A DNA stretch of 64,000 nt. It comes from an uncultured delta proteobacterium (lineage in GTDB: Bacteria > Desulfobacterota > Syntrophorhabdia > Syntrophorhabdales > WCHB1-27). Numbering within the stretch: position 1 is the stretch's first letter; each line of letters starts with the position of its first letter. The notes beneath the pieces were generated by a model. That model saw nothing but the letters and a program-made list of their open reading frames with translations. It did no database searches and was not told the DNA's origin. Positions 1 to 64,000 of the stretch are shown in pieces. The stretch covers positions 352,001 through 416,000 of the forward strand of contig CAWEPK010000008.1 in assembly GCA_963810935.1 (NCBI GenBank). Direction: 5' to 3'. The position numbers and the translations under genes were made by a program.

Positions 1-92
1 CAGAAGGGCTCGAAACCCGAGGCCCTGAGATAATCGGCGAGCAGGCTGGCGAGTTTCGGCTCGTCCTCGACAACCAGAATAGCTCCGCTCAC
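1..92 (-). CDS. OmpR-family response regulator (BaeR-like), N-terminal part, runs off window
   Basis: Manual translation from GTG at 92: MSGAILVVEDEPKLASLLADYLRASGFEPF (receiver-domain start); GTGA overlap with the kinase stop. Confidence 0.85.
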   Translation of the reverse strand, partial: MSGAILVVEDEPKLASLLADYLRASGFEPF

Positions 93-1594
93 GGCCGCCT
101 CGAAGCAAGGGGAAGTACCACGCGTATCAGCAAGCCTCCTAAAGATGATTGACGGGCGGTGATGGCGCCGTCATGGGCTTCTACGATGCTCTTGCATATT
201 GCAAGGCCCAGGCCAGCCCCACCCGATGCCCGACTCCGTGAGCCCTCGACACGATAGAGCCGGTCGAACAGCCTTTCCAACTGCCCGCAGGGGACACCGG
301 GGGCCGAATCCTCCAGCTCGATTACAGCCCTTCCGTCCGTGTAGAGGAGCCGGACCATGATCGCGCCTCCGGGGTCGGTATATTTCAAGGAGTTGTCAAA
401 GAGGTTCACAAGCATCTGCCGCAGGCGCTGCCGGTCCGCATGGACCGTCTTCCACGGAGCTTGGGGCAAATCCCGGCTCAAAGCGATACCTTTGGCGGCG
501 GACTGCGGGGCGAACGTTTCGATAACGCTGTCAATAAGGCCGGTAAGATCGAAGGTCTCTTTGTGATAGGTAAGCTTGCCGAGATCGAGGAGGGCGAGTT
601 GGTATAGATCGTCAACCAAGTGATTAAGCCGAAGCGCTTCGCCGTGGAGTGAGCGGACCGCTTCCGGTGTAATTTCGCGAATGCCTTCCAGTAGACCCTC
701 TGTCTCACCGATCAGGACGGCCAGCGGGGTCCTGAGCTCGTGGGAGATGTCCGCAAACCATAAACGGCGGGCCTTTTCATTCTGTTCGAGCGTGAGCGCC
801 ATCGCGTTAAAGGCGCGGGCGAGCTGCCCCAGCTCGTCGGAGGAGGAGACGGGGACGCGAGTAGCGTACTTTCCGGAGGCGAGATGCTGCGTGGCTGCTG
901 CCAGCGCCCTTATCGGCCGCAGCAGACGGCTTGCGAGGGGAAGGGCGAAGAGGCAGACCGCGACGATCAGGCCCAGCGCCGAGACGACTAGAGCCGATTT
1001 CTGCTGTCTCAGAAAGTGGAGTTGCAGGGGGTCGAGAAAATGTTTCGGCGGCAGGTGAAAACCCACGTAACCAACGGTCTCTTTATTATGTATTATGGGC
1101 TTTAGGCTCACCTTTTCCGTCTCCGACAAACTCCCGAACACCGGTTGTCGGTTTCCGTCCAGAACTATGAAAGGCGGTCCTGGGGGGCCGTGAGGTGGAG
1201 GGGGTGGAGGAGGAGCGCCGCCGATGTTCCACCCAGGCGGAGGACCCGGCAATGCCGGAGGCGGCGGGGCGACGTTGTGCCCCGGCGTCGGCCTCCATCC
1301 CTCGAAGGGGGGTTCCGGAACCCCCGGGGGGTCCAGGCGGCCTATCCACGACCCGGGTTCCGCCCTCAGAAAATCCCATCCTCCATGGTCGGCATAAGCC
1401 TCCTTCACGACCAGGATCAGCCGCTCCAGCCGCGCCTGATCCTGGTCGTGAAGGTATTGAAGGAACCCGGAATAAAGACTCCACTCCACGATGACAAACA
1501 TGGAGAGGAGAGCAAGGCACGTGGCGGCCAGGATCGAGAGAAAGAGCCGATAGGTAATTCCGATCTTGATCATCTTACTCGCAAGCTCATGCAC
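89..1594 (-). CDS. BaeS-like sensor histidine kinase (2 TM, Pro-rich periplasmic loop, HAMP, HisKA, HATPase)
   Basis: ADISHELRTPL H-box, NLFDNSLKY N-box, GAGLGLAI G2 box; start may be ATG 1573. Confidence 0.92.
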   Translation of the reverse strand: MHELASKMIKIGITYRLFLSILAATCLALLSMFVIVEWSLYSGFLQYLHDQDQARLERLILVVKEAYADHGGWDFLRAEPGSWIGRLDPPGVPEPPFEGWRPTPGHNVAPPPPALPGPPPGWNIGGAPPPPPPPHGPPGPPFIVLDGNRQPVFGSLSETEKVSLKPIIHNKETVGYVGFHLPPKHFLDPLQLHFLRQQKSALVVSALGLIVAVCLFALPLASRLLRPIRALAAATQHLASGKYATRVPVSSSDELGQLARAFNAMALTLEQNEKARRLWFADISHELRTPLAVLIGETEGLLEGIREITPEAVRSLHGEALRLNHLVDDLYQLALLDLGKLTYHKETFDLTGLIDSVIETFAPQSAAKGIALSRDLPQAPWKTVHADRQRLRQMLVNLFDNSLKYTDPGGAIMVRLLYTDGRAVIELEDSAPGVPCGQLERLFDRLYRVEGSRSRASGGAGLGLAICKSIVEAHDGAITARQSSLGGLLIRVVLPLASRRP

Positions 1595-2167
1595 CTCTCG
1601 CCGCGGGCGGCCGGGTCAGCACGACCCGGCGAGGGATCGGCTCTAAAACCAAGGGGCGCATCCGTATCCATTATTTTACAACGGATCGCGTTAGCGGAGA
1701 ACAGACTATTCGGCGCCCTGTCCGCATTTCCTTATTTCTTCCATATTGCTGTCATAATCGTCTGTTATCCTATTCACGGAATGCAAGCACTTCGGAGGTG
1801 AGAGCAGTGGCACAAACAACTCGCGCAAAATGGGGGATTCCATCCTGGCATGGGCGGAGAAAAGCGGCCTCTTCTCCCCCGGCGACCTTGTCTACTTGAA
1901 AAAAAGAGGAGGGCCTGCATGAGAAAACCCCTATGACGCGGGTGGGTTGATACGGTCTACAGGGGGAGGGGGCGAAGCTTCTATCGCACGCGGAACAGCC
2001 CCGCGAAGTATCTGGACTTGGAACGGATAGACTCGCCCCTCCACCCCCTGTCCTTTTTCTCCAAGAAATTTGCTTACCTGCTCAAGGCCGGCGATCCTGT
2101 CCGCCCTTGCTTTATCTTCGCATGATACCCGACACGCCTTTCGATTTATTGTGGAGTCAAGACCCGA

Positions 2168-3256
2168 TTACACGTTGAAGCGGATGTGGAGAATGTCGCC
2201 ATCCTGCACAATATATTCCTTTCCTTCTACCCTTGCCAGACCTTTTTCCCTGGCAGCATGCTCGGAGCCGACGCGCACGAAGTCGGCGTACGGAATGACC
2301 TCGGCTCTTATGAAGCCCCGCTCCATATCGGAGTGTATTTTGCCTGCCGCCTTTGCAACAGGCGTCTCCTTCTTCACGGTCCAGGCACGCAGTTCCTTGC
2401 CGACGACCGTGTAGAACGTGATCAGGTCCAAAATGTCGTAACCTACTTTGATAATGCGCTCTATGCCGACCTCCGTCATGCCGTACATCTCCATGAAATC
2501 GGCCCGTTCCTCTTCGGGCAGGCAGGCAAGCTCTTCTTCCAGCTTCCCGCAGATGGGGACAACCTTCCGCCCCGCATGAGCGGCGAACCGGCCGATCGCG
2601 TCCGGCGCCTCCCGCCCCACGGCTGTTTCATCGATATTGGCGATGTAGAAGAAGGGCTTCGCGCATATAAGGCTGAAGGAGCGCAGCAGCTCGCGATCTT
2701 CGGGCGTCATGCGGCCTGCGTCGATAAAGCGGCCTGCCGAGAGCACGGCCTTTACCGCTTCCAGCACGGAGCGCTGGTCCTCGTGCTTCTCCTTCGACAC
2801 CCTGGCCAGGCGGTCTATCTTTTCGATACGCTCTTCCACTATCGCCAGGTCAGCGATGATCGTTTCCGTCTCCACGATCTCCGCGTCCCTTATCGGGTCT
2901 ACAGTCTCGTAGACGTGGGGGACGTTGCCGCCTTCGAAGCACCTGACTACGTGGGCGACCGCGTCCACTTCCCTGATCTGGCCGAGGAACCTGTTGCCCA
3001 GGCCCTCGCCCTTGTGCGCGTCTTTGACTAGGCCTGCTATGTCGATGAACTCAATCGTCGTCGGCGTCACCTTCTCCGGCGCACTCAGCCGGGCCAGGCT
3101 GTACAATCGCTCGTCAGGCACGGGCACGATGCCGACGTTCGGCTCTATCGTGCAAAACGGGTAGGGCTGCGCCGCTACGGCAAGCGCCGTGAGTGCGTTG
3201 AATATAGTCGATTTGCCCGAGTTGGGAAGGCCGATGATGCCGCAGGAAAAGCCCAT
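2168..3256 (-). CDS. ychF: Redox-regulated ATPase YchF
   Basis: GLPNSGKST, YPFCTIEPN, DIAGLV, GEGLGNRFL, C-terminal TGS domain. Confidence 0.97.
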   Translation of the reverse strand: MGFSCGIIGLPNSGKSTIFNALTALAVAAQPYPFCTIEPNVGIVPVPDERLYSLARLSAPEKVTPTTIEFIDIAGLVKDAHKGEGLGNRFLGQIREVDAVAHVVRCFEGGNVPHVYETVDPIRDAEIVETETIIADLAIVEERIEKIDRLARVSKEKHEDQRSVLEAVKAVLSAGRFIDAGRMTPEDRELLRSFSLICAKPFFYIANIDETAVGREAPDAIGRFAAHAGRKVVPICGKLEEELACLPEEERADFMEMYGMTEVGIERIIKVGYDILDLITFYTVVGKELRAWTVKKETPVAKAAGKIHSDMERGFIRAEVIPYADFVRVGSEHAAREKGLARVEGKEYIVQDGDILHIRFNV

Positions 3257-3267
3257 GCGCCCTCTCT

Positions 3268-3816
3268 TTACTGCCTATTGAACAGGTTCATCGCTTTCTC
3301 GGCACTATCCGTAAGAAAGACTTGAATGGCATCGGCGGCCCTGTCAAGGGCCTCCGAGAGACTGGCGCGCTCGCCGGGCGCAAAGCGGGAGAGCACGTAG
3401 TGCTCCGGTTCTATCACCGGGTCTCTCCCTATGCCGATTTTCATGCGGTAAAAATCTTTCGTGCCCAGAGACTCAGCGATAGAGCGCACGCCCTTGTGCC
3501 CGCCGTCCCCTCCGTCCCGCTTGATGCGGATGCGCGCAAGCTCCATATCGAGGTCGTCGTGGATAACGAGCAGGCGGTCCGGCGCGATCCCTTTCTTCCG
3601 CATGAGGGTGGAGACAGGTCCGCCGGAGAGGTTCATGAATGTATCAGGCTTGGCGAGGAGGAAGCCGTCCCCCTCGCCTATCGTACAACCCGCGATTTTC
3701 CGCGAGAAGGGGACCGAGCTTCCTTGCGAAAACCTGTCCAGGACAAGATACCCTACGTTGTGCCGTGTGCCTGTGTAAGCCGTTCCCTTATTGCCAAGAC
3801 CGCAGATGAGGAACAA
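3268..3816 (-). CDS. pth: Peptidyl-tRNA hydrolase
   Basis: GLGN..Y..TRHNVG, KP.TFMNLSG, HDDLD, GGH.G motifs; synteny with rplY. Confidence 0.97.
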   Translation of the reverse strand: MFLICGLGNKGTAYTGTRHNVGYLVLDRFSQGSSVPFSRKIAGCTIGEGDGFLLAKPDTFMNLSGGPVSTLMRKKGIAPDRLLVIHDDLDMELARIRIKRDGGDGGHKGVRSIAESLGTKDFYRMKIGIGRDPVIEPEHYVLSRFAPGERASLSEALDRAADAIQVFLTDSAEKAMNLFNRQ

Positions 3817-3822
3817 AAAATA

Positions 3823-4467
3823 TTATTCCTCCTTCTCCTTGGCAGGCGCAGCAGCCTCTTCCCCTTCGGCCGGCGCAGCCGCAGCAGCCGCCGCAGGCGC
3901 CTCTTCCGCCTCAGGCGGAGTCAGGCCGACAACAGCGACGTCGGGGTTGTCGAGGAGCTTGATCCCCGGCAGGGAGATCTCACGTATATGGATGGAGTCG
4001 CCGATATCGAGGTTCGATATATCGATATCGATCTTTTCCGGTATCTGGCCGGGAAGACTTTCGACCATGACCGCGCGCAGGTGCTGCTCGATCACGCCGC
4101 CTTTTACGAAGCCGACCGGCTCACCGACGAGATGTATGGGCACTTCGACCTGCACGACCCTTTCCATCGACACCTGAAGAAAGTCGATATGGAGGACTGT
4201 GCGGTCCACCGGCTGCTTCTGCACTTCCTTTATCATCACCGGCCTTTCAACGTCGCTCGCCTCGCCTTTCACGGCCATCCTGATGACCGCGTTGCTCCTG
4301 GCGTGCGCCTCAAGCCGCCTCCAGTCCTTTGCGGAAATCGAAAGGGCGATGGGCTCCACGTCTCTGCCGTAAACGGTAGCGGGGATAGAGCCTGCCCTTC
4401 TGAGCTTGCGCGCCTCTCCCTTCCCTCTCCCGTCTCTTACCTCAGCCTGTAAGCGAAGTTCTTCCAT
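3823..4467 (-). CDS. rplY: 50S ribosomal protein L25/Ctc
   Basis: RKLRR.G.IPATVYG, HIDF, VEVPIHLVGE; Ala/Glu-rich tail; prs-rplY-pth order. Confidence 0.96.
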   Translation of the reverse strand: MEELRLQAEVRDGRGKGEARKLRRAGSIPATVYGRDVEPIALSISAKDWRRLEAHARSNAVIRMAVKGEASDVERPVMIKEVQKQPVDRTVLHIDFLQVSMERVVQVEVPIHLVGEPVGFVKGGVIEQHLRAVMVESLPGQIPEKIDIDISNLDIGDSIHIREISLPGIKLLDNPDVAVVGLTPPEAEEAPAAAAAAAPAEGEEAAAPAKEKEE

Positions 4468-4489
4468 GATGCTAATCCTCCTCGTTGCA

Positions 4490-5431
4490 TTATACGAATA
4501 ACGAGCTCACCGACGCGTCATTGTGGATGCGCCTGATGGCTTCCGCCAGGATGGGGGAGACATCGAGCACCCTGACCCTTTCGAGAAGCTTTGCCTTCTC
4601 CCGAAGAGGGATCGTGTTGGTGATCACTAGCTCGTGTATAGGTGACTTATTGAGCCTCTCGACCGCCGAGCCGGAAAGCACTGCGTGCGTGCAGCAGGCA
4701 TAAACCCTTGTCGCGCCGTCCCTTATAAGGGCCTCGGCGGACTGCACGATCGTGCCTCCCGTATCGATCATGTCGTCGAGCAGTATGGCGACCTTTCCCT
4801 TAACGTCTCCGACAATATGCATCACCTTGGAAACATTGGCCTTTTCTCTACGCTTGTCAATGATGGCGATCGTCGTGTTTTCTTTCACCCGTTTTGCGAA
4901 CTCGCGCGCCCTCTCGACACCGCCCGCGTCAGGGGAAACTATGACCAAATCCTCGCTGACGCTGGAAAGATAATCGAGCTGCACGGGCATTGCATAGAGG
5001 TGGTCGACGGGTATGTTGAAAAAGCCCTGTATCTGTCCCACGTGCAGGTCCATGGCAAGCACCCTAGTTGCGCCCGCCACCTCTATTAAGTCCGCCACAA
5101 GCCGCGCCGAGATGGGCGCCCTCGGCGCCACCTTCCTGTCCTGCCGTCCGTACCCGTAATACGGGATGACGACGTTTATGCGCGCCACCGACGCCCGTTT
5201 TAGCGCGTCGATCATGACGAGCAGCTCCATGATATTCTCATTGACGGGCGGGCAGGTAGGCTGTATCAAAAATACGTCCATCCCCCTGACCGACTCCTCG
5301 ATCTCCACCTGGATTTCGCCGTCGCTGAACGTCGCTACGCTTGCCCTACCCAGCTCTATCTCCAGGTACGCGCATATCCTTTCCGAAAGCTCGCTGTTTG
5401 CCCTACCGGTGAATATCTTCAGCCTGTTCAC
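4490..5431 (-). CDS. prs: Ribose-phosphate pyrophosphokinase
   Basis: [32 protein letters not shown]. Confidence 0.98.
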
Positions 5432-5468
5432 TTTAACCCGTCCTCCTGAAAATCTTATCTAACGATTG

Positions 5469-5543
5469 CGCCGGGTCGGAAGGATTCGATGTGCGGATGC
5501 CGGTCCCGAAGAACCGCCTTCCTGCCGCGTGAATCCGATCCCA
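5469..5543 (-). ncRNA. Degenerate tRNA-Gln-like structured element in the prs leader
   Basis: 75 nt; TGGG start, D-loop ACGCGGCAG, CGGT/ACCG arm, CATCC, TCGAATCC, ACCCGG end; T-stem broken; cUUCGg hairpin; usual tRNA-Gln position between ispE and prs. Confidence 0.55.
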
Positions 5544-5654
5544 AACGATTGTATACAGTATATTTCAAGCCTTTCATTCCTGCACGTTCGGCCTTTTACG
5601 CTTTTAACTCTTCAAGCACACGCCCAGGTCCTTATGTGGGCCCTGCTCCAACAA

Positions 5655-5921
5655 TCAGACGGCGATCTTGCCTATCTCTTTCTCGTACGCGTCGAGCACC
5701 CTGGCCTCGATCCTCTGCCGGGTATCGCTGTTCAGTGGGTGCACGGTGTCCCTGTAAGAACCGTCCTTCATTTTCTTACTAGGCATAGCCACAAAAAGCT
5801 TGCTGTCCCCATCGATCACTTTGAGGTCTCTGATAATAAAGCATTCATCAAATATAACGGATGCATACGCCTTCACTTTCTTCTCATTAACCGGATAGAT
5901 CTTCACATCGGTGATTTCCAT
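5655..5921 (-). CDS. spoVG: SpoVG family nucleic-acid-binding protein
   Basis: MEITDVKI..., KAYASVIFD, LFVAMPS, YRDTVHPLN; SD GGGAGG before ATG 5921. Confidence 0.95.
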   Translation of the reverse strand: MEITDVKIYPVNEKKVKAYASVIFDECFIIRDLKVIDGDSKLFVAMPSKKMKDGSYRDTVHPLNSDTRQRIEARVLDAYEKEIGKIAV

Positions 5922-5934
5922 ATCCGCCTCCCTC

Positions 5935-6774
5935 TTAAGCACTGTGAGCTACGAAGACACTGCCTGGACGTCCCACCTCCTCTGAAGCTTTACGAGCACC
6001 TCTTTCGTCCTCGAAAATACCAAAAACGGCGGACCCGCTCCCGCTCATGAGCGAGCCGAGTGCGCCGCCCCCCCTAAGCTGCTCCTTGATTGTCTGTATT
6101 TCCGGACATATCGAGGCTGCAACTGCTTCCAGGTCATTCTCCAATATATCCGCAACTTCGCTTACTTGTGAAAATTTCCCGGAAACTTTATCGTCATTTT
6201 CGTCGTTTGTCAACACGATTCTTAGTCCTCGGTAGACCTCGGCGGTGCTTATGGCCACGCCCGGATAGACCACAACGTACCAGATTTTCGGCAATTCTAT
6301 TGGTGTTATACGCTCTCCAACCCCCTTCATGATGCACGATTTTCCGTACAAAAAGAGGGGCACGTCGGCCCCCACCTGCCTGCCCAGCCCGGAAAGCTCC
6401 CCGGGCGTCAGGGAAAGGCCCCAGGCGTCAACCAGCCCTTTCATGACCGTTGCCGCGTTCCCACTGCCTCCCCCCAGGCCGCTGCCGAGAGGGATGCGCT
6501 TTTCAACCTCGACGGAGACCCCTTCGGGCCTGCCGCATCTCTCCTTCAGGAGCATTATCGCCCTGTATATCGTGTTGGCCGGCCCTTCCGGCAGGAGGCC
6601 CCGGTCGTCCTTGACCGTAACCTCGCCGTCTTCGGCCTCTCTGATATGCATGACATCATAAAGGGAGATGACATCGACGAGGCTCACCAGATCGTGGTAG
6701 CCGTCCGGTCTTTTCCCCACTACCTTAAGGTAAAGATTGACTTTCGCCGGCGAAAGCAGCGTTTTTTCGAACAC
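5935..6774 (-). CDS. ispE: 4-diphosphocytidyl-2-C-methyl-D-erythritol kinase
   Basis: PAKVNLYL, DGYHDL, KRIPLGSGLGGGSGNAA, MSGSGS; start uncertain (GTG 6774, or the ORF-track start 6819). Confidence 0.96.
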   Translation of the reverse strand: MFEKTLLSPAKVNLYLKVVGKRPDGYHDLVSLVDVISLYDVMHIREAEDGEVTVKDDRGLLPEGPANTIYRAIMLLKERCGRPEGVSVEVEKRIPLGSGLGGGSGNAATVMKGLVDAWGLSLTPGELSGLGRQVGADVPLFLYGKSCIMKGVGERITPIELPKIWYVVVYPGVAISTAEVYRGLRIVLTNDENDDKVSGKFSQVSEVADILENDLEAVAASICPEIQTIKEQLRGGGALGSLMSGSGSAVFGIFEDERGARKASEEVGRPGSVFVAHSA

Positions 6775-6858
6775 GTCCCCGTCCTTCCTGCCCGGCCCCT
6801 CCTGCCATGCGTCTTTCACGGCAGAAAAAGCCCCTACACGTCGCCTTGCTCCCTTAGT

Positions 6859-8337
6859 TTACGCTACAGCCTTTATGTCGAAGCTGTCCGCGGACTGCAT
6901 CGACTTCGAGACGATATTGATCTTGACTCCGTAGCTGCTCTCCAGATATTCGAGCGCGGCCTTCTCCTCTTCTACGAGAAGCCCCGCCACCTCGGGCGAG
7001 AGGTGGACGTCGAACAGCTTGCCGTCGCCCTTCCTGCACATTATGCGCAGCCTTCTCAACACCTCGTAGCAGACGGTATACCTCGATTTCACATAGCCGG
7101 AGCCCTCGCAGACCGGGCACTGCTCGGTCAGCATCGTGACTACGTTCTCCCGCGTCCGTTTCCGGGTCAACTGGACGAGCCCAAGCTCGCTGATCGGGTA
7201 GGCAAACGTCTTTATCCTGTCTTTTTTCAGGGTGTCGAGGAGGGCCTTGAAGACGGTCTCCCTGGAATCCTTCTTCTCCATGTCGATGAAATCGACGACG
7301 ATTATGCCGCCCATGTTCCTCAGCCGTATCTGGTAGGCTATCTCCTTGACCGCTTCCAGGTTCGTCTTCAGGATCGTGTCTTCCAGACCCCTCTTGCCGA
7401 GGTACCGCCCCGTGTTGACATCGATCACGGCAAGGGCCTCCGTGTAATCGAAGACAATGTAACCGCCCGACTTCAGCCAGATCTTTTTCTGCGTCAGCTT
7501 GGAGATATCGACCTCGACGCGGTAGAAGTCGAATATGTCCTCTTTCTCTTCGAACAGCTCCAGCTCGGTGTGGTCCGCGGGCAGGTATTCCTTCAGGAAC
7601 TCTTCGATCCTTTTATAAAGGACAGGGTCATCGACGATGATCCGTTTCAGCCCGTGCGCGTGCAGGTCCCTTATGACGCGGAATATGAGCCGCAAGTCGC
7701 GGTGAAGCAGCGCGGGCGCCCTCGCCTTCTTCGCTTTGGCCTGTATCCCCTCCCACATGCGCAGCAGGAAATCGAGGTCCGCGGTAAGCTCGTCCTCTTT
7801 TTTGCCCTCGCACGCGGTCCTGGCTATCAGGCCGAAGCCTTTGGGCGCTATGGTCTTGAGTATCGACGTTAGCCGTTTGCGCTCCTCATCGTCCTCTATC
7901 CTGCGCGAAACGCCTATATGCTCGCTTGCCGACATGAGGACGATGAGCCTGCCCGGAAGCGTGATGCGCGACGTCGCCCTGGTGCCCTTCTGGCCGATGG
8001 GCTCCCTCGACACCTGTACAATGACCTCCTGGCCCTCTTCAAGCACCCCTTCGATGCGCTCCCCTGCCTCCGGGGGCGTGCCCGTCTCCTCGAACTCTTC
8101 GAGCATCATGTCCGCGACGATGTCTCCAACATAAAGAAAAGCCGACTTTTCGAGGCCGATATCGACAAAGGCCGCGTCCATGCCCGGCAGTATCCGGACC
8201 ACCCTTCCCTTGTAAACGTTGCCCACGATGCTCCTGTCGTTCTTCCACTCAACGAAGAACTCGGTCAGGGCGCCGTTCTCCAGGAAGGCGATCCTCGTCT
8301 CACTGAAGGTCGAATTTATTATAAGCTCGGATGCCAT
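6859..8337 (-). CDS. rng: Ribonuclease G (Rne/Rng family)
   Basis: GNVYKGRV, AAFVDIG, IDVNTG, RLRNMGGIIVVDFIDM, C..C.G.G. Confidence 0.95.
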   Translation of the reverse strand: MASELIINSTFSETRIAFLENGALTEFFVEWKNDRSIVGNVYKGRVVRILPGMDAAFVDIGLEKSAFLYVGDIVADMMLEEFEETGTPPEAGERIEGVLEEGQEVIVQVSREPIGQKGTRATSRITLPGRLIVLMSASEHIGVSRRIEDDEERKRLTSILKTIAPKGFGLIARTACEGKKEDELTADLDFLLRMWEGIQAKAKKARAPALLHRDLRLIFRVIRDLHAHGLKRIIVDDPVLYKRIEEFLKEYLPADHTELELFEEKEDIFDFYRVEVDISKLTQKKIWLKSGGYIVFDYTEALAVIDVNTGRYLGKRGLEDTILKTNLEAVKEIAYQIRLRNMGGIIVVDFIDMEKKDSRETVFKALLDTLKKDRIKTFAYPISELGLVQLTRKRTRENVVTMLTEQCPVCEGSGYVKSRYTVCYEVLRRLRIMCRKGDGKLFDVHLSPEVAGLLVEEEKAALEYLESSYGVKINIVSKSMQSADSFDIKAVA

Positions 8338-10630
8338 CTATTCTCCTGTTCTCTGCTTTCACGATCCGCAGGAAATCGCCGGAAAGCCACAGATCCTTGA
8401 TGCGCGCCCCGGCGACAGACCGGTAAAACGCCTTTTCGGGTCCGTCTTTCAGCCCTATCACCTGTTCGTCGAGGCCCTTTTTTCCGACGAGTAGATACCC
8501 GCAATCGGCAAGGCCGTTCATGGGGCCGCTTATTGCCTCCATGACCCTCATGCCGGCCGGCAGCCGGGCGTTTATGCGCTCCGCGAAGCCGGCGTCCGTC
8601 TCCACGCCCTGCGCCCCTTCGGCCTCCATCTCGATCATCTCGCAGGTCGATTCAATGCCGACCGGTAAGGCCGCAGACAGGGAGACACGCGGCTTGGGAT
8701 GGTATTTTCCGTGCATCCTCATACGTATGCCTGCCGAGCGGATAGCCCTCAAAAGTATATCGACGGTGTCCAGGTGGCCGATATACCGCGCCTCGCCGCG
8801 CTTGGCGTACCTGATCGTGACCGTCCTGAAGGCAGGCAACCCGGCGGCCGGGCCGTCTTCCTGCGCAGCTCCTGGCACTGACGCCGCCACGGGTGCAGGA
8901 GCACTCGGGCGGACTTCGGGAATGGAACCGGCCCTCCCGCTTGCACAGCCGATGCCGCAGCCTGCGCACGAAGAATAGCAGCCTGCCGTCTTGCGCCCGG
9001 CCTCGGCAGCGTCCATCTCGGCAAGCAGGAAAGATTTATCGACCCCTGTGGAAATGAAATCCCACGGAAGCCCCTGGTCGGTCTTCCTGGCCCCCAGCAG
9101 GGACGCCTCAAGGCCGTCGCCGGCTGCCAGCCACCCTTCATAAAGGGACGGATTGAAGAACTCCGTCCATGCCTCCAGGCGTACGCCCTTTGCGTGAAGC
9201 TCCTCGAAAAGAGGGGCAAGGCGTTCGTCGCCGCGCGAGATAAGCGCCTCTACCCGCGCCGTCTTCGCGTCCCTGATCGTTATCTTGACGCCCCTGCCGG
9301 CTGCCGCCCTCCTTACTATCTGCGCTTTTTCGCGCAGGGCCTCCTCCGTCTCCATCGTAAGCCATTGGAAGGGCGTGTGCGGCTTGGGCGTAAAGGGCGA
9401 GACGGACAGGTTGACCTCCATGCCGCACTTTACGAAGGGCCTGATAAGGTCGCGCACGGCCAGAAGATCCTCTTCGGCCTCCCAGGGGAAACCGATCATG
9501 AAATAGAGCTTGACCTTCCTCCATCCGAGCCGCCGCAAAAGCGGGAGGCGGGACATCAGCATGTCCGTGTCTATGTCCTTGTTGAGTCTGTCCCGCAGCC
9601 CCACTGTCGACGCTTCGAGGGCGAAGGTGAACCCGCCCCTCGCGCCCTTCGCCAGAAGCTCGATTTCTTCCTCCGCGATGCTGCCTATTTTCAAGGAAGG
9701 AAGCGAGACGGAGACTTTGGGGTGGTTGCTCCTTATATATTCGATCAGGGCGGGGAGCGCGCTGTAGTCGCCCGTGCTTAAGGAAAGCAGGCCGATCTCC
9801 TCGAAGCCCGTCCCAGCGAGCCCCTCTTCTATGATCTCCCCTAACCTGCCCAGCTCTCTCTCCCTGTACGGCCTGTACCCGAACCCTGCGACGCAAAACC
9901 TGCACCCGTTCCCGCAGCCCCGCGATATCTCAATGTTGAGCCGGTTGTGGACGCTACCGACAATAGGGATGGGCGGCCTGACCGGGTGATAAGAGGCGTT
10001 CAGGTCCTCGATATAGAGCCTTTTTACGGGCCGCCTGGCAAGGGGGGAGTAGACGCCGTCCAGCCGGGCGATTTCTGCGACCAGCCGGTCTCTTGGCGAC
10101 CCACGCATGGCCCTGACCGTCCTGACGATCTCAGGAAGCACTTCCTCTGCCTCGCCGACAACGATCAAGTCGAAGAACCGCTCGAAAGGCGCAGGGTTGA
10201 GCATGAGGGGGCCGCCGCCGATGATAAGCGGACCGGTTGCGCGGTCTTCGGCCCTGATCGGTATGCCCGCCAGTGACAGCATATTGAGAAGGTTCGTCAC
10301 GTTTAGCTCGTACGTCATGGAAAACCCTACGATATCCATCCGTGACAAGGGCGTCCGGGATTCGAGCGTGGAAAGCGGCTCGCCCCTCTGCCGCAAGTAC
10401 TCTTCCATATCGCGCCAGGGCGCAAAGCAACGCTCGCACCAGACCCCTTCAAGGTTGTTGAGAAGCTCGTAAAGCAGAAAAAAACCGAGGTAGGACATGC
10501 CGATCTCGTACATGTCGGGGTAGCAAAGGGCAAACCGCACGTCCACGTCACGCAAGTCCTTGACGGACCTGTTGGGCTCGATGCCCAGGTACCGCGCGGG
10601 ACGCTCAATAGTTTTCGGAAAAACCAGCAT
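8300..10630 (-). CDS. B12-binding radical SAM protein fused to a DUF2344 (radical SAM-linked) domain
   Basis: YPDMYEIGMS, RGCGNGCRFC, C-terminal YIGHLD...HPKPRVS..ALPVG; family usually precedes rng. Confidence 0.88.
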   Translation of the reverse strand: MLVFPKTIERPARYLGIEPNRSVKDLRDVDVRFALCYPDMYEIGMSYLGFFLLYELLNNLEGVWCERCFAPWRDMEEYLRQRGEPLSTLESRTPLSRMDIVGFSMTYELNVTNLLNMLSLAGIPIRAEDRATGPLIIGGGPLMLNPAPFERFFDLIVVGEAEEVLPEIVRTVRAMRGSPRDRLVAEIARLDGVYSPLARRPVKRLYIEDLNASYHPVRPPIPIVGSVHNRLNIEISRGCGNGCRFCVAGFGYRPYRERELGRLGEIIEEGLAGTGFEEIGLLSLSTGDYSALPALIEYIRSNHPKVSVSLPSLKIGSIAEEEIELLAKGARGGFTFALEASTVGLRDRLNKDIDTDMLMSRLPLLRRLGWRKVKLYFMIGFPWEAEEDLLAVRDLIRPFVKCGMEVNLSVSPFTPKPHTPFQWLTMETEEALREKAQIVRRAAAGRGVKITIRDAKTARVEALISRGDERLAPLFEELHAKGVRLEAWTEFFNPSLYEGWLAAGDGLEASLLGARKTDQGLPWDFISTGVDKSFLLAEMDAAEAGRKTAGCYSSCAGCGIGCASGRAGSIPEVRPSAPAPVAASVPGAAQEDGPAAGLPAFRTVTIRYAKRGEARYIGHLDTVDILLRAIRSAGIRMRMHGKYHPKPRVSLSAALPVGIESTCEMIEMEAEGAQGVETDAGFAERINARLPAGMRVMEAISGPMNGLADCGYLLVGKKGLDEQVIGLKDGPEKAFYRSVAGARIKDLWLSGDFLRIVKAENRRIDGIRAYNKFDLQ

Positions 10631-10705
10631 ACAAACCTCGCTAAGCCTCTCTGTTCATTATTATACATGATCGGGGGGGATTCGTGAAGCTTCGGCCCTG
10701 CATTA

Positions 10706-10838
10706 AGGGGGGCCGGGTTAGTTTCGTGTCCTTCCCGCCATTTTTCTAGGCGCGGCTCCTCACATACACAAAAAGTATGCTGCGTCGCGTGCCGTCGAAA
10801 AACGACAGGAAATCCATCGGAATTTCCTCCGGCCCCTT
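10706..10838. repeat. ~130-bp imperfect palindrome (MITE/REP-like)
   Basis: Nested arms ggggccgg/ccggcccc, ttttt/aaaaa, ggcgc/gtgcc, catac-acaaaaa-gtatg. Confidence 0.5.
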
Positions 10839-11120
10839 CAAGCGGTTATCGGGCACCGTTCGGGGTTGCTAGCGCCTATCTTATATCCCCCCGGCGCTTG
10901 CTTGTTTCTTGAAATGGAGGGGCTGGATGTTTTTCTTGCCATACAGCACTAGCCGTGGTACTCATTATCAGAGCGGCAGAAGCAGAGAGGACGAACGGAA
11001 GTATTTATTTCCGACGGTTACGATATTTACGGTCGTCCCCCTCACCCTGATCAGGTCAATGGTTCAGGAAGTGAAAGGAGTGAAGAACGTCCGTCAGGCT
11101 CTCCCTAAGGAGAACTTCTC

Positions 11121-13199
11121 ATGAAAATAAAGAAAGTGCATCTAAGGAATTTTCGTAGGCTGGAGGATGTCGAGATTGACTTTGAAAATGAAGAAACTGT
11201 TTTCGTCGGGCCGAATAATAGTGGAAAAACTTCAGCCACTACAGCTTTTCGCCTTTTCTTAATTCGCCAGGAATTTAAAATCTACGACTTTTCCGTCTCA
11301 AAAATTGCAGCCATAAACGCCTTTGGCGCAATGGAAGATGTGGATGAAGGGAGTCTCCCATCAATTGAAATGGATCTTTGGTTTTCAATAAACCCGGACA
11401 TCGAATTTGGGCGGGTCTTTTCTCTTATACCAAATGTCTCGACCAACCTTGAAGAAGTTGGTGTTCGGCTGAAATACTGTGTCAAGGATGCAAGAAAGCT
11501 GAAGTTTGAGTATCTCTCTGCTTTTCCACCCTTGGAAGGTGCAGGGCCGCAGAAGACTCTTTCACACTACCTATCACTTCAAGGGAACTTAAATCGTCAT
11601 TTTGCCCTTGGTTATTCTGCCATAGAGAATACCGAGACTGGGCCGGTAACGCACCCTCTTGATCCTGACGAAGGAAAACGAGTTCTTCTATCCTTGATCC
11701 GCGTCGACTTTGTTGACGCGCAGAGAAACATTGATGACTATGAAGTCGGACGTAGTAACCGTTTATCCACCGCTTTTGCGGCGTTCTACAGGAAGAATCT
11801 TCAACAGGCAGAGATAAGCGAAGCAGCGAACCGCGTAATAGACGAAAACAACGAAAACCTTAATCGACACTACGACGCACACTTCAGGGGCTTAATGGAG
11901 GTCATTCGTAACCTTGGCGTGCCATCTATTAACGACAGACAGATGAGGATCGTGTCATCTTTGAGCCCAGAGGCGGCGCTGCAGGGCAACACATCTCTTC
12001 TCTACATAGACCAAACGCTTAATCATGAACTTCCTGAAGCTTATAACGGCCTTGGGTTCAAGAACCTCGTTTACATGGCAATACAAATCAGCCACTTTCA
12101 CCTGCAATGGATGAATACAGAAGCAAAGCGTCCTCTTTGCCAAATCATCTTTATCGAAGAACCAGAAGTGCACCTGCACGCTCAGGTTCAACAAACATTT
12201 GTTTCGAACATTTGGGGGATTATCCGGAAGGCATCTGAAGAAGCCGGCGAAATCAATATGGTGCCTCAACTTTGCATCACTACGCATTCATCACACATCA
12301 TAGATGCGATTGAGTTCAGAAAGGTTCGTTATTTTCGACGTTGCACATTGAACGGAGAAGACCCCGATACAGCCGTTATTTTTAATGCATCAAAGGTTCT
12401 TAGCTTACGGGACTTCAAGCCCCACAAATCTTCTGCAGATGGTGCTGTTGAGGACGAGAAGGAAACTCTAGATTTTCTTAAACGTTATCTTAAGTTAACC
12501 CACTGCGATCTATTCTTTGCGGACGCGGCAGTACTGGTCGAGGGTACCGTGGAGAAACTCCTTCTACCACAGATGATTGACAAATCTGCACGAGGCCTAA
12601 AACGCAACTACCTGACAGTACTGGAGGTGGGTGGGGCTTATGCGCACCGTTTTGCGAGCCTCTTAGAGTTTTTAGGTATTCCTTATCTCGTTGTAACGGA
12701 CCTGGATTCAGTTGATCCATTAAACAAGCGAAAAGTTTGCAGGGCTGACATGGAAGGAGCGGTAACTTCAAACGCATCCCTTAGATTCTTCCTAAACAAA
12801 TCCAAGGTGAGTGAACTATCAAACCTGAAAGCGGAGGAGCAAGTCCTGGCAGATGATAGCTGCTTCGTTGTATTCCAAAAACCAACTCCCGTCGCGGGGC
12901 ACAACCCTGATACACCAATGCTAGGACGTACGTTCGAGGAAACGTTTACATATCAGAACATGCAGATCTTCCGTGACAACAAAATCGATTTGGGAACTGA
13001 CCTTCCTGCCGATCAGGATTTTGAAAAAGAGTATACGGCCGTCTTTGAAGCAACGAAATCCTCGTCATTCAAGAAGGCTGAGTTCGCGCTTGATATAGCT
13101 TCATTAACAACGGACTGGGTGACACCTCAGTATATTTCTGACGGGTTGCGTTGGCTTGAAGACAAGACGTGCGCAAGAACAGACGCGGAGACTATCTGA
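11121..13199 (+). CDS. gajA: OLD-family ABC ATPase + TOPRIM nuclease (Gabija GajA-like)
   Basis: NFRRL, GPNNSGKTS Walker A, IEEPEVHLH, TTHSSHI, LFFAD..VLVEG, TDLD TOPRIM motif; AT-richer than flanks. Confidence 0.88.
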   Translation: MKIKKVHLRNFRRLEDVEIDFENEETVFVGPNNSGKTSATTAFRLFLIRQEFKIYDFSVSKIAAINAFGAMEDVDEGSLPSIEMDLWFSINPDIEFGRVFSLIPNVSTNLEEVGVRLKYCVKDARKLKFEYLSAFPPLEGAGPQKTLSHYLSLQGNLNRHFALGYSAIENTETGPVTHPLDPDEGKRVLLSLIRVDFVDAQRNIDDYEVGRSNRLSTAFAAFYRKNLQQAEISEAANRVIDENNENLNRHYDAHFRGLMEVIRNLGVPSINDRQMRIVSSLSPEAALQGNTSLLYIDQTLNHELPEAYNGLGFKNLVYMAIQISHFHLQWMNTEAKRPLCQIIFIEEPEVHLHAQVQQTFVSNIWGIIRKASEEAGEINMVPQLCITTHSSHIIDAIEFRKVRYFRRCTLNGEDPDTAVIFNASKVLSLRDFKPHKSSADGAVEDEKETLDFLKRYLKLTHCDLFFADAAVLVEGTVEKLLLPQMIDKSARGLKRNYLTVLEVGGAYAHRFASLLEFLGIPYLVVTDLDSVDPLNKRKVCRADMEGAVTSNASLRFFLNKSKVSELSNLKAEEQVLADDSCFVVFQKPTPVAGHNPDTPMLGRTFEETFTYQNMQIFRDNKIDLGTDLPADQDFEKEYTAVFEATKSSSFKKAEFALDIASLTTDWVTPQYISDGLRWLEDKTCARTDAETI

Positions 13200-15049
13200 T
13201 GGGTGTCAAGATGCAAGGGCTACGGGAAACAAAGGCCGACAAGGATATCATGATTTGTCTGGACGAGCGGCAGAATTTTTCAATGATTGCTGGAGCAGGC
13301 TCGGGAAAAACCACTTCTTTGATAAACGCGCTTAAGCACCTAAGAGAAACAGATGGTTCGCGCCTTCGTCGTGACGACAAAATGATTGCCTGCATTACAT
13401 ATACCAACCGAGCAGTGGAAGTTATTTCCGACCGCTTGGATTGGGACGAATTGTTTTGTGTCTCGACGCTCCACAGCTTCCTATGGGGAGAAGTGAAAAA
13501 GTTTACACCAAATATTCGAGACGCTCTCCGTCAATGTGTAATACCAGGGCATATTGCGAAGAAACAACAGGATGACAACGGTGGTCAAAGTAAAAAGGCC
13601 GTTGCTGCCAGAGAAAGGATCGCATCATTACAGAACGATCTGGATAGATTGGATGCCGTGAACCGGTTTGAGTATAACGACACAAATTTCAGTAACTACC
13701 CCCAAGGCCAGCTGAATCACGATGACGTTATTGATGTAGCTGCTTTCCTGCTATCAGAGAATGAAATTCTTCGCCGGATCGTTGGTCAGAAGTATCCATA
13801 TATCTTTGTCGATGAAGCGCAAGATACGTTTCAAAACGTGGTAGAGGCACTTAACAAGCTTTGCAGCAACGATGGATTGCCTATTGTCGGATACTTCGGC
13901 GACCCAATGCAGCAAATATACGATCAGCGCGCAGGTGACTTTGCTGGCCCCGCTAATTCCGTAAGGATCACAAAACAAGAGAATTTTCGATGCTCACGCA
14001 AAGTGATCGACTTGTTGAACGCATTTAGACAAGATATCCAGCAGTTTCCGGCAGGAACAAACGCTGATATTGAAGGGACCGTTCTTGTTAGGTTAGTAAG
14101 GGCTGAAGCACCTGAAGGCGAACGGAGACGATATACCGAGGATCAAATTACACGTGCATCCGGACGTTTTGAAGAAGCACTTAAAACCTGGGGCTGGGAC
14201 CAGCGTGCGGATATAAAGCATCTTTTCCTTGTTCGTCAAATGATTGCCCGGCGGCTCGGGTTTCCTGAACTACAAAAACTTTTCACGGGCCTGTTCTCTT
14301 CTACAACAGCCCAAGAAGATTACGAAAAAGGCGATCATTTTCTTTTGAAACCTTTTGTAAGTGTGATCTGCCCCCTAGTGCAGGCCCAAAAGGATGGGGA
14401 TCAACGTCGACTAATAGACATCCTAAGAAGGTCAAGCCCTGCATTCGATCCAAAGGGCGTTAACGCTGACCGAACTTTGGGGGAAATGATAAAGCAGTCA
14501 AATGAGATTACGCAAAAGCTTTCCGATCTGTGGGGCAAAGGCACATTAGGTGATATTCTAAAGTTTTGTCGCAAAAACAACTTGTGTAAGATTTCTGATG
14601 GACTATCAGAGCACTTGGATCGTCCCCAAAGAGCGGAGGAATATGACGCAGATCTATATTCGAGTGACAAAGGTGATTGGTTGGCAGACGTCTTCTTGAA
14701 GATGTTCACCAGCGAAATAGAACCTTTTGTTGAATTCATAAATGAAAATACGCCGTTGAGTACGCAACACGGCGTAAAGGGCGAACAATATGAGGATGTT
14801 CTCGTTGTATTCGACGATACCGAAGCCGCTTGGAATAATTACAGCTTCACTAAAACGCTGACGCCTAGAACGTCGGGTGACCCGACCGAGGGCCAGTACG
14901 GCAGGAGCAGAAAACTGGCTTATGTTTGCTTCTCTAGGGCTAAGGAGAATTTAAGGATTCTATTGTTTACCCCCAATCCTGAAGCAGCAAAGGAAGAGCT
15001 AATCTGCAACAAGCTGTTTGAAGAAGACCAGATTTCTATTGCAGGTTAA
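13199..15049 (+). CDS. gajB: UvrD-like SF1 helicase (Gabija GajB-like)
   Basis: AGAGSGKTT, ITYTNRA, STLHSF, DEAQD, GDPMQQIY, NFRC, TQHGVKGEQY, YVCFSRA; TGATG coupling to gajA. Confidence 0.88.
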   Translation: MGVKMQGLRETKADKDIMICLDERQNFSMIAGAGSGKTTSLINALKHLRETDGSRLRRDDKMIACITYTNRAVEVISDRLDWDELFCVSTLHSFLWGEVKKFTPNIRDALRQCVIPGHIAKKQQDDNGGQSKKAVAARERIASLQNDLDRLDAVNRFEYNDTNFSNYPQGQLNHDDVIDVAAFLLSENEILRRIVGQKYPYIFVDEAQDTFQNVVEALNKLCSNDGLPIVGYFGDPMQQIYDQRAGDFAGPANSVRITKQENFRCSRKVIDLLNAFRQDIQQFPAGTNADIEGTVLVRLVRAEAPEGERRRYTEDQITRASGRFEEALKTWGWDQRADIKHLFLVRQMIARRLGFPELQKLFTGLFSSTTAQEDYEKGDHFLLKPFVSVICPLVQAQKDGDQRRLIDILRRSSPAFDPKGVNADRTLGEMIKQSNEITQKLSDLWGKGTLGDILKFCRKNNLCKISDGLSEHLDRPQRAEEYDADLYSSDKGDWLADVFLKMFTSEIEPFVEFINENTPLSTQHGVKGEQYEDVLVVFDDTEAAWNNYSFTKTLTPRTSGDPTEGQYGRSRKLAYVCFSRAKENLRILLFTPNPEAAKEELICNKLFEEDQISIAG

Positions 15050-15469
15050 GAGCAACAGCTACGAATACATTTCCGGACGACTGAACGAACTAAGTTACTC
15101 CGGCCGACAGGCAAACATTGGGCCGATATCCGCTGAGGTTCTCGGCTAGGTTAATCCTGCTACATGCCGCTCGCTTTCAAACTATATCCTTGGCTTTAAT
15201 AGCCCTAATGGATTCACGGGTAGCAGGTGAAGTCCGTTTTTTTTACCTCGCAGCATATGGGCACCGACCCAAGCGTCATCCTAATCGGGCTATCGATAAT
15301 CCCCATAGGTAGTCGCCTACCCCGTCCCCGCTTCGCCGTCTCTCCCCCCTCCCCCTGACATTTTTGTCTCTCAAATAGCTGCCGGGTTCGACACTTTTGT
15401 GCACATTATGGCGGCGCGTCTGCGCCTGATATGTCTGTATGTCTCCGGTCCGGCAGGGCTTTTCGAGCC

Positions 15470-15485
15470 GGGCACGCATGTTGCT
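15470..15485 (+). promoter_or_regulatory. Putative sigma54 -24/-12 promoter
   Basis: GGGCAC-GCATG-TTGCT about 80 nt upstream of ATG 15565. Confidence 0.6.
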
Positions 15486-15564
15486 TTATTTGAGACGTGA
15501 AACGGACGGTATACAAAGCCGTCTGGCGACTATGAAGGGCAACGGCGTAGAAGGAGGTATTTAG

Positions 15565-16248
15565 ATGCGAAATGTTTTGGCAGTTTTTTTGATTACCGTG
15601 TTGTTTGCGGGCACGGCATCGGCGGCGGGGATGTTCGGGCCGCCTGAGCCTTTGGCGGACCCGGGCAAGTTCTCGCTCGACGCGGGCTATATGCTCGACA
15701 AAACCAAAATGAAGCAGGGCGACGACCGGATAGGAACGCGGTCGAATGAGTATTACCTTCAGGGGAATTACTCCTTTCTGAAGGATTGGGAGGTTTACGG
15801 CAGGCTCGGCGGGGCCGACATGGTGGCCCACAGCTACGACACCCAGCAGCGGTTCGGGGCAAGCCCGAACATATTCGGTTCGCTCGGCTTCAAAGGCGTG
15901 GCGTACCGCAACGGTAATTTCGCCTTCGGGCCTTTCGCCGAGGGTACGATGTACGGCAATTACAGCGGAGTGGCCCGGAACCAGTGGGAGACGGACGTAG
16001 GCGTCTCCGCCCAGTACAAGATAAAGGCGGTCACGATCTACGGCGGTCCCTTCGGTTACTGGCGGCAGGCTGACAGCCAGCTCGCGCTCAACCCGCCGAT
16101 ATCGCAGGATGACATGAAAGAGAGAAGCAACATAGGCGGCTTCCTGGGTATGCGGTTCCCCATCGTGCAGCAGAAAGTATTTTTGACGGCTGAGGCACAG
16201 ATGAGGGACAGGCCCGGCATAGGCGCGTCACTGAGCTACAAGTTTTAA
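15565..16248 (+). CDS. Outer-membrane beta-barrel protein
   Basis: Signal peptide, alternating beta strands, C-terminal SLSYKF; SD AAGGAGG. Confidence 0.8.
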   Translation: MRNVLAVFLITVLFAGTASAAGMFGPPEPLADPGKFSLDAGYMLDKTKMKQGDDRIGTRSNEYYLQGNYSFLKDWEVYGRLGGADMVAHSYDTQQRFGASPNIFGSLGFKGVAYRNGNFAFGPFAEGTMYGNYSGVARNQWETDVGVSAQYKIKAVTIYGGPFGYWRQADSQLALNPPISQDDMKERSNIGGFLGMRFPIVQQKVFLTAEAQMRDRPGIGASLSYKF

Positions 16249-16275
16249 CGTTGTTGACTTCATAGTCGCATAAGG

Positions 16276-16298
16276 GGGCCGCGATCTTTTCGCGGCCC
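16276..16298 (+). terminator. Hairpin after the OMP gene
   Basis: gggccgcga-tcttt-tcgcggccc. Confidence 0.55.
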
Positions 16299-16344
16299 TT
16301 GCTTACCTTGATAATATTCGGTCCCCTGTGCTATCTTAACCCTA

Positions 16345-16422
16345 CGGGGCGTGGCGCAGCATGGCTAGCGCGCTTGCCTTGGGAGCAAGAGGTCCGGGGT
16401 TCAAATCCCCGCGTCCCGACCA
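16345..16422 (+). tRNA. tRNA-Pro(TGG)
   Basis: Cloverleaf: CGGGGCG/CGTCCCG acceptor, CTTGC-CTTGGGA-GCAAG anticodon arm, GGTTCAAATCC, encoded CCA. Confidence 0.97.
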
Positions 16423-16478
16423 TAAGTCCGTCCGGCACCCGTATAAACTAAAACCGGCAAGAAGAAACGAGAAATCCT

Positions 16479-17657
16479 ATGAAGTCCCGCTCTATCCTTA
16501 CACTGTCCGCCGCCCACGCGATAACGGACATCAACCAGGGTGCAATCCCAGTCCTGCTGCCTTTCCTTATAAGCGCCTACGGGCTTACTTACGCGGGCGC
16601 GGCCGCCATCGTTTTCGCCACGAATATATCCTCTTCCCTGGTCCAGCCGCTCTTCGGCCATTTCGCCGACAGATACCCCAACCGGTGGCTTATGCCCGCC
16701 GGTATTCTTTTCGCAGGTCTCGGCCTGGCCCTTGCGGGCGCCGTCCCCACCTACCATCTGGTGCTGGCCGTCGTTGCCGTCAGCGGCATCGGCATCGCCG
16801 CCTTCCATCCCGAGGGCGCCCGTCTCGTAAACGATCTTTCGGGCGCCAGGAAGGCGACCGCCATGAGCCTCTTTGCCGTAGGCGGGCAGGTCGGCTTCGC
16901 CATAGGGCCCCTTATGACAACCTTCGTTGTCGCCTCTTTCGGCCTGACCGGCACGCTCCTTTTATCCGTCCTTCCGATCTGCGCTGCCATTGCCATCGCC
17001 GGCTCGCGCAGCTCCCTCTTCTCCGTTGAACAAACCGGGAAGACCGCCTCGAAGCCTGCACCCGGCACGGTCGATGCAGTCGATGCGTGGAAGCCTTTCA
17101 CCATCCTGACGGGGGCCGTTTTCTTCCGGTCATTCGCCTTTTACGGGCTGAATACCTTCCTCCCCCTTTACTTCATCGACGTCCTGCACAAATCGAAAAT
17201 GACGGGAGGCGCGGCCATGACGGTATTCCTGGCGGCAGGCGCTTGCGGCACGCTCGCCGGCGGGCGGCTGGGAGACAGGTACGGCTACCGCCCGGTGGCG
17301 CTCTTCGCCTTCTGCTGGGCCGCCGCCCTCTTGCCGGTATTCATTCTCATGAGCCAGGCGTGGGCCGCCATGCTTATCCTGATCCCTCTGGGCTTTGCCC
17401 ATTTTATGTCGATGAGCCCCCTCGTCGTCCTGGGCCAGAAGTTCCTGCCGACGCGCGTTGGCCTCGCCTCCGGCGTTACGCTGGGACTTTCCGTTTCCAT
17501 GGGAGGCATCGCTGCGCCTCTTGTCGGCCGCATTGCCGACGTCTACGGGATGCCCCAGGCCTTCATGGCCATGACACTCTTTCCCGTGATTGCCGGTTGC
17601 CTCGTCCTCGCAATGCCCGGCGCTCATCCGGCCACCCGCCCGTCCCTCGCGCAATAG
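16479..17657 (+). CDS. MFS transporter, Fsr (fosmidomycin resistance)-like
   Basis: SSLVQPLFG..ADR, AAFHPEG, G.LGDRYG; about 12 hydrophobic segments. Confidence 0.88.
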   Translation: MKSRSILTLSAAHAITDINQGAIPVLLPFLISAYGLTYAGAAAIVFATNISSSLVQPLFGHFADRYPNRWLMPAGILFAGLGLALAGAVPTYHLVLAVVAVSGIGIAAFHPEGARLVNDLSGARKATAMSLFAVGGQVGFAIGPLMTTFVVASFGLTGTLLLSVLPICAAIAIAGSRSSLFSVEQTGKTASKPAPGTVDAVDAWKPFTILTGAVFFRSFAFYGLNTFLPLYFIDVLHKSKMTGGAAMTVFLAAGACGTLAGGRLGDRYGYRPVALFAFCWAAALLPVFILMSQAWAAMLILIPLGFAHFMSMSPLVVLGQKFLPTRVGLASGVTLGLSVSMGGIAAPLVGRIADVYGMPQAFMAMTLFPVIAGCLVLAMPGAHPATRPSLAQ

Positions 17658-17700
17658 CCGCCCTCGGGCACGCTCATGGGCCGTCCACCCTGAATAAACT

Positions 17701-17826
17701 TGTCGCTTCTGAAGTCTCATTTTCGACATTAATGTCGACCAACGTCGCAGCCAAAGGACAGCCAGCAGACTATTCATAACAATTACAGTAACTTATTAAG
17801 ATCGCCGATATGGCATTTTCTATGCA
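17701..17826 (+). promoter_or_regulatory. Putative sigma54 promoter with upstream activator-like palindrome
   Basis: TGGCAT-TTTCT-ATGCA at 17811-17826; perfect palindrome TCGACATTAATGTCGA at 17723-17738; AT-rich spacer between them. Confidence 0.6.
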
Positions 17827-17882
17827 GTAACGGATATTGGCCGGTGCAGGGACCGGGATAGAAGGCTCAAAGGAGGCGCAAC

Positions 17883-18203
17883 ATGAGGTTATCGGCAATG
17901 GCAGTAATCGCAGGCATCATCGTCGCAGCGTCGGTATTGCCGCAGGCGGCATCGGCCGCACCTGTTTCCATCGGGGTCGGAATAGGCGTGCCGGGACCCA
18001 TGGTAGGCTACCCTCCACCCGCGTACTACGCGCCCGGCTACTACTATCCGCCTACCGTATACGGGCCGGGGGTTGTCGTAGCTCCGGGATACGGCTGGTA
18101 CGGCCGGGGACGCGGGTATTACGGCGGCCCGTACTATCGCGGATATCGCGGCTATGCCGGCTATGGCGGCTATCACGGCTATTATCACGGCCGCAGGCGG
18201 TAG
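17883..18203 (+). CDS. Small secreted Gly/Tyr/Pro-rich protein
   Basis: Signal peptide, VSIGVGIGVP, GY/YY repeats; SD AAGGAGG. Confidence 0.8.
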   Translation: MRLSAMAVIAGIIVAASVLPQAASAAPVSIGVGIGVPGPMVGYPPPAYYAPGYYYPPTVYGPGVVVAPGYGWYGRGRGYYGGPYYRGYRGYAGYGGYHGYYHGRRR

Positions 18204-18326
18204 CGTAACCCGCTTGAGACGGCGCCCGCAAAAGGGTATACTGTCGGCCACACGGACCGCAAAAAAGCGAGATGGTACGCGAGCTTACGACATAAAACCG
18301 GGCGGTCCGGGAGAGGAGAAACAGGC

Positions 18327-20231
18327 ATGATCGAAAAATTCAGGAAGCTGTTGCCCGCCGTTCTTATGGTCGCGATGGCGGCAGCCGCTGTACCGGCATG
18401 GGGCCAGGCGGGCGCACCCATGGTCGTGGGACGGGTTTCCCACGTAGAGGGAGACCTGCTGCGCTGGGTCCCGCAGGACAACGATTGGGTGGCCGTGGTC
18501 AGGGACGTCCCTTTCGCAGCCGGAGATGCCCTTTATTCAGGGACCGAAGGCAGGTCTGAGCTGACCGCCCCTAACGGTACGTGGGTGAGGGTCGGCAGCA
18601 GCACCCAGATCCAGTTCATCTCCATGGAGCCGGACGTGACCGAAGCGGACGTTGCAGGCGGCATGGCGCGCTTTTTCGCCAGGGGACCGAGCACGGTCAT
18701 CAAGGCAGACAGCCCGTTCGGCTACGTAATAGCGAACCCCGGAACCATCTTTGACTTTTACGTCGGCGAGAACTCCGTGGAGGTCGTGCCCCTCAGGGGG
18801 ACTGTCAGCTTCGTCCATGCAGCAACAAACGCCCGCTACGATATCGCCGCAGGCTCGCCCTCCATCCTGGCTGATGCGAACCAGGTGGCTTCAGGCGCAG
18901 GCGCCCCGGACCCCGACTGGAGCGCATGGAACGCCGGCAGAGACAGCTTCTGGGCGGCGAAGGCCGGCCAAAGGCAGTCCATCGGATACCTGCCCCCTGC
19001 CCTTTATGATGATGCTTATACCCTCGATGAGAACGGCAGATGGGAGTTGGTCCGCTATGACGGGGCCGACCGATGGTTCTGGAGACCCACCAGCGTAGCG
19101 CCCGGCTGGGCGCCCTTCACCGTGGGGCGGTGGACGGAGTGGTACGGTGACCAGACGTGGATACCGGCAGAGCCTTTCGGTTACGTCACGCATCATTACG
19201 GCAACTGGGTCTTCACACGCAACGCATGGTACTGGGCTCCGCCGGTGGTCGTCCCCATACCCGTACGGCCTCTTTTGACGGTCGGCTTCGGCTGGTACCC
19301 CGGAAGGGTCTCGTGGATATCGAGCGGCGCGTACGTCGGGTGGGTGCCTCTGGCGCCGCACGAGCCTTACTATTGCCGGCATGGCTGGGGGGCGCCCGGA
19401 TTAACTGTAGTCACGGATGTGTCGATCGGCGGGATAAACATCAGGCTAGGCGGCCTCGCCTATGCCAACCTTGCCGTCCTCGTCCCGCAGCATAATTTCT
19501 ATAACGTCGCAAGTTACAGGAGCGTAAGGGTGACGAACATAAACGTCACAACGATCGTCAACAACTACCATGGCGCTCCGGTGGTCAGCGACAGGGTGAT
19601 AGCGAACTACGGTTCGATGAAGGAGCGGTACAACTTCACGAACGCCGTGATCCATGAAAAACCACATGCGAGCGTCGTCGCCAGGATCGAGCACAACAGG
19701 GAGGTCATGGTCAAGGGCGTAAGGCCAAGCGCAGCAGTGCTGGAACGCCAGGTAAGGACCATAAAAGAGGTAAGGCCCGCCCCTGCCGCACGCGTAATGC
19801 AGCCGAAGATGACGAGCTACATCGTGCCTGCCGGACAGGTAAACCGGCCCAAATCAGAAGTATCGTTCCAGCAAAAAGAGATAAGGGGGCCGGAGAACAG
19901 GCAGGCTGCGCCCCAGAAGACGGGTCAGCGGGAGGGCCAGGCCCCTGTGCGTCCGGAGCCTGCCCCACGGCGGCCAACGCCTGCCCAGGCAGGACCCGAG
20001 AGGCAGCAGGTCCCTCACCCTGCAGAAGCAGCCCAGCAACCGGTCAGGCAGCCGGAGCCTCAGAGGCCGCCACAACAAACCGTACAGCGGCCGCCACAGC
20101 AGCAGCCTGTGCCCGTAAAGCCCGTTCAGGCGGTGCAGCCTGCCAAGCCTGCGCAGCCGAAGCAGCAACCGCCGAAGCGGCCGCCCGAGCAGAAAAAACC
20201 GCAAGGCGAGCACAAGGAAGAAAAACACTAG
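18327..20231 (+). CDS. Secreted FecR-like + DUF6600-type protein with Pro/Gln-rich tail
   Basis: Signal peptide, GRVSHVEG, L.ENG.W, GWAPF..GRW, EPFGY.THHYG.W, GWVPLAPHE. Confidence 0.8.
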   Translation: MIEKFRKLLPAVLMVAMAAAAVPAWGQAGAPMVVGRVSHVEGDLLRWVPQDNDWVAVVRDVPFAAGDALYSGTEGRSELTAPNGTWVRVGSSTQIQFISMEPDVTEADVAGGMARFFARGPSTVIKADSPFGYVIANPGTIFDFYVGENSVEVVPLRGTVSFVHAATNARYDIAAGSPSILADANQVASGAGAPDPDWSAWNAGRDSFWAAKAGQRQSIGYLPPALYDDAYTLDENGRWELVRYDGADRWFWRPTSVAPGWAPFTVGRWTEWYGDQTWIPAEPFGYVTHHYGNWVFTRNAWYWAPPVVVPIPVRPLLTVGFGWYPGRVSWISSGAYVGWVPLAPHEPYYCRHGWGAPGLTVVTDVSIGGINIRLGGLAYANLAVLVPQHNFYNVASYRSVRVTNINVTTIVNNYHGAPVVSDRVIANYGSMKERYNFTNAVIHEKPHASVVARIEHNREVMVKGVRPSAAVLERQVRTIKEVRPAPAARVMQPKMTSYIVPAGQVNRPKSEVSFQQKEIRGPENRQAAPQKTGQREGQAPVRPEPAPRRPTPAQAGPERQQVPHPAEAAQQPVRQPEPQRPPQQTVQRPPQQQPVPVKPVQAVQPAKPAQPKQQPPKRPPEQKKPQGEHKEEKH

Positions 20232-20262
20232 CAGGTAAAGGAACAGCGGAGGGCAGGGGGAA

Positions 20263-20697
20263 CTACACCTGCCTGCCTTCCGCCTCCGATAGAACGGCCC
20301 TCGCGGCAGAAAACTTCCTATAATATTTTTTGATCTTCTCGATATTGCCTGAGGCTACGGCTGCCGTAAGGTCGCCCTCGGCCTCCGCAACGTCGAGGAG
20401 CATGTAGTAGTCGAGGGATTCCTTCATGTGGGCGAGCACTATCATGCCCGTTATAATCGGGTGGTTGTTGGTCACGTTCGCGTCCTTGAAGCGCGTCCCG
20501 TGCTCCAACTCCACACCCAGGCCCATCCTGAACTGCTCCGGGTCGATGGGCATTTTCCCGGTGTTCACCTCCGCGAGGACCCGGGCCGCCTCTTCCGGCG
20601 TTGCCTCCGGCTCGGGAAGGGCCGTCCAGTCCCTGATACCCGACTCCTTACACACCCGCCGCACTTCGTCCGAAGTTATGTAATCGGGAAGTTTCAT
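20263..20697 (-). CDS. DUF5661-like protein
   Basis: FRMGL.VELEHG..NVT..P.ITG.IVLAH..E..DYY; SD AAGGAGG. Confidence 0.75.
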   Translation of the reverse strand: MKLPDYITSDEVRRVCKESGIRDWTALPEPEATPEEAARVLAEVNTGKMPIDPEQFRMGLGVELEHGTRFKDANVTNNHPIITGMIVLAHMKESLDYYMLLDVAEAEGDLTAAVASGNIEKIKKYYRKFSAARAVLSEAEGRQV

Positions 20698-20727
20698 TGC
20701 CTCCTCCTTATGTGTAGTTGCCTGGAG

Positions 20728-21102
20728 CTATTGAATTTTCTTGATTTGCAGGTCGTCGCTTACGCTCGTGACATCGGGCGTATCCTTAGCAATGGCCAGC
20801 ATTTTCTCTTTCGCTTCGCGATTGGGCACTACGCCGGAAAGCGCTACCCTGCCCTGGATGGCAAAGACCCTGGGGGGCTGCAGGCCCGTCTCGGCTATTC
20901 TGGACCTGATCTGGGCCGCAATCTCGCTGTCGGAAGGGGCGCCTTCCTTCATCGCTGCCGTTTTGCTCTTACAGCCCTGAAAGGCAAAGAGCAAAAACAC
21001 CACACAGAGCAGGCACAGAAGGCTGTTTTTCACGATAGCCGTAACCGTATAAAATCTATTGTCCATTCGCCGAACGGTCAATCCTGTCCCTGATGGAAGC
21101 AA
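20728..21102 (-). CDS. BON-domain lipoprotein
   Basis: FQGC lipobox, SD.EIA..I, G.V.LSG.V, V.SV.DDL; true start probably ATG 21066. Confidence 0.8.
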   Translation of the reverse strand: MLPSGTGLTVRRMDNRFYTVTAIVKNSLLCLLCVVFLLFAFQGCKSKTAAMKEGAPSDSEIAAQIRSRIAETGLQPPRVFAIQGRVALSGVVPNREAKEKMLAIAKDTPDVTSVSDDLQIKKIQ

Positions 21103-21244
21103 CCAATTTTTCCAGGTCTGCCTTCCTGAGCACCTTCAGGAAATCCAGCTCGCCCGTTCCCAGAAGGTCGCTTATTATCTTTACGAGCTTTTCGTTGTCG
21201 ATGCTTATTTCTGCTTCTGTCATGACATACATAGATAATATCAA
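21056..21244 (-). CDS. Small hypothetical protein
   Basis: Helical LVKIISDLL...LDFL..L.KADLEKLVASIRDRID; overlaps the BON gene start. Confidence 0.65.
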   Translation of the reverse strand: MILSMYVMTEAEISIDNEKLVKIISDLLGTGELDFLKVLRKADLEKLVASIRDRIDRSANGQ

Positions 21245-21356
21245 AGCCGTCCCTCAGTCAAGTCAAAACCATCAATTGGATGATGGGCAGGCGGGTTGAC
21301 ATATGTCAAAGCATACCTATATTTTAGTAGTTGACAAAAAATGCTGGAGGGGGCTT

Positions 21357-21914
21357 ATGAGGGGTAGGCAACTTTTCCTTATCATGCTTCTGTCGCCGCT
21401 CGTCATCGCCTTCGCTACGCAAGCGGCCGCCCAGGGGTTTTTCCCCTTAGGCGGCTGGCCCATTCCGACTTCGCCGCCGTCGCCGCCTGCCACGCCGGTA
21501 GGACCCCCCTCTCCAAGCATGATGCCTCCTGCCGCTCCGCCGGCGGGCAATACATACATGGGGACGGGCGGTATATCGGAGTACGGCGGCACCATGTCAG
21601 GAAGCACCGTGCTCTCGACCACGGGAACCGACCCCATGGGAGGGCCGGCGATGGCGATGCCGGAGTCCCCGTTATCGGTCGCCCCCTACGCGCCGGTCGT
21701 AACGCAGACGGATGAGATCCTGCGCGGCACTTACCCGTCCGGCTCGGTTGGCACGAGCCGCGTTGCCGGCTCTTATGGCGGAGTTGCGGTGGCGTCCGGA
21801 GGGACAAGGCCGCTTATGCCTGCGCCCGGCGGCCTGCCCGACACCGTGCCGCTGCCGGGTCTCGGTAGTACAATGGTCCCCGGGGTCGCGATCCCATCAA
21901 CAGAAAAGAGATAA
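21357..21914 (+). CDS. Secreted Pro/Gly-rich low-complexity protein
   Basis: SD GGAGG, signal peptide; upstream TTGACA-16-TATATT within palindrome TTGACATATGTCAA. Confidence 0.65.
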   Translation: MRGRQLFLIMLLSPLVIAFATQAAAQGFFPLGGWPIPTSPPSPPATPVGPPSPSMMPPAAPPAGNTYMGTGGISEYGGTMSGSTVLSTTGTDPMGGPAMAMPESPLSVAPYAPVVTQTDEILRGTYPSGSVGTSRVAGSYGGVAVASGGTRPLMPAPGGLPDTVPLPGLGSTMVPGVAIPSTEKR

Positions 21915-22004
21915 ACGGCAGATAGGGAACAGGACCGGGCCGCACACACAAACCCCGCCGCACGTGTGAAAGGGCCGCAAGAAGTCAGAGGCTTACGGTC
22001 TGCC

Positions 22005-22619
22005 TTACCGCGTCCCTTCTACTTCCGGAAGCATCGTTATATTGTTTTGATATTCTTTGAGGACCCGCTTTGTGAAGGCGGTCTTCGGCTGGCCGTTGCC
22101 GTTCTGCCGGGCCTTGGCCTTGGTGGTCCCGATATTGTAGGCGTTGAGCGCGGTAGGCAAGCTGCGGAAGTCTTCAACGAGACGGGACAAGTGGTAAATC
22201 CCCAGCCTTATGTTCTTGTCCGGCTCATGGAGGCTGTCTGCGCCGTCCCAGGCTACCCCGGCGTCTTTGGCGATATACTTGGCAAGGGACGGCTTGATCT
22301 GGAAAAGGCCCCTCGCCCCTTTTTTCGATATCACGTCCTGCTTGAAATTGCTTTCGACTTTTATTACGGCCAGGGCGAGCCGGTAATCGATATCGTGCTC
22401 GATTGATTCATCGTATACCTTATCGACCATGGCCCTGAGCTTCTCGTCGTGCATGTGCACGGATTTGCCCTTGAGGTGCGCAACGACCCTTTCCAGGACG
22501 GCGTTTCTCTCCAGCGGGTCCTCAGCCGACGCGCGTTTCAGCGTGAGCGCAGTGAGGGCGACCGCCGTAATAAAGAAGATAGAGACTACTATCAGTATTT
22601 CTTTTCGCTGCCTTCTCAC
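22005..22619 (-). CDS. Lytic transglycosylase (SLT domain), membrane-anchored
   Basis: LAVIKVESNF, GARGLFQI, NIRLG..HL, ALNAYN.G; start uncertain. Confidence 0.9.
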   Translation of the reverse strand: MRRQRKEILIVVSIFFITAVALTALTLKRASAEDPLERNAVLERVVAHLKGKSVHMHDEKLRAMVDKVYDESIEHDIDYRLALAVIKVESNFKQDVISKKGARGLFQIKPSLAKYIAKDAGVAWDGADSLHEPDKNIRLGIYHLSRLVEDFRSLPTALNAYNIGTTKAKARQNGNGQPKTAFTKRVLKEYQNNITMLPEVEGTR

Positions 22620-22818
22620 TACATTTCCCTTAATTTTGTCGGCCAGAGGTGCAAGAGTCAGAGTTGTTGTAAGTGTCCCAGTATATATTGTACGCGGATG
22701 AAAAACAAGCAAAAACTTAGTTTAATGGTCTCTCAAGTATCGTTATCCGCGTGGGCGTCGAACTATATATCTTAAGATATCATATACTTAGCTCGTGGCC
22801 AAAGACCTTCCGGAAAGA

Positions 22819-23523
22819 CTATTCGCCCTCGGAATTGCCTGTCTTCCGGGTCCGTTCGAGGATGGCTTTGAATGTCTTCATATCGTAGTTTGCGGTAGTA
22901 ATGAACTCTTCGTCCGACTCGAAGTACCAGACGAGCATTTTCCTTAGCTTATCGAGGGGATACATCTTGATCAGCTCGACGGCTATCTTGCCTTCCTTCT
23001 CGTAGCGCAGCGACGGTTTTCTCTGAAATTTGAGCGCGTAGCCCTCGCTATACGCGTCGAGCAGCAGCTTCATGTCGGAGAAAGCATGGACCTTGTCCGT
23101 TTCCTCTACGGGCTGCTCCTCGCTTCCTGCGGCCTCCTCACCCTCCACAGGGGCCGGCCGCTCCTCGGGTTTCTCTTTCCCGGCGGACGGGACCGTCTCC
23201 TGCTTCTGCTGGGCGTACCACTCGGCCGCAAACTCCCTGTAAACGGTCTCGATGGTGAGTACCTCCTGCTCCTTCCTGGTAGCAATCAGCCTCTTCACGA
23301 TGGTATAGAACGCGTAGACGGCCGTGTGTATGTCCCGGTCCGTCTCCTTCCCTTCGAGGACGCCTATGTTCCTGAAGCGCGACAGGTCTACGATGGGATA
23401 GGTATTACCCTGCATGTCGAAAAGATAGATGCCGAAGGTATTCTTGGGAATGTCGCCGGCGAGGTCGATCCGCTTCACGTAATCGAGGTTTACCATGCCG
23501 TTATGGTCCGTCTCTATCCACAT
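22819..23523 (-). CDS. Hypothetical two-domain protein with acidic linker
   Basis: Host-like codon use; N-domain WIET....VNLDYVKRIDL; helical C-domain. Confidence 0.75.
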   Translation of the reverse strand: MWIETDHNGMVNLDYVKRIDLAGDIPKNTFGIYLFDMQGNTYPIVDLSRFRNIGVLEGKETDRDIHTAVYAFYTIVKRLIATRKEQEVLTIETVYREFAAEWYAQQKQETVPSAGKEKPEERPAPVEGEEAAGSEEQPVEETDKVHAFSDMKLLLDAYSEGYALKFQRKPSLRYEKEGKIAVELIKMYPLDKLRKMLVWYFESDEEFITTANYDMKTFKAILERTRKTGNSEGE

Positions 23524-23700
23524 AACCGGCTCACAGCCCTTCCCTTCACGATAATATAGGGCAGATATCGGCCTATGCACACCGGGGGTTGCGTGAAGAC
23601 CGAACCCGCCTTGTAAGATAAACCCTCTTCCGGCCTTGCACACTATTTTTCAGTCCGGTCCTCTTGAAACTTGAGGCCGCACACCCGACCTTATTAGTAA

Positions 23701-23842
23701 GGCGGCGCACCGGGGCGGATCAGGTCCGTGGGAAACCGGTATCCATGTGGGGGAGGATACCGAAAGCGTTAACCGCCGGGCCGGGTGGACGGTCAAGCCC
23801 TTACTCCCTGGGTCCGTCCCCGGAAAAACCCCGGACGCCGCC
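23701..23842. ncRNA. Unassigned structured RNA candidate upstream of hutU
   Basis: Long closing helix plus internal 8-bp hairpin (see findings). Confidence 0.35.
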
Positions 23843-23939
23843 CCCGCAAAAGCCGTTCCCCGGTTCATTTTACCCTCAAAACGTGATATACAGTAATAAA
23901 TGAGCGCACGTGCAGGCCGAGAGGGAGAAGTCGTATAAT

Positions 23940-25985
23940 ATGGTTTCCAACCGAGCAATATCTGATGCCATGACTATAAGGCTGGATGCAATCGTAGAGG
24001 GCCTGCCTCCGATGCCGCCCTTTGTCGAAGGCATCCGGAGGGCCCCCAGAAGGAGGCCCACCTTGAGCCGCAGCGACACGGTGCTCGCGTTGCGCAACGC
24101 CCTCAGGTACGTGCCTGAAGAGTGGCACAAGACGCTCGCCCCGGAATTCCTCGACGAGTTGCTGACCAGGGGCCGCATCTACGCGTACCGCTTCAGGCCC
24201 GAAGGGAGGATCAGGGGGAACCCCATCGAGTCGTACCGGGGCAACTGCGTAGAGGGCAAGGCCTTTCAGGTGATGATCGACAACAACCTTGACTTCGACG
24301 TAGCCCTTTACCCTTACGAGCTAGTGACCTACGGGGAGACAGGCCAGGTATGCCAGAACTGGATGCAGTACCGCTTGATAACTGCCTACCTCCGGAAGCT
24401 GACCGCGGAGCAGACGCTCGTAGTCGAGTCCGGCCATCCTGTCGGCCTTTTCAGGTCAGGCCCGCAGTCGCCAAGGGTAGTCATCACGAACGGCCTGATG
24501 GTGGGCGAGTTCGACGACCAGGAAAACTGGCAGCGGGCGGCTGCCCTGGGCGTATCGAACTACGGCCAGATGACGGCCGGGGGCTGGATGTACATCGGGC
24601 CCCAGGGCATCGTCCATGGAACCTATTCAACGGTCCTGAACGCAACGCGCCTCCGGCGGTCCACCTCCGGCGACGAGGATATGACCGGCTGTCTTTTCGT
24701 ATCCTCGGGCCTCGGCGGCATGAGCGGGGCGCAGGGCAAGGCCGTGGAGATAGCGCGGGGCGTCGCCGTTATAGCGGAGATAGACCCGTCGAGGATAGAG
24801 ACAAGGCGCAGCCAGGGGTGGATCGGCCGGGTCGCAACGGATGCGGCGGAAGCCTTCCGCCTTGCAGGCGCGGCCGTCGGGGAGAAGAAACCGGCCTCCA
24901 TCGCTTTCCTGGGGAATATAGTCGATCTCCTCGAATACGCGGTTGCGCAGAACGTGAATATCGACCTCCTCTCCGACCAGACCTCGTGCCATGCAGCATA
25001 CGAGGGCGGGTACTGCCCGCAGGGGCTCACCTTCGACGAGAGGACAAAGCTGCTCGCCACCCAGCCTGCCGTCTTCAGGGAAATGGTAGATCGCTCCCTC
25101 AAGCGCCATTTTGAGCTTATTCGCGCCCTGGTCGGCCGGGGGACATATTTCTTCGATTACGGGAACAGCTTCCTGAAGGCCGTTTATGACGCGGAGGTAA
25201 AGGAAGTTTGCAGGAACGGTACCGACCCTCTGGACGGCTTTATCTTCCCTTCATACGTAGAAGATATCATGGGACCGCTTCTCTTCGATTACGGGTACGG
25301 CCCTTTCAGGTGGGTGGTCTTGAACGGCTCGCCGGAAGACCTCGTGAAGACGGACAGGGCGGCCATGTCCTGCATCGACCCGTCGAGGCGCTTCCAGGAC
25401 AGGGACAACCACGCCTGGATCAGGGACGCGGGTGAGAACAAGCTTGTCGTAGGCACCCAGGCCCGCATACTGTACCAGGACGCGGAAGGGCGGGTGCGGA
25501 TCGCCCTTAAGTTCAACGAGATGGTGCGCAGCGGCGAGATAGGGCCTGTCATGATCGGCCGCGACCACCACGACGTGGGCGGCGCGGACTCTCCCTTCAG
25601 GGAGACGTCGAGCGTCAAGGACGGCAGCAACATCACGGCGGACATGGCCGTCCAGTGCTTCGCGGGCAACGCGAGCCGCGGCATGAGTCTCGTATCGCTG
25701 CATAACGGCGGCGGCGTAGGCATAGGCAAGGCGATAAACGGCGGCTTCGGCCTCGTGCTCGACGGGAGCGAAAGAGTGGACGAGATCATAAAGAGCGCAA
25801 TCCCGTGGGACGTCATGGGCGGGGTCGCGAGACGCTCCTGGGCGCGAAGCGGCCATTCGATAGAGACTGCCATAGACTATAACACGGCGGGCAAGGGCGC
25901 GGACCACCTGACCCTGCCGTATCTTGCCGACGAGGACGCGGTACGGTCGCTTGTTGACAAGGCCTTTTCGGAGGGCCTGCCTTGA
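23940..25985 (+). CDS. hutU: Urocanate hydratase (long type)
   Basis: NNLD..VA.YPYELVTYG, YGQMTAGGWMYIGPQGIVHGT, GLGGMSGAQ, SDQTSCH, GRDHHD; start uncertain (23910/23940/23970). Confidence 0.96.
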   Translation: MVSNRAISDAMTIRLDAIVEGLPPMPPFVEGIRRAPRRRPTLSRSDTVLALRNALRYVPEEWHKTLAPEFLDELLTRGRIYAYRFRPEGRIRGNPIESYRGNCVEGKAFQVMIDNNLDFDVALYPYELVTYGETGQVCQNWMQYRLITAYLRKLTAEQTLVVESGHPVGLFRSGPQSPRVVITNGLMVGEFDDQENWQRAAALGVSNYGQMTAGGWMYIGPQGIVHGTYSTVLNATRLRRSTSGDEDMTGCLFVSSGLGGMSGAQGKAVEIARGVAVIAEIDPSRIETRRSQGWIGRVATDAAEAFRLAGAAVGEKKPASIAFLGNIVDLLEYAVAQNVNIDLLSDQTSCHAAYEGGYCPQGLTFDERTKLLATQPAVFREMVDRSLKRHFELIRALVGRGTYFFDYGNSFLKAVYDAEVKEVCRNGTDPLDGFIFPSYVEDIMGPLLFDYGYGPFRWVVLNGSPEDLVKTDRAAMSCIDPSRRFQDRDNHAWIRDAGENKLVVGTQARILYQDAEGRVRIALKFNEMVRSGEIGPVMIGRDHHDVGGADSPFRETSSVKDGSNITADMAVQCFAGNASRGMSLVSLHNGGGVGIGKAINGGFGLVLDGSERVDEIIKSAIPWDVMGGVARRSWARSGHSIETAIDYNTAGKGADHLTLPYLADEDAVRSLVDKAFSEGLP

Positions 25986-26875
25986 AGAAGATCGTCGAAT
26001 GCGTGCCCAATTACAGCGAAGGAAGGGACAAGGAGAAGATCCGCAGGATACTTTCTGCCTTCAGAGGCAAAAAGGGGGTAAAGCTCCTCGACCACGAGCA
26101 GGACTCAGACCATAACAGGCTGGTCGTCACACTCATCGGGGAGCCGCCGGCAGTCGCCGCGGCAGTTCTCGCCTCCGTCGGCGTCGCTGTGGAAGTTATC
26201 GATTTACGCAAGCATTCGGGGCAGCACCCGCGCATAGGCGCAGTCGATGTCATACCGTTTATCCCGGTCAGCAATGTCTCCATGGCAGAGGCGGTCGAGC
26301 TTTCCAAAGAGGTGGGGCGCGCACTCGCCGAAAAGTACGGCGTGCCCGTCTTCCTATATGAAGAGTCGGCCTCCGACCCGGCAAGGCGCGATCTGGCGGC
26401 TATCAGGAAGGGTGAATTCGAAGGGATGTCGGAAAAGCTGAAAATGCCCGAGTGGAGGCCCGATTACGGCAAGGCCAGGGCACATCCGACGGCGGGCGTT
26501 GTCGCCGTAGGCGCCCGCATGCCTCTGGTCGCCTTCAACGTCAACATCGATACCCCGAATATGGAGATCGCCTCGGCCATAGCGAAGGCCGTCAGGAATT
26601 CGAGCGGGGGCCTGCGTTACTGCAAGGCCATCGCCGTAGACCTCACGGAAAGAGGGATCACACAGGTTTCGATGAACATGACCGATTTTGCAAAAACCCC
26701 TCTCCACCGCGCAGTCGAGCTTGTGCGGTCGGAGGCGAGGCGGTACGGCGTCAACGTGGTAGGAAGCGAGGTCGTCGGACTCGCGCCCATGGCGGCCCTG
26801 ATCGACGCCGCCGCCTTTTATATGGGCCTCGAACGCTTCAGCATCGACCAAATATTAGAGACACGTATGGAGTAA
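25982..26875 (+). CDS. ftcD: Glutamate formiminotransferase
   Basis: ECVPNYSEGRD, DHNRLV.T, H.GQHPRIGAVDV.PF, GARMPLVAFN. Confidence 0.95.
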   Translation: MKKIVECVPNYSEGRDKEKIRRILSAFRGKKGVKLLDHEQDSDHNRLVVTLIGEPPAVAAAVLASVGVAVEVIDLRKHSGQHPRIGAVDVIPFIPVSNVSMAEAVELSKEVGRALAEKYGVPVFLYEESASDPARRDLAAIRKGEFEGMSEKLKMPEWRPDYGKARAHPTAGVVAVGARMPLVAFNVNIDTPNMEIASAIAKAVRNSSGGLRYCKAIAVDLTERGITQVSMNMTDFAKTPLHRAVELVRSEARRYGVNVVGSEVVGLAPMAALIDAAAFYMGLERFSIDQILETRME

Positions 26876-26881
26876 GAGTTA

Positions 26882-28162
26882 ATGGATGGAAACGTAGTCA
26901 TAAAGAACGCGTCCGAGCTCGTTACGTGCAGCGGACAAACCGCGAAGACAGGGCGGGCCATGTCCGACCTGGCAGTCATAAACGGCGGGGCCGTCTCTAT
27001 CGAGAACGGCGTAATTACGCGCGTCGGCCGCACCGACGAGGTCATCCGGGGCCTCGACCTCTCGGGCTTCGAGGTGATAGACGCGACAGGCAAGGCGGTG
27101 CTGCCGGGTCTCATCGACTGCCATACGCATTTCCTCTTTGCGGGGTACAGGGCGGATGAGTTCGCGTGGCGTCTTTCAGGCCTCTCCTATATGGAGATCA
27201 TGGAGCGGGGCGGAGGCATCAGCCGGACGGTCGAGGCGACGCGGCTGGCAACGGAGGACGAGCTTATCGCGGAAGGCGCCAGACGGCTCGACCACATGCT
27301 CTCCTTCGGTGTTACGACTTGTGAAGGTAAAAGCGGCTACGGCCTGGACCATACGACGGAGATAAAACAGCTTCAGGCCATGGCGGCCCTCGACAAGGCC
27401 CATCCGATAGACATTCTGCCGACCTTCCTCGGCGCGCATGCAGTGCCGAAAGAATACATGGGCGATGCGGACGCCTATATAGACTATGTGGCGTCAGACG
27501 TGCTGTCCCATGTTTGCGCCCTCGGGCTCGCCCGCTTCTGCGACGTTTTCTGCGAGAAGGGCGTCTTCGGCATAGAGCAGTCGAGGCGGCTCCTTAAGGC
27601 GGCACGACGGCAGGGCCTCAATATCAAGATCCACGCGGACGAGATTACGCGCCTCGGCGGCGCGGAGCTTGCGGCCGAGCTGGGCGCGACGTCCGCAGAC
27701 CACCTGCTCCACGCCTCCGACGAAGGGGTCCGGGCAATGGCGCGAGAGAGAGTGGTCGCAGTCCTGCTGCCTGCAACGGCTTTCAGCCTGAAGGAGCCCT
27801 ACGCCAGGGCGCGCTTCATGATCGACGAAGGGTGCGCTGTGGCGCTGGCGACGGACCTGAACCCCGGGAGTTGCTTTTCGGAAAATATCCCGCTTGTTTT
27901 CAGCCTCGCCGTCCTATACATGGGCATGACGATCGAGGAGGCGGTAACAGCCTTTACGATAAACGGCGCGGCGGCCCTCGGCCTCGCCTCAAGAGTCGGC
28001 AGCATAGACGCAGGGAAGCAGGGCGACCTGGTAGTCCTGGAATTCCCATCCTACGGATATATCCCCTACCACGTCGGCGTGAGCTGCGTGGAGAAAGTGA
28101 TAAAGAAGGGACGCGTCGTTTTCGACGCATCAAAAGGAGAAGCCAGGGGGCGGCCGTGCTGA
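26882..28162 (+). CDS. hutI: Imidazolonepropionase
   Basis: PGLIDCHTH, EGKSGYGL, TFLGAH, DVFCE, HADE, ATDLNPG. Confidence 0.96.
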   Translation: MDGNVVIKNASELVTCSGQTAKTGRAMSDLAVINGGAVSIENGVITRVGRTDEVIRGLDLSGFEVIDATGKAVLPGLIDCHTHFLFAGYRADEFAWRLSGLSYMEIMERGGGISRTVEATRLATEDELIAEGARRLDHMLSFGVTTCEGKSGYGLDHTTEIKQLQAMAALDKAHPIDILPTFLGAHAVPKEYMGDADAYIDYVASDVLSHVCALGLARFCDVFCEKGVFGIEQSRRLLKAARRQGLNIKIHADEITRLGGAELAAELGATSADHLLHASDEGVRAMARERVVAVLLPATAFSLKEPYARARFMIDEGCAVALATDLNPGSCFSENIPLVFSLAVLYMGMTIEEAVTAFTINGAAALGLASRVGSIDAGKQGDLVVLEFPSYGYIPYHVGVSCVEKVIKKGRVVFDASKGEARGRPC

Positions 28163-28752
28163 CGGACCTGACCGTCAAAGAATATATCGACCGGCTCGCC
28201 GGAGGGGAGGCCACGCCGGGCGGCGGCTCCGTTTCCGCACTCGCCGGGGCATTGTCCGCAGCCCTTTCCCGGATGGTCTGCAACCTGACCATAGGCAGGA
28301 AGGGTAACGACGCAGCCCTCGACGAGCGTATGGCAGGCATAGAACGCAAAGCTGCGGAGCTGGGCCGGGCGCTGATCGAAGGCGTAGACCGTGACGCCGA
28401 GGCATACGTGCAGGTAATAAAGGGATACCGCATGCCTAAAACGAGCGAGGCGGAAGTCGCGGCAAGGGAGGCAGCCATACAGGAGGCGCTCAAAGGGGCG
28501 ACGCGAGCCCCCCTCGATGCAGCGCGGGCTGCGTGCAGCCTGATCGACCTTGCGAAAGAGGCAATGACTTACGGGAACAAAAATGCGTACAGCGACGGCG
28601 TCGTGGCAAAGCTCTGCGCCAGGGCGGCAGTCCTCGGCGCTGCCGCGAATGTGCGGATCAACCTGCCGTCCGTAAAGGACGAGGCGTTCCGCAAGAGTAC
28701 GCTGTCCGAGATCGAAGCGCTGGAGAAGAAGGCGCTCGACAAGGGAAAGTAA
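28156..28752 (+). CDS. Formiminotetrahydrofolate cyclodeaminase / cyclohydrolase family
   Basis: TPGGGSVSALAGAL..AL..MV..LT, DAEAY, NVRINL. Confidence 0.92.
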   Translation: MLTDLTVKEYIDRLAGGEATPGGGSVSALAGALSAALSRMVCNLTIGRKGNDAALDERMAGIERKAAELGRALIEGVDRDAEAYVQVIKGYRMPKTSEAEVAAREAAIQEALKGATRAPLDAARAACSLIDLAKEAMTYGNKNAYSDGVVAKLCARAAVLGAAANVRINLPSVKDEAFRKSTLSEIEALEKKALDKGK

Positions 28753-28917
28753 GGAGCGGGCGCGAAAGCCGCGGCTCGGCCTGGGCGTCTTAAGCAAGCC
28801 GGATTTAATCATGCCCAGCGGATAGTGGTAAACTTGGAAACACCGAGGCAGAAGGGGGCGGTCCCCCCTGCCCCACTTTAACGCGGCCCCGACGCATGGG
28901 GGAGGGGAAACAGGATA

Positions 28918-29097
28918 ATGACAGACACCGACGAACTATTAAAGCTGCTCGAAGAGAAGCTTGATACGACGCGCAAGATGATCGATGAATTTGAGGAGGG
29001 GATGGATTACGCGACCCATTGCAGCCTTCAAGGTTTCGCCGAGGGCATCGCGTACACTATAGAAGAGATCAAGGGGCTAACCGGCAAAAGCGCGTAA
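28918..29097 (+). CDS. 59-aa hypothetical protein (below the ORF-track cutoff)
   Basis: MTDTDELLKLLEEKLDTTRKMIDEFEEGMDYATHCSLQGFAEGIAYTIEEIKGLTGKSA; purine-rich upstream; 10 nt before mlaE. Confidence 0.7.
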   Translation: MTDTDELLKLLEEKLDTTRKMIDEFEEGMDYATHCSLQGFAEGIAYTIEEIKGLTGKSA

Positions 29098-29107
29098 GCG
29101 AGGCCGC

Positions 29108-30250
29108 ATGCAAACGGGCAGTGAGGGCAAGGGGGGGGCGATATCCATCTCTATCGGAGACAAGGGAGAAGCTCGTCTGGCGCTGACCGGCCGCATCGGC
29201 CTCGACAACCTGAATGAACTCATACGCCAGTCCGCCGCCCTTTTCGCGAAGGACCCACGACATATCGTCGCTGACCTCGGCCGCCTCGAAGAGGCGGACA
29301 GCGCGGCCGCCCTCTTCCTGCTCCAGATGGAGGATGAAGCCCGCCGCCGCTCTATACCGTTCGAATTCCTGAAAATACCACAGCGCGTCCAGAGCATTAT
29401 GGACCTTTTGGACCGGGATGCCCTCCGGCCCGCCCCGTCCCCCCCGGTAAAGCACCGGAACGTCTTCGAGGCGATGGGGGAGACAACCGCGCACCTTTTC
29501 GGCGACGTCGGCCAGGTTATCACCTTCGGCGGCACCCTGCTCTGGGAGGTGACGCTTGCGGTCCGGCACCCGTCGTCCGTCCGATGGAAGGATGTCATCG
29601 TCTACATGAAAAAAGTGGGCGTGGACGGCCTGCCTATACTCGCCCTCATCAGCTTCCTCATGGGTCTGATCATGGCTTTCATGTCTTCGCTGCAATTGAA
29701 GCAGTTCGGGGGTAACGCGTACGTCGCCTCCCTGGTAGCCCTGGCGATGGTCAGGGAGCTCGGCCCCATTATCACGGCTATCCTGGTCGCCGGCAGGTCC
29801 GGCTCGGCCTTTGCCGCAGAGATAGGCACTATGGTGGTGAACGAAGAGGTCGATTCGCTGACGACGATGGGGTTCAGCCCCATCAGGTTCCTTGCCGTCC
29901 CCAAGCTCATTGCGGCAGCCGTCATGGTGCCACTGCTCACCTTTTTCGCGGACTTGTTCGCTATTGTCGGCGGCATGTGCGTCGGCATCCTCGGCCTCGA
30001 TCTCACATTCCATACATACGAGCAATACACGTCGTGGGCGATCACTACGACCGACATATTTAACGGCGTGATCAAATCCTTCACCTTCGCCATCCTGATC
30101 GCCGCCATAGGGTGCCAGAGGGGGTTCGCGGTCAGGGGAGGGGCACAGGCGGTCGGCGACGCCACTACCTCCGCCGTCGTATCGGGACTTTTCCTTATCA
30201 TAGTGACCGACTCTGCATATGCGGTCATATTCAATTACGTGCACTGGTGA
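29108..30250 (+). CDS. mlaE: MlaE-family ABC permease with N-terminal STAS domain
   Basis: RELGPIITAILVAGRSGSAFAAEIGTM, VG.ATTSAVV. Confidence 0.93.
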   Translation: MQTGSEGKGGAISISIGDKGEARLALTGRIGLDNLNELIRQSAALFAKDPRHIVADLGRLEEADSAAALFLLQMEDEARRRSIPFEFLKIPQRVQSIMDLLDRDALRPAPSPPVKHRNVFEAMGETTAHLFGDVGQVITFGGTLLWEVTLAVRHPSSVRWKDVIVYMKKVGVDGLPILALISFLMGLIMAFMSSLQLKQFGGNAYVASLVALAMVRELGPIITAILVAGRSGSAFAAEIGTMVVNEEVDSLTTMGFSPIRFLAVPKLIAAAVMVPLLTFFADLFAIVGGMCVGILGLDLTFHTYEQYTSWAITTTDIFNGVIKSFTFAILIAAIGCQRGFAVRGGAQAVGDATTSAVVSGLFLIIVTDSAYAVIFNYVHW

Positions 30251-31047
30251 GGGCCGGCGTGGGCGAAACCGCCGAAAAAGCGATAGAAGTCGAGGGTCTT
30301 TCCGTACGCTACGGGGACGATGTCATACTGGACAACGTTAGCTTCGACGTAGCCAGCGGCGAGGTCGTGATCATCGCGGGGGCGAGCGGCTCCGGCAAAT
30401 CGACGCTTCTGCGCCACATGATCGGCCTGGCAAGGCCGTCGTCCGGCCGCGTGCTGATCTGCGGCGTCGATATAGCGAGCGCATCCGACGACGAGATGCG
30501 GCCGGTCAGACGGGACACGGGTATGCTCTTCCAGTCGAGCGGCCTCCTCGGGTCGATGACGCTCGGCGAAAACATCGACCTGCCGTTGTCGGGGTTCACC
30601 GACCTCGACGAGCAGATGCGCGCGGCCATCGTGCGCGAGAAGCTGGCCATGGTGGGACTTTTGGGCTACGAGGACCACCTGCCGGGCGAGCTTTCGGGCG
30701 GCATGAGGAAGAGGGCCGGGATCGCAAGGGCCATGGCCCTCGATCCGGGGATGCTCTTCCTCGACGAACCCTTCGCCGGCCTCGACCCGATAACTTCGGC
30801 AGGCGTCGAGGATCTGGTGCAGAAAATAAACAGGGGTATGGGGACGACGATGGTAATTGTGAGCCACGAGCTCGAGGCCATCTTCCGTCTGGCCCAAAGA
30901 ATAATTATGCTAGATAAGGGCAAAAGGGGTATAATTGCCGAGGGCGACCCCAAGGCGCTAAGGGATAGGCCGCCTAATTCTCAGGTCAGGCATTTTTTTA
31001 ACCACGAGATAGAGGAAAAGGAAGAGCCGGGAGGACGGCGTACTTAA
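30247..31047 (+). CDS. mlaF: MlaF-family ABC ATPase
   Basis: GASGSGKS, ELSGGMRKR, LDEPFAGLDP. Confidence 0.93.
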   Translation: MRAGVGETAEKAIEVEGLSVRYGDDVILDNVSFDVASGEVVIIAGASGSGKSTLLRHMIGLARPSSGRVLICGVDIASASDDEMRPVRRDTGMLFQSSGLLGSMTLGENIDLPLSGFTDLDEQMRAAIVREKLAMVGLLGYEDHLPGELSGGMRKRAGIARAMALDPGMLFLDEPFAGLDPITSAGVEDLVQKINRGMGTTMVIVSHELEAIFRLAQRIIMLDKGKRGIIAEGDPKALRDRPPNSQVRHFFNHEIEEKEEPGGRRT

Positions 31048-31965
31048 ATGGTACAGCGCAGGGCTTATTTTCTGGTCGGCCTCTTCGTGACCCTCGGGAT
31101 GGTCCTGGGGGCCGCAGCCATCATATGGCTCGGCGCTAACAAGTATTTCCAGCCGGGGGCCGTTTACGTAACGTACTTCGACGAGTCCGTTCAGGGGCTC
31201 CAGGTCGATTCGATAGTCAAGTTCAGGGGCGTCGATATCGGCACGGTGCGGAAGATAGGCGTGGCGCCCGACCAGCGGCTTGTCGAGGTGATCATGAAGC
31301 TCGACGTTAAGGATTTCAACATCCAGGGCGTCGTGGCAAAACTGACGCTCGCCGGCATAACGGGCATAGTCTACGTTGAGCTCGACCGCACGAAGCCGGG
31401 CGAAGCAGGCGTAAAACCAACAACCTTCCAGCCGCCCTACCCCGTCATACCGTCCGCACCGTCCAATATCAAGCAGATAGAGAGCGCCATCACCGAAATG
31501 ATGAAACAGGTGAAGGAGATCGACTTCGCCGGGATATCACGCCAGATAGCCAGGGCGGTCACCTCTCTTGACAAATTTTTCAACAGCCGGCAGGTCAAGC
31601 ACATCATGCAGGACGCAGGCAGCGCGATGGCAAAGCTCTCGGACGCCGCGGACAAGATGGACAAGTTGCTTGCCGGCGGATCCCTCGACGAGGCAGTCGC
31701 AACCGCCAGGGACGCCGTCAAAGAGGCCAGGGCAGTGATAAACAGGGCCAATGCCGAGCTTGAGCGCGTGAACATCGGGCAGACGGCCGCACGGGTGGAC
31801 AGCTTAGTCGAGGGGACGTCGGGGAGGGTGGACTCCGCGCTCACCGAGGTCGAGATTACGGTCGACACGCTGCGCCGCACGGCCGAATCCGTGGAGGAGC
31901 TTGCAGACAGGTTGAAGGCCGACCCCTCGGCGCTCATCTTCAGCAAGCCGCCGAAAGGAGAATAG
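31048..31965 (+). CDS. mlaD: MlaD/MCE-family protein
   Basis: N-terminal TM, ESVQGL.VDS.VKFRGVDIG.V, GITG..YVEL, helical tail. Confidence 0.92.
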   Translation: MVQRRAYFLVGLFVTLGMVLGAAAIIWLGANKYFQPGAVYVTYFDESVQGLQVDSIVKFRGVDIGTVRKIGVAPDQRLVEVIMKLDVKDFNIQGVVAKLTLAGITGIVYVELDRTKPGEAGVKPTTFQPPYPVIPSAPSNIKQIESAITEMMKQVKEIDFAGISRQIARAVTSLDKFFNSRQVKHIMQDAGSAMAKLSDAADKMDKLLAGGSLDEAVATARDAVKEARAVINRANAELERVNIGQTAARVDSLVEGTSGRVDSALTEVEITVDTLRRTAESVEELADRLKADPSALIFSKPPKGE

Positions 31966-31966
31966 C

Positions 31967-32636
31967 ATGCGGGCGAAAGCTGCCGTCCTTTACGCCGTTG
32001 TCCCCCTCGTCGCACTTATGCTTCTCACGGGCTGCGCGACCGGGGCAAGGCCGGCATACAAAGTCGAGCCTGTATACGCTCGACTACCCGCCCCCGGCCC
32101 TCAAAGGCGCCGTTGCCCCGACGGACCAGGTGGTACGCATAGACAGGTTCTCTGTAGCGCAAAGCTTCAACAACACGGCCATGGTTTACAGCCCTGAGGT
32201 TTACAGGCTGGCCGTTTACCAGTACAACAGGTGGAGGGTCAACCCCGGCGACATGACGGGCGACTACATGGCCCGCGATTTCCGCGCCTCCGGCCTGTTC
32301 AAAGCGGTCTTCTCGGGCCCCAGGCAGAATGCGGCGCGCTTCCAGATCGAAGGCATAGTCGATCGGTTCCTCCAATCGAAAGAGGCGGATGGATGGAAAG
32401 CCGTCCTCGTGCTGGAGATGACCCTCCTCGACACGAACAAGCCGTCCGTGGCTGAAAGGGTTATATTTCAGAAGCGGTACAGCGCGGCAGAGCAGATTCC
32501 CGAGCAGTCGGCCGGGGCCTTTGCGAAAGGGATCAGTAACGCAATGTCGCATTTGTCGGCGGAGATTATAAACGATGCGGCGGTGGCAATTGCAGCAAGA
32601 TGTCGGGAAGCGCTTGACGCTGAGACAAGGCGGTAA
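31967..32636 (+). CDS. PqiC-like ABC auxiliary lipoprotein, frameshifted near 32065
   Basis: LLTGC lipobox in one frame; YTLDY...YNRW.VNP.DM body in another. Confidence 0.8.
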
Positions 32637-32649
32637 TTAGAATATTACA

Positions 32650-33222
32650 GTGACTGAACCCAACTGGCTCAAAAAGGCAATTGACAATGTCCTGTCCCGC
32701 AGCGAGGACGGGGAGGCGTCCGGCACGCCGGACGAGATGATCGACAACGCCGCGAAGAAGGCGTTCAAGATCAGCACCGCCCTCGGCCTCATCCCCGGCC
32801 CTATAGGCATGGCGACCATCATCCCGGAGGTTGCAGCGCTGGCGGGCATCCAGATCGGCCTCATCCGCCGCATCGCAGGGTTTCACCACAAGGAGGAAAC
32901 GGTCTCGCCCGAGCTGGTCCTCCTTATCCTGGGCAATGTCGTAGGGGTGGCCGGAGGCGAGGCGCTCGTCAGAAAAATGGGCGCCGCCATTGTCATGAAG
33001 TCGGTCAATACGGAAGTAATCAAAGGCATATCGAGGGCCGTCGGCAGCCGCATCGTCGAGAGGGCGGCCGAAAGGGCGGCCGGGCGCTGGATACCGGCAC
33101 TGACCGCACCTGTCTTCGGCTATATGTCGAGGTCTCTTACAAGAAAGATCGGGAGGGAGGCAAACAAGCTCTTTGCCATGGATATCACCGTCGCGCCCGC
33201 CCCTGTAGCCGCCATTCCCTAA
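32650..33222 (+). CDS. EcsC/DUF697-like membrane-associated protein
   Basis: LGLIPGP.G.A.I.PE, GRWIP. Confidence 0.7.
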   Translation: MTEPNWLKKAIDNVLSRSEDGEASGTPDEMIDNAAKKAFKISTALGLIPGPIGMATIIPEVAALAGIQIGLIRRIAGFHHKEETVSPELVLLILGNVVGVAGGEALVRKMGAAIVMKSVNTEVIKGISRAVGSRIVERAAERAAGRWIPALTAPVFGYMSRSLTRKIGREANKLFAMDITVAPAPVAAIP

Positions 33223-33244
33223 ACATAGGTTTCACGCTTTTCGC

Positions 33245-33640
33245 TTACGGCCGCTCGCCGTCCTCCACCAGCTTCCTGGTGCGGTCTATATGGAAGAAAA
33301 CGAGGAACAGGGGGTTGTTCTTCTCAATGTCAGGGACGGAGTAATGTTTCTGTTCGAGCATCTTGCAGATCGATTCGCTGTCCATCTCCTCTTTCACCCG
33401 CGTCAGGTAGAGCCGTACGCCGTTCGCGTGGCCGCCCGCTTCCATGAAAAGATAGGACGCATGGGGGTTCGAGGTAAGGTCTTTATGCGTAAGGTGGTCC
33501 GGCATTATGAAAGCAACCGTCTCGTCGTCCATCACGTTGGGACGCTCATAGACGGCCGCGTTGACCTGGCCGCTGAAATCGGCCGTTGCCAGGATGCCGA
33601 CGCCGTCCGTCTTTTCGAAATAATCCCTGATGTCCTTCAT
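33245..33640 (-). CDS. Pyridoxamine 5'-phosphate oxidase-like FMN-binding protein
   Basis: GILATAD..G.VNAAVY..P, LTH..L..NPHASYLF, GVRLYL. Confidence 0.85.
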   Translation of the reverse strand: MKDIRDYFEKTDGVGILATADFSGQVNAAVYERPNVMDDETVAFIMPDHLTHKDLTSNPHASYLFMEAGGHANGVRLYLTRVKEEMDSESICKMLEQKHYSVPDIEKNNPLFLVFFHIDRTRKLVEDGERP

Positions 33641-33713
33641 TCATCAACCTCCAACTTTTTTTTGAGGCACAGGCAAGACGGCCGGGGACAGCCCGCTTGC
33701 CCGTCTCGTCAAA

Positions 33714-34550
33714 TCACCGGGCAAGGGAGGCCAGTGTTGCGTCCTTGCGCCTGGCAGTCCACGTCCTGATGTGCTCGGGGAACGCACGGTCCCGCACCAT
33801 GCCCTTGATCTCGTCTCCATTGATGCTGCCGCTCAGCGTCACGGCCCCCGCCGGGCCGTCAAGGCCGGCAAAGCGGAACCTGTCGCCGTCTAACGGGGCG
33901 CTCCTTACAAAAAAGAGCTTGCCGTCGAGGTACACCCTCCCCGACACCTTCTGAAATTCCTGCTCCAGATCGAGCTGTATGCCGGGTACGTTTTTGTCGG
34001 CCTCCACCCTGCCCTCCCAGCGGCCGCTCATGTTCGCCGGGACGACCCACAAGTAAAGGTAATTCGACCTTATCCTTACACAGTGGTCGGGCGTCCACCG
34101 CTCCATGTCGTGGCAGTACGAGACAATCCGCGTGCCGGGTCTCAGGTCGGATAATAACTTTGGCCGCAGCCTCCGGTTGACCTCCGGGAAAAGAAAAACG
34201 AAAAGCACGGTCGCATCATTGATCTCGCTCTTGAAAAGGTCCGCCTTCACGAAGCGGACGAGATGGGCCACCTGCTCGGCGCAGGCGTTCTCGCACGACT
34301 CCCGGACCCTTACAGGGTCGAGGTCGATGCCGACGCCCCGCGCGCCCGTCTTCCTGGCGGCGCCTATGACAGCGCGGCCGTCCCCGCAGCCCAGGTCGTA
34401 AACGACGTCGCCGGACCCGACCGAAGCCATCCTGATCATCTCATCCACAACTTCGCGCGGGCTGGGCTCCCAGCGCACGTCAAGCGACAATCCGCCCAAT
34501 CCGATACGCCCCAGAAAGCCAGTAGTCCGGTCCTGACGCTCTAAATTCAT
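33714..34550 (-). CDS. Class I SAM-dependent methyltransferase
   Basis: YDLGCGDGR, GIDLD, LRPGTRIVS. Confidence 0.9.
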   Translation of the reverse strand: MNLERQDRTTGFLGRIGLGGLSLDVRWEPSPREVVDEMIRMASVGSGDVVYDLGCGDGRAVIGAARKTGARGVGIDLDPVRVRESCENACAEQVAHLVRFVKADLFKSEINDATVLFVFLFPEVNRRLRPKLLSDLRPGTRIVSYCHDMERWTPDHCVRIRSNYLYLWVVPANMSGRWEGRVEADKNVPGIQLDLEQEFQKVSGRVYLDGKLFFVRSAPLDGDRFRFAGLDGPAGAVTLSGSINGDEIKGMVRDRAFPEHIRTWTARRKDATLASLAR

Positions 34551-34570
34551 ATATGTCTCTTCGAAAGAAA

Positions 34571-34614
34571 GTGAGGCTAAGGGGCACCTTTGTCAAGGTG
34601 TACCTTAGCCTCAC
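34571..34614. repeat. 44-bp palindrome (20-bp arms, 18/20 matched)
   Basis: gtgaggctaaggggcacctt-tgtc-aaggtgtaccttagcctcac. Confidence 0.85.
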
Positions 34615-34687
34615 ATAGAGTGGGCCGGGGTATCATCCTATTGCAATTGAATCCAATCTGCTATAATTGAGCGGTAAGGAGCGAGAG

Positions 34688-35005
34688 TTGTCAAAAGCGA
34701 TTAAGACGAAAAAAGAGATAACAAACTTGTTAAGCAAGAACACCGAGCGTTTGGAGGAGCTTGGCGTAAAGCGCATCGGCCTCTTCGGGTCATTCGTTAG
34801 GGGAGAGCAGCGGCCTCACAGCGATGTTGATTTCCTCGTGGAATTCCAGCCAAGAAAAAAAACATTCAGTAACTTCATGGGCCTATGTTTCCTTCTTGAA
34901 GAGTTGCTGGGAAGAAAGGTTGAGGTCGTCACAAAGGAGTCTTTAAGCCCTTATATCGGTCCGTACATACTTGCAGAGGTCGAATATGTCCGTCTCGTCG
35001 CCTGA
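34688..35005 (+). CDS. Minimal nucleotidyltransferase (MntA-type antitoxin)
   Basis: GLFGSFVRGEQ..SDVDFLVEF, LLGRKVEVVT; SD AAGGAG before TTG. Confidence 0.92.
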   Translation: MSKAIKTKKEITNLLSKNTERLEELGVKRIGLFGSFVRGEQRPHSDVDFLVEFQPRKKTFSNFMGLCFLLEELLGRKVEVVTKESLSPYIGPYILAEVEYVRLVA

Positions 35006-35336
35006 ATATCTTCGTCACATACTTGACGAGACAATCTTTGTCTCGTCAAGAGTCAAAGGCGTCTCTAAGCGCCAGTTTATGAAGGACGAGACGACCCTAA
35101 AGCGGGCATTTGTGCGAAGCATTGAGATCATAGGCGAAGCCAGCAAGAAGCTCCCCACTGACTTGAAGCAGAACTATCCCGGTATTGAATGGCGGTCTAT
35201 GGCAGGCATGAGAGACCGGCTGATTCACGGTTACTTCGGCATCGATTATCAGGTTGTCTGGGACGTTGTTCGTAATGAAATCCCTAGGCTGAAGAAAGCA
35301 ATCGAACAGATGCTGGAGCGCGAGGTCTCTCGCTAG
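34986..35336 (+). CDS. HEPN/DUF86 toxin (HepT-like)
   Basis: YL.HILDE, IEIIGEA, RDRLIHGYFGID (R-X4-H-X-Y). Confidence 0.92.
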   Translation: MSVSSPEYLRHILDETIFVSSRVKGVSKRQFMKDETTLKRAFVRSIEIIGEASKKLPTDLKQNYPGIEWRSMAGMRDRLIHGYFGIDYQVVWDVVRNEIPRLKKAIEQMLEREVSR

Positions 35337-35403
35337 GCGCGGCCTAAACCCACGATTTCCGACGCACAACACCCCCCATGCCCCATCTATGCTATAATCC
35401 GCC

Positions 35404-36653
35404 ATGACTTTCATTGCGGATTTACACGTCCATTCACACTACTCGATGGCTACCAGTCCCCTGATGACGCCTGAGGGGATTTGGCGGTGGGCGCAGATGA
35501 AGGGGATCGGCGTTGTCGCGACTGGGGACGCTACCCATCCCGGCTGGCTCGCGGAGCTTGGGGAAAAGCTCCAGCCCGCCGATAACGGTTTGTTTACCCT
35601 TAAGGCCGCCTGGCGGCGGCCAATCGATGTGCCGGGTGCGTGTCGGTCGGATGTCTCTTTCATTGTCTCGGCGGAGATAAGCTGCATTTACCGCAAAGAC
35701 GGCAGAACGCGCAAGGTCCACTGCCTCGTGTTCTTCCCCGATATGAACTGCGCCCGGCGCCTGAGCGCCGACCTTCGAAGATAGGCAGCGTCTCATCCGA
35801 CGGCAGGCCCATACTCAAGCTCGACGCGGCAGACCTGCTGGCTATGACCCTCGACATCTCCGACGAGGCCCTGTTCGTCCCGGCCCATGCGTGGACGCCA
35901 CATTACTCGGTGTTCGGCGCGGTATCCGGGTTCGACACGCTTGAGGAGTGCTTCGGCAACCTCGCGCCCTATGTCCCCGCGATAGAGACGGGGCTTTCCT
36001 CCGACCCGGCAATGAACCGGCGCGTGAGCGCCCTCGACAGACTCACCCTGATCTCCAACTCGGACGCCCACTCGCCGTCGAAGCTGGGCAGGGAGGCGAA
36101 CATCTTCGACACGGAAGTCTCGTACGGCGCGATACGGCAGGCCCTGACAACGGGCAGCGGCGCACCGGGCACGATAGAGTTCTTTCCGGAGGAAGGGAAG
36201 TACCATTACGACGGCCACGCTGCGTGCGGCATCTGCTTCTCGCCGCCGGAGACGATAGCGCACAACTACCTGTGCCCGGCCTGCGGCAGGCGGCTCACGG
36301 TCGGCGTGGTGCACAGGGTCGAGCTGCTGGCCGACAGGCCCGTAAACGGCACGCCCGGACAGGACGCGCACTTCCGGACGGTCATCCCCCTTGTCGAGAT
36401 ACTGGCGGAGGTCACGGCTAAGGGCCCGGCGTCGAAAGCCGTCGCCGCGATGTACGAAAAGCTCCTTTCGTCGATCGGCAGCGAGCTTACTGTACTTCTG
36501 GACGCGCCCCTGGATGAGATCGCCCGGCTATCGACTCCGCTTACCGCCGAAGCCGTCGGTCTCGTGCGGAAGGGTAAGGTACGCGTCTCCCCCGGCTACG
36601 ACGGCCGCTACGGACGGATCAAGATATTCGGGGATGCCGCGCCAAAACTTTAA
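35404..36653 (+). CDS. Endonuclease Q family (PHP domain + Zn finger), frameshifted near 35775
   Basis: ADLHVHSHYS, PAHAWTP, ETGLSSDP, SNSDAHS, GKYHYDGH..C, PGYDG.YG split across two frames. Confidence 0.88.
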
Positions 36654-36683
36654 TTTGCCCTGCGGATGATGTAACATACCCCA

Positions 36684-38087
36684 ATGCACCGGCTGCGCAA
36701 GAACAATATCGCATGGTCCCTTGACGACGACTACCCCGGCCTTGATGACGCCGTTGCCGGCATCGTCGAGGAGGCGGACGTCCGCAGGGGCTACGCATCG
36801 AGGCCGTGCGGCGACGGGAAGATATTCGTCAAGTTCTTCCTGGAGCACGGCATCGCAGGGCTCGTGCGCAACAGCATCATGCCAAGGGGCAGGAAGGAAT
36901 ATTACCTCGGAAAGCGCATCCTTGCGGGCGGCATAGCCACGCCACGCCCCCTCGGATACGGCACGGGCGGCGGCGGCTCCTTCATAATACAGGAATGGGT
37001 CGAGGGCCGCACTTTCCGCTCGGCCTTCTATGATGCCACAGCCGAAAAAGAGGCGCTCCTTCACGGCCTCGCGCGCCTGCTTAAGCAGCTTGAAGGCACG
37101 CGGATCAGGCACAACGACCTCCACCTGGACAACGTCTTTTTGAGCGGCGGCACGCTATACCTCATCGACCTGCACAAGGCAAAAATACGCGGCACCTGGA
37201 GCCGGGACGACGCCGCCGCGAACCTCGGCCAAGCGCTGAGCATGGTCTACAAGAACATGACAGAAGAGCAGCGGGCGCGCTTTTTCGAGGACGCCGGGCG
37301 GCCGGACGTACGCAACGCGGTCGAGGCCGCCTTGAAAGCTCAATGGGGCGCGTGGGTCGAGAGCAAGAAAAGAAGGGCCTTCTCCAACACGTCGAAGCTC
37401 GCGGTACGTGGGCGAAGGGTCTATGTCAGGGGCAGGGAGAAGGAAGGCCAGGGCGCTTTTACGACCCTTTTGAAGCAAGACAAAAAGGTGCGGGTGGAAA
37501 GGCACGCCGACCACATCAGGAAGATCTACGGCCGCAGACACAAGCTTAAGCGGGCATGGGAGAACTGGGTCGCCCTGGAATACGTAACGGGCGACGTCGT
37601 GCCCCGGCCGTTCTACGTCGAGAAGGCGTCGCTCTTCGGCTGCGGCTTCATCGCGATGGAAGACCTAGGCGGACAGGGCGAGGAGCTTGACCGGTTTCTC
37701 GACAGGCATTACGACGCGATGGAGACGGGCCGGAGGCGGGCGTTTATCGGCTCCCTCGCCCTCTTCCTGGGGCGCCTCTTCGATACGGGCATCATCCAGA
37801 AAGACCTGAAGGCGTGCAATGTCTTCGTGATCGACAGCGGCTTCCGGCTCCTCGACGTCGAAGACATATGCTTTTACGCGCCGACTGATGCTGACATTCT
37901 CGCAATGCTTGTGCAGCTCAATACATCCGTACCCCGGCGGATACGCGCGTCCGACAGGATGAGGTTTTTCATAGGTCTGGCCCGCGTGTTCCCCTTCGAC
38001 AAGAAGGCCCTTTTCCGGCGCGTGGTGGATACGTGCAAGGGGCTCGAAGTCGTCTACGAGGGCGTCTCGGGACTCAATAGGGAATAA
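36684..38087 (+). CDS. LPS kinase (InaA/WaaP/Kdo-like), tandem kinase domains
   Basis: HNDLHLDN...IDL and KDLKACN...LDVED. Confidence 0.82.
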   Translation: MHRLRKNNIAWSLDDDYPGLDDAVAGIVEEADVRRGYASRPCGDGKIFVKFFLEHGIAGLVRNSIMPRGRKEYYLGKRILAGGIATPRPLGYGTGGGGSFIIQEWVEGRTFRSAFYDATAEKEALLHGLARLLKQLEGTRIRHNDLHLDNVFLSGGTLYLIDLHKAKIRGTWSRDDAAANLGQALSMVYKNMTEEQRARFFEDAGRPDVRNAVEAALKAQWGAWVESKKRRAFSNTSKLAVRGRRVYVRGREKEGQGAFTTLLKQDKKVRVERHADHIRKIYGRRHKLKRAWENWVALEYVTGDVVPRPFYVEKASLFGCGFIAMEDLGGQGEELDRFLDRHYDAMETGRRRAFIGSLALFLGRLFDTGIIQKDLKACNVFVIDSGFRLLDVEDICFYAPTDADILAMLVQLNTSVPRRIRASDRMRFFIGLARVFPFDKKALFRRVVDTCKGLEVVYEGVSGLNRE

Positions 38088-38097
38088 GATTCAAAGG

Positions 38098-39114
38098 CTA
38101 TCCGGGTGTAAGGGCCGAAAGCGCGTCCGTTAGGCTGCCCTCGACCATCCTCCCGCCTGACTCGATCGCGAAACAGCCTTCTTCGATGCCTTCCCCTTCC
38201 GTCCAACCAGGGGCGATCCCCGATGCAGCGAGCCTCTTCAGGTTTGCCCGTTTGTAACCTGTGATATGGGGGACGTCGCGCCGGTTAACCGAGACGCGCG
38301 CCGCAGCAAAGCCTGACGAGGCATGCCGCGCAAGCACCGCAAGCCAGAACGCCTCCGATTTGACGAGGTAGCCGAAGGCGGGATGAAATGGGCCTGCCGC
38401 CATCTTCTCACGGAGGACTTCATTTTCGGTCAGGCCCATCTTTATGGTCCTGATGCCCCGCTCCCATGCGCTTACATAGATAAATGCGGCCTTCGCCACT
38501 GCGGATTTAAGGTCATCCGGCGAGAAGCGGCCCTCCCTGAAGTCCTCGCATAAAGGCGTCCCATCAATGACGACGAGGGGATAGATACGTATGAACGCCG
38601 GGGTCAGCGCCGTAATATTGGCGGCCGTCTCCCGCAAGTCAGCCGGCGTCTCGCCGGGAAGCCCCACCATCACCTGCAAGGCCGTCCGGAAGCCCTGCCC
38701 GCTGAAAAACCGGACGGCGGCGCGCACGTCTTCGGCGGTATGCCCCCTGTTCAGGCGGAGGAGGATATCGTCATTGAACGTGGGTGCGCCGATCTCTATG
38801 GTTTGCACGCTGTATCGCTTGAGGAGCGCAAGCACGTCCGGCGATACGGTGCGCGGCCTGACGGACAGGCGCATGGCTGCGATTTTGTCGCGGTATGGGT
38901 CGAGGAGCTGAAATACCGACTCGATCCGCCTGGCCGGCAGGCCCAGCAGGTCACCCCCGTAGAAGGCGACCTCCGCCGGGGCGGAAAGGGTGGCGAAGAG
39001 CCGGCCGATCCGCTCTTCCAGCGGCTCGGCCTGTCCCCCTGTTATATGCTCCTGGTTGCAATACGAGCAGCGCCGGCCGCATCCCAGGTGCGGCAAAAAA
39101 ATGGGCGCGATCAT
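38098..39114 (-). CDS. Radical SAM protein (Elp3/YhcC-like)
   Basis: PIFLPHLGCGRRCSYCNQ, MVGLPG, RIYP, GPFHPAFG; follows rnc. Confidence 0.88.
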   Translation of the reverse strand: MIAPIFLPHLGCGRRCSYCNQEHITGGQAEPLEERIGRLFATLSAPAEVAFYGGDLLGLPARRIESVFQLLDPYRDKIAAMRLSVRPRTVSPDVLALLKRYSVQTIEIGAPTFNDDILLRLNRGHTAEDVRAAVRFFSGQGFRTALQVMVGLPGETPADLRETAANITALTPAFIRIYPLVVIDGTPLCEDFREGRFSPDDLKSAVAKAAFIYVSAWERGIRTIKMGLTENEVLREKMAAGPFHPAFGYLVKSEAFWLAVLARHASSGFAAARVSVNRRDVPHITGYKRANLKRLAASGIAPGWTEGEGIEEGCFAIESGGRMVEGSLTDALSALTPG

Positions 39115-39782
39115 TGCACTTCAATCTGCTTCAAAAGGTGGGTCGCGGCGTTCTGCTCGGCCTGCCGCTTGCTCTTGCCCGTGCCTTTCGCCTTCAGCTC
39201 CTTGCCGATGTAAACGTGGATGCTGAAGCCGTCCTTTGTTTTTCTTGTCATGCGGTATTTCGGCAGGATGCCCCACTTCTTTTGCGAATACTCCTGAAGC
39301 ACGTTCTTCGGGCTCTTCTCCTGGAGCTTTACCTCGTCGAAATAGGGCCAGAAGAGCCGCCTTACCACGCGCGTGGCCGACCGCATGCCGCCGTCGAGAT
39401 AGACGGCGCCGATCAGTGCCTCCAGCATGTTCGAAAGGACTTTCGAGTCATGCGGCAGAACGGCCTTTCCGTTCCCGTAAGACATATGCTCGTCGAGGCT
39501 GATGGCGCGGGCTATCTCCGTGAGCGTGCCCCTCCTGACGAGGCACGATCTCGCGTTGCTCAGGAAGCCTTCGTTCTGGTCGTTGTATTTGCGGAAGAGC
39601 AATATGCTGATGACGGAGTTGAGGATGGCGTCGCCCAGGTATTCCAGCTTCTCGTTTTCCGACTTGACCAGCGTCCGCCTGTCATTCACGAAAGAGGCGT
39701 GCGTTATCGCCTGGGATAGGAGCTCCCGGTTCCCGAACTCGTACTTTATCGTCTCTTCCAGTAAAGAAGAATATTCAGTCAA
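39111..39782 (-). CDS. rnc: Ribonuclease III
   Basis: AITHAS, NEKLEYLGDAIL, EALIGAVYLDGG, dsRBD PK..LQEY...G.GKSKRQAEQ.AA. Confidence 0.95.
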   Translation of the reverse strand: MTEYSSLLEETIKYEFGNRELLSQAITHASFVNDRRTLVKSENEKLEYLGDAILNSVISILLFRKYNDQNEGFLSNARSCLVRRGTLTEIARAISLDEHMSYGNGKAVLPHDSKVLSNMLEALIGAVYLDGGMRSATRVVRRLFWPYFDEVKLQEKSPKNVLQEYSQKKWGILPKYRMTRKTKDGFSIHVYIGKELKAKGTGKSKRQAEQNAATHLLKQIEVQ

Positions 39783-39783
39783 A

Positions 39784-41361
39784 TCAGATTTTGAACGCCT
39801 CTTCTTTCCCGCTGTATTTTTTACGCAGCTTCGGCTTTTCTATCTTGCCTGTCGGGTTCCTGGGCACCGCATCCAGGAAAATCTTTCTGGGTCTCTTATA
39901 CTTAGGCAGCGGCTCGCAGAACGCGAGGACCTCTGCCTCCGTTATCTCCTTGCCGGGCACGCAGTCCACGATGGCGACGACGATCTCGCCCAGCCGCTCG
40001 TCGGGCAGGCCGATAACGGCCGCGTCCCTTACCTTGGGGTTCGTATGGAGGAAGTCTTCGATCTCCACCGGGAAGACATTCTCCCCTCCGGTGATGATGA
40101 CGTCTTTCTTCCTGTCCACGATCCAGATAAAGCCGTCCTCGTCGAACCGGGTCATGTCGCCCGTGTAGAGCCATCCGTCGCGCAGCGCCTTGGCCGTAGC
40201 CTCGGGGTTGTTGTAATACTCCCTCATCACCCCGTCGCCCCGGACAATCAGCTCACCCGGCTCACCCTTCGGCACGTCGTTGCCCTGCTCGTCCACGATG
40301 CGGGTCTCCCAGTTGAAGCCGGGCACCCCTATAGCTCCGACCTTGTGCGTGTTCTCCATGCCGAGATGGACACAGCCCGGCCCGGTCGATTCCGAAAGAC
40401 CGAAGTTCGTGTCATAGTCCATCTTGGGGAAGTACTTGCGCCAGTGCATGATAAGACTTGCGGGGACCGGCTGCGCCCCTATGTGCATGAGCCGCCACTG
40501 GTCGAGCTTGTAATTCGATATTTTCAGCTCTCCGCTGTCGAGTTTCAGCAATATGTCCTGCGCCCACGGCACTAGGAGCCACACGATGGTACCGCCTTCC
40601 TCGCTCACCGCATCCAGCACCCATTCGGGAGAGACGCCTTTCAATATGACTGCGGGGCCGCCCACGATGAAGCTGCCGAACCAGTGCATCTTTGCCCCTG
40701 TGTGGTACAGCGGCGGTATCAGGATAAACATATCTTTCCTGGTCTGGCGGTGGTGAGCGTTCTCCGTGATGCAGGCGGACGCCATGTTCTTGTGCGTAAG
40801 CAGGATAGGCTTCGGCTGCCCGGTCGTCCCGGACGTAAAATAGAGCCCGCACGGGTCGTCGAACTCGATCTCGGTGGCAAGGCGCGTAGCCGGGGCCGCG
40901 TTAACGAGCTTCGTGAAATCCTCGGCGTAGGAAGGGATCTCCTTGCCCAAACAGATATATTCCCGCGCCGTGAGCTGGTCTTTGACCGCGTTTATCCTCG
41001 GCGCGAACTCTTCATCGAATACCATCGCCTTCGGCTGTGCGACGTCGCAGCAATACTTCAGGTCTTCCGCCGTAAACCGGAAATTGAGCGGCACGACCCA
41101 TGCGCCAGTCCTCACTATACCGAAATAGGCCACGAGCCAGTCGATGGAATTGTTCATGAAATGGACGACCTTGTCGCCCTTTTCGATGCCTTTTGACCGC
41201 AATACGTTCGAGAACTTATCCGCCCTGTCGCTAAATTCCTTCCATGTAATCTGGCTGCGTTTACCCACAGCCGGCGTCCTCTCCACGAGCGCCAGGTCGT
41301 CCGGGTACATGCGCGCGTTCCTGGCCAGAATCTCACCTATATGCACATCCATCTTCCCCAT
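39784..41361 (-). CDS. Acyl-CoA synthetase (class I adenylate-forming enzyme)
   Basis: YFTSGTTGQPK, FGLSE, YTGD, DRKKDVII.GGEN, PRNPTGKI. Confidence 0.94.
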   Translation of the reverse strand: MGKMDVHIGEILARNARMYPDDLALVERTPAVGKRSQITWKEFSDRADKFSNVLRSKGIEKGDKVVHFMNNSIDWLVAYFGIVRTGAWVVPLNFRFTAEDLKYCCDVAQPKAMVFDEEFAPRINAVKDQLTAREYICLGKEIPSYAEDFTKLVNAAPATRLATEIEFDDPCGLYFTSGTTGQPKPILLTHKNMASACITENAHHRQTRKDMFILIPPLYHTGAKMHWFGSFIVGGPAVILKGVSPEWVLDAVSEEGGTIVWLLVPWAQDILLKLDSGELKISNYKLDQWRLMHIGAQPVPASLIMHWRKYFPKMDYDTNFGLSESTGPGCVHLGMENTHKVGAIGVPGFNWETRIVDEQGNDVPKGEPGELIVRGDGVMREYYNNPEATAKALRDGWLYTGDMTRFDEDGFIWIVDRKKDVIITGGENVFPVEIEDFLHTNPKVRDAAVIGLPDERLGEIVVAIVDCVPGKEITEAEVLAFCEPLPKYKRPRKIFLDAVPRNPTGKIEKPKLRKKYSGKEEAFKI

Positions 41362-41589
41362 CTGCAACCCCCTCACAGATAAATTGTGTATACCGTTTTC
41401 CCCATGCATCCCACTTTATCATGGTGAAAAGCGTCTGTCCAGAGATTTGGATGACCAAAAAGGGGCCTAGCTATTTTTGATGATAGGCGCCGTGATCGAC
41501 GGGCCGCCCGACGAGATCGTACAGTTGGAGTACATCGAGGAGGCGCGGCCCGGAGAGACAGGCGTATAGCGCAAAAAGAGCCAGGCCCC

Positions 41590-43032
41590 TCACTTTTTGC
41601 GGAATAGGCGGCTGGCTATGCGTATCAGCAGGCTGCTGCGCAGCTTATCGATATGGGCCATTTTGGCGGGCTGGCGCACGACATCGGTCAGGGTCGGATA
41701 GACGTGGATAACGGAGTCGAGCTTGTGGAAAGGGATGCCGAAGGTCCTGGCAATCTGGGCCTCATGGATCAACTCGCCTGCCCGATCGCCCAGAATGTGG
41801 GCGCCCAGCAGCATGCCTTTGCGGTCGCAGATGAACTTGGCCATGCCGAACTCGTCGCCTTCAGTCTTCCCCCGGTCCGTATCGGCGAACTTCCACTTGT
41901 ATATCCGCACGCCCGTGTGTCCCGCCCTCGCCTCCTCCTCGGTGAGACCTGCGTGGGCGAACTCCGGGTCGGTAAAGGTGCACCAGATATAGTTGTCGTA
42001 TGCGGCAGTCGCCTTGAAGGGGATCAGGGCGTCGCGCGTCGCTATCCTTGCCTGGTATTCGGCCATGTGGGAGAACTGGTATGGCCCGGTCACGTCGCCG
42101 CACGTATAGATATTGCGGCCGGTCGTCCTCATGTGGCCGTCTGCCTTGATGCCTTTCTGGGTATATTCGATCCCTGCGGTCTCAAGGTCGAGCCCTTCGA
42201 TATTCGGCCTGCGGCCGACCGCGACAAGGAGCTTCTCTACTACGAGGCTCCTCCGTGCGCCGGATGCGTCTTCAAGGGCGATGTCGACCTTTTCACCGTC
42301 CCGTTTGGCGCCGACCGCCTTTGTCCCGGTAAGCAATTCGATGCCGTGGCCGACCATGCGGCCGGCCAGGAGGTCGGCAAGCTCGACGTCCTCCCTGGCC
42401 AGTATCCGGTTACCCGCCTCGATAACCGTTACCGCCGTCCCAAGGTAGGCGAACGCCTGGGCCATCTCCATGCCGATGGGACCGGCGCCGAGGACGGCCA
42501 TCGAGGCAGGCAGCCCGTCGAGGCCAAAGAGCGTCTCGTTCGTAAGATAGGGTACTGCATCGATGCCTGGGATGGCGGGCACGAGCGGAGAGGAGCCGGT
42601 GCAAACGATAAAGCTGCGGGCGGAGACAACGCGCTTATCCAGCCCGATGTGGTGTCTGTCAAGGAAGCGGGGAGAACCTATGATAAGCTCTATGCCGAGG
42701 CGCTCCAACACCTCCGGGCTGTGGCCCCGGTAGACCCTCTCGATAATCGAGCGCACCCTGGGGAAAACGCCGTCCGTCGTATAGGGCGAGGCCGGCGGCG
42801 CGCCCCGTGCGGCGAAACCCAGCCCCACCGCCTCCGGGTCCCCCATCTGTCTGTAGACCCTGGCTGTCTTTATGAGCGCCTTGCTGGGGACACAACCATA
42901 AAGGGTGCACTCCCCGCCCAGCCTGCTTTTTTCGACGATGGCGACTTTCTTGCCCAGGCCCGCGCCCAGCTTCGACGCGACGAGCCCCGCGGCCCCGCCC
43001 CCGATCACCACAAGGTCATAATCGTAACCCAC
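41590..43032 (-). CDS. Flavoprotein disulfide reductase (dihydrolipoamide dehydrogenase/MerA-like)
   Basis: GGGAAG, GGECTLYGCVPSK, GAGPIG.E, TFTDPE, HVYPT; no C-terminal CC pair. Confidence 0.9.
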   Translation of the reverse strand: MGYDYDLVVIGGGAAGLVASKLGAGLGKKVAIVEKSRLGGECTLYGCVPSKALIKTARVYRQMGDPEAVGLGFAARGAPPASPYTTDGVFPRVRSIIERVYRGHSPEVLERLGIELIIGSPRFLDRHHIGLDKRVVSARSFIVCTGSSPLVPAIPGIDAVPYLTNETLFGLDGLPASMAVLGAGPIGMEMAQAFAYLGTAVTVIEAGNRILAREDVELADLLAGRMVGHGIELLTGTKAVGAKRDGEKVDIALEDASGARRSLVVEKLLVAVGRRPNIEGLDLETAGIEYTQKGIKADGHMRTTGRNIYTCGDVTGPYQFSHMAEYQARIATRDALIPFKATAAYDNYIWCTFTDPEFAHAGLTEEEARAGHTGVRIYKWKFADTDRGKTEGDEFGMAKFICDRKGMLLGAHILGDRAGELIHEAQIARTFGIPFHKLDSVIHVYPTLTDVVRQPAKMAHIDKLRSSLLIRIASRLFRKK

Positions 43033-43096
43033 AGGCCCTCCGAAAAAACAGGCGCAGCGATTTCATCGCCCCCTTGCTCGGGCCCCCCGAGCCCGG

Positions 43097-45004
43097 TCAG
43101 GCGGTCTTTAACCCTTCCGTCATCAGGTCGGCCACAGCAGAGGCAAAGGCCGCCGGGTCTTTAGGCCTCGACCCTTCTATAAGGAGCGCCTGGTCATACA
43201 GGAGCCTCGCGTAACGGTGCAGCAAGGGGCTCTCCTTGTCCTTATCGAACAGGCCGTTCATCGCGGCAAAGAGCGGGTGGTCGCCGTTGATCTCGAGTAT
43301 CCTCTTGTTGTCCGGCACGCTCTGGCCCATGGCCTTCATCATCCTCTCCATTTGCGGGTTGATGCCGCCTTCTTCCCCGACGAGGAGGCACGCCGAGTCC
43401 TTCAGCCTGCCCGACAAGCGCACGTCCTTCACGTCGTCGGCCAGCTCTTCCTTGATGAGATCGATAAGCTTCCGGTATTTGCTGCTCGCCTTTTCCTTTT
43501 CCTCCCGCTCCGATTTGTCGAGCTCGATATCGCCCGCTATGACCGATCTCAACTGCTTGTCTTTATACGAAAAACCTGACATGACGAAGTTGTCCACCTC
43601 GTCCGGCATGATGAGGACCTCGAAATCCTTCGCCCGGAACGCCTCCAGGTAGGGCGATTTCACCGCCTCTTCGAAAGACGTCGCAGGCATGTAATAGATA
43701 AATTCCTGCCCATCCTTCATGCCGTCCAGGTATTCCTGAAGCGTCCTCAGATCGTCCTTCCCACCCTTGGTAGAGGGAAAGAAAAGCAGGTCGGCTATGG
43801 CATCCTTCCTAGTGAAGTCGTAATAAATACCTTCCTTCAGGACTGCGCCGAACTGCCTGTAGAAAGAGAGGTACTTCTCCGGCTCGTCCTTCTTCATGTC
43901 GGCCAGCGTATCGAGCGTCTTCTTCACGATGCTGTTCCTGATGATCTCTACCTGTCTGTTGTTTTGCAGCATCTCGCGCGATATGTTGAGGGGAAGGTCC
44001 GAAGAATCGACGATACCCCGTACAAACCTCAGATACGGCGGCAGCAGCGCCTCGCAGTGCTCCATGATCCGCACCCGCTTCACGTAAAGCGTCGGCCCCA
44101 TCTTGTACTCTTTCCAGAATATGTCGAACGGCGGTTTGGAGGGGATGTAAAGCAGGCCGGTAAACTCGGATGTACCCTCGGCCTTGTAATGTATCACCTC
44201 GACCGGGTCTTCGGTGTCGTGCGATATGTGCTTGTAGAACTGGTTGTATTCCTCGGGCGTAATCTCCGATTTATCGCGCAGCCAGACGGCTTTCCGCGAG
44301 TTGAGGGTTACGTCCTCCTTCAGCTTTACCGTCTTCGACTTGTCCAGCTCGCTCGGCCTCTCCCTCTCGACCTCCATCACGACGGGGTGTTCGATAAAAT
44401 CGGAATAGCGATGGACGACATCCCTTATCTCCCATTCATCGAGGTACTGCTTCTCGTCTTCCCGGAGGTGAAGCGTGACGTCCGTACCCTTCCCTTTCTT
44501 CTCCGCCTCTTCGAAAGTGAAGCTGCCGTCACCGGTCGATTCCCACCTGACGCCCATAGAGCCGCCCGAGCCCGCCTTCCGGGAAAGGACCGTAATCCGG
44601 TCGGCCACCATAAAAGACGAATAAAAACCCACCCCGAACTGGCCTATCAACTCGGGATTGTCCTTAACGTCCTTTCCTTGGAGGGCCTGGATAAACTCCC
44701 GGGTGCCGGAGCGCGCTATGGTGCCGAGGGCCTCAACCGCCTCGTCTTTCGTCATGCCTATTCCGTTGTCGCTAACTGTCAGCGTGCCTTTTTCCTTGTC
44801 CGCCGTTATGCGGATCGTCCACTCCCCGTCGTCCTCCTGGACTGCCGCGTTCGTCAGCGACTCGTATCTGGCACGGTCTATCGCGTCCGACGCGTTGGAG
44901 ATCAGCTCCCTTAAAAAGACCTCTTTGTTCGAATAGAGGGAATGTATCATAAGATCGAGAAGCTGCTTGATCTCGGTCTTGAACTCCCGTTTCTCCCCGC
45001 TCAT
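43097..45004 (-). CDS. htpG: Chaperone HtpG
   Basis: SLYSNKEVFLRELISNASDA, DNGIGM, IGQFGVGFYS, DLPLNISRE. Confidence 0.98.
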   Translation of the reverse strand: MSGEKREFKTEIKQLLDLMIHSLYSNKEVFLRELISNASDAIDRARYESLTNAAVQEDDGEWTIRITADKEKGTLTVSDNGIGMTKDEAVEALGTIARSGTREFIQALQGKDVKDNPELIGQFGVGFYSSFMVADRITVLSRKAGSGGSMGVRWESTGDGSFTFEEAEKKGKGTDVTLHLREDEKQYLDEWEIRDVVHRYSDFIEHPVVMEVERERPSELDKSKTVKLKEDVTLNSRKAVWLRDKSEITPEEYNQFYKHISHDTEDPVEVIHYKAEGTSEFTGLLYIPSKPPFDIFWKEYKMGPTLYVKRVRIMEHCEALLPPYLRFVRGIVDSSDLPLNISREMLQNNRQVEIIRNSIVKKTLDTLADMKKDEPEKYLSFYRQFGAVLKEGIYYDFTRKDAIADLLFFPSTKGGKDDLRTLQEYLDGMKDGQEFIYYMPATSFEEAVKSPYLEAFRAKDFEVLIMPDEVDNFVMSGFSYKDKQLRSVIAGDIELDKSEREEKEKASSKYRKLIDLIKEELADDVKDVRLSGRLKDSACLLVGEEGGINPQMERMMKAMGQSVPDNKRILEINGDHPLFAAMNGLFDKDKESPLLHRYARLLYDQALLIEGSRPKDPAAFASAVADLMTEGLKTA

Positions 45005-45277
45005 CTATCTGCCTCCTCGTTCATATTTTTCGGAAAAATGCGGCTTTAGCCGGACTTCCCGGCCGGTCATCACTAACTAATATAACGAAGAAACCCCCGG
45101 CAGGCAAGTTGGCCCTGTTAAGGCGACCGGCAGATTGAGCAGGGTAACGAAAGGTCGTTTATTGCAGCGGGCGGCCTCTCACACGGCCCGCCCATGATAA
45201 AAGCAGGACCGGTCCCCCCATCAGATAGTGGGGGGAAGGGGGACCGGCCTCCCGTCTTGCAGGTTTTGCGATTACTG

Positions 45278-45481
45278 TCAGGAAAAGAACGGCATGCGAT
45301 CGACCACTTCCAGCTCCTTCAGATACTCCCGCAACTGGTCGGCCCCATCGCCGGCGAAATCTATACTGCCGGACCCGTTGAAGAATATCCTTACGCCGTG
45401 GTCTTCGCCGTGGTCTAAGTCGATGTAATCAACGTTATCCATGTTGAAAAGCTTCTCTTTAACTTGCATGAATTTGGCCAC
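45278..45481 (-). CDS. Small hypothetical protein
   Basis: SD GGGAGG, GTG start, LFNMDNVDYIDL. Confidence 0.75.
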   Translation of the reverse strand: MAKFMQVKEKLFNMDNVDYIDLDHGEDHGVRIFFNGSGSIDFAGDGADQLREYLKELEVVDRMPFFS

Positions 45482-45629
45482 TTTCGCCTCCCTGGTCGTT
45501 ATTTTGTTCTATAATTAAGTATAATAGCGCCGTGCCGGTCTGTCATGGCGGCCACATAAAGAATCGCCGGAAAGTGCACTGCCGGAAGGAGACGTGCGCT
45601 TTTCGGGCGCGCATTCGGTTGGAGGCCAC

Positions 45630-46343
45630 GTGGATAACTATAATGGAAGCGACATAGACGAGACGACGGGCGAAAGGCGGGACCTCTACGAGCTGCTTGT
45701 CTTTCTCTTTCTGATATTTCCGGCGCTCTTGCTCCCCTATCTCGCCGCCGCCCGCATCCCTGCGAATTTCACCTTCACTGCGGGCGGGACGATAATCCAT
45801 AACCTGGCTTACCTGTGTCTCATAGCCTATTTCCTTTGGAGAAACGGGGAGTCGAGGGAACGCATCGGCTGGGTAGGCGGCCGGATAGGGAGGGAGATGA
45901 TCATAGGCTTCTGGCTCTTCCTGGTCATGTCTATTACGGCCACTCTTATCCAGCACGCCATACAGGCGGCCGGTATAACGCTGCCGGCCCACCCGGTGCC
46001 CTCTTCCCTTATTGCCCGCACGCCTGCGGGCTATGTCCTTACTTTCATACTGGTGGTCGTCGTGGCCGTGTCCGAAGAGACGATCTTCAGGGGATACCTG
46101 ATACTGCGGCTGGCAACGGTGACGCGCAGCCGGGCTGCGGCGGTGCTCATCTCCACGGCCATCTTTTCGCTGGGACACGGCTACGAAGGCGCGCTCGGCG
46201 TCGTGGCCGTCTTTTTCATAGGGTTGTATCTCGCTTTAGTCTACCTGTGGAGGGGAAGCCTGGTGGCGTCTATGACGATACATTTCCTGCAGGACTTCGT
46301 GGGGCTCTTCGGGGCAGCCCTCTCGAAGCAACTGAACGGGTAG
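45630..46343 (+). CDS. CPBP/Abi (CAAX) intramembrane protease
   Basis: EETIFRGY, F..GHGYEG, IHFLQD. Confidence 0.9.
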   Translation: MDNYNGSDIDETTGERRDLYELLVFLFLIFPALLLPYLAAARIPANFTFTAGGTIIHNLAYLCLIAYFLWRNGESRERIGWVGGRIGREMIIGFWLFLVMSITATLIQHAIQAAGITLPAHPVPSSLIARTPAGYVLTFILVVVVAVSEETIFRGYLILRLATVTRSRAAAVLISTAIFSLGHGYEGALGVVAVFFIGLYLALVYLWRGSLVASMTIHFLQDFVGLFGAALSKQLNG

Positions 46344-46363
46344 CCTGTTTCGCAAAACCGGGA

Positions 46364-46675
46364 TCAGCCCTTCTTGCGCAGCTCCAGATCCACTTCGCCA
46401 GCGAATGTCTCGGCCAGCTTTGCCTGGAGGCTGTCGAAGGCGGCCTGCTCTTCGAGCTCGACGACAAGCTCGCTCTCGTCAAGGACCTTGAGGCGACCGT
46501 ATTGCCTGACGATCTCAATCACCTTGTCAGGCTCGGTCGTAACCCAGCCCTTCATGCGCCGCAGCAGCTCCTCGCCGTTGAAAGGCCGCTCGATGGTCAG
46601 ATCGACCCTGCGCCCTTTGGCCTCCCAGCCGACGATGGCGGATGCGACCAGGGTTGGAGTGACAGGGTCATGCAT
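46364..46675 (-). CDS. Conserved hypothetical protein
   Basis: Host-like codon bias, amphipathic alpha/beta pattern. Confidence 0.7.
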   Translation of the reverse strand: MHDPVTPTLVASAIVGWEAKGRRVDLTIERPFNGEELLRRMKGWVTTEPDKVIEIVRQYGRLKVLDESELVVELEEQAAFDSLQAKLAETFAGEVDLELRKKG

Positions 46676-46851
46676 AGCAGCACATCTGAGCCATAATTTA
46701 GCGCGTATCATAATAATCTGTCCTCCCTATATCGTGTGCCGATCAGGATTGGATATTATAATCGGGAACGTATGGCGAAACAAGCTACATACCTTTCCCC
46801 ATTCGGAGCTTGTTGAAGGAGGCGCGCAGGGAAAACCGCCCCCCCTCTGAC

Positions 46852-46892
46852 ATAAAGAAGGCCGGCCGCTCTACCCGGCCGGCCTTCTTTAT
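46852..46892. terminator. Bidirectional intrinsic terminator
   Basis: Perfect 17-bp arms ataaagaaggccggccg / cggccggccttctttat. Confidence 0.85.
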
Positions 46893-46957
46893 TTTCACCT
46901 GACCCGTACAGCAAGCGGCTCAACGCGGGACATTGCGAGGCCGCGTGCGGTAGCGAA

Positions 46958-48805
46958 TCATTTCGCGCTGCCGAAGGCGATAGGGTTCGCCGGGTCGGCG
47001 CTCCACACATAGAAGCTGCCGTCAAAGTTTCTCATTTTCTGGAACCCCATGAGGTACGCCAGGAAGAAACCGCTCGTCGAGCGCCAGCCGGTCCCGCAAT
47101 AGAAAATCGGCTCCCTGTCGGGCGTGATCCCCAGCCTTGCCCACTTGTCCCGCAGCTCTGTATAGCTCCGGAAAGTATCATCCTTCGTATTCACCAGGGT
47201 GTCCCAGTCGCCCTGCGACACGGCGCCCGGAATGCGCCCTTTCCTGGTAAAGAAAGGGTACGGGTTGGTCTTTCCCTCGAATTCCTCAAGCTTGCGCACG
47301 TCGACAAGGACGGCGGACTTGTTCAGGCCGCCCGAGACCGAGCGCACATAGTCGGGCGTCGCATTAAACTCTGGATGCAGCGGGGTCTCCGCACCGAAGC
47401 TCTTGACCGGAACGGGGTCGGCGGAAGCCTTTGCGATAGGGTAGCCCGCGGCCGACCACGCAGCGAAACCGCCGTGCAGCACCCTGACGTCCTCGACGCC
47501 CGCATACATCAGCGCCCATGCGACGCGGGTCTCTATCATCGGCACGATCCTGCCGATGCCGTATACGACAACAGTGGTATCTTTCGTAATCCCCAGGTCG
47601 GCCAAGGCAGACAATAGCCGTGCGCCCGGCAGGACCTTCGCATCGTCCGGGCCGGTGTAATCGGGATAGTATTTCGAGACGTCTTTCCCGTTCTCTACAT
47701 AGCTAGGATGGATCGACACGGCGCCGGGTATGAAGCCGCTCTCTTTCGATGAAGCCAGCCCGGAGATCGTGAAGCCCATGTAACGGACCTCGAGGATCAC
47801 ATATTTCTTGCCTGTATAGGTGGCAGGGTTCTTATTGTCGATCAGGTCCTTCACCCACGCCGGATATACGAGCTTCTCGTACCTGGCGAGCTTCTCCATG
47901 GGGAGCGAGACGTCCCGGGACCACTCGCGCATCGCGCCGTCATAGCTCGCGCAGCGAGGATATCCCATAAGTCGCAAGATAAAATAGACATTGGCGCTGC
48001 GGACGCCGCCGGCGCAGTAAGCCGCGACTTCCTTGTCGGGTGTGATGCCGCGCGACTCGAGGAGCTCTCTTATCTCCTTATACGGCAGGACGGTTCTGTC
48101 GCGGTTGTAAAAATAGAGGTAATTGATGTTGACCGCCGAAGGGATATGGCCGCCTCGCGGCTCGCCGTAAAGCTGCCAGCCGTTGAACTCCTCGGGGGTC
48201 CGCACGTCGATGAGCGCAAAGCCCTTGTCGTTCAATTTGGCCGCGATTTGCGGGGCCTGGATGGCGACGCGGTCGTTCGGGGCCGCCGTGAACCTCCCGG
48301 CCGGCGGCCTCGCGACGGCCTCTGTCTGCTTCGATCCTCCATCCGCAAGCCATTTCGGAAAACCTCCATCAAGGACATGCACATCGGCACAGCCGAGGTA
48401 CTCGAAGAGCCAGAAGAGCCACCCGGCCGTCCCGGAGGACTGGGCCGGGTCGTCGTAGATCACGAATTTCATATCCCTGCGGAGGCCGGCGGAGGTCAGT
48501 ATCTCCTCCAGCTCCCCGACGCTCCGTATCCTGTTACCCTCTCGCAGCCGGTCCCGCACCAGATTCACGGCGCCCGGGATATGAGACGCCTCGTAGCCGC
48601 TTGCCCGCGCGTCGATGACGACAAGGTCCTTCGACTCCAGATTTTGCTGGAGCCACCACGTTGAGACAAGCAAGCCCCCGTTGGGATAATCGCCGGCAGC
48701 AGAAGGTGCGGCCGGGCCTGCGTCTGTTGCCGCATACGCGGCTGCCGCGAGAACAAACGTCAACAGCAGCGCGATCGTAAGACCTGTGCAGTGCTTCACT
48801 TTCAT
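46958..48805 (-). CDS. Exported multi-domain rhodanese/sulfurtransferase (YnjE-like, four domains)
   Basis: Signal peptide; HIPGA and GHIPSA motifs; active loops YCAGGVRS and YCGTGWRS; YDG...EWS and FDGS...WS signatures. Confidence 0.92.
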   Translation of the reverse strand: MKVKHCTGLTIALLLTFVLAAAAYAATDAGPAAPSAAGDYPNGGLLVSTWWLQQNLESKDLVVIDARASGYEASHIPGAVNLVRDRLREGNRIRSVGELEEILTSAGLRRDMKFVIYDDPAQSSGTAGWLFWLFEYLGCADVHVLDGGFPKWLADGGSKQTEAVARPPAGRFTAAPNDRVAIQAPQIAAKLNDKGFALIDVRTPEEFNGWQLYGEPRGGHIPSAVNINYLYFYNRDRTVLPYKEIRELLESRGITPDKEVAAYCAGGVRSANVYFILRLMGYPRCASYDGAMREWSRDVSLPMEKLARYEKLVYPAWVKDLIDNKNPATYTGKKYVILEVRYMGFTISGLASSKESGFIPGAVSIHPSYVENGKDVSKYYPDYTGPDDAKVLPGARLLSALADLGITKDTTVVVYGIGRIVPMIETRVAWALMYAGVEDVRVLHGGFAAWSAAGYPIAKASADPVPVKSFGAETPLHPEFNATPDYVRSVSGGLNKSAVLVDVRKLEEFEGKTNPYPFFTRKGRIPGAVSQGDWDTLVNTKDDTFRSYTELRDKWARLGITPDREPIFYCGTGWRSTSGFFLAYLMGFQKMRNFDGSFYVWSADPANPIAFGSAK

Positions 48806-48875
48806 GGTAAATCCTCCTTGAGATAAGAAATCCGGCGCAGCATCATTCCGCGCCGTGACTCCTAAAGGAGGCGGA

Positions 48876-48983
48876 TCAAGGATTGGGGCGGGGAGGCTGC
48901 GAACACGGTGTTGAGCGGAAGCCGCACGGGCCCCCGTATGTTCCTCAGCCCGATGGAAACAACAAATCTGCTATTCGAATCAT
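48876..48983 (-). other. Leader ORF with in-frame UGA (candidate Sec) and SECIS-like hairpin
   Basis: MIRIADLLFPSG-UGA-GTYGGPCGFRSTPCSQPPRPNP*; SD-like AGAGGA; hairpin 48895-48950. Confidence 0.5.
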
Positions 48984-49235
48984 ATTCCTCTGGCCCTTTC
49001 TTGTGATACGTCATTACTAACAGAATCCCTTACCTCTGTCAAGCGGCGGTATAGGCGAAAAACCCCCAAGACTCCACGGCAAAAACTTTAACTTGGGTGT
49101 GAGGCACAGGCAGCGGAACACGCTGCCCCGGAGATGAGATTGCCCTGATCTTTGCCCTGCCCCCGGCCCGCCGTTTGACACCATAGGGCGCCCTGCGTAT
49201 AGTATGTTCGGACCGATGAAAACCAAGGAGACATT

Positions 49236-49889
49236 ATGGAGCTTTCGGAGATAATAAGAACGCGCAGGAGCATACGGGCATTCAGAAGCGAGCCTGTGCC
49301 GAGGAAGAAGATCGAGGAGTTGCTGAGCCTCGCTGTCCGGGCGCCTTCTGCTATAAACCTCCAGCCCTGGGAAATTACGGTAGTCATGAATGAGGAGCGG
49401 GAGAGGTTGAGCAAGAAGCTGCTAAAGTCGTACAGAGAGAAGAAAATCCAGTGCAGCCCCGGCAATGTCAAGCCGCTTGCGCAGGTATTTACCGCGCGCG
49501 GCGTCGCGTCCTTCGAGGGCATGAAGCCCTATCTCGACGAGGTGGGGTCCGATTTCAACACGTATATCAACGAGGGGAGCTGCAACTTTTACGGGGCGCC
49601 CGTGGCCGCCATTATCTGCATCGATAATGCCTTCTCGCAGGCCCGCCTGGTGGATATCGGGGCCCTGCTCGGCTATCTGGTGCTTGCCGCCCAGGATATG
49701 GGGCTTTCCACGTGCCCCATCGGGTTGATAACAGCCTATGAAGACGAGGTCAAAGACGCGCTCAACATCGCTGAGAACAAGGACGTGGTCATCGGGGTCG
49801 CCATCGGCTATCCCGATGAGTCGCACCCCGTAAACCGCTTCATATCGCCCAGGGACGGGATCGATGAACTGGTGCGGTGGATAGACTAA
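49236..49889 (+). CDS. Nitroreductase family protein
   Basis: RRSIRAF, APSAINLQPW, FYGAP, GLSTCPIG, IGYPD; upstream TTGACA-17-TATAGT. Confidence 0.93.
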   Translation: MELSEIIRTRRSIRAFRSEPVPRKKIEELLSLAVRAPSAINLQPWEITVVMNEERERLSKKLLKSYREKKIQCSPGNVKPLAQVFTARGVASFEGMKPYLDEVGSDFNTYINEGSCNFYGAPVAAIICIDNAFSQARLVDIGALLGYLVLAAQDMGLSTCPIGLITAYEDEVKDALNIAENKDVVIGVAIGYPDESHPVNRFISPRDGIDELVRWID

Positions 49890-49944
49890 AGCCGCTCGTC
49901 GCGCCCCGGCCGGCGGCCTGAAAGGCGCTTCTTTCCGGCTGTAT

Positions 49945-51429
49945 CTACTTCTTATCCTGCAGGTGCCTCTGCAAAAGCTCGCCGAAGCTGCCGAGGCCCG
50001 CCTGGCTGTCGTCGTCCGACTTGCCGCGCGAAGTGTTACTACGATACTTCTTGAAGTCGTCCTGCGCCTGCTTGTCGGAGACCGCGCCCCGGCTCAAGGA
50101 CACCTTCCCCGTCTGCTTGTCGGAGTTTATGACTACCACCTGCATCCGCGTTCCCGGCGGGAACATGCGGCTGTGGTTGGAGCCCTTGGGCGTACCCATC
50201 TCCGAATTGGGGATCAGTCCGCTTGCGCCGCTGTCGAGCTTCAGGAAAATCCCATAGGGCATCACGCGCTCGACTACGCCTTCGAGCACCTCTCCGACCT
50301 CCGGAAGGGGCACCTGCTCTTTCGGCTGCTCCAGCGTCAGCGATATCTTCTTGTTAGCCTGGTCTACGGCCAATACCTGCGGCTCAACCCACTGGCCCAC
50401 CTCGACGATCTCTTTGGGGTGGTTGACGTGCCTTCCGGCGCCCAAGTTCGAGATATGGATCAGGCCGTCTACGCCCGGCTCCAGGTTCACGAACGCGCCG
50501 AACGGGGCAAGCCGTACGATTACTCCCTTAACCTTGGATTCTACCGTGTACCTGTCGGTAACGCCCTCCCACGGGTCCGGCTGGAGCGCCTTGAGGCTTA
50601 AGGTCAGCCGGTTCTTATCCCAGTCGAGGCCGATGATCCTTACGGTGACCTCCTGACCGACGGAGAGCACGTCCGAAGGCTTCTCGGCCCTGTCCCAGCC
50701 GATCTCGCTAGCCGGGATGAGACCGTCAATGCCGCCCAGATCGACGAACGCGCCAAAGCCCTGGACCGACCGGACTGTACCGGTCAGCTCCATGCCCGTC
50801 GTAAGCGTTTCCTTGAAGGTCTGCAGGCGCGCCTGCCGTTCCTCTTCCAGGAGCGCGCGGCGGGAAATGACTACGTTCCGCCCGTCGTTCTCGAACTCGA
50901 TGACCTTGAAGGCAAATGTCTGGCCCACGTACTGGTCGGCGTCCCTGCTCACCCGCAGGTCCATCTGGGAGAAAGGACAAAAGCACCTGACGCCGCCTAC
51001 CGATACATCGTAGCCGCCCTTTACGGCCGCCCTTACCTTACCGGTAACGGGCATGCCCGCGTTAAAGGCGTCGCGGATGCCGGCCACGTCGAGCGTGGAA
51101 TAGCCGCGTATGCGGGTGGTAAGACGCTTCGTGCCGTTCTGCACTGACAGGAAAAAGGCGTCAACCTCATCCCCCGGCTGAACGACGCACGTTCCATCTT
51201 CCTTGGTGAACTCGGAGAGACTGATGACCCCTTCGCTCTTGCCGCCAAGGTCAACATAAACCATATCGCCCGAGATGCTTATCACGGTCGTCTTGATCTT
51301 CTGCCCCGGCTCCAGCCTGCCGGGCATTCTGCTCTCCTTTTCGAAGAGGGCAGCGAAGTCCTCCTCCGGTCTGGCGACCTCGTCTATAGGGTCGTCAATC
51401 ATTCCCGTTGCCACCGTTTCTTCCGACAT
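49945..51429 (-). CDS. rpsA: 30S ribosomal protein S1 family (probable second paralog)
   Basis: About five S1 repeats (FGAFV.L..G.DGL.). Confidence 0.85.
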   Translation of the reverse strand: MSEETVATGMIDDPIDEVARPEEDFAALFEKESRMPGRLEPGQKIKTTVISISGDMVYVDLGGKSEGVISLSEFTKEDGTCVVQPGDEVDAFFLSVQNGTKRLTTRIRGYSTLDVAGIRDAFNAGMPVTGKVRAAVKGGYDVSVGGVRCFCPFSQMDLRVSRDADQYVGQTFAFKVIEFENDGRNVVISRRALLEEERQARLQTFKETLTTGMELTGTVRSVQGFGAFVDLGGIDGLIPASEIGWDRAEKPSDVLSVGQEVTVRIIGLDWDKNRLTLSLKALQPDPWEGVTDRYTVESKVKGVIVRLAPFGAFVNLEPGVDGLIHISNLGAGRHVNHPKEIVEVGQWVEPQVLAVDQANKKISLTLEQPKEQVPLPEVGEVLEGVVERVMPYGIFLKLDSGASGLIPNSEMGTPKGSNHSRMFPPGTRMQVVVINSDKQTGKVSLSRGAVSDKQAQDDFKKYRSNTSRGKSDDDSQAGLGSFGELLQRHLQDKK

Positions 51430-51617
51430 ATCTTCTGTTCCTCGCTTTCGCTATGTTTTATTGATGTATTGTGGATTCGATCAGGCGAATAGTCTACTAC
51501 CTTACACGCAGCATGTCCATAGGTGCGGCACCCTATCTTCAATTCTTTTCATAAAGGCGACTTGCAGCCTGAAACTGCCTGCGCAGGCATTGTCGGACCC
51601 ACCACGGCCCGGCGCGC

Positions 51618-52008
51618 TCATTTGAGCGGCCATTCACCCCTTTCCTTAAGCACGTCCCTGAAGACCGTAAGGGCCTCGTTCACCTTCGGCATACCGCCGT
51701 AAGGGGCAAGCTGAAAGAAGACTTCGGCAAGCTTCCTGGGGTCGCAGCCCACGTTGAGAGCCGCATTGACGTGCAGCCGCAGCTCAGACGCCGCGCCCAA
51801 GGCAGCCAGCATCGCGCAGGCGGCCATCTGCCTCTCCGGCAGCGTAAGGACGCTCCTTGAATAAAGATTGCCCGTAATGAACATGGACAGGTCGTTCGCC
51901 AGGTCCCTGTCAAACTCCTTCCACGTCAGGTAAGGCGGGTCCATCTTGATCCCTTTGCCGAACAGCTTGTTTGCCGTCTCCTGCGTTCTCTTCCTGATCC
52001 TCGTCCAT
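51618..52008 (-). CDS. Carboxymuconolactone decarboxylase/AhpD-like protein, frameshifted near 52000
   Basis: LYSR..L...ERQM, L.LHV.AAL.VG, APYGG.P; SD GAAGGAG + ATG 52008 is out of frame with the body. Confidence 0.85.
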
Positions 52009-52145
52009 TCCGGCTCCTTCCATTAGTGTCGTGCACAGAGTTGTAGCATATGTATGCAGCCGGGTCAATTTCGCCGAGGGGGTATGTCCCTAGGGTGGGA
52101 TATTAAGACGTAAGTACTATTATGAGACTTTTAATAAGTTGTTGC

Positions 52146-53096
52146 TCATTTCTGCGTGTCCACCCTACGTGACGGTTCGCGCCGGGAAGCATCGCCGCTG
52201 ACGCGACACGCTTTTATAAGCTCTCTGAACCAGCGGTGTTCAGGGTCTGATTGGTAACGGGGATGCCAGGTGAGCGCAACACTGACGGGTGGCGTGGAAA
52301 GAGGTAGCTCCGATGACGATAGCCTAAAGTAGCCTTTCATTCGAGAAACAAAGACGTCAGGCGCGACAACAATGCACTCCATGTGAGATGCAACGACAAA
52401 TGCCTCCTGAAAGGTTGCAACGGTCCCCAGTACGGAACGTCTTCTTCCCATCTTCCTTAATTCCTCGTCGACGAGAACGAACGTCTTCCCCCTCCTGGAA
52501 ACAACAATATGCGGATAAGAGCAGAAAGCGTCGAGAGACATCCGCCCGGATTTGGGCCTAAGCTTTTTCATAAAAGCGGAGACGTAGCGAAAGGTGAAAA
52601 GCGTCTGGCTGATAAATTCCGGCCCAAGGTCTCCGGGCACTCCGATATCGCAATCGATCTTGCCATTCCTGAGCGACTCCTGGTCCTCGTCACCTTGGGC
52701 GAGGAAGACGAGTGCCGAAAAAGGGGCTTTTTGGGAAACAGCTTTCAGAAGGTTTTCCCCCATGAGGCTCCCGACATCGCCGCCTGTCCTTATCCGGAAA
52801 ACCCTTTTCATCGTTGCCGCATCGAAATCGACCTGTGGGGAGAGAATCGCGCGGCTCTCGTCAACGATCTTTTTGATGCGATCCTTCAAGTCGCGCCCGC
52901 GCTGGGTCAGGATTAAGTTCCTGCCGGAAGGAACCAAGACCTCGTCCTGAAGGGACCGGCGTATCTTGGCTAAAGAGCGGCTGATAGCCGAAGGCGTCAG
53001 ATTCAGTCTCTCCGCGGCGCGGGAAACACTCTCTTCCTTTAGGAGGATTTCCAGGACTTCGAGATGGCCCAAATCGAATCGTTGCATTATCATCAA
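52146..53096 (-). CDS. LysR-family regulator
   Basis: SVSRAAERLNLTPSAISRSL HTH, WHPR...DPEHRWFR. Confidence 0.93.
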   Translation of the reverse strand: MMIMQRFDLGHLEVLEILLKEESVSRAAERLNLTPSAISRSLAKIRRSLQDEVLVPSGRNLILTQRGRDLKDRIKKIVDESRAILSPQVDFDAATMKRVFRIRTGGDVGSLMGENLLKAVSQKAPFSALVFLAQGDEDQESLRNGKIDCDIGVPGDLGPEFISQTLFTFRYVSAFMKKLRPKSGRMSLDAFCSYPHIVVSRRGKTFVLVDEELRKMGRRRSVLGTVATFQEAFVVASHMECIVVAPDVFVSRMKGYFRLSSSELPLSTPPVSVALTWHPRYQSDPEHRWFRELIKACRVSGDASRREPSRRVDTQK

Positions 53097-53393
53097 TCCT
53101 TATTTACTATAATTGCAATTTTACCACAGATCGTAATAGGTTACACTACCAAAAGGCGGATCGCGTGAAATAGGGCCGGACGTTGAGTCCGGAAACTGCG
53201 CGTTCATTCACACCCTGTTTCTCGATATCCATCACGTCGGCGCTTGTCCTTACGAGGGCATCGCCCCGATCGAAGCACATGGCCCGACGCGGAGAGCGGT
53301 CACTGATGCGCGGAGGCCGGCCAAGCATAATACATAATGTCGGGGACAACCCATGCCAGGCTTACTAATGGTGAGACGATAGAAGGAGGAAAT

Positions 53394-54068
53394 ATGACGA
53401 ACCCCCACAAGGAAAATTGCACGTTACTGCTTCCCGCAGTGAAGGAAGTCCTCAACCGCCTGCATACATTAGCCGAGACCGGCGATGACAGGATCATTCA
53501 AGAGGTTCAAGAGAACAATCCTGACTGGAGGAACGCCGGCCCTGAAGAGCAAGCGAGGATGTTCCGCAGCATATTGATACCCGTTTCAAGGGAGAACGGA
53601 AGGTTCCTCTACAGCGTGGCCCGTTCTATCTCCGCGAAACGGATCGTCGAATTCGGCACGTCCTACGGCGTCTCCGCCATTTACCTTGCCGCAGCCCTGC
53701 GCGATAACGGCGGCGGATTGCTGGTCGGGACCGAGCTTGATGCCGGTAAGGTTGCCAAGGCTGCTCAACATGTTGCGGAAGCAGGGCTATCGCCGATGGT
53801 AGAGATCCGCGCCGGTGATGCTCTGCAGACGTTGAAGCATTTAAGCGGTAACATAGATCTGCTCTTCCTTGACGGGTGGAAAGGGCTGTACCTGGACGTG
53901 CTGCATCTCGTATCGGGCAGTCTGCATAAAGGTTCCCTAGTATTGGCCGACGATCTGGATATCGTCGAAGTCGCGCCATATCTGGACTATGTCCGTAATC
54001 CCGCGAACGGCTTCGTCTCGGTCATGCTCCCCCTTGACGAGGGCGTTGAGTATTCCGTGAAGCTTTAA
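53394..54068 (+). CDS. O-methyltransferase (COMT/YrrM-like)
   Basis: VEFGTSYGVS, GDALQTL, LFLDGWK, ADD; SD AAGGAGG. Confidence 0.92.
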   Translation: MTNPHKENCTLLLPAVKEVLNRLHTLAETGDDRIIQEVQENNPDWRNAGPEEQARMFRSILIPVSRENGRFLYSVARSISAKRIVEFGTSYGVSAIYLAAALRDNGGGLLVGTELDAGKVAKAAQHVAEAGLSPMVEIRAGDALQTLKHLSGNIDLLFLDGWKGLYLDVLHLVSGSLHKGSLVLADDLDIVEVAPYLDYVRNPANGFVSVMLPLDEGVEYSVKL

Positions 54069-54585
54069 AACAGGGAGGTAGAAGGGGATCGCATGTATAA
54101 CTCTTCCCGACTGCACGCGCCAAAATCCTGATTCGTTCACACGTTCCAAGGCCGGTACGGGCCCCGGAATCGACGCCCTTGATCCGCATCGGGCCGCGAC
54201 TCGTGTTTGCAAAAGTCAAAAACGAAGGACGCCGGACGAGGCGCGCAAGAGGCAAATATGACGTCTTAATATCCCGCTCTTGCCGCCGCCGCAGTTATCG
54301 GGACTCAGCGCCCCCTCCACCGGCAAAGCCGCGACCCTTCCCTCCTTACGTCGGGCGCGTGCCCCGGCCTTCCCCCTCAGACAGGTAAGGAATATGCTCT
54401 TTATTCCGTTAGCGGCGGCCGGCTGGGGCGGCCCTCGGCTCACGGTGAGCTAGAGTACGGGTATGAAAGACTCGATCTTAGGATGGAAGCGTGTTTTGGC
54501 GGGGGGGGGAGCGCCTGGACGAACACCCTGCCCCCCGCTACAACTTTCCGTTTGCCGCACGCCCCGACTCGGTTATACTATCAAT

Positions 54586-54909
54586 ATGGCCGGTACACGC
54601 GCGGATGAGACTGTCGGGATCGATTATCCCATCGACGGGTTTCTCGACCTGCACACGTTCAACCCGCGCGAGGTGAAAACCCTTATTGCCGATTATCTTG
54701 AGGCATGCCGCGAGCGGGGGATACTCCACGTGAGGATCGTCCACGGCAAGGGTACCGGGCAGTTGAGGGCTACCGTGCACGCGGTCTTACGCCGCCTGCC
54801 GGGAGTCGAGTGGTTCCGGCTCGCAGGCCCGGAGGCGGGCGCATACGGCGCAACAGAAGTAGGGCTTTCAGCCAAAAACCTTGTACGACAGGAGGACCAG
54901 GCTCCATGA
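54586..54909 (+). CDS. Stand-alone Smr domain protein
   Basis: LDLHTF, RIVHGKGTG.LR, GAT. Confidence 0.9.
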   Translation: MAGTRADETVGIDYPIDGFLDLHTFNPREVKTLIADYLEACRERGILHVRIVHGKGTGQLRATVHAVLRRLPGVEWFRLAGPEAGAYGATEVGLSAKNLVRQEDQAP

Positions 54910-55370
54910 AGATCTATTTCGCTCACCCGGCATTTACCGATCCACAAAAAGAATTCAAAGCGCGGTTTCTCGAATCCTTCCGCTTCGCGGTCGAGAAGAA
55001 ACACCTGGAGAAAGGAGCGCCCACACCCGAAGTCATCGACCCCTTCGAGTTTGCGCCCGACGTGGAAAGCGCAGGGGAACATAAGACGCGTTATTCCAAG
55101 GCCATTGCGTCCGTCTGCTGCCGCCTGATGGAGGATTGTTTCATTATAATAGCCGCAGCCGACGACGTCGATACGGGCGTCGCTTTCGAGCTGGGCTTCG
55201 GTTACGCGACGGACATACCGGCCATCCTTATATCGGAGACGGGGGCGGCCGACGAGGTCAACGCCATGCTCGGGGGCACGGCACAGGCCTCTATCACCAA
55301 CGTGCTTCACGGCGACCGAATGGCCGCGCTGGTCGATCTCGTTTACGGCTTTTGGGCGACACGGCCTTGA
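54906..55370 (+). CDS. Nucleoside 2-deoxyribosyltransferase-like protein
   Basis: KIYFA.P.F, D.GVAFELGFGYA, NAML; ATGA overlap with Smr. Confidence 0.8.
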   Translation: MKIYFAHPAFTDPQKEFKARFLESFRFAVEKKHLEKGAPTPEVIDPFEFAPDVESAGEHKTRYSKAIASVCCRLMEDCFIIIAAADDVDTGVAFELGFGYATDIPAILISETGAADEVNAMLGGTAQASITNVLHGDRMAALVDLVYGFWATRP

Positions 55371-55415
55371 ACGCGCAGTCGCACGCCGGCGGACGTACTA
55401 TTTAAAACGCATTTT

Positions 55416-57419
55416 CTAAAGCGAATGACGCCAGCTCGAGATGAGTGAGGATAGCCGCACCAGGACGGCCGGCGGCTCAAGCTCTTCGGGGATGAGGAAC
55501 ATCTTGTGTTCCCTGGCCCATTGGCCGACGCTGCCCCTGGACGACAAACAGGACAGGGGGATCGAGAGCACCAAACCCGCAATGACGGGCAGGAAGAGGA
55601 ATAGGAGCATGCCCGATATGTTGTAGGCGATAACGGCAAGGGCGATGCCGATAATGCAATGGACCCACAGCCCCTGCACCGCTTCCCGCAGGCTTATGCC
55701 CTTGTCGTCGCGCTGCTGGCTGCTCCAGCCGATGTCCCTTTCCAGAAGCGTGCTGATGATGAAGCCGCTCTGGAAAAGCATCATCGTAGGCGCGAGGAGC
55801 GCAGAAAAGACCGTCTCAAGCCCAATCCCCAGCAGGACGCGTCGGATGCCTCCGAACTCCGTGGCCCTCTCACGGTAGCGCAGCAGCAGGCCCATGCTAA
55901 GCAGCCTGGGGCCGACGAGCATGGCGACCATAGCGAGCAGTAGGACTACCTGGAAGGCGTTCGGCCCCTCGGTCTGCATCGCGAGGGAAGTCGTCAGCGT
56001 CCTGATGTGTAGGTACTGGACCGCGCATACGAGGCTGCTGAGCAGGAAAGCGAGCCACAGCAGTGACGAGACGTAGGACATGACGCCGATCGCGAGGTGC
56101 AGCCTCGAAAGCGTGTGCAGGCCCCGCGCGGGGAGGATACGCACGTGCTGGAGGTTGCCCTGGCACCACCGCCAGTCACGCTTGGCGTAGTCCAGGATGG
56201 TCGGCGGGGCCTCTTCATAGCTGCCGCTCAGCTCGGGCAACAAGAGTACGGACCAGCCGCCCCTGCGCATAAGCGCCGCCTCAACAAAATCGTGGCTCCT
56301 GATATAGCCGCCGAGCGGCGGCCTGCCCGGCAGCTTGGGGAGACCGCAGTTTTTCATGAACGCCGAGACGCGGATTATCGCGTTGTGTCCCCAGTAATTG
56401 CCCTCGCCCATCTGCCAGAAGGAAAGCCCGCCGAAAATGATCGGCCCGTAAAGCCTGGCGGCGAACTGCTGGATCCGGGCAAAGAGCGTGCCCCGGTTCA
56501 CGGTGTATGAAGGCACCTGTATGATGCCGACGCGCTCGTTCAGCTCCATCAGGCGCGCAAGCGTTACAATCGTTGCGCCCGTCATGACGCTGTCCGCGTC
56601 GAGGATGACCATCGAGTCGTAACAATACCCCCACCGCTGGCAAAAATCGGATATGTTGCCCGCCTTCTTGCCTGTGTTCTTCCTGCGCCTCCTGTAGAAG
56701 ATGCGCGGGTTGCCGCCGACTGTCTGGCAGAGCTTCTTCCAGCCCGCCTCTTCCTTCATCCAGGTAGCGGGCTTGGTCGAATCGCTCAGAATGAAGAAAT
56801 CGAATGACCCCGAAAAGCCCGTCTGGGCGATCGATTCGTAAATGGCCTGAAGGCCCGCGTATACCCTGGCCGGGTCTTCATTATGTACCGGCATTAATAT
56901 CGCTACGCGGCCTGCGATGGGGCCGCCTTCTGTCCGGGTTTCCGGCCATTTGATCCCATCCGTTTTCCATCCGAACCACAGCTTGAAAAAACCGGCAACG
57001 GCGTTCCAGAAAAGCATCGATATCCAGGCAAAGTTGATAATGAACAGGGCTGCGGCCACCCTTTCTATCCAGGCGGCATGCGAGCCGCTCAGGCGGCCGG
57101 CCACCCCTCCGGCGCCGGCTACCGCCGACAAGAGGACGGCTGCAAGCACCAACCCTCTGCGTGACCTGGGGAATAGCGACATGCGGCCGCGTTGCGGCAG
57201 GCCGCGAAAGAAATGAACGACGTCGTCGAAGTTCGCCATCTCAATCGGTTGCGCGGCCATGGTAGAACTGGCTGCATCGGTATCGATGGCGGGCGGCACG
57301 GGCTCGCGCTCGCCGGACTCTCCCTCTATGTGGATAACGTCTCCCATGGTGGGCTCCAAAGCGCTGTTAACGGCTACCCGCTGCTCCTTCTGGGAGAAGC
57401 AGCCAAGCGGTGCAGTCAT
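55416..57419 (-). CDS. opgH: Glucans biosynthesis glucosyltransferase H
   Basis: MPVHNEDP, FFILSDS, KAGNI.DFC.RWG, LDADSVM, GNYWGHNAIIR, SHDFVEAALMRR, RWCQGNLQH; start uncertain. Confidence 0.94.
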   Translation of the reverse strand: MTAPLGCFSQKEQRVAVNSALEPTMGDVIHIEGESGEREPVPPAIDTDAASSTMAAQPIEMANFDDVVHFFRGLPQRGRMSLFPRSRRGLVLAAVLLSAVAGAGGVAGRLSGSHAAWIERVAAALFIINFAWISMLFWNAVAGFFKLWFGWKTDGIKWPETRTEGGPIAGRVAILMPVHNEDPARVYAGLQAIYESIAQTGFSGSFDFFILSDSTKPATWMKEEAGWKKLCQTVGGNPRIFYRRRRKNTGKKAGNISDFCQRWGYCYDSMVILDADSVMTGATIVTLARLMELNERVGIIQVPSYTVNRGTLFARIQQFAARLYGPIIFGGLSFWQMGEGNYWGHNAIIRVSAFMKNCGLPKLPGRPPLGGYIRSHDFVEAALMRRGGWSVLLLPELSGSYEEAPPTILDYAKRDWRWCQGNLQHVRILPARGLHTLSRLHLAIGVMSYVSSLLWLAFLLSSLVCAVQYLHIRTLTTSLAMQTEGPNAFQVVLLLAMVAMLVGPRLLSMGLLLRYRERATEFGGIRRVLLGIGLETVFSALLAPTMMLFQSGFIISTLLERDIGWSSQQRDDKGISLREAVQGLWVHCIIGIALAVIAYNISGMLLFLFLPVIAGLVLSIPLSCLSSRGSVGQWAREHKMFLIPEELEPPAVLVRLSSLISSWRHSL

Positions 57420-57555
57420 ATCACGATGTTAATTTGAATATGGGGCCGCGACCGCCGTTTTTCAAGTGGCGGTGCGCCCCGAAGGATGTGCGGATAAGGG
57501 ATTTCGGGCGGGAGGCAAGCTCGCCCCCGGCCCGCTTCATTCTTTGCGTCAGGCG

Positions 57556-58119
57556 CTACTTCATGCGTGCTTCGGCCGCCTGCCAGTTCACGTTCTTGAA
57601 AAAGGCGTCGATATAGCCGGCCTTCTTCGTGCCGTAATCGATCATAAAGGCGTGCTCGAAGACGTCCATAATGAGTATCAGTTTACAGCTCGAAGGATGG
57701 CCCTGGTCGTGCTCGTTTATCCAGAAATTGATGAGCTTGCCGTTCGTGATGTCCTGATAGAGGGCCGCCCAGCCGATGCCTCTCATGCCGCCGACGGCGC
57801 GGAAGTCTTTTTCCCACGCTTCCAGGCTGCCGAAGTCCTCGGCCAGTTTCTTGGCAAGCTTGCCGTCCTTCACAACGCCCTTCCCGCCGAGGTTCTCGAA
57901 GTAGTACTCGTGCAGGCGCATGCCGTTGAATTCCCATCCCAGTCTGCGATGAAGCTCGCCGAAATCGGGCGCCGACAGGTCCTTGAGCTGGCCGAATGCG
58001 TCGAGGAGCTTGTTCGTGTTCGTCACATAACCCTGGTAAAGGGTGAAATGGTTGTTTAGTAATGTATCGCTGAAACCCTCCATGCCTATCAACTTGGTGT
58101 AGTCCTTCGCGCTGTACAT
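57556..58119 (-). CDS. Fe/Mn superoxide dismutase family
   Basis: H..LYQGYV, NGMRLHE.YF, DVFEHAF. Confidence 0.9.
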   Translation of the reverse strand: MYSAKDYTKLIGMEGFSDTLLNNHFTLYQGYVTNTNKLLDAFGQLKDLSAPDFGELHRRLGWEFNGMRLHEYYFENLGGKGVVKDGKLAKKLAEDFGSLEAWEKDFRAVGGMRGIGWAALYQDITNGKLINFWINEHDQGHPSSCKLILIMDVFEHAFMIDYGTKKAGYIDAFFKNVNWQAAEARMK

Positions 58120-58218
58120 GCCCTGCCTCCTTTTTCTGTATCGGTCTACGGGCGCACAAGCCCCATGATCCGGATTTAAAGAAATATAATGCACCCGAGG
58201 GCCGTTCGCCAGAAAAGC

Positions 58219-58288
58219 TCAAGTGGCCGTGACCTTTTTCTTAAGAACGAGCGAGCCACAGGCACCGGCAGAGAGACCGCTAGCGCAA
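58219..58288 (-). pseudogene. Diverged duplicate of the MFS gene 3' end
   Basis: 37/53 ungapped identity to 58382-58434; encodes ...AGACGSLVLKKKVTAT*. Confidence 0.7.
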
Positions 58289-58340
58289 TGATTGGGGCTC
58301 AGCGCCCCCTCCACGAGCAAAGCCCGTGGAGCCTCCCCCC

Positions 58341-59590
58341 TCAGCGCGGCGCATACGCTTGCTTTATTTCCGCAGTCTTAGTCCTCTTCTTGAGCACAAG
58401 TGAGCCTCCCGCACCGGCGAGAGAACCGCTAGCGACAGGAGGAAGGCATATGTGAACGTGCCCGTCGCGTCCTTGATATAGCCCCCGATCAACGGTCCAA
58501 GCGCCTGTCCTATGCCGAAGAAGAGTGTGATGAAGCCTAGCCCGGCAGGCGCCAGCCTCCCGCCCACGGCGTCGCCTGCTGCCGCAGCCATGATGGTCGG
58601 TATCGAAAAGGCCGCGATCCCGAACACTGCCGCCGAAAGGTAATAACCCGAGTAATCCTTCCATAAGACGAAAACGAGGTAGGCAAGGGCCAGGGTGAGA
58701 TAGGCGAGCATGGAGCCGTACCTCCTGCCCAGCAGGTCCGAAAGCCATCCGTATATAATCCCGCAAAAAATGCTGAAAATGCCCAGCACCCCGAATATCC
58801 GCCCCGCCGTCGTGGCAGGCACCTGCATCTCCTTGGTAAGGTAGGCGACAAAGAAGGTAAGGTAGATAATATAGGAGAAGCCGTACATGAAATAGACCCC
58901 GGCCAGCTTCCATATCTCCGGCTCGACAACAATGTCCCTGAAAGCGGAAAAAAGCGTGACCCTAGGTCCCTGCGGCGCTGCCTGCCTCCCTTCCCCGCCG
59001 CACAGCCCCAGGCCTTTTTCTTTGGGGTTGTCACGGAGGAAGGCAAAACAGACGAAGGCGAGCACAAAGACGATAGCGCCAAGGACGAACCAGGCATATC
59101 GCCACCCGTGGAGCCCAAATGCCGAGATGATGGGGGGCAGCATCATCCCCGAAATGAACAGGCCGCTTCCGATGCCCGCAGAGACGATCCCCGTTGCGAG
59201 CCCCCTTCTCTTCATGATGAACCAGGCGGCGGGCAGCGCCATAATAGGCACGTAGCTGCCTCCGTTTCCCGCGCCTGTCACGAGCCTCATGAAGAACGCG
59301 AAAACAAAGGAATTTGACAGCCCCGTCAGGAACAGGCTGACGCCGATGACGACGAGTGAGATAAAGACGACCTTACGCACTCCGAAGCGGGCGGCCAGGA
59401 AGCCGCCGATAATGGCAAGGCACAGGTAGCCGATGAAGTTACCCGTCGCGATTGAGCCCAATTGGGTATAGTTGAGGCCAAGCCCGTCCTTCATGGAAGG
59501 CAGGATAACGGAATATGACATCCTGCCGAACCCGTGGGCGAGGACGGTTACGAGGAAACCCATAGCCGCTATAATCCAGGCGTAATGCAT
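58341..59590 (-). CDS. MFS transporter (YbfB/YjiJ-like), probable frameshift near 58425
   Basis: GFGRMSYSVILP.M, N.IGYL, G.LSD.LGRR; last TM continues in the shifted frame (SLAGAGGSLVLKK). Confidence 0.88.
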
Positions 59591-59677
59591 TATCGACCCC
59601 CCTTTTCCCACATTGTAGAAAGACGGGGGCGCAGGTGTCAACAACTTAAAGGCTGGTTTAGTGTATTTTTATACGAC

Positions 59678-60580
59678 CTATGCGGGGTCGTCCTTCGTTT
59701 TTACCGACGGTATACGCGACTCGCACGGCACCTTCGTCTGGCACAGGCCGCAGCCGTATGCCTCCAGGCCATATGCCTCCCTGGCGTGGGCCGCCTGGAC
59801 GGTTTCGAGGTATTCCTTGCACTTCGGCTTGTCGTGCCCCTTCTCCGAGATTGCGCCGGCCGGGCAGCGGGTAATGCATTTGCCGCACTGGCCCTGGGAA
59901 AAGAAGAGGCAGTACGCATGGTAATCGTCATAAGGCCGTTGCGTGGGCGGTATAGTGAGGCGCGCCACTACCGACCCGCAGCGCATAGCCTTACCCACCG
60001 GGGTAATCAGCCCGTCGCAGAGGCCGAACGTGCCGAGGCCCGATACAAAGGCCGCATGCCTCTCCGACCAGCATGACGCCATGCCAAACTTTTCCGACAT
60101 TTTCATGGACCACGCCGGGGAATTCTGCGGCGCCACCGCCTGGTAGCCGGCCTCCGTCAGCTTTGCAGCAACGTGCGTTCGGAGCTTCCCGTTGAACTCC
60201 TCCCCGAACCTCCTGGCCCGGTACCAGCGCTCGGATGCGTAAACCTTCTCCTTCCTCGTATCCGCCTTCGTCGCCCGTGTCATCGGCAGCACCCAGGAGA
60301 TGACGGTAAGCTGATCTGCGGTGATCCAGAGATCGGGGTAAGTCTGGCTGAATGCCTCAAGGGGGGACCAGAGAAACGGCCCGATTGTCTCTTTGAGCTT
60401 TGTATACAAAGGGTCGGCCCCGCTCGAAAAACCGACTAACGGCATATCGAAGGCAGGCTCGTTCTCCTTATTGCGAAGGCTGTTCTCCGGAGATTTCGCA
60501 AAGTCCCTGACGGATTCTTCTATCCATGCTGACAGGCTGAACCGGTCTTTTGTCGGCATAACCAGGACTCCTTGGTCCAT
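59678..60580 (-). CDS. Epoxyqueuosine reductase-like 4Fe-4S protein
   Basis: WSERHAA..GLGTFG, C.KC..RCP, CGLCQ..VPC. Confidence 0.85.
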   Translation of the reverse strand: MDQGVLVMPTKDRFSLSAWIEESVRDFAKSPENSLRNKENEPAFDMPLVGFSSGADPLYTKLKETIGPFLWSPLEAFSQTYPDLWITADQLTVISWVLPMTRATKADTRKEKVYASERWYRARRFGEEFNGKLRTHVAAKLTEAGYQAVAPQNSPAWSMKMSEKFGMASCWSERHAAFVSGLGTFGLCDGLITPVGKAMRCGSVVARLTIPPTQRPYDDYHAYCLFFSQGQCGKCITRCPAGAISEKGHDKPKCKEYLETVQAAHAREAYGLEAYGCGLCQTKVPCESRIPSVKTKDDPA

Positions 60581-60826
60581 TCCAGGGCTTCAGCGAAACC
60601 TGAATAAGCTTGAGGCCAGTCTATATTATAGCAGAACCATACCCCATCAGCCAACGATTTTTGCATACGATGCGGGCAAACGACGGTTTTCTGACGGCCT
60701 GCGTCATCTTCCTGATCGCCCCTTCCTTTCCGGGAGCCCCGGGGGCCGGGTTCCCTGCGGGCGGTATGTCCCGATTGTGCTGCCATTGGCCGCTAAAACG
60801 ATGCCCCCGGTCGCACCCGCCCTCTC

Positions 60827-60842
60827 TGGCACACTCATTGCA
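60827..60842 (+). promoter_or_regulatory. Sigma54 -24/-12 promoter
   Basis: TGGCAC-ACTCA-TTGCA matches the consensus. Confidence 0.75.
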
Positions 60843-60879
60843 AATCCCCATTCATAATGGAGAACCTGGAGAAGACCGA

Positions 60880-61554
60880 GTGATAACGATTACCGGATTT
60901 TCCCCGTTTGGCGATTCTGACCAGACGGCAATCGACCGGCCGCCGGTGACCGCCTCCGACAGCATGAGCGCCTTTGTCAACCTTCTGGCAAAGTGCGTGG
61001 CCCGGATAAGCGAGCAGCCGCACCCGAAGCAGGGCGCCCAGGCCCCGCAAAGCGGCCGCAACACCGCTACAGGCATCGACACCCTATCGGCCGGGGGGAC
61101 CGGCACTATGCAAGCCGCGCTCCGCTTTGTCCTCGACCACGAGGGCAGCGGCTATGTTGCAGCCGACGGGAACGAGTCGTCCAGGTACGGCATACGCCAG
61201 TCGACTGCCGAGCGCTTCGGCTATCAGGGGAGCGTGAAAGACATGTCGCGGACGCAGGCAGAAGCCATCTACACGAAATTATGGGCCGAATCAGGCGCGC
61301 AGGCACTGCCGCCCCGGCTAGCCATCGTCCATTTTGACACGTATATGAACAGCCCCGCCGCTGCACGGAAGATACTCCGTACCTCAGGGGGCGACACGGA
61401 CACATACCTCCGCATGCGCTCCGAGCGGTACTCGCGCCTCGGCAGGATGAGGCCGGAGCGGTATGCGCGATATATGAAAGGCTGGATGAACAGGGTCCAC
61501 GATCTGCAGGCCATGGCGGCCACAGGTCCGCCCGCTACAAAAGCACCCATTTAA
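60880..61554 (+). CDS. Glycoside hydrolase family 108 (lysozyme-like) protein
   Basis: AL.FVL.HEGSGY, YGI, A.AIY...W, HFDT..N, KGW.NRV; GTG 60880 chosen from the promoter and GGAG SD. Confidence 0.85.
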   Translation: MITITGFSPFGDSDQTAIDRPPVTASDSMSAFVNLLAKCVARISEQPHPKQGAQAPQSGRNTATGIDTLSAGGTGTMQAALRFVLDHEGSGYVAADGNESSRYGIRQSTAERFGYQGSVKDMSRTQAEAIYTKLWAESGAQALPPRLAIVHFDTYMNSPAAARKILRTSGGDTDTYLRMRSERYSRLGRMRPERYARYMKGWMNRVHDLQAMAATGPPATKAPI

Positions 61555-61598
61555 CGTAGCTCAAAACACCACGTCCCCCTCCCCTATTCCCCCTCCTC

Positions 61599-61632
61599 GC
61601 TGAAAGGCGGACATAAAACCCCGCCTTTCAGC
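61599..61632. terminator. Hairpin with perfect 12-bp stem
   Basis: gctgaaaggcgg-acataaaacc-ccgcctttcagc. Confidence 0.55.
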
Positions 61633-61729
61633 AACTCTATCCTCCCGGCGCAAGCGGCCGTAAAGGACTCGCATTTCTGTTGCAACGCTGTCGGAGCGGC
61701 CTTACATTAGAAAAAAAGAGGAGGTTGCT

Positions 61730-61936
61730 ATGGAAAAACAGTTACGCGCAGGCAAGGCCCTCGTTACTTTCCTCCTGGGCGGCGCGATGGGAGCCGGGGC
61801 GGCGGTCCTCATGTCGAAGGTCTGCAAAACGAGAAACACAGCCGGACAGAACGGGGCGGGGACAGGGCCCGGGCGGCCGGCGACGCCATACTGCGACGTG
61901 CCTGAAGGCGCGGACATCTGCTTTCCCGAGCGGTAA
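61730..61936 (+). CDS. Small membrane-anchored protein (YtxH-like N-terminus)
   Basis: SD GAGGAGG; FLLGG.MGAGAA.L; C-terminal YC..PEGADIC. Confidence 0.7.
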   Translation: MEKQLRAGKALVTFLLGGAMGAGAAVLMSKVCKTRNTAGQNGAGTGPGRPATPYCDVPEGADICFPER

Positions 61937-62092
61937 GGACCTAAGCACCCCCCGATCCTTCTGAAGAACCCGCAGGGTGCGCACCGCGCGATTGCGGCGT
62001 GAGCGCCCCCCTGTCACTCCAAGCTCCGTTGAAACACCGGTGCGTGAGGCTCTTAGGTTGAACGGCCGGTGCGGACATGATAACTTATCTGT

Positions 62093-63013
62093 ATGGATGA
62101 GATTGACAAAATTGAAAGAGAAGAAGTGCCGGCGGAGAAAAGCTCCCTTCCCGCCAGTTTCGACCCCCTAAAGCAGTACCTGAACGAGATCTCGCGCTAT
62201 CCGCTTCTCACAAGGGCGGAGGAAAGGAAACTCGCCGATAAGGTATTCAAAGAGAAAGACAAGGATGCCGCCCGGCTGCTCGTACTGTCGAACCTGAAGC
62301 TCGTAGTGAAGATAGCCCTCGGCTATTACAACACCTACATGAACGTCCGCGACCTCATCCAGGAAGGAAATATCGGCCTGATGCAGGCGGTGAAGAAATA
62401 CAACCCTTACAAGGGGACCAAGTTCTCGACGTACGCCTCTTTCTGGATAAGGGCTTATATCCTGAAGTACATCAGGAACAACTGGAGCCTGGTGAAGATA
62501 GGCACCACGGAGAGCCAGAAAAAGCTTTTCTACGGCCTCGAAAAAGAAAAGAGGAGGCTAGAAGCCAAGGGTCTTTTGCCCGCTCCCCAGCTCCTGGCGC
62601 ACAATCTGGACGTTACGCAGGCGGAAGTGGAAGACATGGAAAAGAGGCTTACCCTGCCCGACCTCTCCCTCGACCAGCCTATCTATGAAGACGGCGAAGA
62701 GACGATGCTGGACATGGTAAGGTCTGACGGCGACATAGAGGATTTGGTCGAGGAGAGGGAGAAGCAAAAGATAGCCTCCCACAAGATCAATGAGTTCAAG
62801 AAGGCGCTGAACGAAAGAGAACTTTACATCTTCGAGCACCGCATCATGACCGACGAACCGATCACCTTGCAGGAGATAGGGGACCATTTCAGCATATCAC
62901 GCGAGAGGGCGCGGCAGATAGAGAAGGTAGTCTCCGCCAAAGTCTCCAAGATCCTGATAGGCAAAGAAGAAGCCCTGGAAAACCCTCCGAAGAACGCCAG
63001 GGCACAGCGGTAA
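62093..63013 (+). CDS. rpoH: RpoH/sigma32-like RNA polymerase sigma factor
   Basis: NLKLVVKIA, DLIQEGNIGLM, RpoH-box-like WSLVKIGTTESQKKLFY, SRERARQIE. Confidence 0.85.
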   Translation: MDEIDKIEREEVPAEKSSLPASFDPLKQYLNEISRYPLLTRAEERKLADKVFKEKDKDAARLLVLSNLKLVVKIALGYYNTYMNVRDLIQEGNIGLMQAVKKYNPYKGTKFSTYASFWIRAYILKYIRNNWSLVKIGTTESQKKLFYGLEKEKRRLEAKGLLPAPQLLAHNLDVTQAEVEDMEKRLTLPDLSLDQPIYEDGEETMLDMVRSDGDIEDLVEEREKQKIASHKINEFKKALNERELYIFEHRIMTDEPITLQEIGDHFSISRERARQIEKVVSAKVSKILIGKEEALENPPKNARAQR

Positions 63014-63156
63014 ATAAGCCCGCGCTTCAAAGCCGGACAACCGGACCCCCAGCATCCCCTATTATCCACTGCGAGCAATACCGGGCAAGTTGCGCATAGC
63101 GGGGCCGACGGTTTATGTTATATGTGGAAAACCAAAAGAGGACAAGGGTGCGAAAC

Positions 63157-64000
63157 ATGTATGAACAGGGAGTTATAAGACCGCCGAGCGAGGCAGACAG
63201 CCTGCTCGTGAGGGTAACGCGCAACTGCCCCTGGAACCAGTGCGTCTTCTGTCCGGCCTACAAGGGAGTGAAATTCTCAAAAAGGTCGGTCGAGGAAGTG
63301 AAGAAGGACATAGACGCGATGGCGGACCAGTACAGGGGCCAAGGCCGCATCAGACTCGGTCTTCCTTCAGGATGCGGACAGCCTTGTCCTGCCGACGGAC
63401 GACGTGGTTGCAATACTCGAATACCTGAGGGAGAAATTCCCGAAGATCGAAAGGATAACGACGTACGCCCGGGCAAGAACGCTCAAGCGCAAGAGCGTCG
63501 AAGACCTGAAGCGGCTCAAGGAAGCGGGTCTGACAAGGGTCCATGCAGGCATGGAAAGCGGTGCGACCAGCGTCCTCCAGCTCATCAAGAAGGGGCTGAC
63601 CCAGGAGGAGATAGTGACGGGGGGCAGGCACGTCATGGACGCAGGGCTGGAGTTGTCCGAGTATATCATGCCGGGCATCGGCGGCAAGTCGTTGAGCGAG
63701 GAGCACGCCCGCGAGACTGCAAGCTTGCTGAACCAGATAAAACCCCACTTCATACGGGTGAGGACGTTCGCCATGCACCCGGTCTCGCCCATGCAGAAGA
63801 TGGTGCGGGAGGGGACATTCATCCCGATGTCGGACGACGAGATAGTGGGTGAGATAAGGCTCCTCGTCGAGAACCTCGACGAGATGCACAGTTATTTCTC
63901 CTCGAACGATTTCAGCCTGAACCTCCTGATGGAAGTCGACGGCTTCCTCGACAAGGAGAAGGCGTCGATGCTGAAAACGCTCGATACCTTCCTTGGCTTC
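63157..64000 (+). CDS. Radical SAM protein, frameshifted near 63350, runs off window
   Basis: RPPSEA.S, NCPWNQCVFC; continues in another frame as VFLQDADSL...YARA...GMESG. Confidence 0.88.

Follow-up and report, generated by a model that had tools for sequence, protein, structure and literature searches.

A putative selenocysteine-codon attenuator upstream of a predicted exported four-domain rhodanese and other selenium-linked genes of anaerobic bacteria

The gene for a predicted exported four-domain rhodanese in the 64,000-nucleotide stretch of DNA analyzed here (the window) is preceded by a leader that we consider likely, from its sequence and modeled folds, to be a trp-like ribosome-mediated attenuator, one that would sense selenocysteine (Sec)-tRNA and turn the gene on when selenium is scarce. 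The leader belongs to a conserved RNA family, of which we examined 92 copies (32 training and 60 held out) in one order of anaerobes, with homologs labeled Syntrophorhabdaceae. More broadly, portable Sec-codon attenuators probably control a selenium-starvation regulon in anaerobes, with the ribosome, together with SelB and a dummy peptide that carries a SECIS, serving as the selenium gauge. Copies of one leader family would precede 16 or more gene classes that are unrelated to each other, other leaders of independent origin but like logic would have arisen alongside it, and the targets would name unrecognized selenium-scavenging proteins, including the exported four-domain rhodanese and double-cubane reductases.

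In the proposed mechanism, a ribosome translating a short upstream open reading frame (uORF) would pause at its internal UGA, awaiting the SelB-Sec-tRNA that the following hairpin binds. With selenium present, the ribosome would read on to the second stop and cover segment 2, so that the terminator would form and transcription would end before the gene. With selenium absent, the ribosome would stall or stop at the UGA and cover segment 1, so that segment 2 would capture the 5' arm of the terminator and RNA polymerase would read through. Where a copy is joined straight to a gene, a sequence complementary to the Shine-Dalgarno (SD) region (anti-SD) would act as a second lock. The parts of the window copy are listed in Table 1.

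Table 1. Features of the leader and rhodanese gene in the window
Feature	Position	Strand	Remarks
Putative sigma-70 promoter	49013..49042	-	-35 TTGACA perfect (49042-49037); -10 TAGTAAT (49019-49013) weak
uORF ribosome-binding region	48986..48999	-	AAAGGG (48999-48994) corresponds to the family's purine-rich stretch (alignment A1)
Leader uORF	48876..48983	-	12 codons, UGA, 22 codons, TGA stop
Sensor codon UGA (predicted Sec)	48945..48947	-	TGA in 32/32 training and 56/60 held-out copies
Segment 1, around the UGA	48943..48951	-	Consensus fold; predicted to pair with segment 2 in ribosome-free RNA
SECIS-like hairpin	48917..48935	-	7 bp, loop CGUGC, G at 48927 (+18 after UGA)
Segment 2, 5' strand of the antiterminator	48887..48901	-	Within the last uORF codons; pairs with a terminator arm
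Anti-SD CCUCCUU	48865..48871	-	From folding; second, translational layer
Intrinsic-terminator-like hairpin (segments 3 and 4) with U-rich tail	48821..48862	-	Hairpin itself 48855-48833
SD AAGGAGG of the rhodanese gene	48813..48819	-	Within the SD region 48821-48810
Four-domain rhodanese, 615 aa	46958..48805	-	ATG at 48805; four PF00581 stretches (Pfam)

A sequence check recovered, on the minus strand, every motif string named in a preliminary description of this DNA. Short-read contigs of other runs cross the window leader gap-free; one record (X1 record 8, 48589-49299) differs from it by one silent substitution in codon 11, and another (X2 record 10, 48531-49029) is identical. These matches indicate that the sequence is no assembly error, and they rule out a long-read error as the source of the 1-nt deletion in this copy. 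The promoter that had been proposed stood in part: TTGAC(A/T) lies 53 to 82 nt before the uORF in 27/32 family copies, but the -10 of the window copy is weak and the promoter is absent from the list produced by a consensus promoter scan. Likewise, the AGAGGA (48991-48986) previously read as the uORF ribosome-binding site is only 2 nt from the ATG (48983), whereas the purine-rich AAAGGG upstream of it fits the family; an SD-like triplet precedes the uORF in only 21/32 copies.

Conservation of the uORF and its UGA was as the preliminary description had predicted. The internal codon is TGA in 88/92 copies, with a search model that slightly rewards TGA; the four exceptions (TAA in three, CGA in one) are all among the held-out copies. 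The UGA/Cys exchange that had been anticipated did not appear (0/92), as would suit a sensing codon better than a catalytic Sec. The aligned terminal-stop column reads TAA in 56 copies, TGA in 20, TAG in 9, and no stop in 7. An in-frame stop lies 60 or 57 nt after the UGA, with 3-nt indels, in 81/92, arguing that the frame past the UGA is under selection. As in a leader-peptide attenuator, a short, start-bearing ORF is found upstream of the regulated gene: the ATG lies 12 codons before the UGA in 29/32 training copies and 14 codons before it in the other 3/32, and a start codon occurs 11 to 15 codons upstream in 51/60 held-out copies. The leader has been copied to many unrelated genes along with the SD and decayed first codons of an ancestral gene, and the first real gene lies >100 nt past the uORF stop in 21/32 copies. 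Because the copies are related, counts across them are not independent events. These counts exclude L155 and L124, which repeat the DNA of L136 and L123, respectively, as well as a partial, decayed copy in L147 (G034:C12:29558-29714) and three 20-nt BLAST matches in G029.

The same data make it highly improbable that the uORF encodes a small functional selenopeptide whose transcript the terminator merely ends. Some residues do recur before the UGA, and third positions there are slightly more variable (entropy, 0.99 versus 0.73 and 0.89). However, neither Sec/Cys exchange nor a conserved product, as expected of a small selenoprotein, was found; there is no CxxU-like motif, two of the 32 training copies (the window copy and L157) change frame after the UGA, and the leader's spread across many unrelated genes, together with remnants of the ancestral one, also speaks against a peptide product.

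The UGA is followed by a SECIS-like hairpin, as had been proposed, although its form differs from that first described. The conserved upper stem is GGGGGCC/GGCUUCC, paired in 99.1% of alignment cells, with a covariation score reached by 0/500 shuffles. The apical GCGG/CCGC stem of the preliminary description is neither the minimum-energy fold nor conserved, and its lower stem showed no clear covariation. Passages of PMC13582414 place a G at position 1 or 2 of the loop in bacterial SECIS elements; here the hairpin lies shortly 3' of an in-frame UGA and carries G at loop position 2, +18 to +20 after the UGA, in 91/92 copies. The spacing equals that of the SECIS hairpins of selD and fdh in the window genome, which open at +18 to +19. 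That genome contains an intact selA, two selD genes, three tRNA-Sec matches, and at least 7 Sec-type genes. The selB gene (G000:C5:224288-226169) is present but has three frameshifts in this assembly; it is intact in 3/3 congeners. The neighbor of selB is also frameshifted while the matched congener ORFs (on C8, C9, and C10) are not, which suggests a local sequencing error. Across 96 genomes, selA is present in 91, and the 5 without it have no leader; this absence is allowed by chance, so the co-occurrence is uninformative. The family is very likely a Sec-sensing leader.

A reading in which the UGA is a true stop, and SelB-GTP-Sec-tRNA on the hairpin shifts the fold without read-through, is very unlikely. 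There is precedent for it in the E. coli selAB 5' UTR, where, according to passages of bioRxiv 10.64898/2026.03.03.709296, SelB blocks directly at a SECIS-like element 3 nt from the SD. Both leaders would sense Sec-tRNA via SelB on a SECIS-type hairpin and repress when Sec is plentiful, and the post-UGA peptide is not conserved in frame in the window copy or L157. In the present family, however, the hairpin lies not next to the SD of the regulated gene but ~100 nt from it, inside a uORF behind an in-frame UGA, and is coupled to a terminator; moreover, the in-frame stop maintained past the UGA would be hard to explain without ribosomes passing that codon.

Taken in one genome alone, the pattern does not stand out. 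When the window genome was scanned generically for a uORF plus hairpin, the matches comprised 41 ending in TGA, 34 in TAG, and 20 in TAA (6, 8, and 1, respectively, when a terminator was required), so TGA was not separated from the other stops. Folds of single leader sequences were also not clearly better than those of shuffled sequences (z of -1.4 to -1.6 at best). Judged by its sequence conservation across genomes, the leader is lifted above chance. A covariance model detected a second copy in the window genome, and BLAST of the leader against that genome returned none. Under strict filters, a 151-genome sample of the phylum yielded no leader outside the order, and no Rfam family matched the leader, whether at the gathering score or at E values up to 10.

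The family also has a terminator and an antiterminator that share an arm and are mutually exclusive. Covariation is evident in both. The terminator stem is 93.5% paired, has 18 cells with double changes, and has a score reached by 0/500 shuffles. For the antiterminator, 0/500 shuffles reach the score in the training alignment and also in the mostly held-out alignment A2, which was fitted to the terminator and not to the antiterminator; four training or duplicate rows were dropped from A2, and two persist among the distinct rows in its covariation tests. The SECIS stem, terminator, and antiterminator each exceed all slid controls. Pairing between segments 1 and 2 is common (90.6% and 80.5% of cells), with a covariation score not above shuffles, and the anti-SD helix is paired in 86.8% of cells with marginal covariation. 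The intrinsic terminator and its competing antiterminator had both been missed in the preliminary description.

We modeled ribosome position by masking the RNA and folding it at equilibrium. The terminator had P > 0.5 in 17/32 training copies with the ribosome at the UGA versus 32/32 with the ribosome at the stop, and in 18/53 versus 45/53 held-out copies (53 of the 60, the 7 weakest being left out). At equilibrium, about half of the copies show the ribosome-dependent switch. In co-transcriptional snapshots, the antiterminator had P > 0.5 in 26/32 copies versus 1/32 with segment 2 shuffled, and the switch was seen in 39/53 held-out copies; the antiterminator also formed in ribosome-free RNA in 18/32 snapshots, and its complete absence with the ribosome at the stop follows from the construction of the mask. 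Since the conserved output is the terminator/antiterminator pair, the family is predicted to be on when selenium is low, with a high degree of probability on this combination of covariation and folding models. This polarity is opposite to that of the preliminary description, in which read-through masks the anti-SD and turns translation on. As a family mechanism, that proposal was not supported: with the ribosome placed at the second stop, the gene SD becomes free (P > 0.5) in only 3/32 copies; its geometry does hold in the window copy.

The window copy is atypical in this and other respects. A 1-nt deletion after the UGA has removed the family stop (CAA), and a replacement stop lies 8 nt from the ancestral position and 3 nt before the anti-SD, placing the ribosome over it. 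The terminator lacks the family's bulge and is stronger than is typical, with a U-tail weaker than the family consensus. At equilibrium it has P = 1.0 in all three states, and the fold with terminator and anti-SD helix comes out at -49.1 kcal/mol against -36.9 for the antiterminator fold, a gap of ~12 kcal/mol, so the on state would need kinetic trapping. The switch was seen only in the co-transcriptional snapshot, where the antiterminator had a probability of 0.65 versus 0.07 with segment 2 shuffled. We still think it likely that this copy works as an attenuator that is on in low selenium, although the deletion and the stronger terminator make its polarity less sure.

Two other accounts of the window copy deserve consideration. 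Read-through to the shifted stop could park the ribosome on the anti-SD and open the rhodanese SD past a leaky terminator, so that ample selenium would turn the gene on, for instance to deal with an excess. The modeled SD is 0.55 to 0.56 free with the ribosome at the stop versus 0.04 at the UGA (footprints of 11 to 16 nt), the U-tail is weak, and the deletion with its new stop is real. We regard this account as unlikely, because its geometry is so rare in the family, the terminator and antiterminator pairings are intact in the window copy, and the genes behind the family's leaders are Cys backups and genes for uptake; nor can it apply at the two nearest orthologs of the rhodanese locus (L123 and L125), whose gene begins ~117 nt beyond the ancestral start. 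Decay of the window copy from a working family to a nearly constitutively off or unregulated leader is quite unlikely. The lost bulge, the invariant equilibrium terminator, the frameshift after the UGA with loss of the family stop, and the frameshifted selB would agree with decay; the copy nevertheless keeps the UGA, the loop G, all seven SECIS pairs, the segment 1/2 complementarity, and a replacement stop, and the selB frameshifts look like sequencing error.

The low-selenium-on attenuator that we favor can be compared to several known systems. E. coli trpL-type attenuators carry consecutive sense codons specifying the amino acid that they sense; stalling turns the operon on, and completion of the peptide turns it off. 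The present leaders resemble them in having a short uORF, in letting ribosome position choose between antiterminator and intrinsic terminator, and in the predicted outcome of stalling. They differ in using one recoded stop and a SECIS hairpin instead of a sense-codon run, which makes them a variant rather than a member of the trp/his type, in reading out SelB-Sec-tRNA and hence a trace element, and in targeting Cys backup enzymes and selenium-handling genes rather than an amino-acid biosynthesis operon. Leader-peptide transcription attenuators of amino-acid operons are described in passages of PMC3892789, which also report translation-coupled control of Treponema primitia fdhF(Sec), in which low selenium lowers expression of the selenoprotein gene, and a rise of fdhF(Cys) in low selenium for which those passages give no leader mechanism. 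In fdhF(Sec), too, selenium acts via UGA stalling and affects transcription elongation, but within the selenoprotein gene itself, whereas the leader family is predicted to raise other genes via an antiterminator. In selenium-depleted Methanococcus, according to passages of PMC11097638, transcripts for ModA, YedE, Tus, and a UroD-like methyltransferase rise; this HrsM regulon resembles the family's targets in that Cys isoforms, putative transporters, the Tus sulfurtransferase, and methyl-selenide methyltransferases rise on depletion, but it is archaeal and relies on a protein repressor on DNA with no uORF. No Sec-codon attenuator was found in the literature searched, which mostly lay outside subscription journals.

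For bacteria, a Sec-codon attenuator would be a concrete and cheaply testable answer to the question of how selenium is sensed and how selenoproteins give way to Cys backups (the selenium signal in Methanococcus is stated to be unknown in passages of PMC11097638). If true, it would provide a naturally occurring example of attenuation through an amino acid that is genetically recoded; passages of PMC3892789 state that, for a synthetic attenuator based on an unnatural amino acid, none had been reported in nature. The leader could serve as a tag, making the genes behind it candidates for selenium uptake and mobilization, and possibly as a genetically encoded reporter of Sec-tRNA. It would also support, independently, the still unexplained association of double-cubane reductases with SelD noted in passages of bioRxiv 10.1101/2022.07.06.499078.

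The expected selenium link of the target was borne out across the 92 copies. The downstream genes encode the double-cubane reductase family (29, plus 1 activase), HdrA (14), MauE (7), FDH (6), Cys desulfurase/Sec lyase (6), MetN ABC (5), YedF/TusA (4), SelB (4), four-domain rhodanese (3), MvhD (2), and eight others, with 3 lacking an assignment. All 20 checkable HdrA, FDH, and MvhD targets are Cys forms (2 more were cut off), and the window genome's Sec forms of such genes carry TGA at those sites.

The window rhodanese has the four domains described earlier and, by eye, a putative signal peptide. Its relatives in the PDB include YnjE and the 441- to 460-aa sulfurtransferases 6ktv and 6h98, which we take to be EanB of Chlorobium. 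Its three C-terminal domains align with these proteins and share the loop Cys-Gly-Thr-Gly-Trp-Arg, the Cys570 loop aligning with the YnjE/EanB-type C-terminal catalytic loop. It differs from them in having four domains rather than three, a second Cys loop (Cys264), and Sec-type relatives. The function of EanB is treated in passages of PMC9516567. No histidine methyltransferase partner (EgtD type) was present among the 10 neighbor genes scanned. A TGA plus hairpin occupies the Cys570 position in 5/80 related genome loci, and, by sequence, the window protein represents the Cys type in a family whose Sec-type members have UGA at the catalytic position; the window genome has no Sec paralog of it. 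To judge from context, the rhodanese most likely contributes to capturing or transporting selenium or sulfane species outside the cytoplasm and would itself need no Sec.

The leader is only partly conserved at orthologous rhodanese genes. It is present at L123 and L125, but 5/10 close Cys-type loci (≥52% identity; L026, L027, L028, L035, and L126/L127) have no such leader within 3 kb. The protein is a poor handle on the leader: among the 80 genome loci, only L025 has a model match within 3 kb, and that match is weak (E = 0.04). At 25 of the 80, the 420 nt upstream were read by eye. For another leader, that of a Cys-selD, the equilibrium fold switched in only 1/3 genomes. In G012, a rhodanese homolog lies behind an unrelated UGA leader of equal predicted polarity (SD free, 0.27 versus 0.02).

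The strings named in the preliminary description were all found at their minus-strand positions, and the gene behind the leader does encode the four rhodanese domains attributed to it; its export is predicted from a signal peptide. The leader was crossed gap-free by contigs of other sequencing runs. Two runs (X2 and X3) also contained, over window positions 48937 to 48976, a second leader copy of canonical form from another organism in the same soil samples. A near-consensus promoter nearby would serve a divergent nitroreductase gene. An Rfam search over the leader gave no match. Taken alone, the window pattern proves little, because single-sequence folding of the leader fell within about 1.6 standard deviations of shuffles and a generic scan of the genome for uORF-hairpin-terminator arrangements found similar numbers ending in TAG (8) and TGA (6).

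Coordinates of leader, gene and related features (window positions unless a locus or contig is named; G000 is the genome of the window)
Feature	Position	Strand	Description
Leader uORF	48983-48876	-	12 codons, TGA, 22 codons, TGA
Gene behind uORF	48805-46958	-	615 aa; four rhodanese domains; signal peptide read by eye
Promoter	49175-49203	+	TTGACA-17-TATAGT
Nitroreductase gene	49236-49889		divergent
Second leader copy in G000	C8:21834-22040		inside selenium island
Selenium island	G000:C8:11260-26268		L109 plus flanks; outside window
UGA of three island leaders	C8:19787, 20009, 21884		leader sequences differ
Interrupted selB	G000:C5:224288-226169		L108; three single-base indels
tRNA-Sec copies	G000:C4:30323-30418, C6:4921-5016, C11:126660-126755		near contig ends
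Sensor-codon variants	L209:1808-2021, L220:1831-1963, L222:140-273, L218:106-319		TAA in three, CGA in one
Tandem leaders	L136:1132-1340, 1469-1677		ahead of Cys-HdrA
TGA in rhodanese relatives	L029:4680, L030:4668, L031:4575, L055:4797, L073:2795		with SECIS-like hairpin, at C-terminal catalytic Cys

A DNA search with the leader gave matches in 26 of the 96 genomes searched in the class, and two distinct metagenome loci (L123 and L125) carry the same leader ahead of the same rhodanese; the uORF conservation in relatives that the preliminary description had proposed to look for was thereby found. These matches and loci made up 32 aligned training copies. A covariance model located 91 places in 52 of the 96 genomes, of which the 60 outside the training set were retrieved and read as held-out copies; among 151 genomes sampled from the phylum, it found no match outside the order under strict filters. 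A distant copy (E 0.02 to 0.04) in a Syntrophus record (locus L025) precedes a MauE-like gene and the rhodanese ortholog, and a decayed copy forms the second match of locus L147. The second copy in G000 lies in an island that also encodes ModABC-like and second ABC importers, two UroD-like methyltransferases, a corrinoid protein, Cys-SelD, Cys-MvhD, a double-cubane-family protein, a Cys desulfurase, YedF-like and MauE-like proteins, and small rhodaneses.

Across the family, a terminator-like hairpin and U-rich tail follow the uORF. This hairpin was paired in 93.5% of training cells, with 18 double changes and a score reached by 0 of 500 shuffles. The last uORF codons (segment 2) are complementary to the terminator's 5' arm and loop (90.6% paired in training), and one such antiterminator pair occurs as UA in 14 training copies, UG in 10, CG in 6, and otherwise in 2. 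The antiterminator helix also appeared in an alignment made up largely of held-out copies and not fitted to it, where 84.8% of cells paired and 38 showed double changes, a score that 0 of 500 shuffles reached. Segment 2 can alternatively pair with bases around the UGA, where covariation is weak. Classical attenuators have a 1:2, 2:3, 3:4 pairing layout. The leader shares this layout with trp-type attenuators and would work alike, but lacks their run of sense codons. The classical layout is outlined in PMC3892789.

By foldings with ribosome masks, a ribosome stalled at the UGA would favor read-through, and completion of the uORF would favor termination. The terminator exceeded P = 0.5 in 30 of 32 training copies with no ribosome, 17 with one at the UGA and 32 with one at the stop; among 53 held-out copies, the figures were 34, 18, and 45. 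At the stage when the last terminator arm is not yet transcribed, 26 of the 32 leaders with a stalled ribosome had an antiterminator above P = 0.5; shuffling segment 2 reduced this to 1 of 32. These are thermodynamic predictions on copies that are related to one another.

All 32 training copies and 56 of the 60 held-out ones have TGA as the internal codon, the remainder having TAA (3) or CGA (1); the exchange with Cys that the preliminary description had proposed to test for occurred in 0 of 92. At the second-stop position, 85 of 92 copies have a stop of some kind (TAA 56, TGA 20, TAG 9), and the UGA is followed by its next in-frame stop at 60 nt in 75 copies and at 57 nt in 6. If ribosomes read beyond the UGA, selection for a stop of any type, in frame, at this place would be expected. 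The hairpin 3' of the UGA (7 pairs, 99.1% of cells paired) exceeds 500 of 500 shuffles and differs from the apical stem drawn in the preliminary description. Its second loop position is G in 91 of 92 copies, at +18 to +20, a spacing resembling that of G000's own selD and fdh hairpins. The hairpin has the sequence features of a bacterial SECIS, for which PMC13582414 uses a G as first or second base of the loop as the criterion. The four sensor-codon variants are possibly locked states, usable as controls. Two of the three TAA copies (L220 and L222) are short, match the model weakly and have no recognizable terminator, which would fit decay to constitutive expression.

Among named homologs, those closest to the rhodanese carry the labels Syntrophorhabdaceae or Syntrophales. 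Of the sel genes sought in the genome, G000 has selA, Sec-type and Cys-type selD, and three tRNA-Sec hits, whereas selB is interrupted by indels; it is intact in all three congeners. Since a frameshift also affects selB's neighbor, whereas the congener ORFs with matches on contigs C8, C9, and C10 are free of frameshifts, local sequencing error is a likely but unproven cause. TGA stands at a position aligned with Cys in at least seven G000 genes: two each of fdh, hdrA, and mvhD, plus selD. The tRNA-Sec copies have near-identical upstream DNA and probably reflect variation between strains or duplication in the assembly (contamination 7%).

The first recognizable gene after the 92 copies, labeled by sequence motifs verified on example genes, encodes a double-cubane reductase family protein (29) or its activase (1), HdrA (14), MauE-like protein (7), formate dehydrogenase (6), Cys desulfurase/Sec lyase (6), MetN-type ABC importer (5), YedF/TusA (4), SelB (4), four-domain rhodanese (3), MvhD (2), molybdopterin oxidoreductase (2), or glycosyltransferase (2), with four singles and three unassigned. 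All readable HdrA (13/13), formate dehydrogenase (5/5), and MvhD (2/2) products have Cys where G000's Sec forms have TGA. Such targets make sense if they are ON in low selenium, and PMC11097638 describes similar gene classes rising upon selenium depletion in Methanococcus. We consider it likely that the family is ON in low selenium. The leader has been copied and reused, because in many copies decayed first codons of the double-cubane gene precede an unrelated gene. Leaders ahead of MetN-type importers (L167, L192, L202, L209, and L221) suggest selenomethionine uptake, and those ahead of selB (L150, L206, L214, and L172) possibly form a feedback loop on the decoding factor. At one locus (L136), the whole leader is tandemly duplicated, giving two putative attenuators in series.

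The preliminary description had the ribosome unmask the Shine-Dalgarno (SD) sequence at the second stop. In the foldings this holds for the window copy, where the SD is freed to 0.56, but for only 3 of 32 copies overall; by hand count the real gene start lies >100 nt past the uORF stop in 21 of 32, beyond reach of the anti-SD, so that termination remains as the output they share. In the window copy, a 1-nt deletion after the UGA is real, CAA occupies the position of the family stop, and the frame now ends at a TGA 8 nt beyond it. The terminator here lacks the bulge seen in the family and prevails at equilibrium in every state; together with the anti-SD, it is more stable by about 12 kcal/mol than the antiterminator fold, which is favored only in a co-transcriptional snapshot (0.65 to 0.68, versus 0.01 with no ribosome and 0.07 shuffled). 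Because this copy is atypical, we hold it probable, with less assurance than for the family, that it too would be ON in low selenium; reversed polarity and decay are real alternatives.

The proposed regulation by the putative attenuator is well supported by comparative evidence. The leader differs from the selAB-type operator and is not a member of its class; we judged it not to be a functional selenopeptide. Searches of the open literature yielded no Sec-codon attenuator.

The last three domains of the rhodanese align with YnjE and the PDB sulfurtransferases 6ktv/6h98. At the position of catalytic Cys570, 5 of 80 related genome loci have TGA and a hairpin; these relatives are probable selenoproteins that automated gene calling would truncate by about 45 residues, and the window protein is thus a Cys form within a family whose members are partly of Sec type. 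No further copy of the rhodanese occurs in G000. In 5 of 10 close Cys-type loci there is no leader within 3 kb, which counts against a fixed link; its context suggests that the rhodanese may act in selenium capture. In a congener (G012), the rhodanese homolog is preceded by an unrelated UGA leader and oriented divergently to Cys-selD; it is likewise predicted to be ON when the ribosome stalls (SD free 0.27 versus 0.02). Cys-selD itself is headed by a UGA leader of yet another, third type, which is conserved in all three genomes having the gene.
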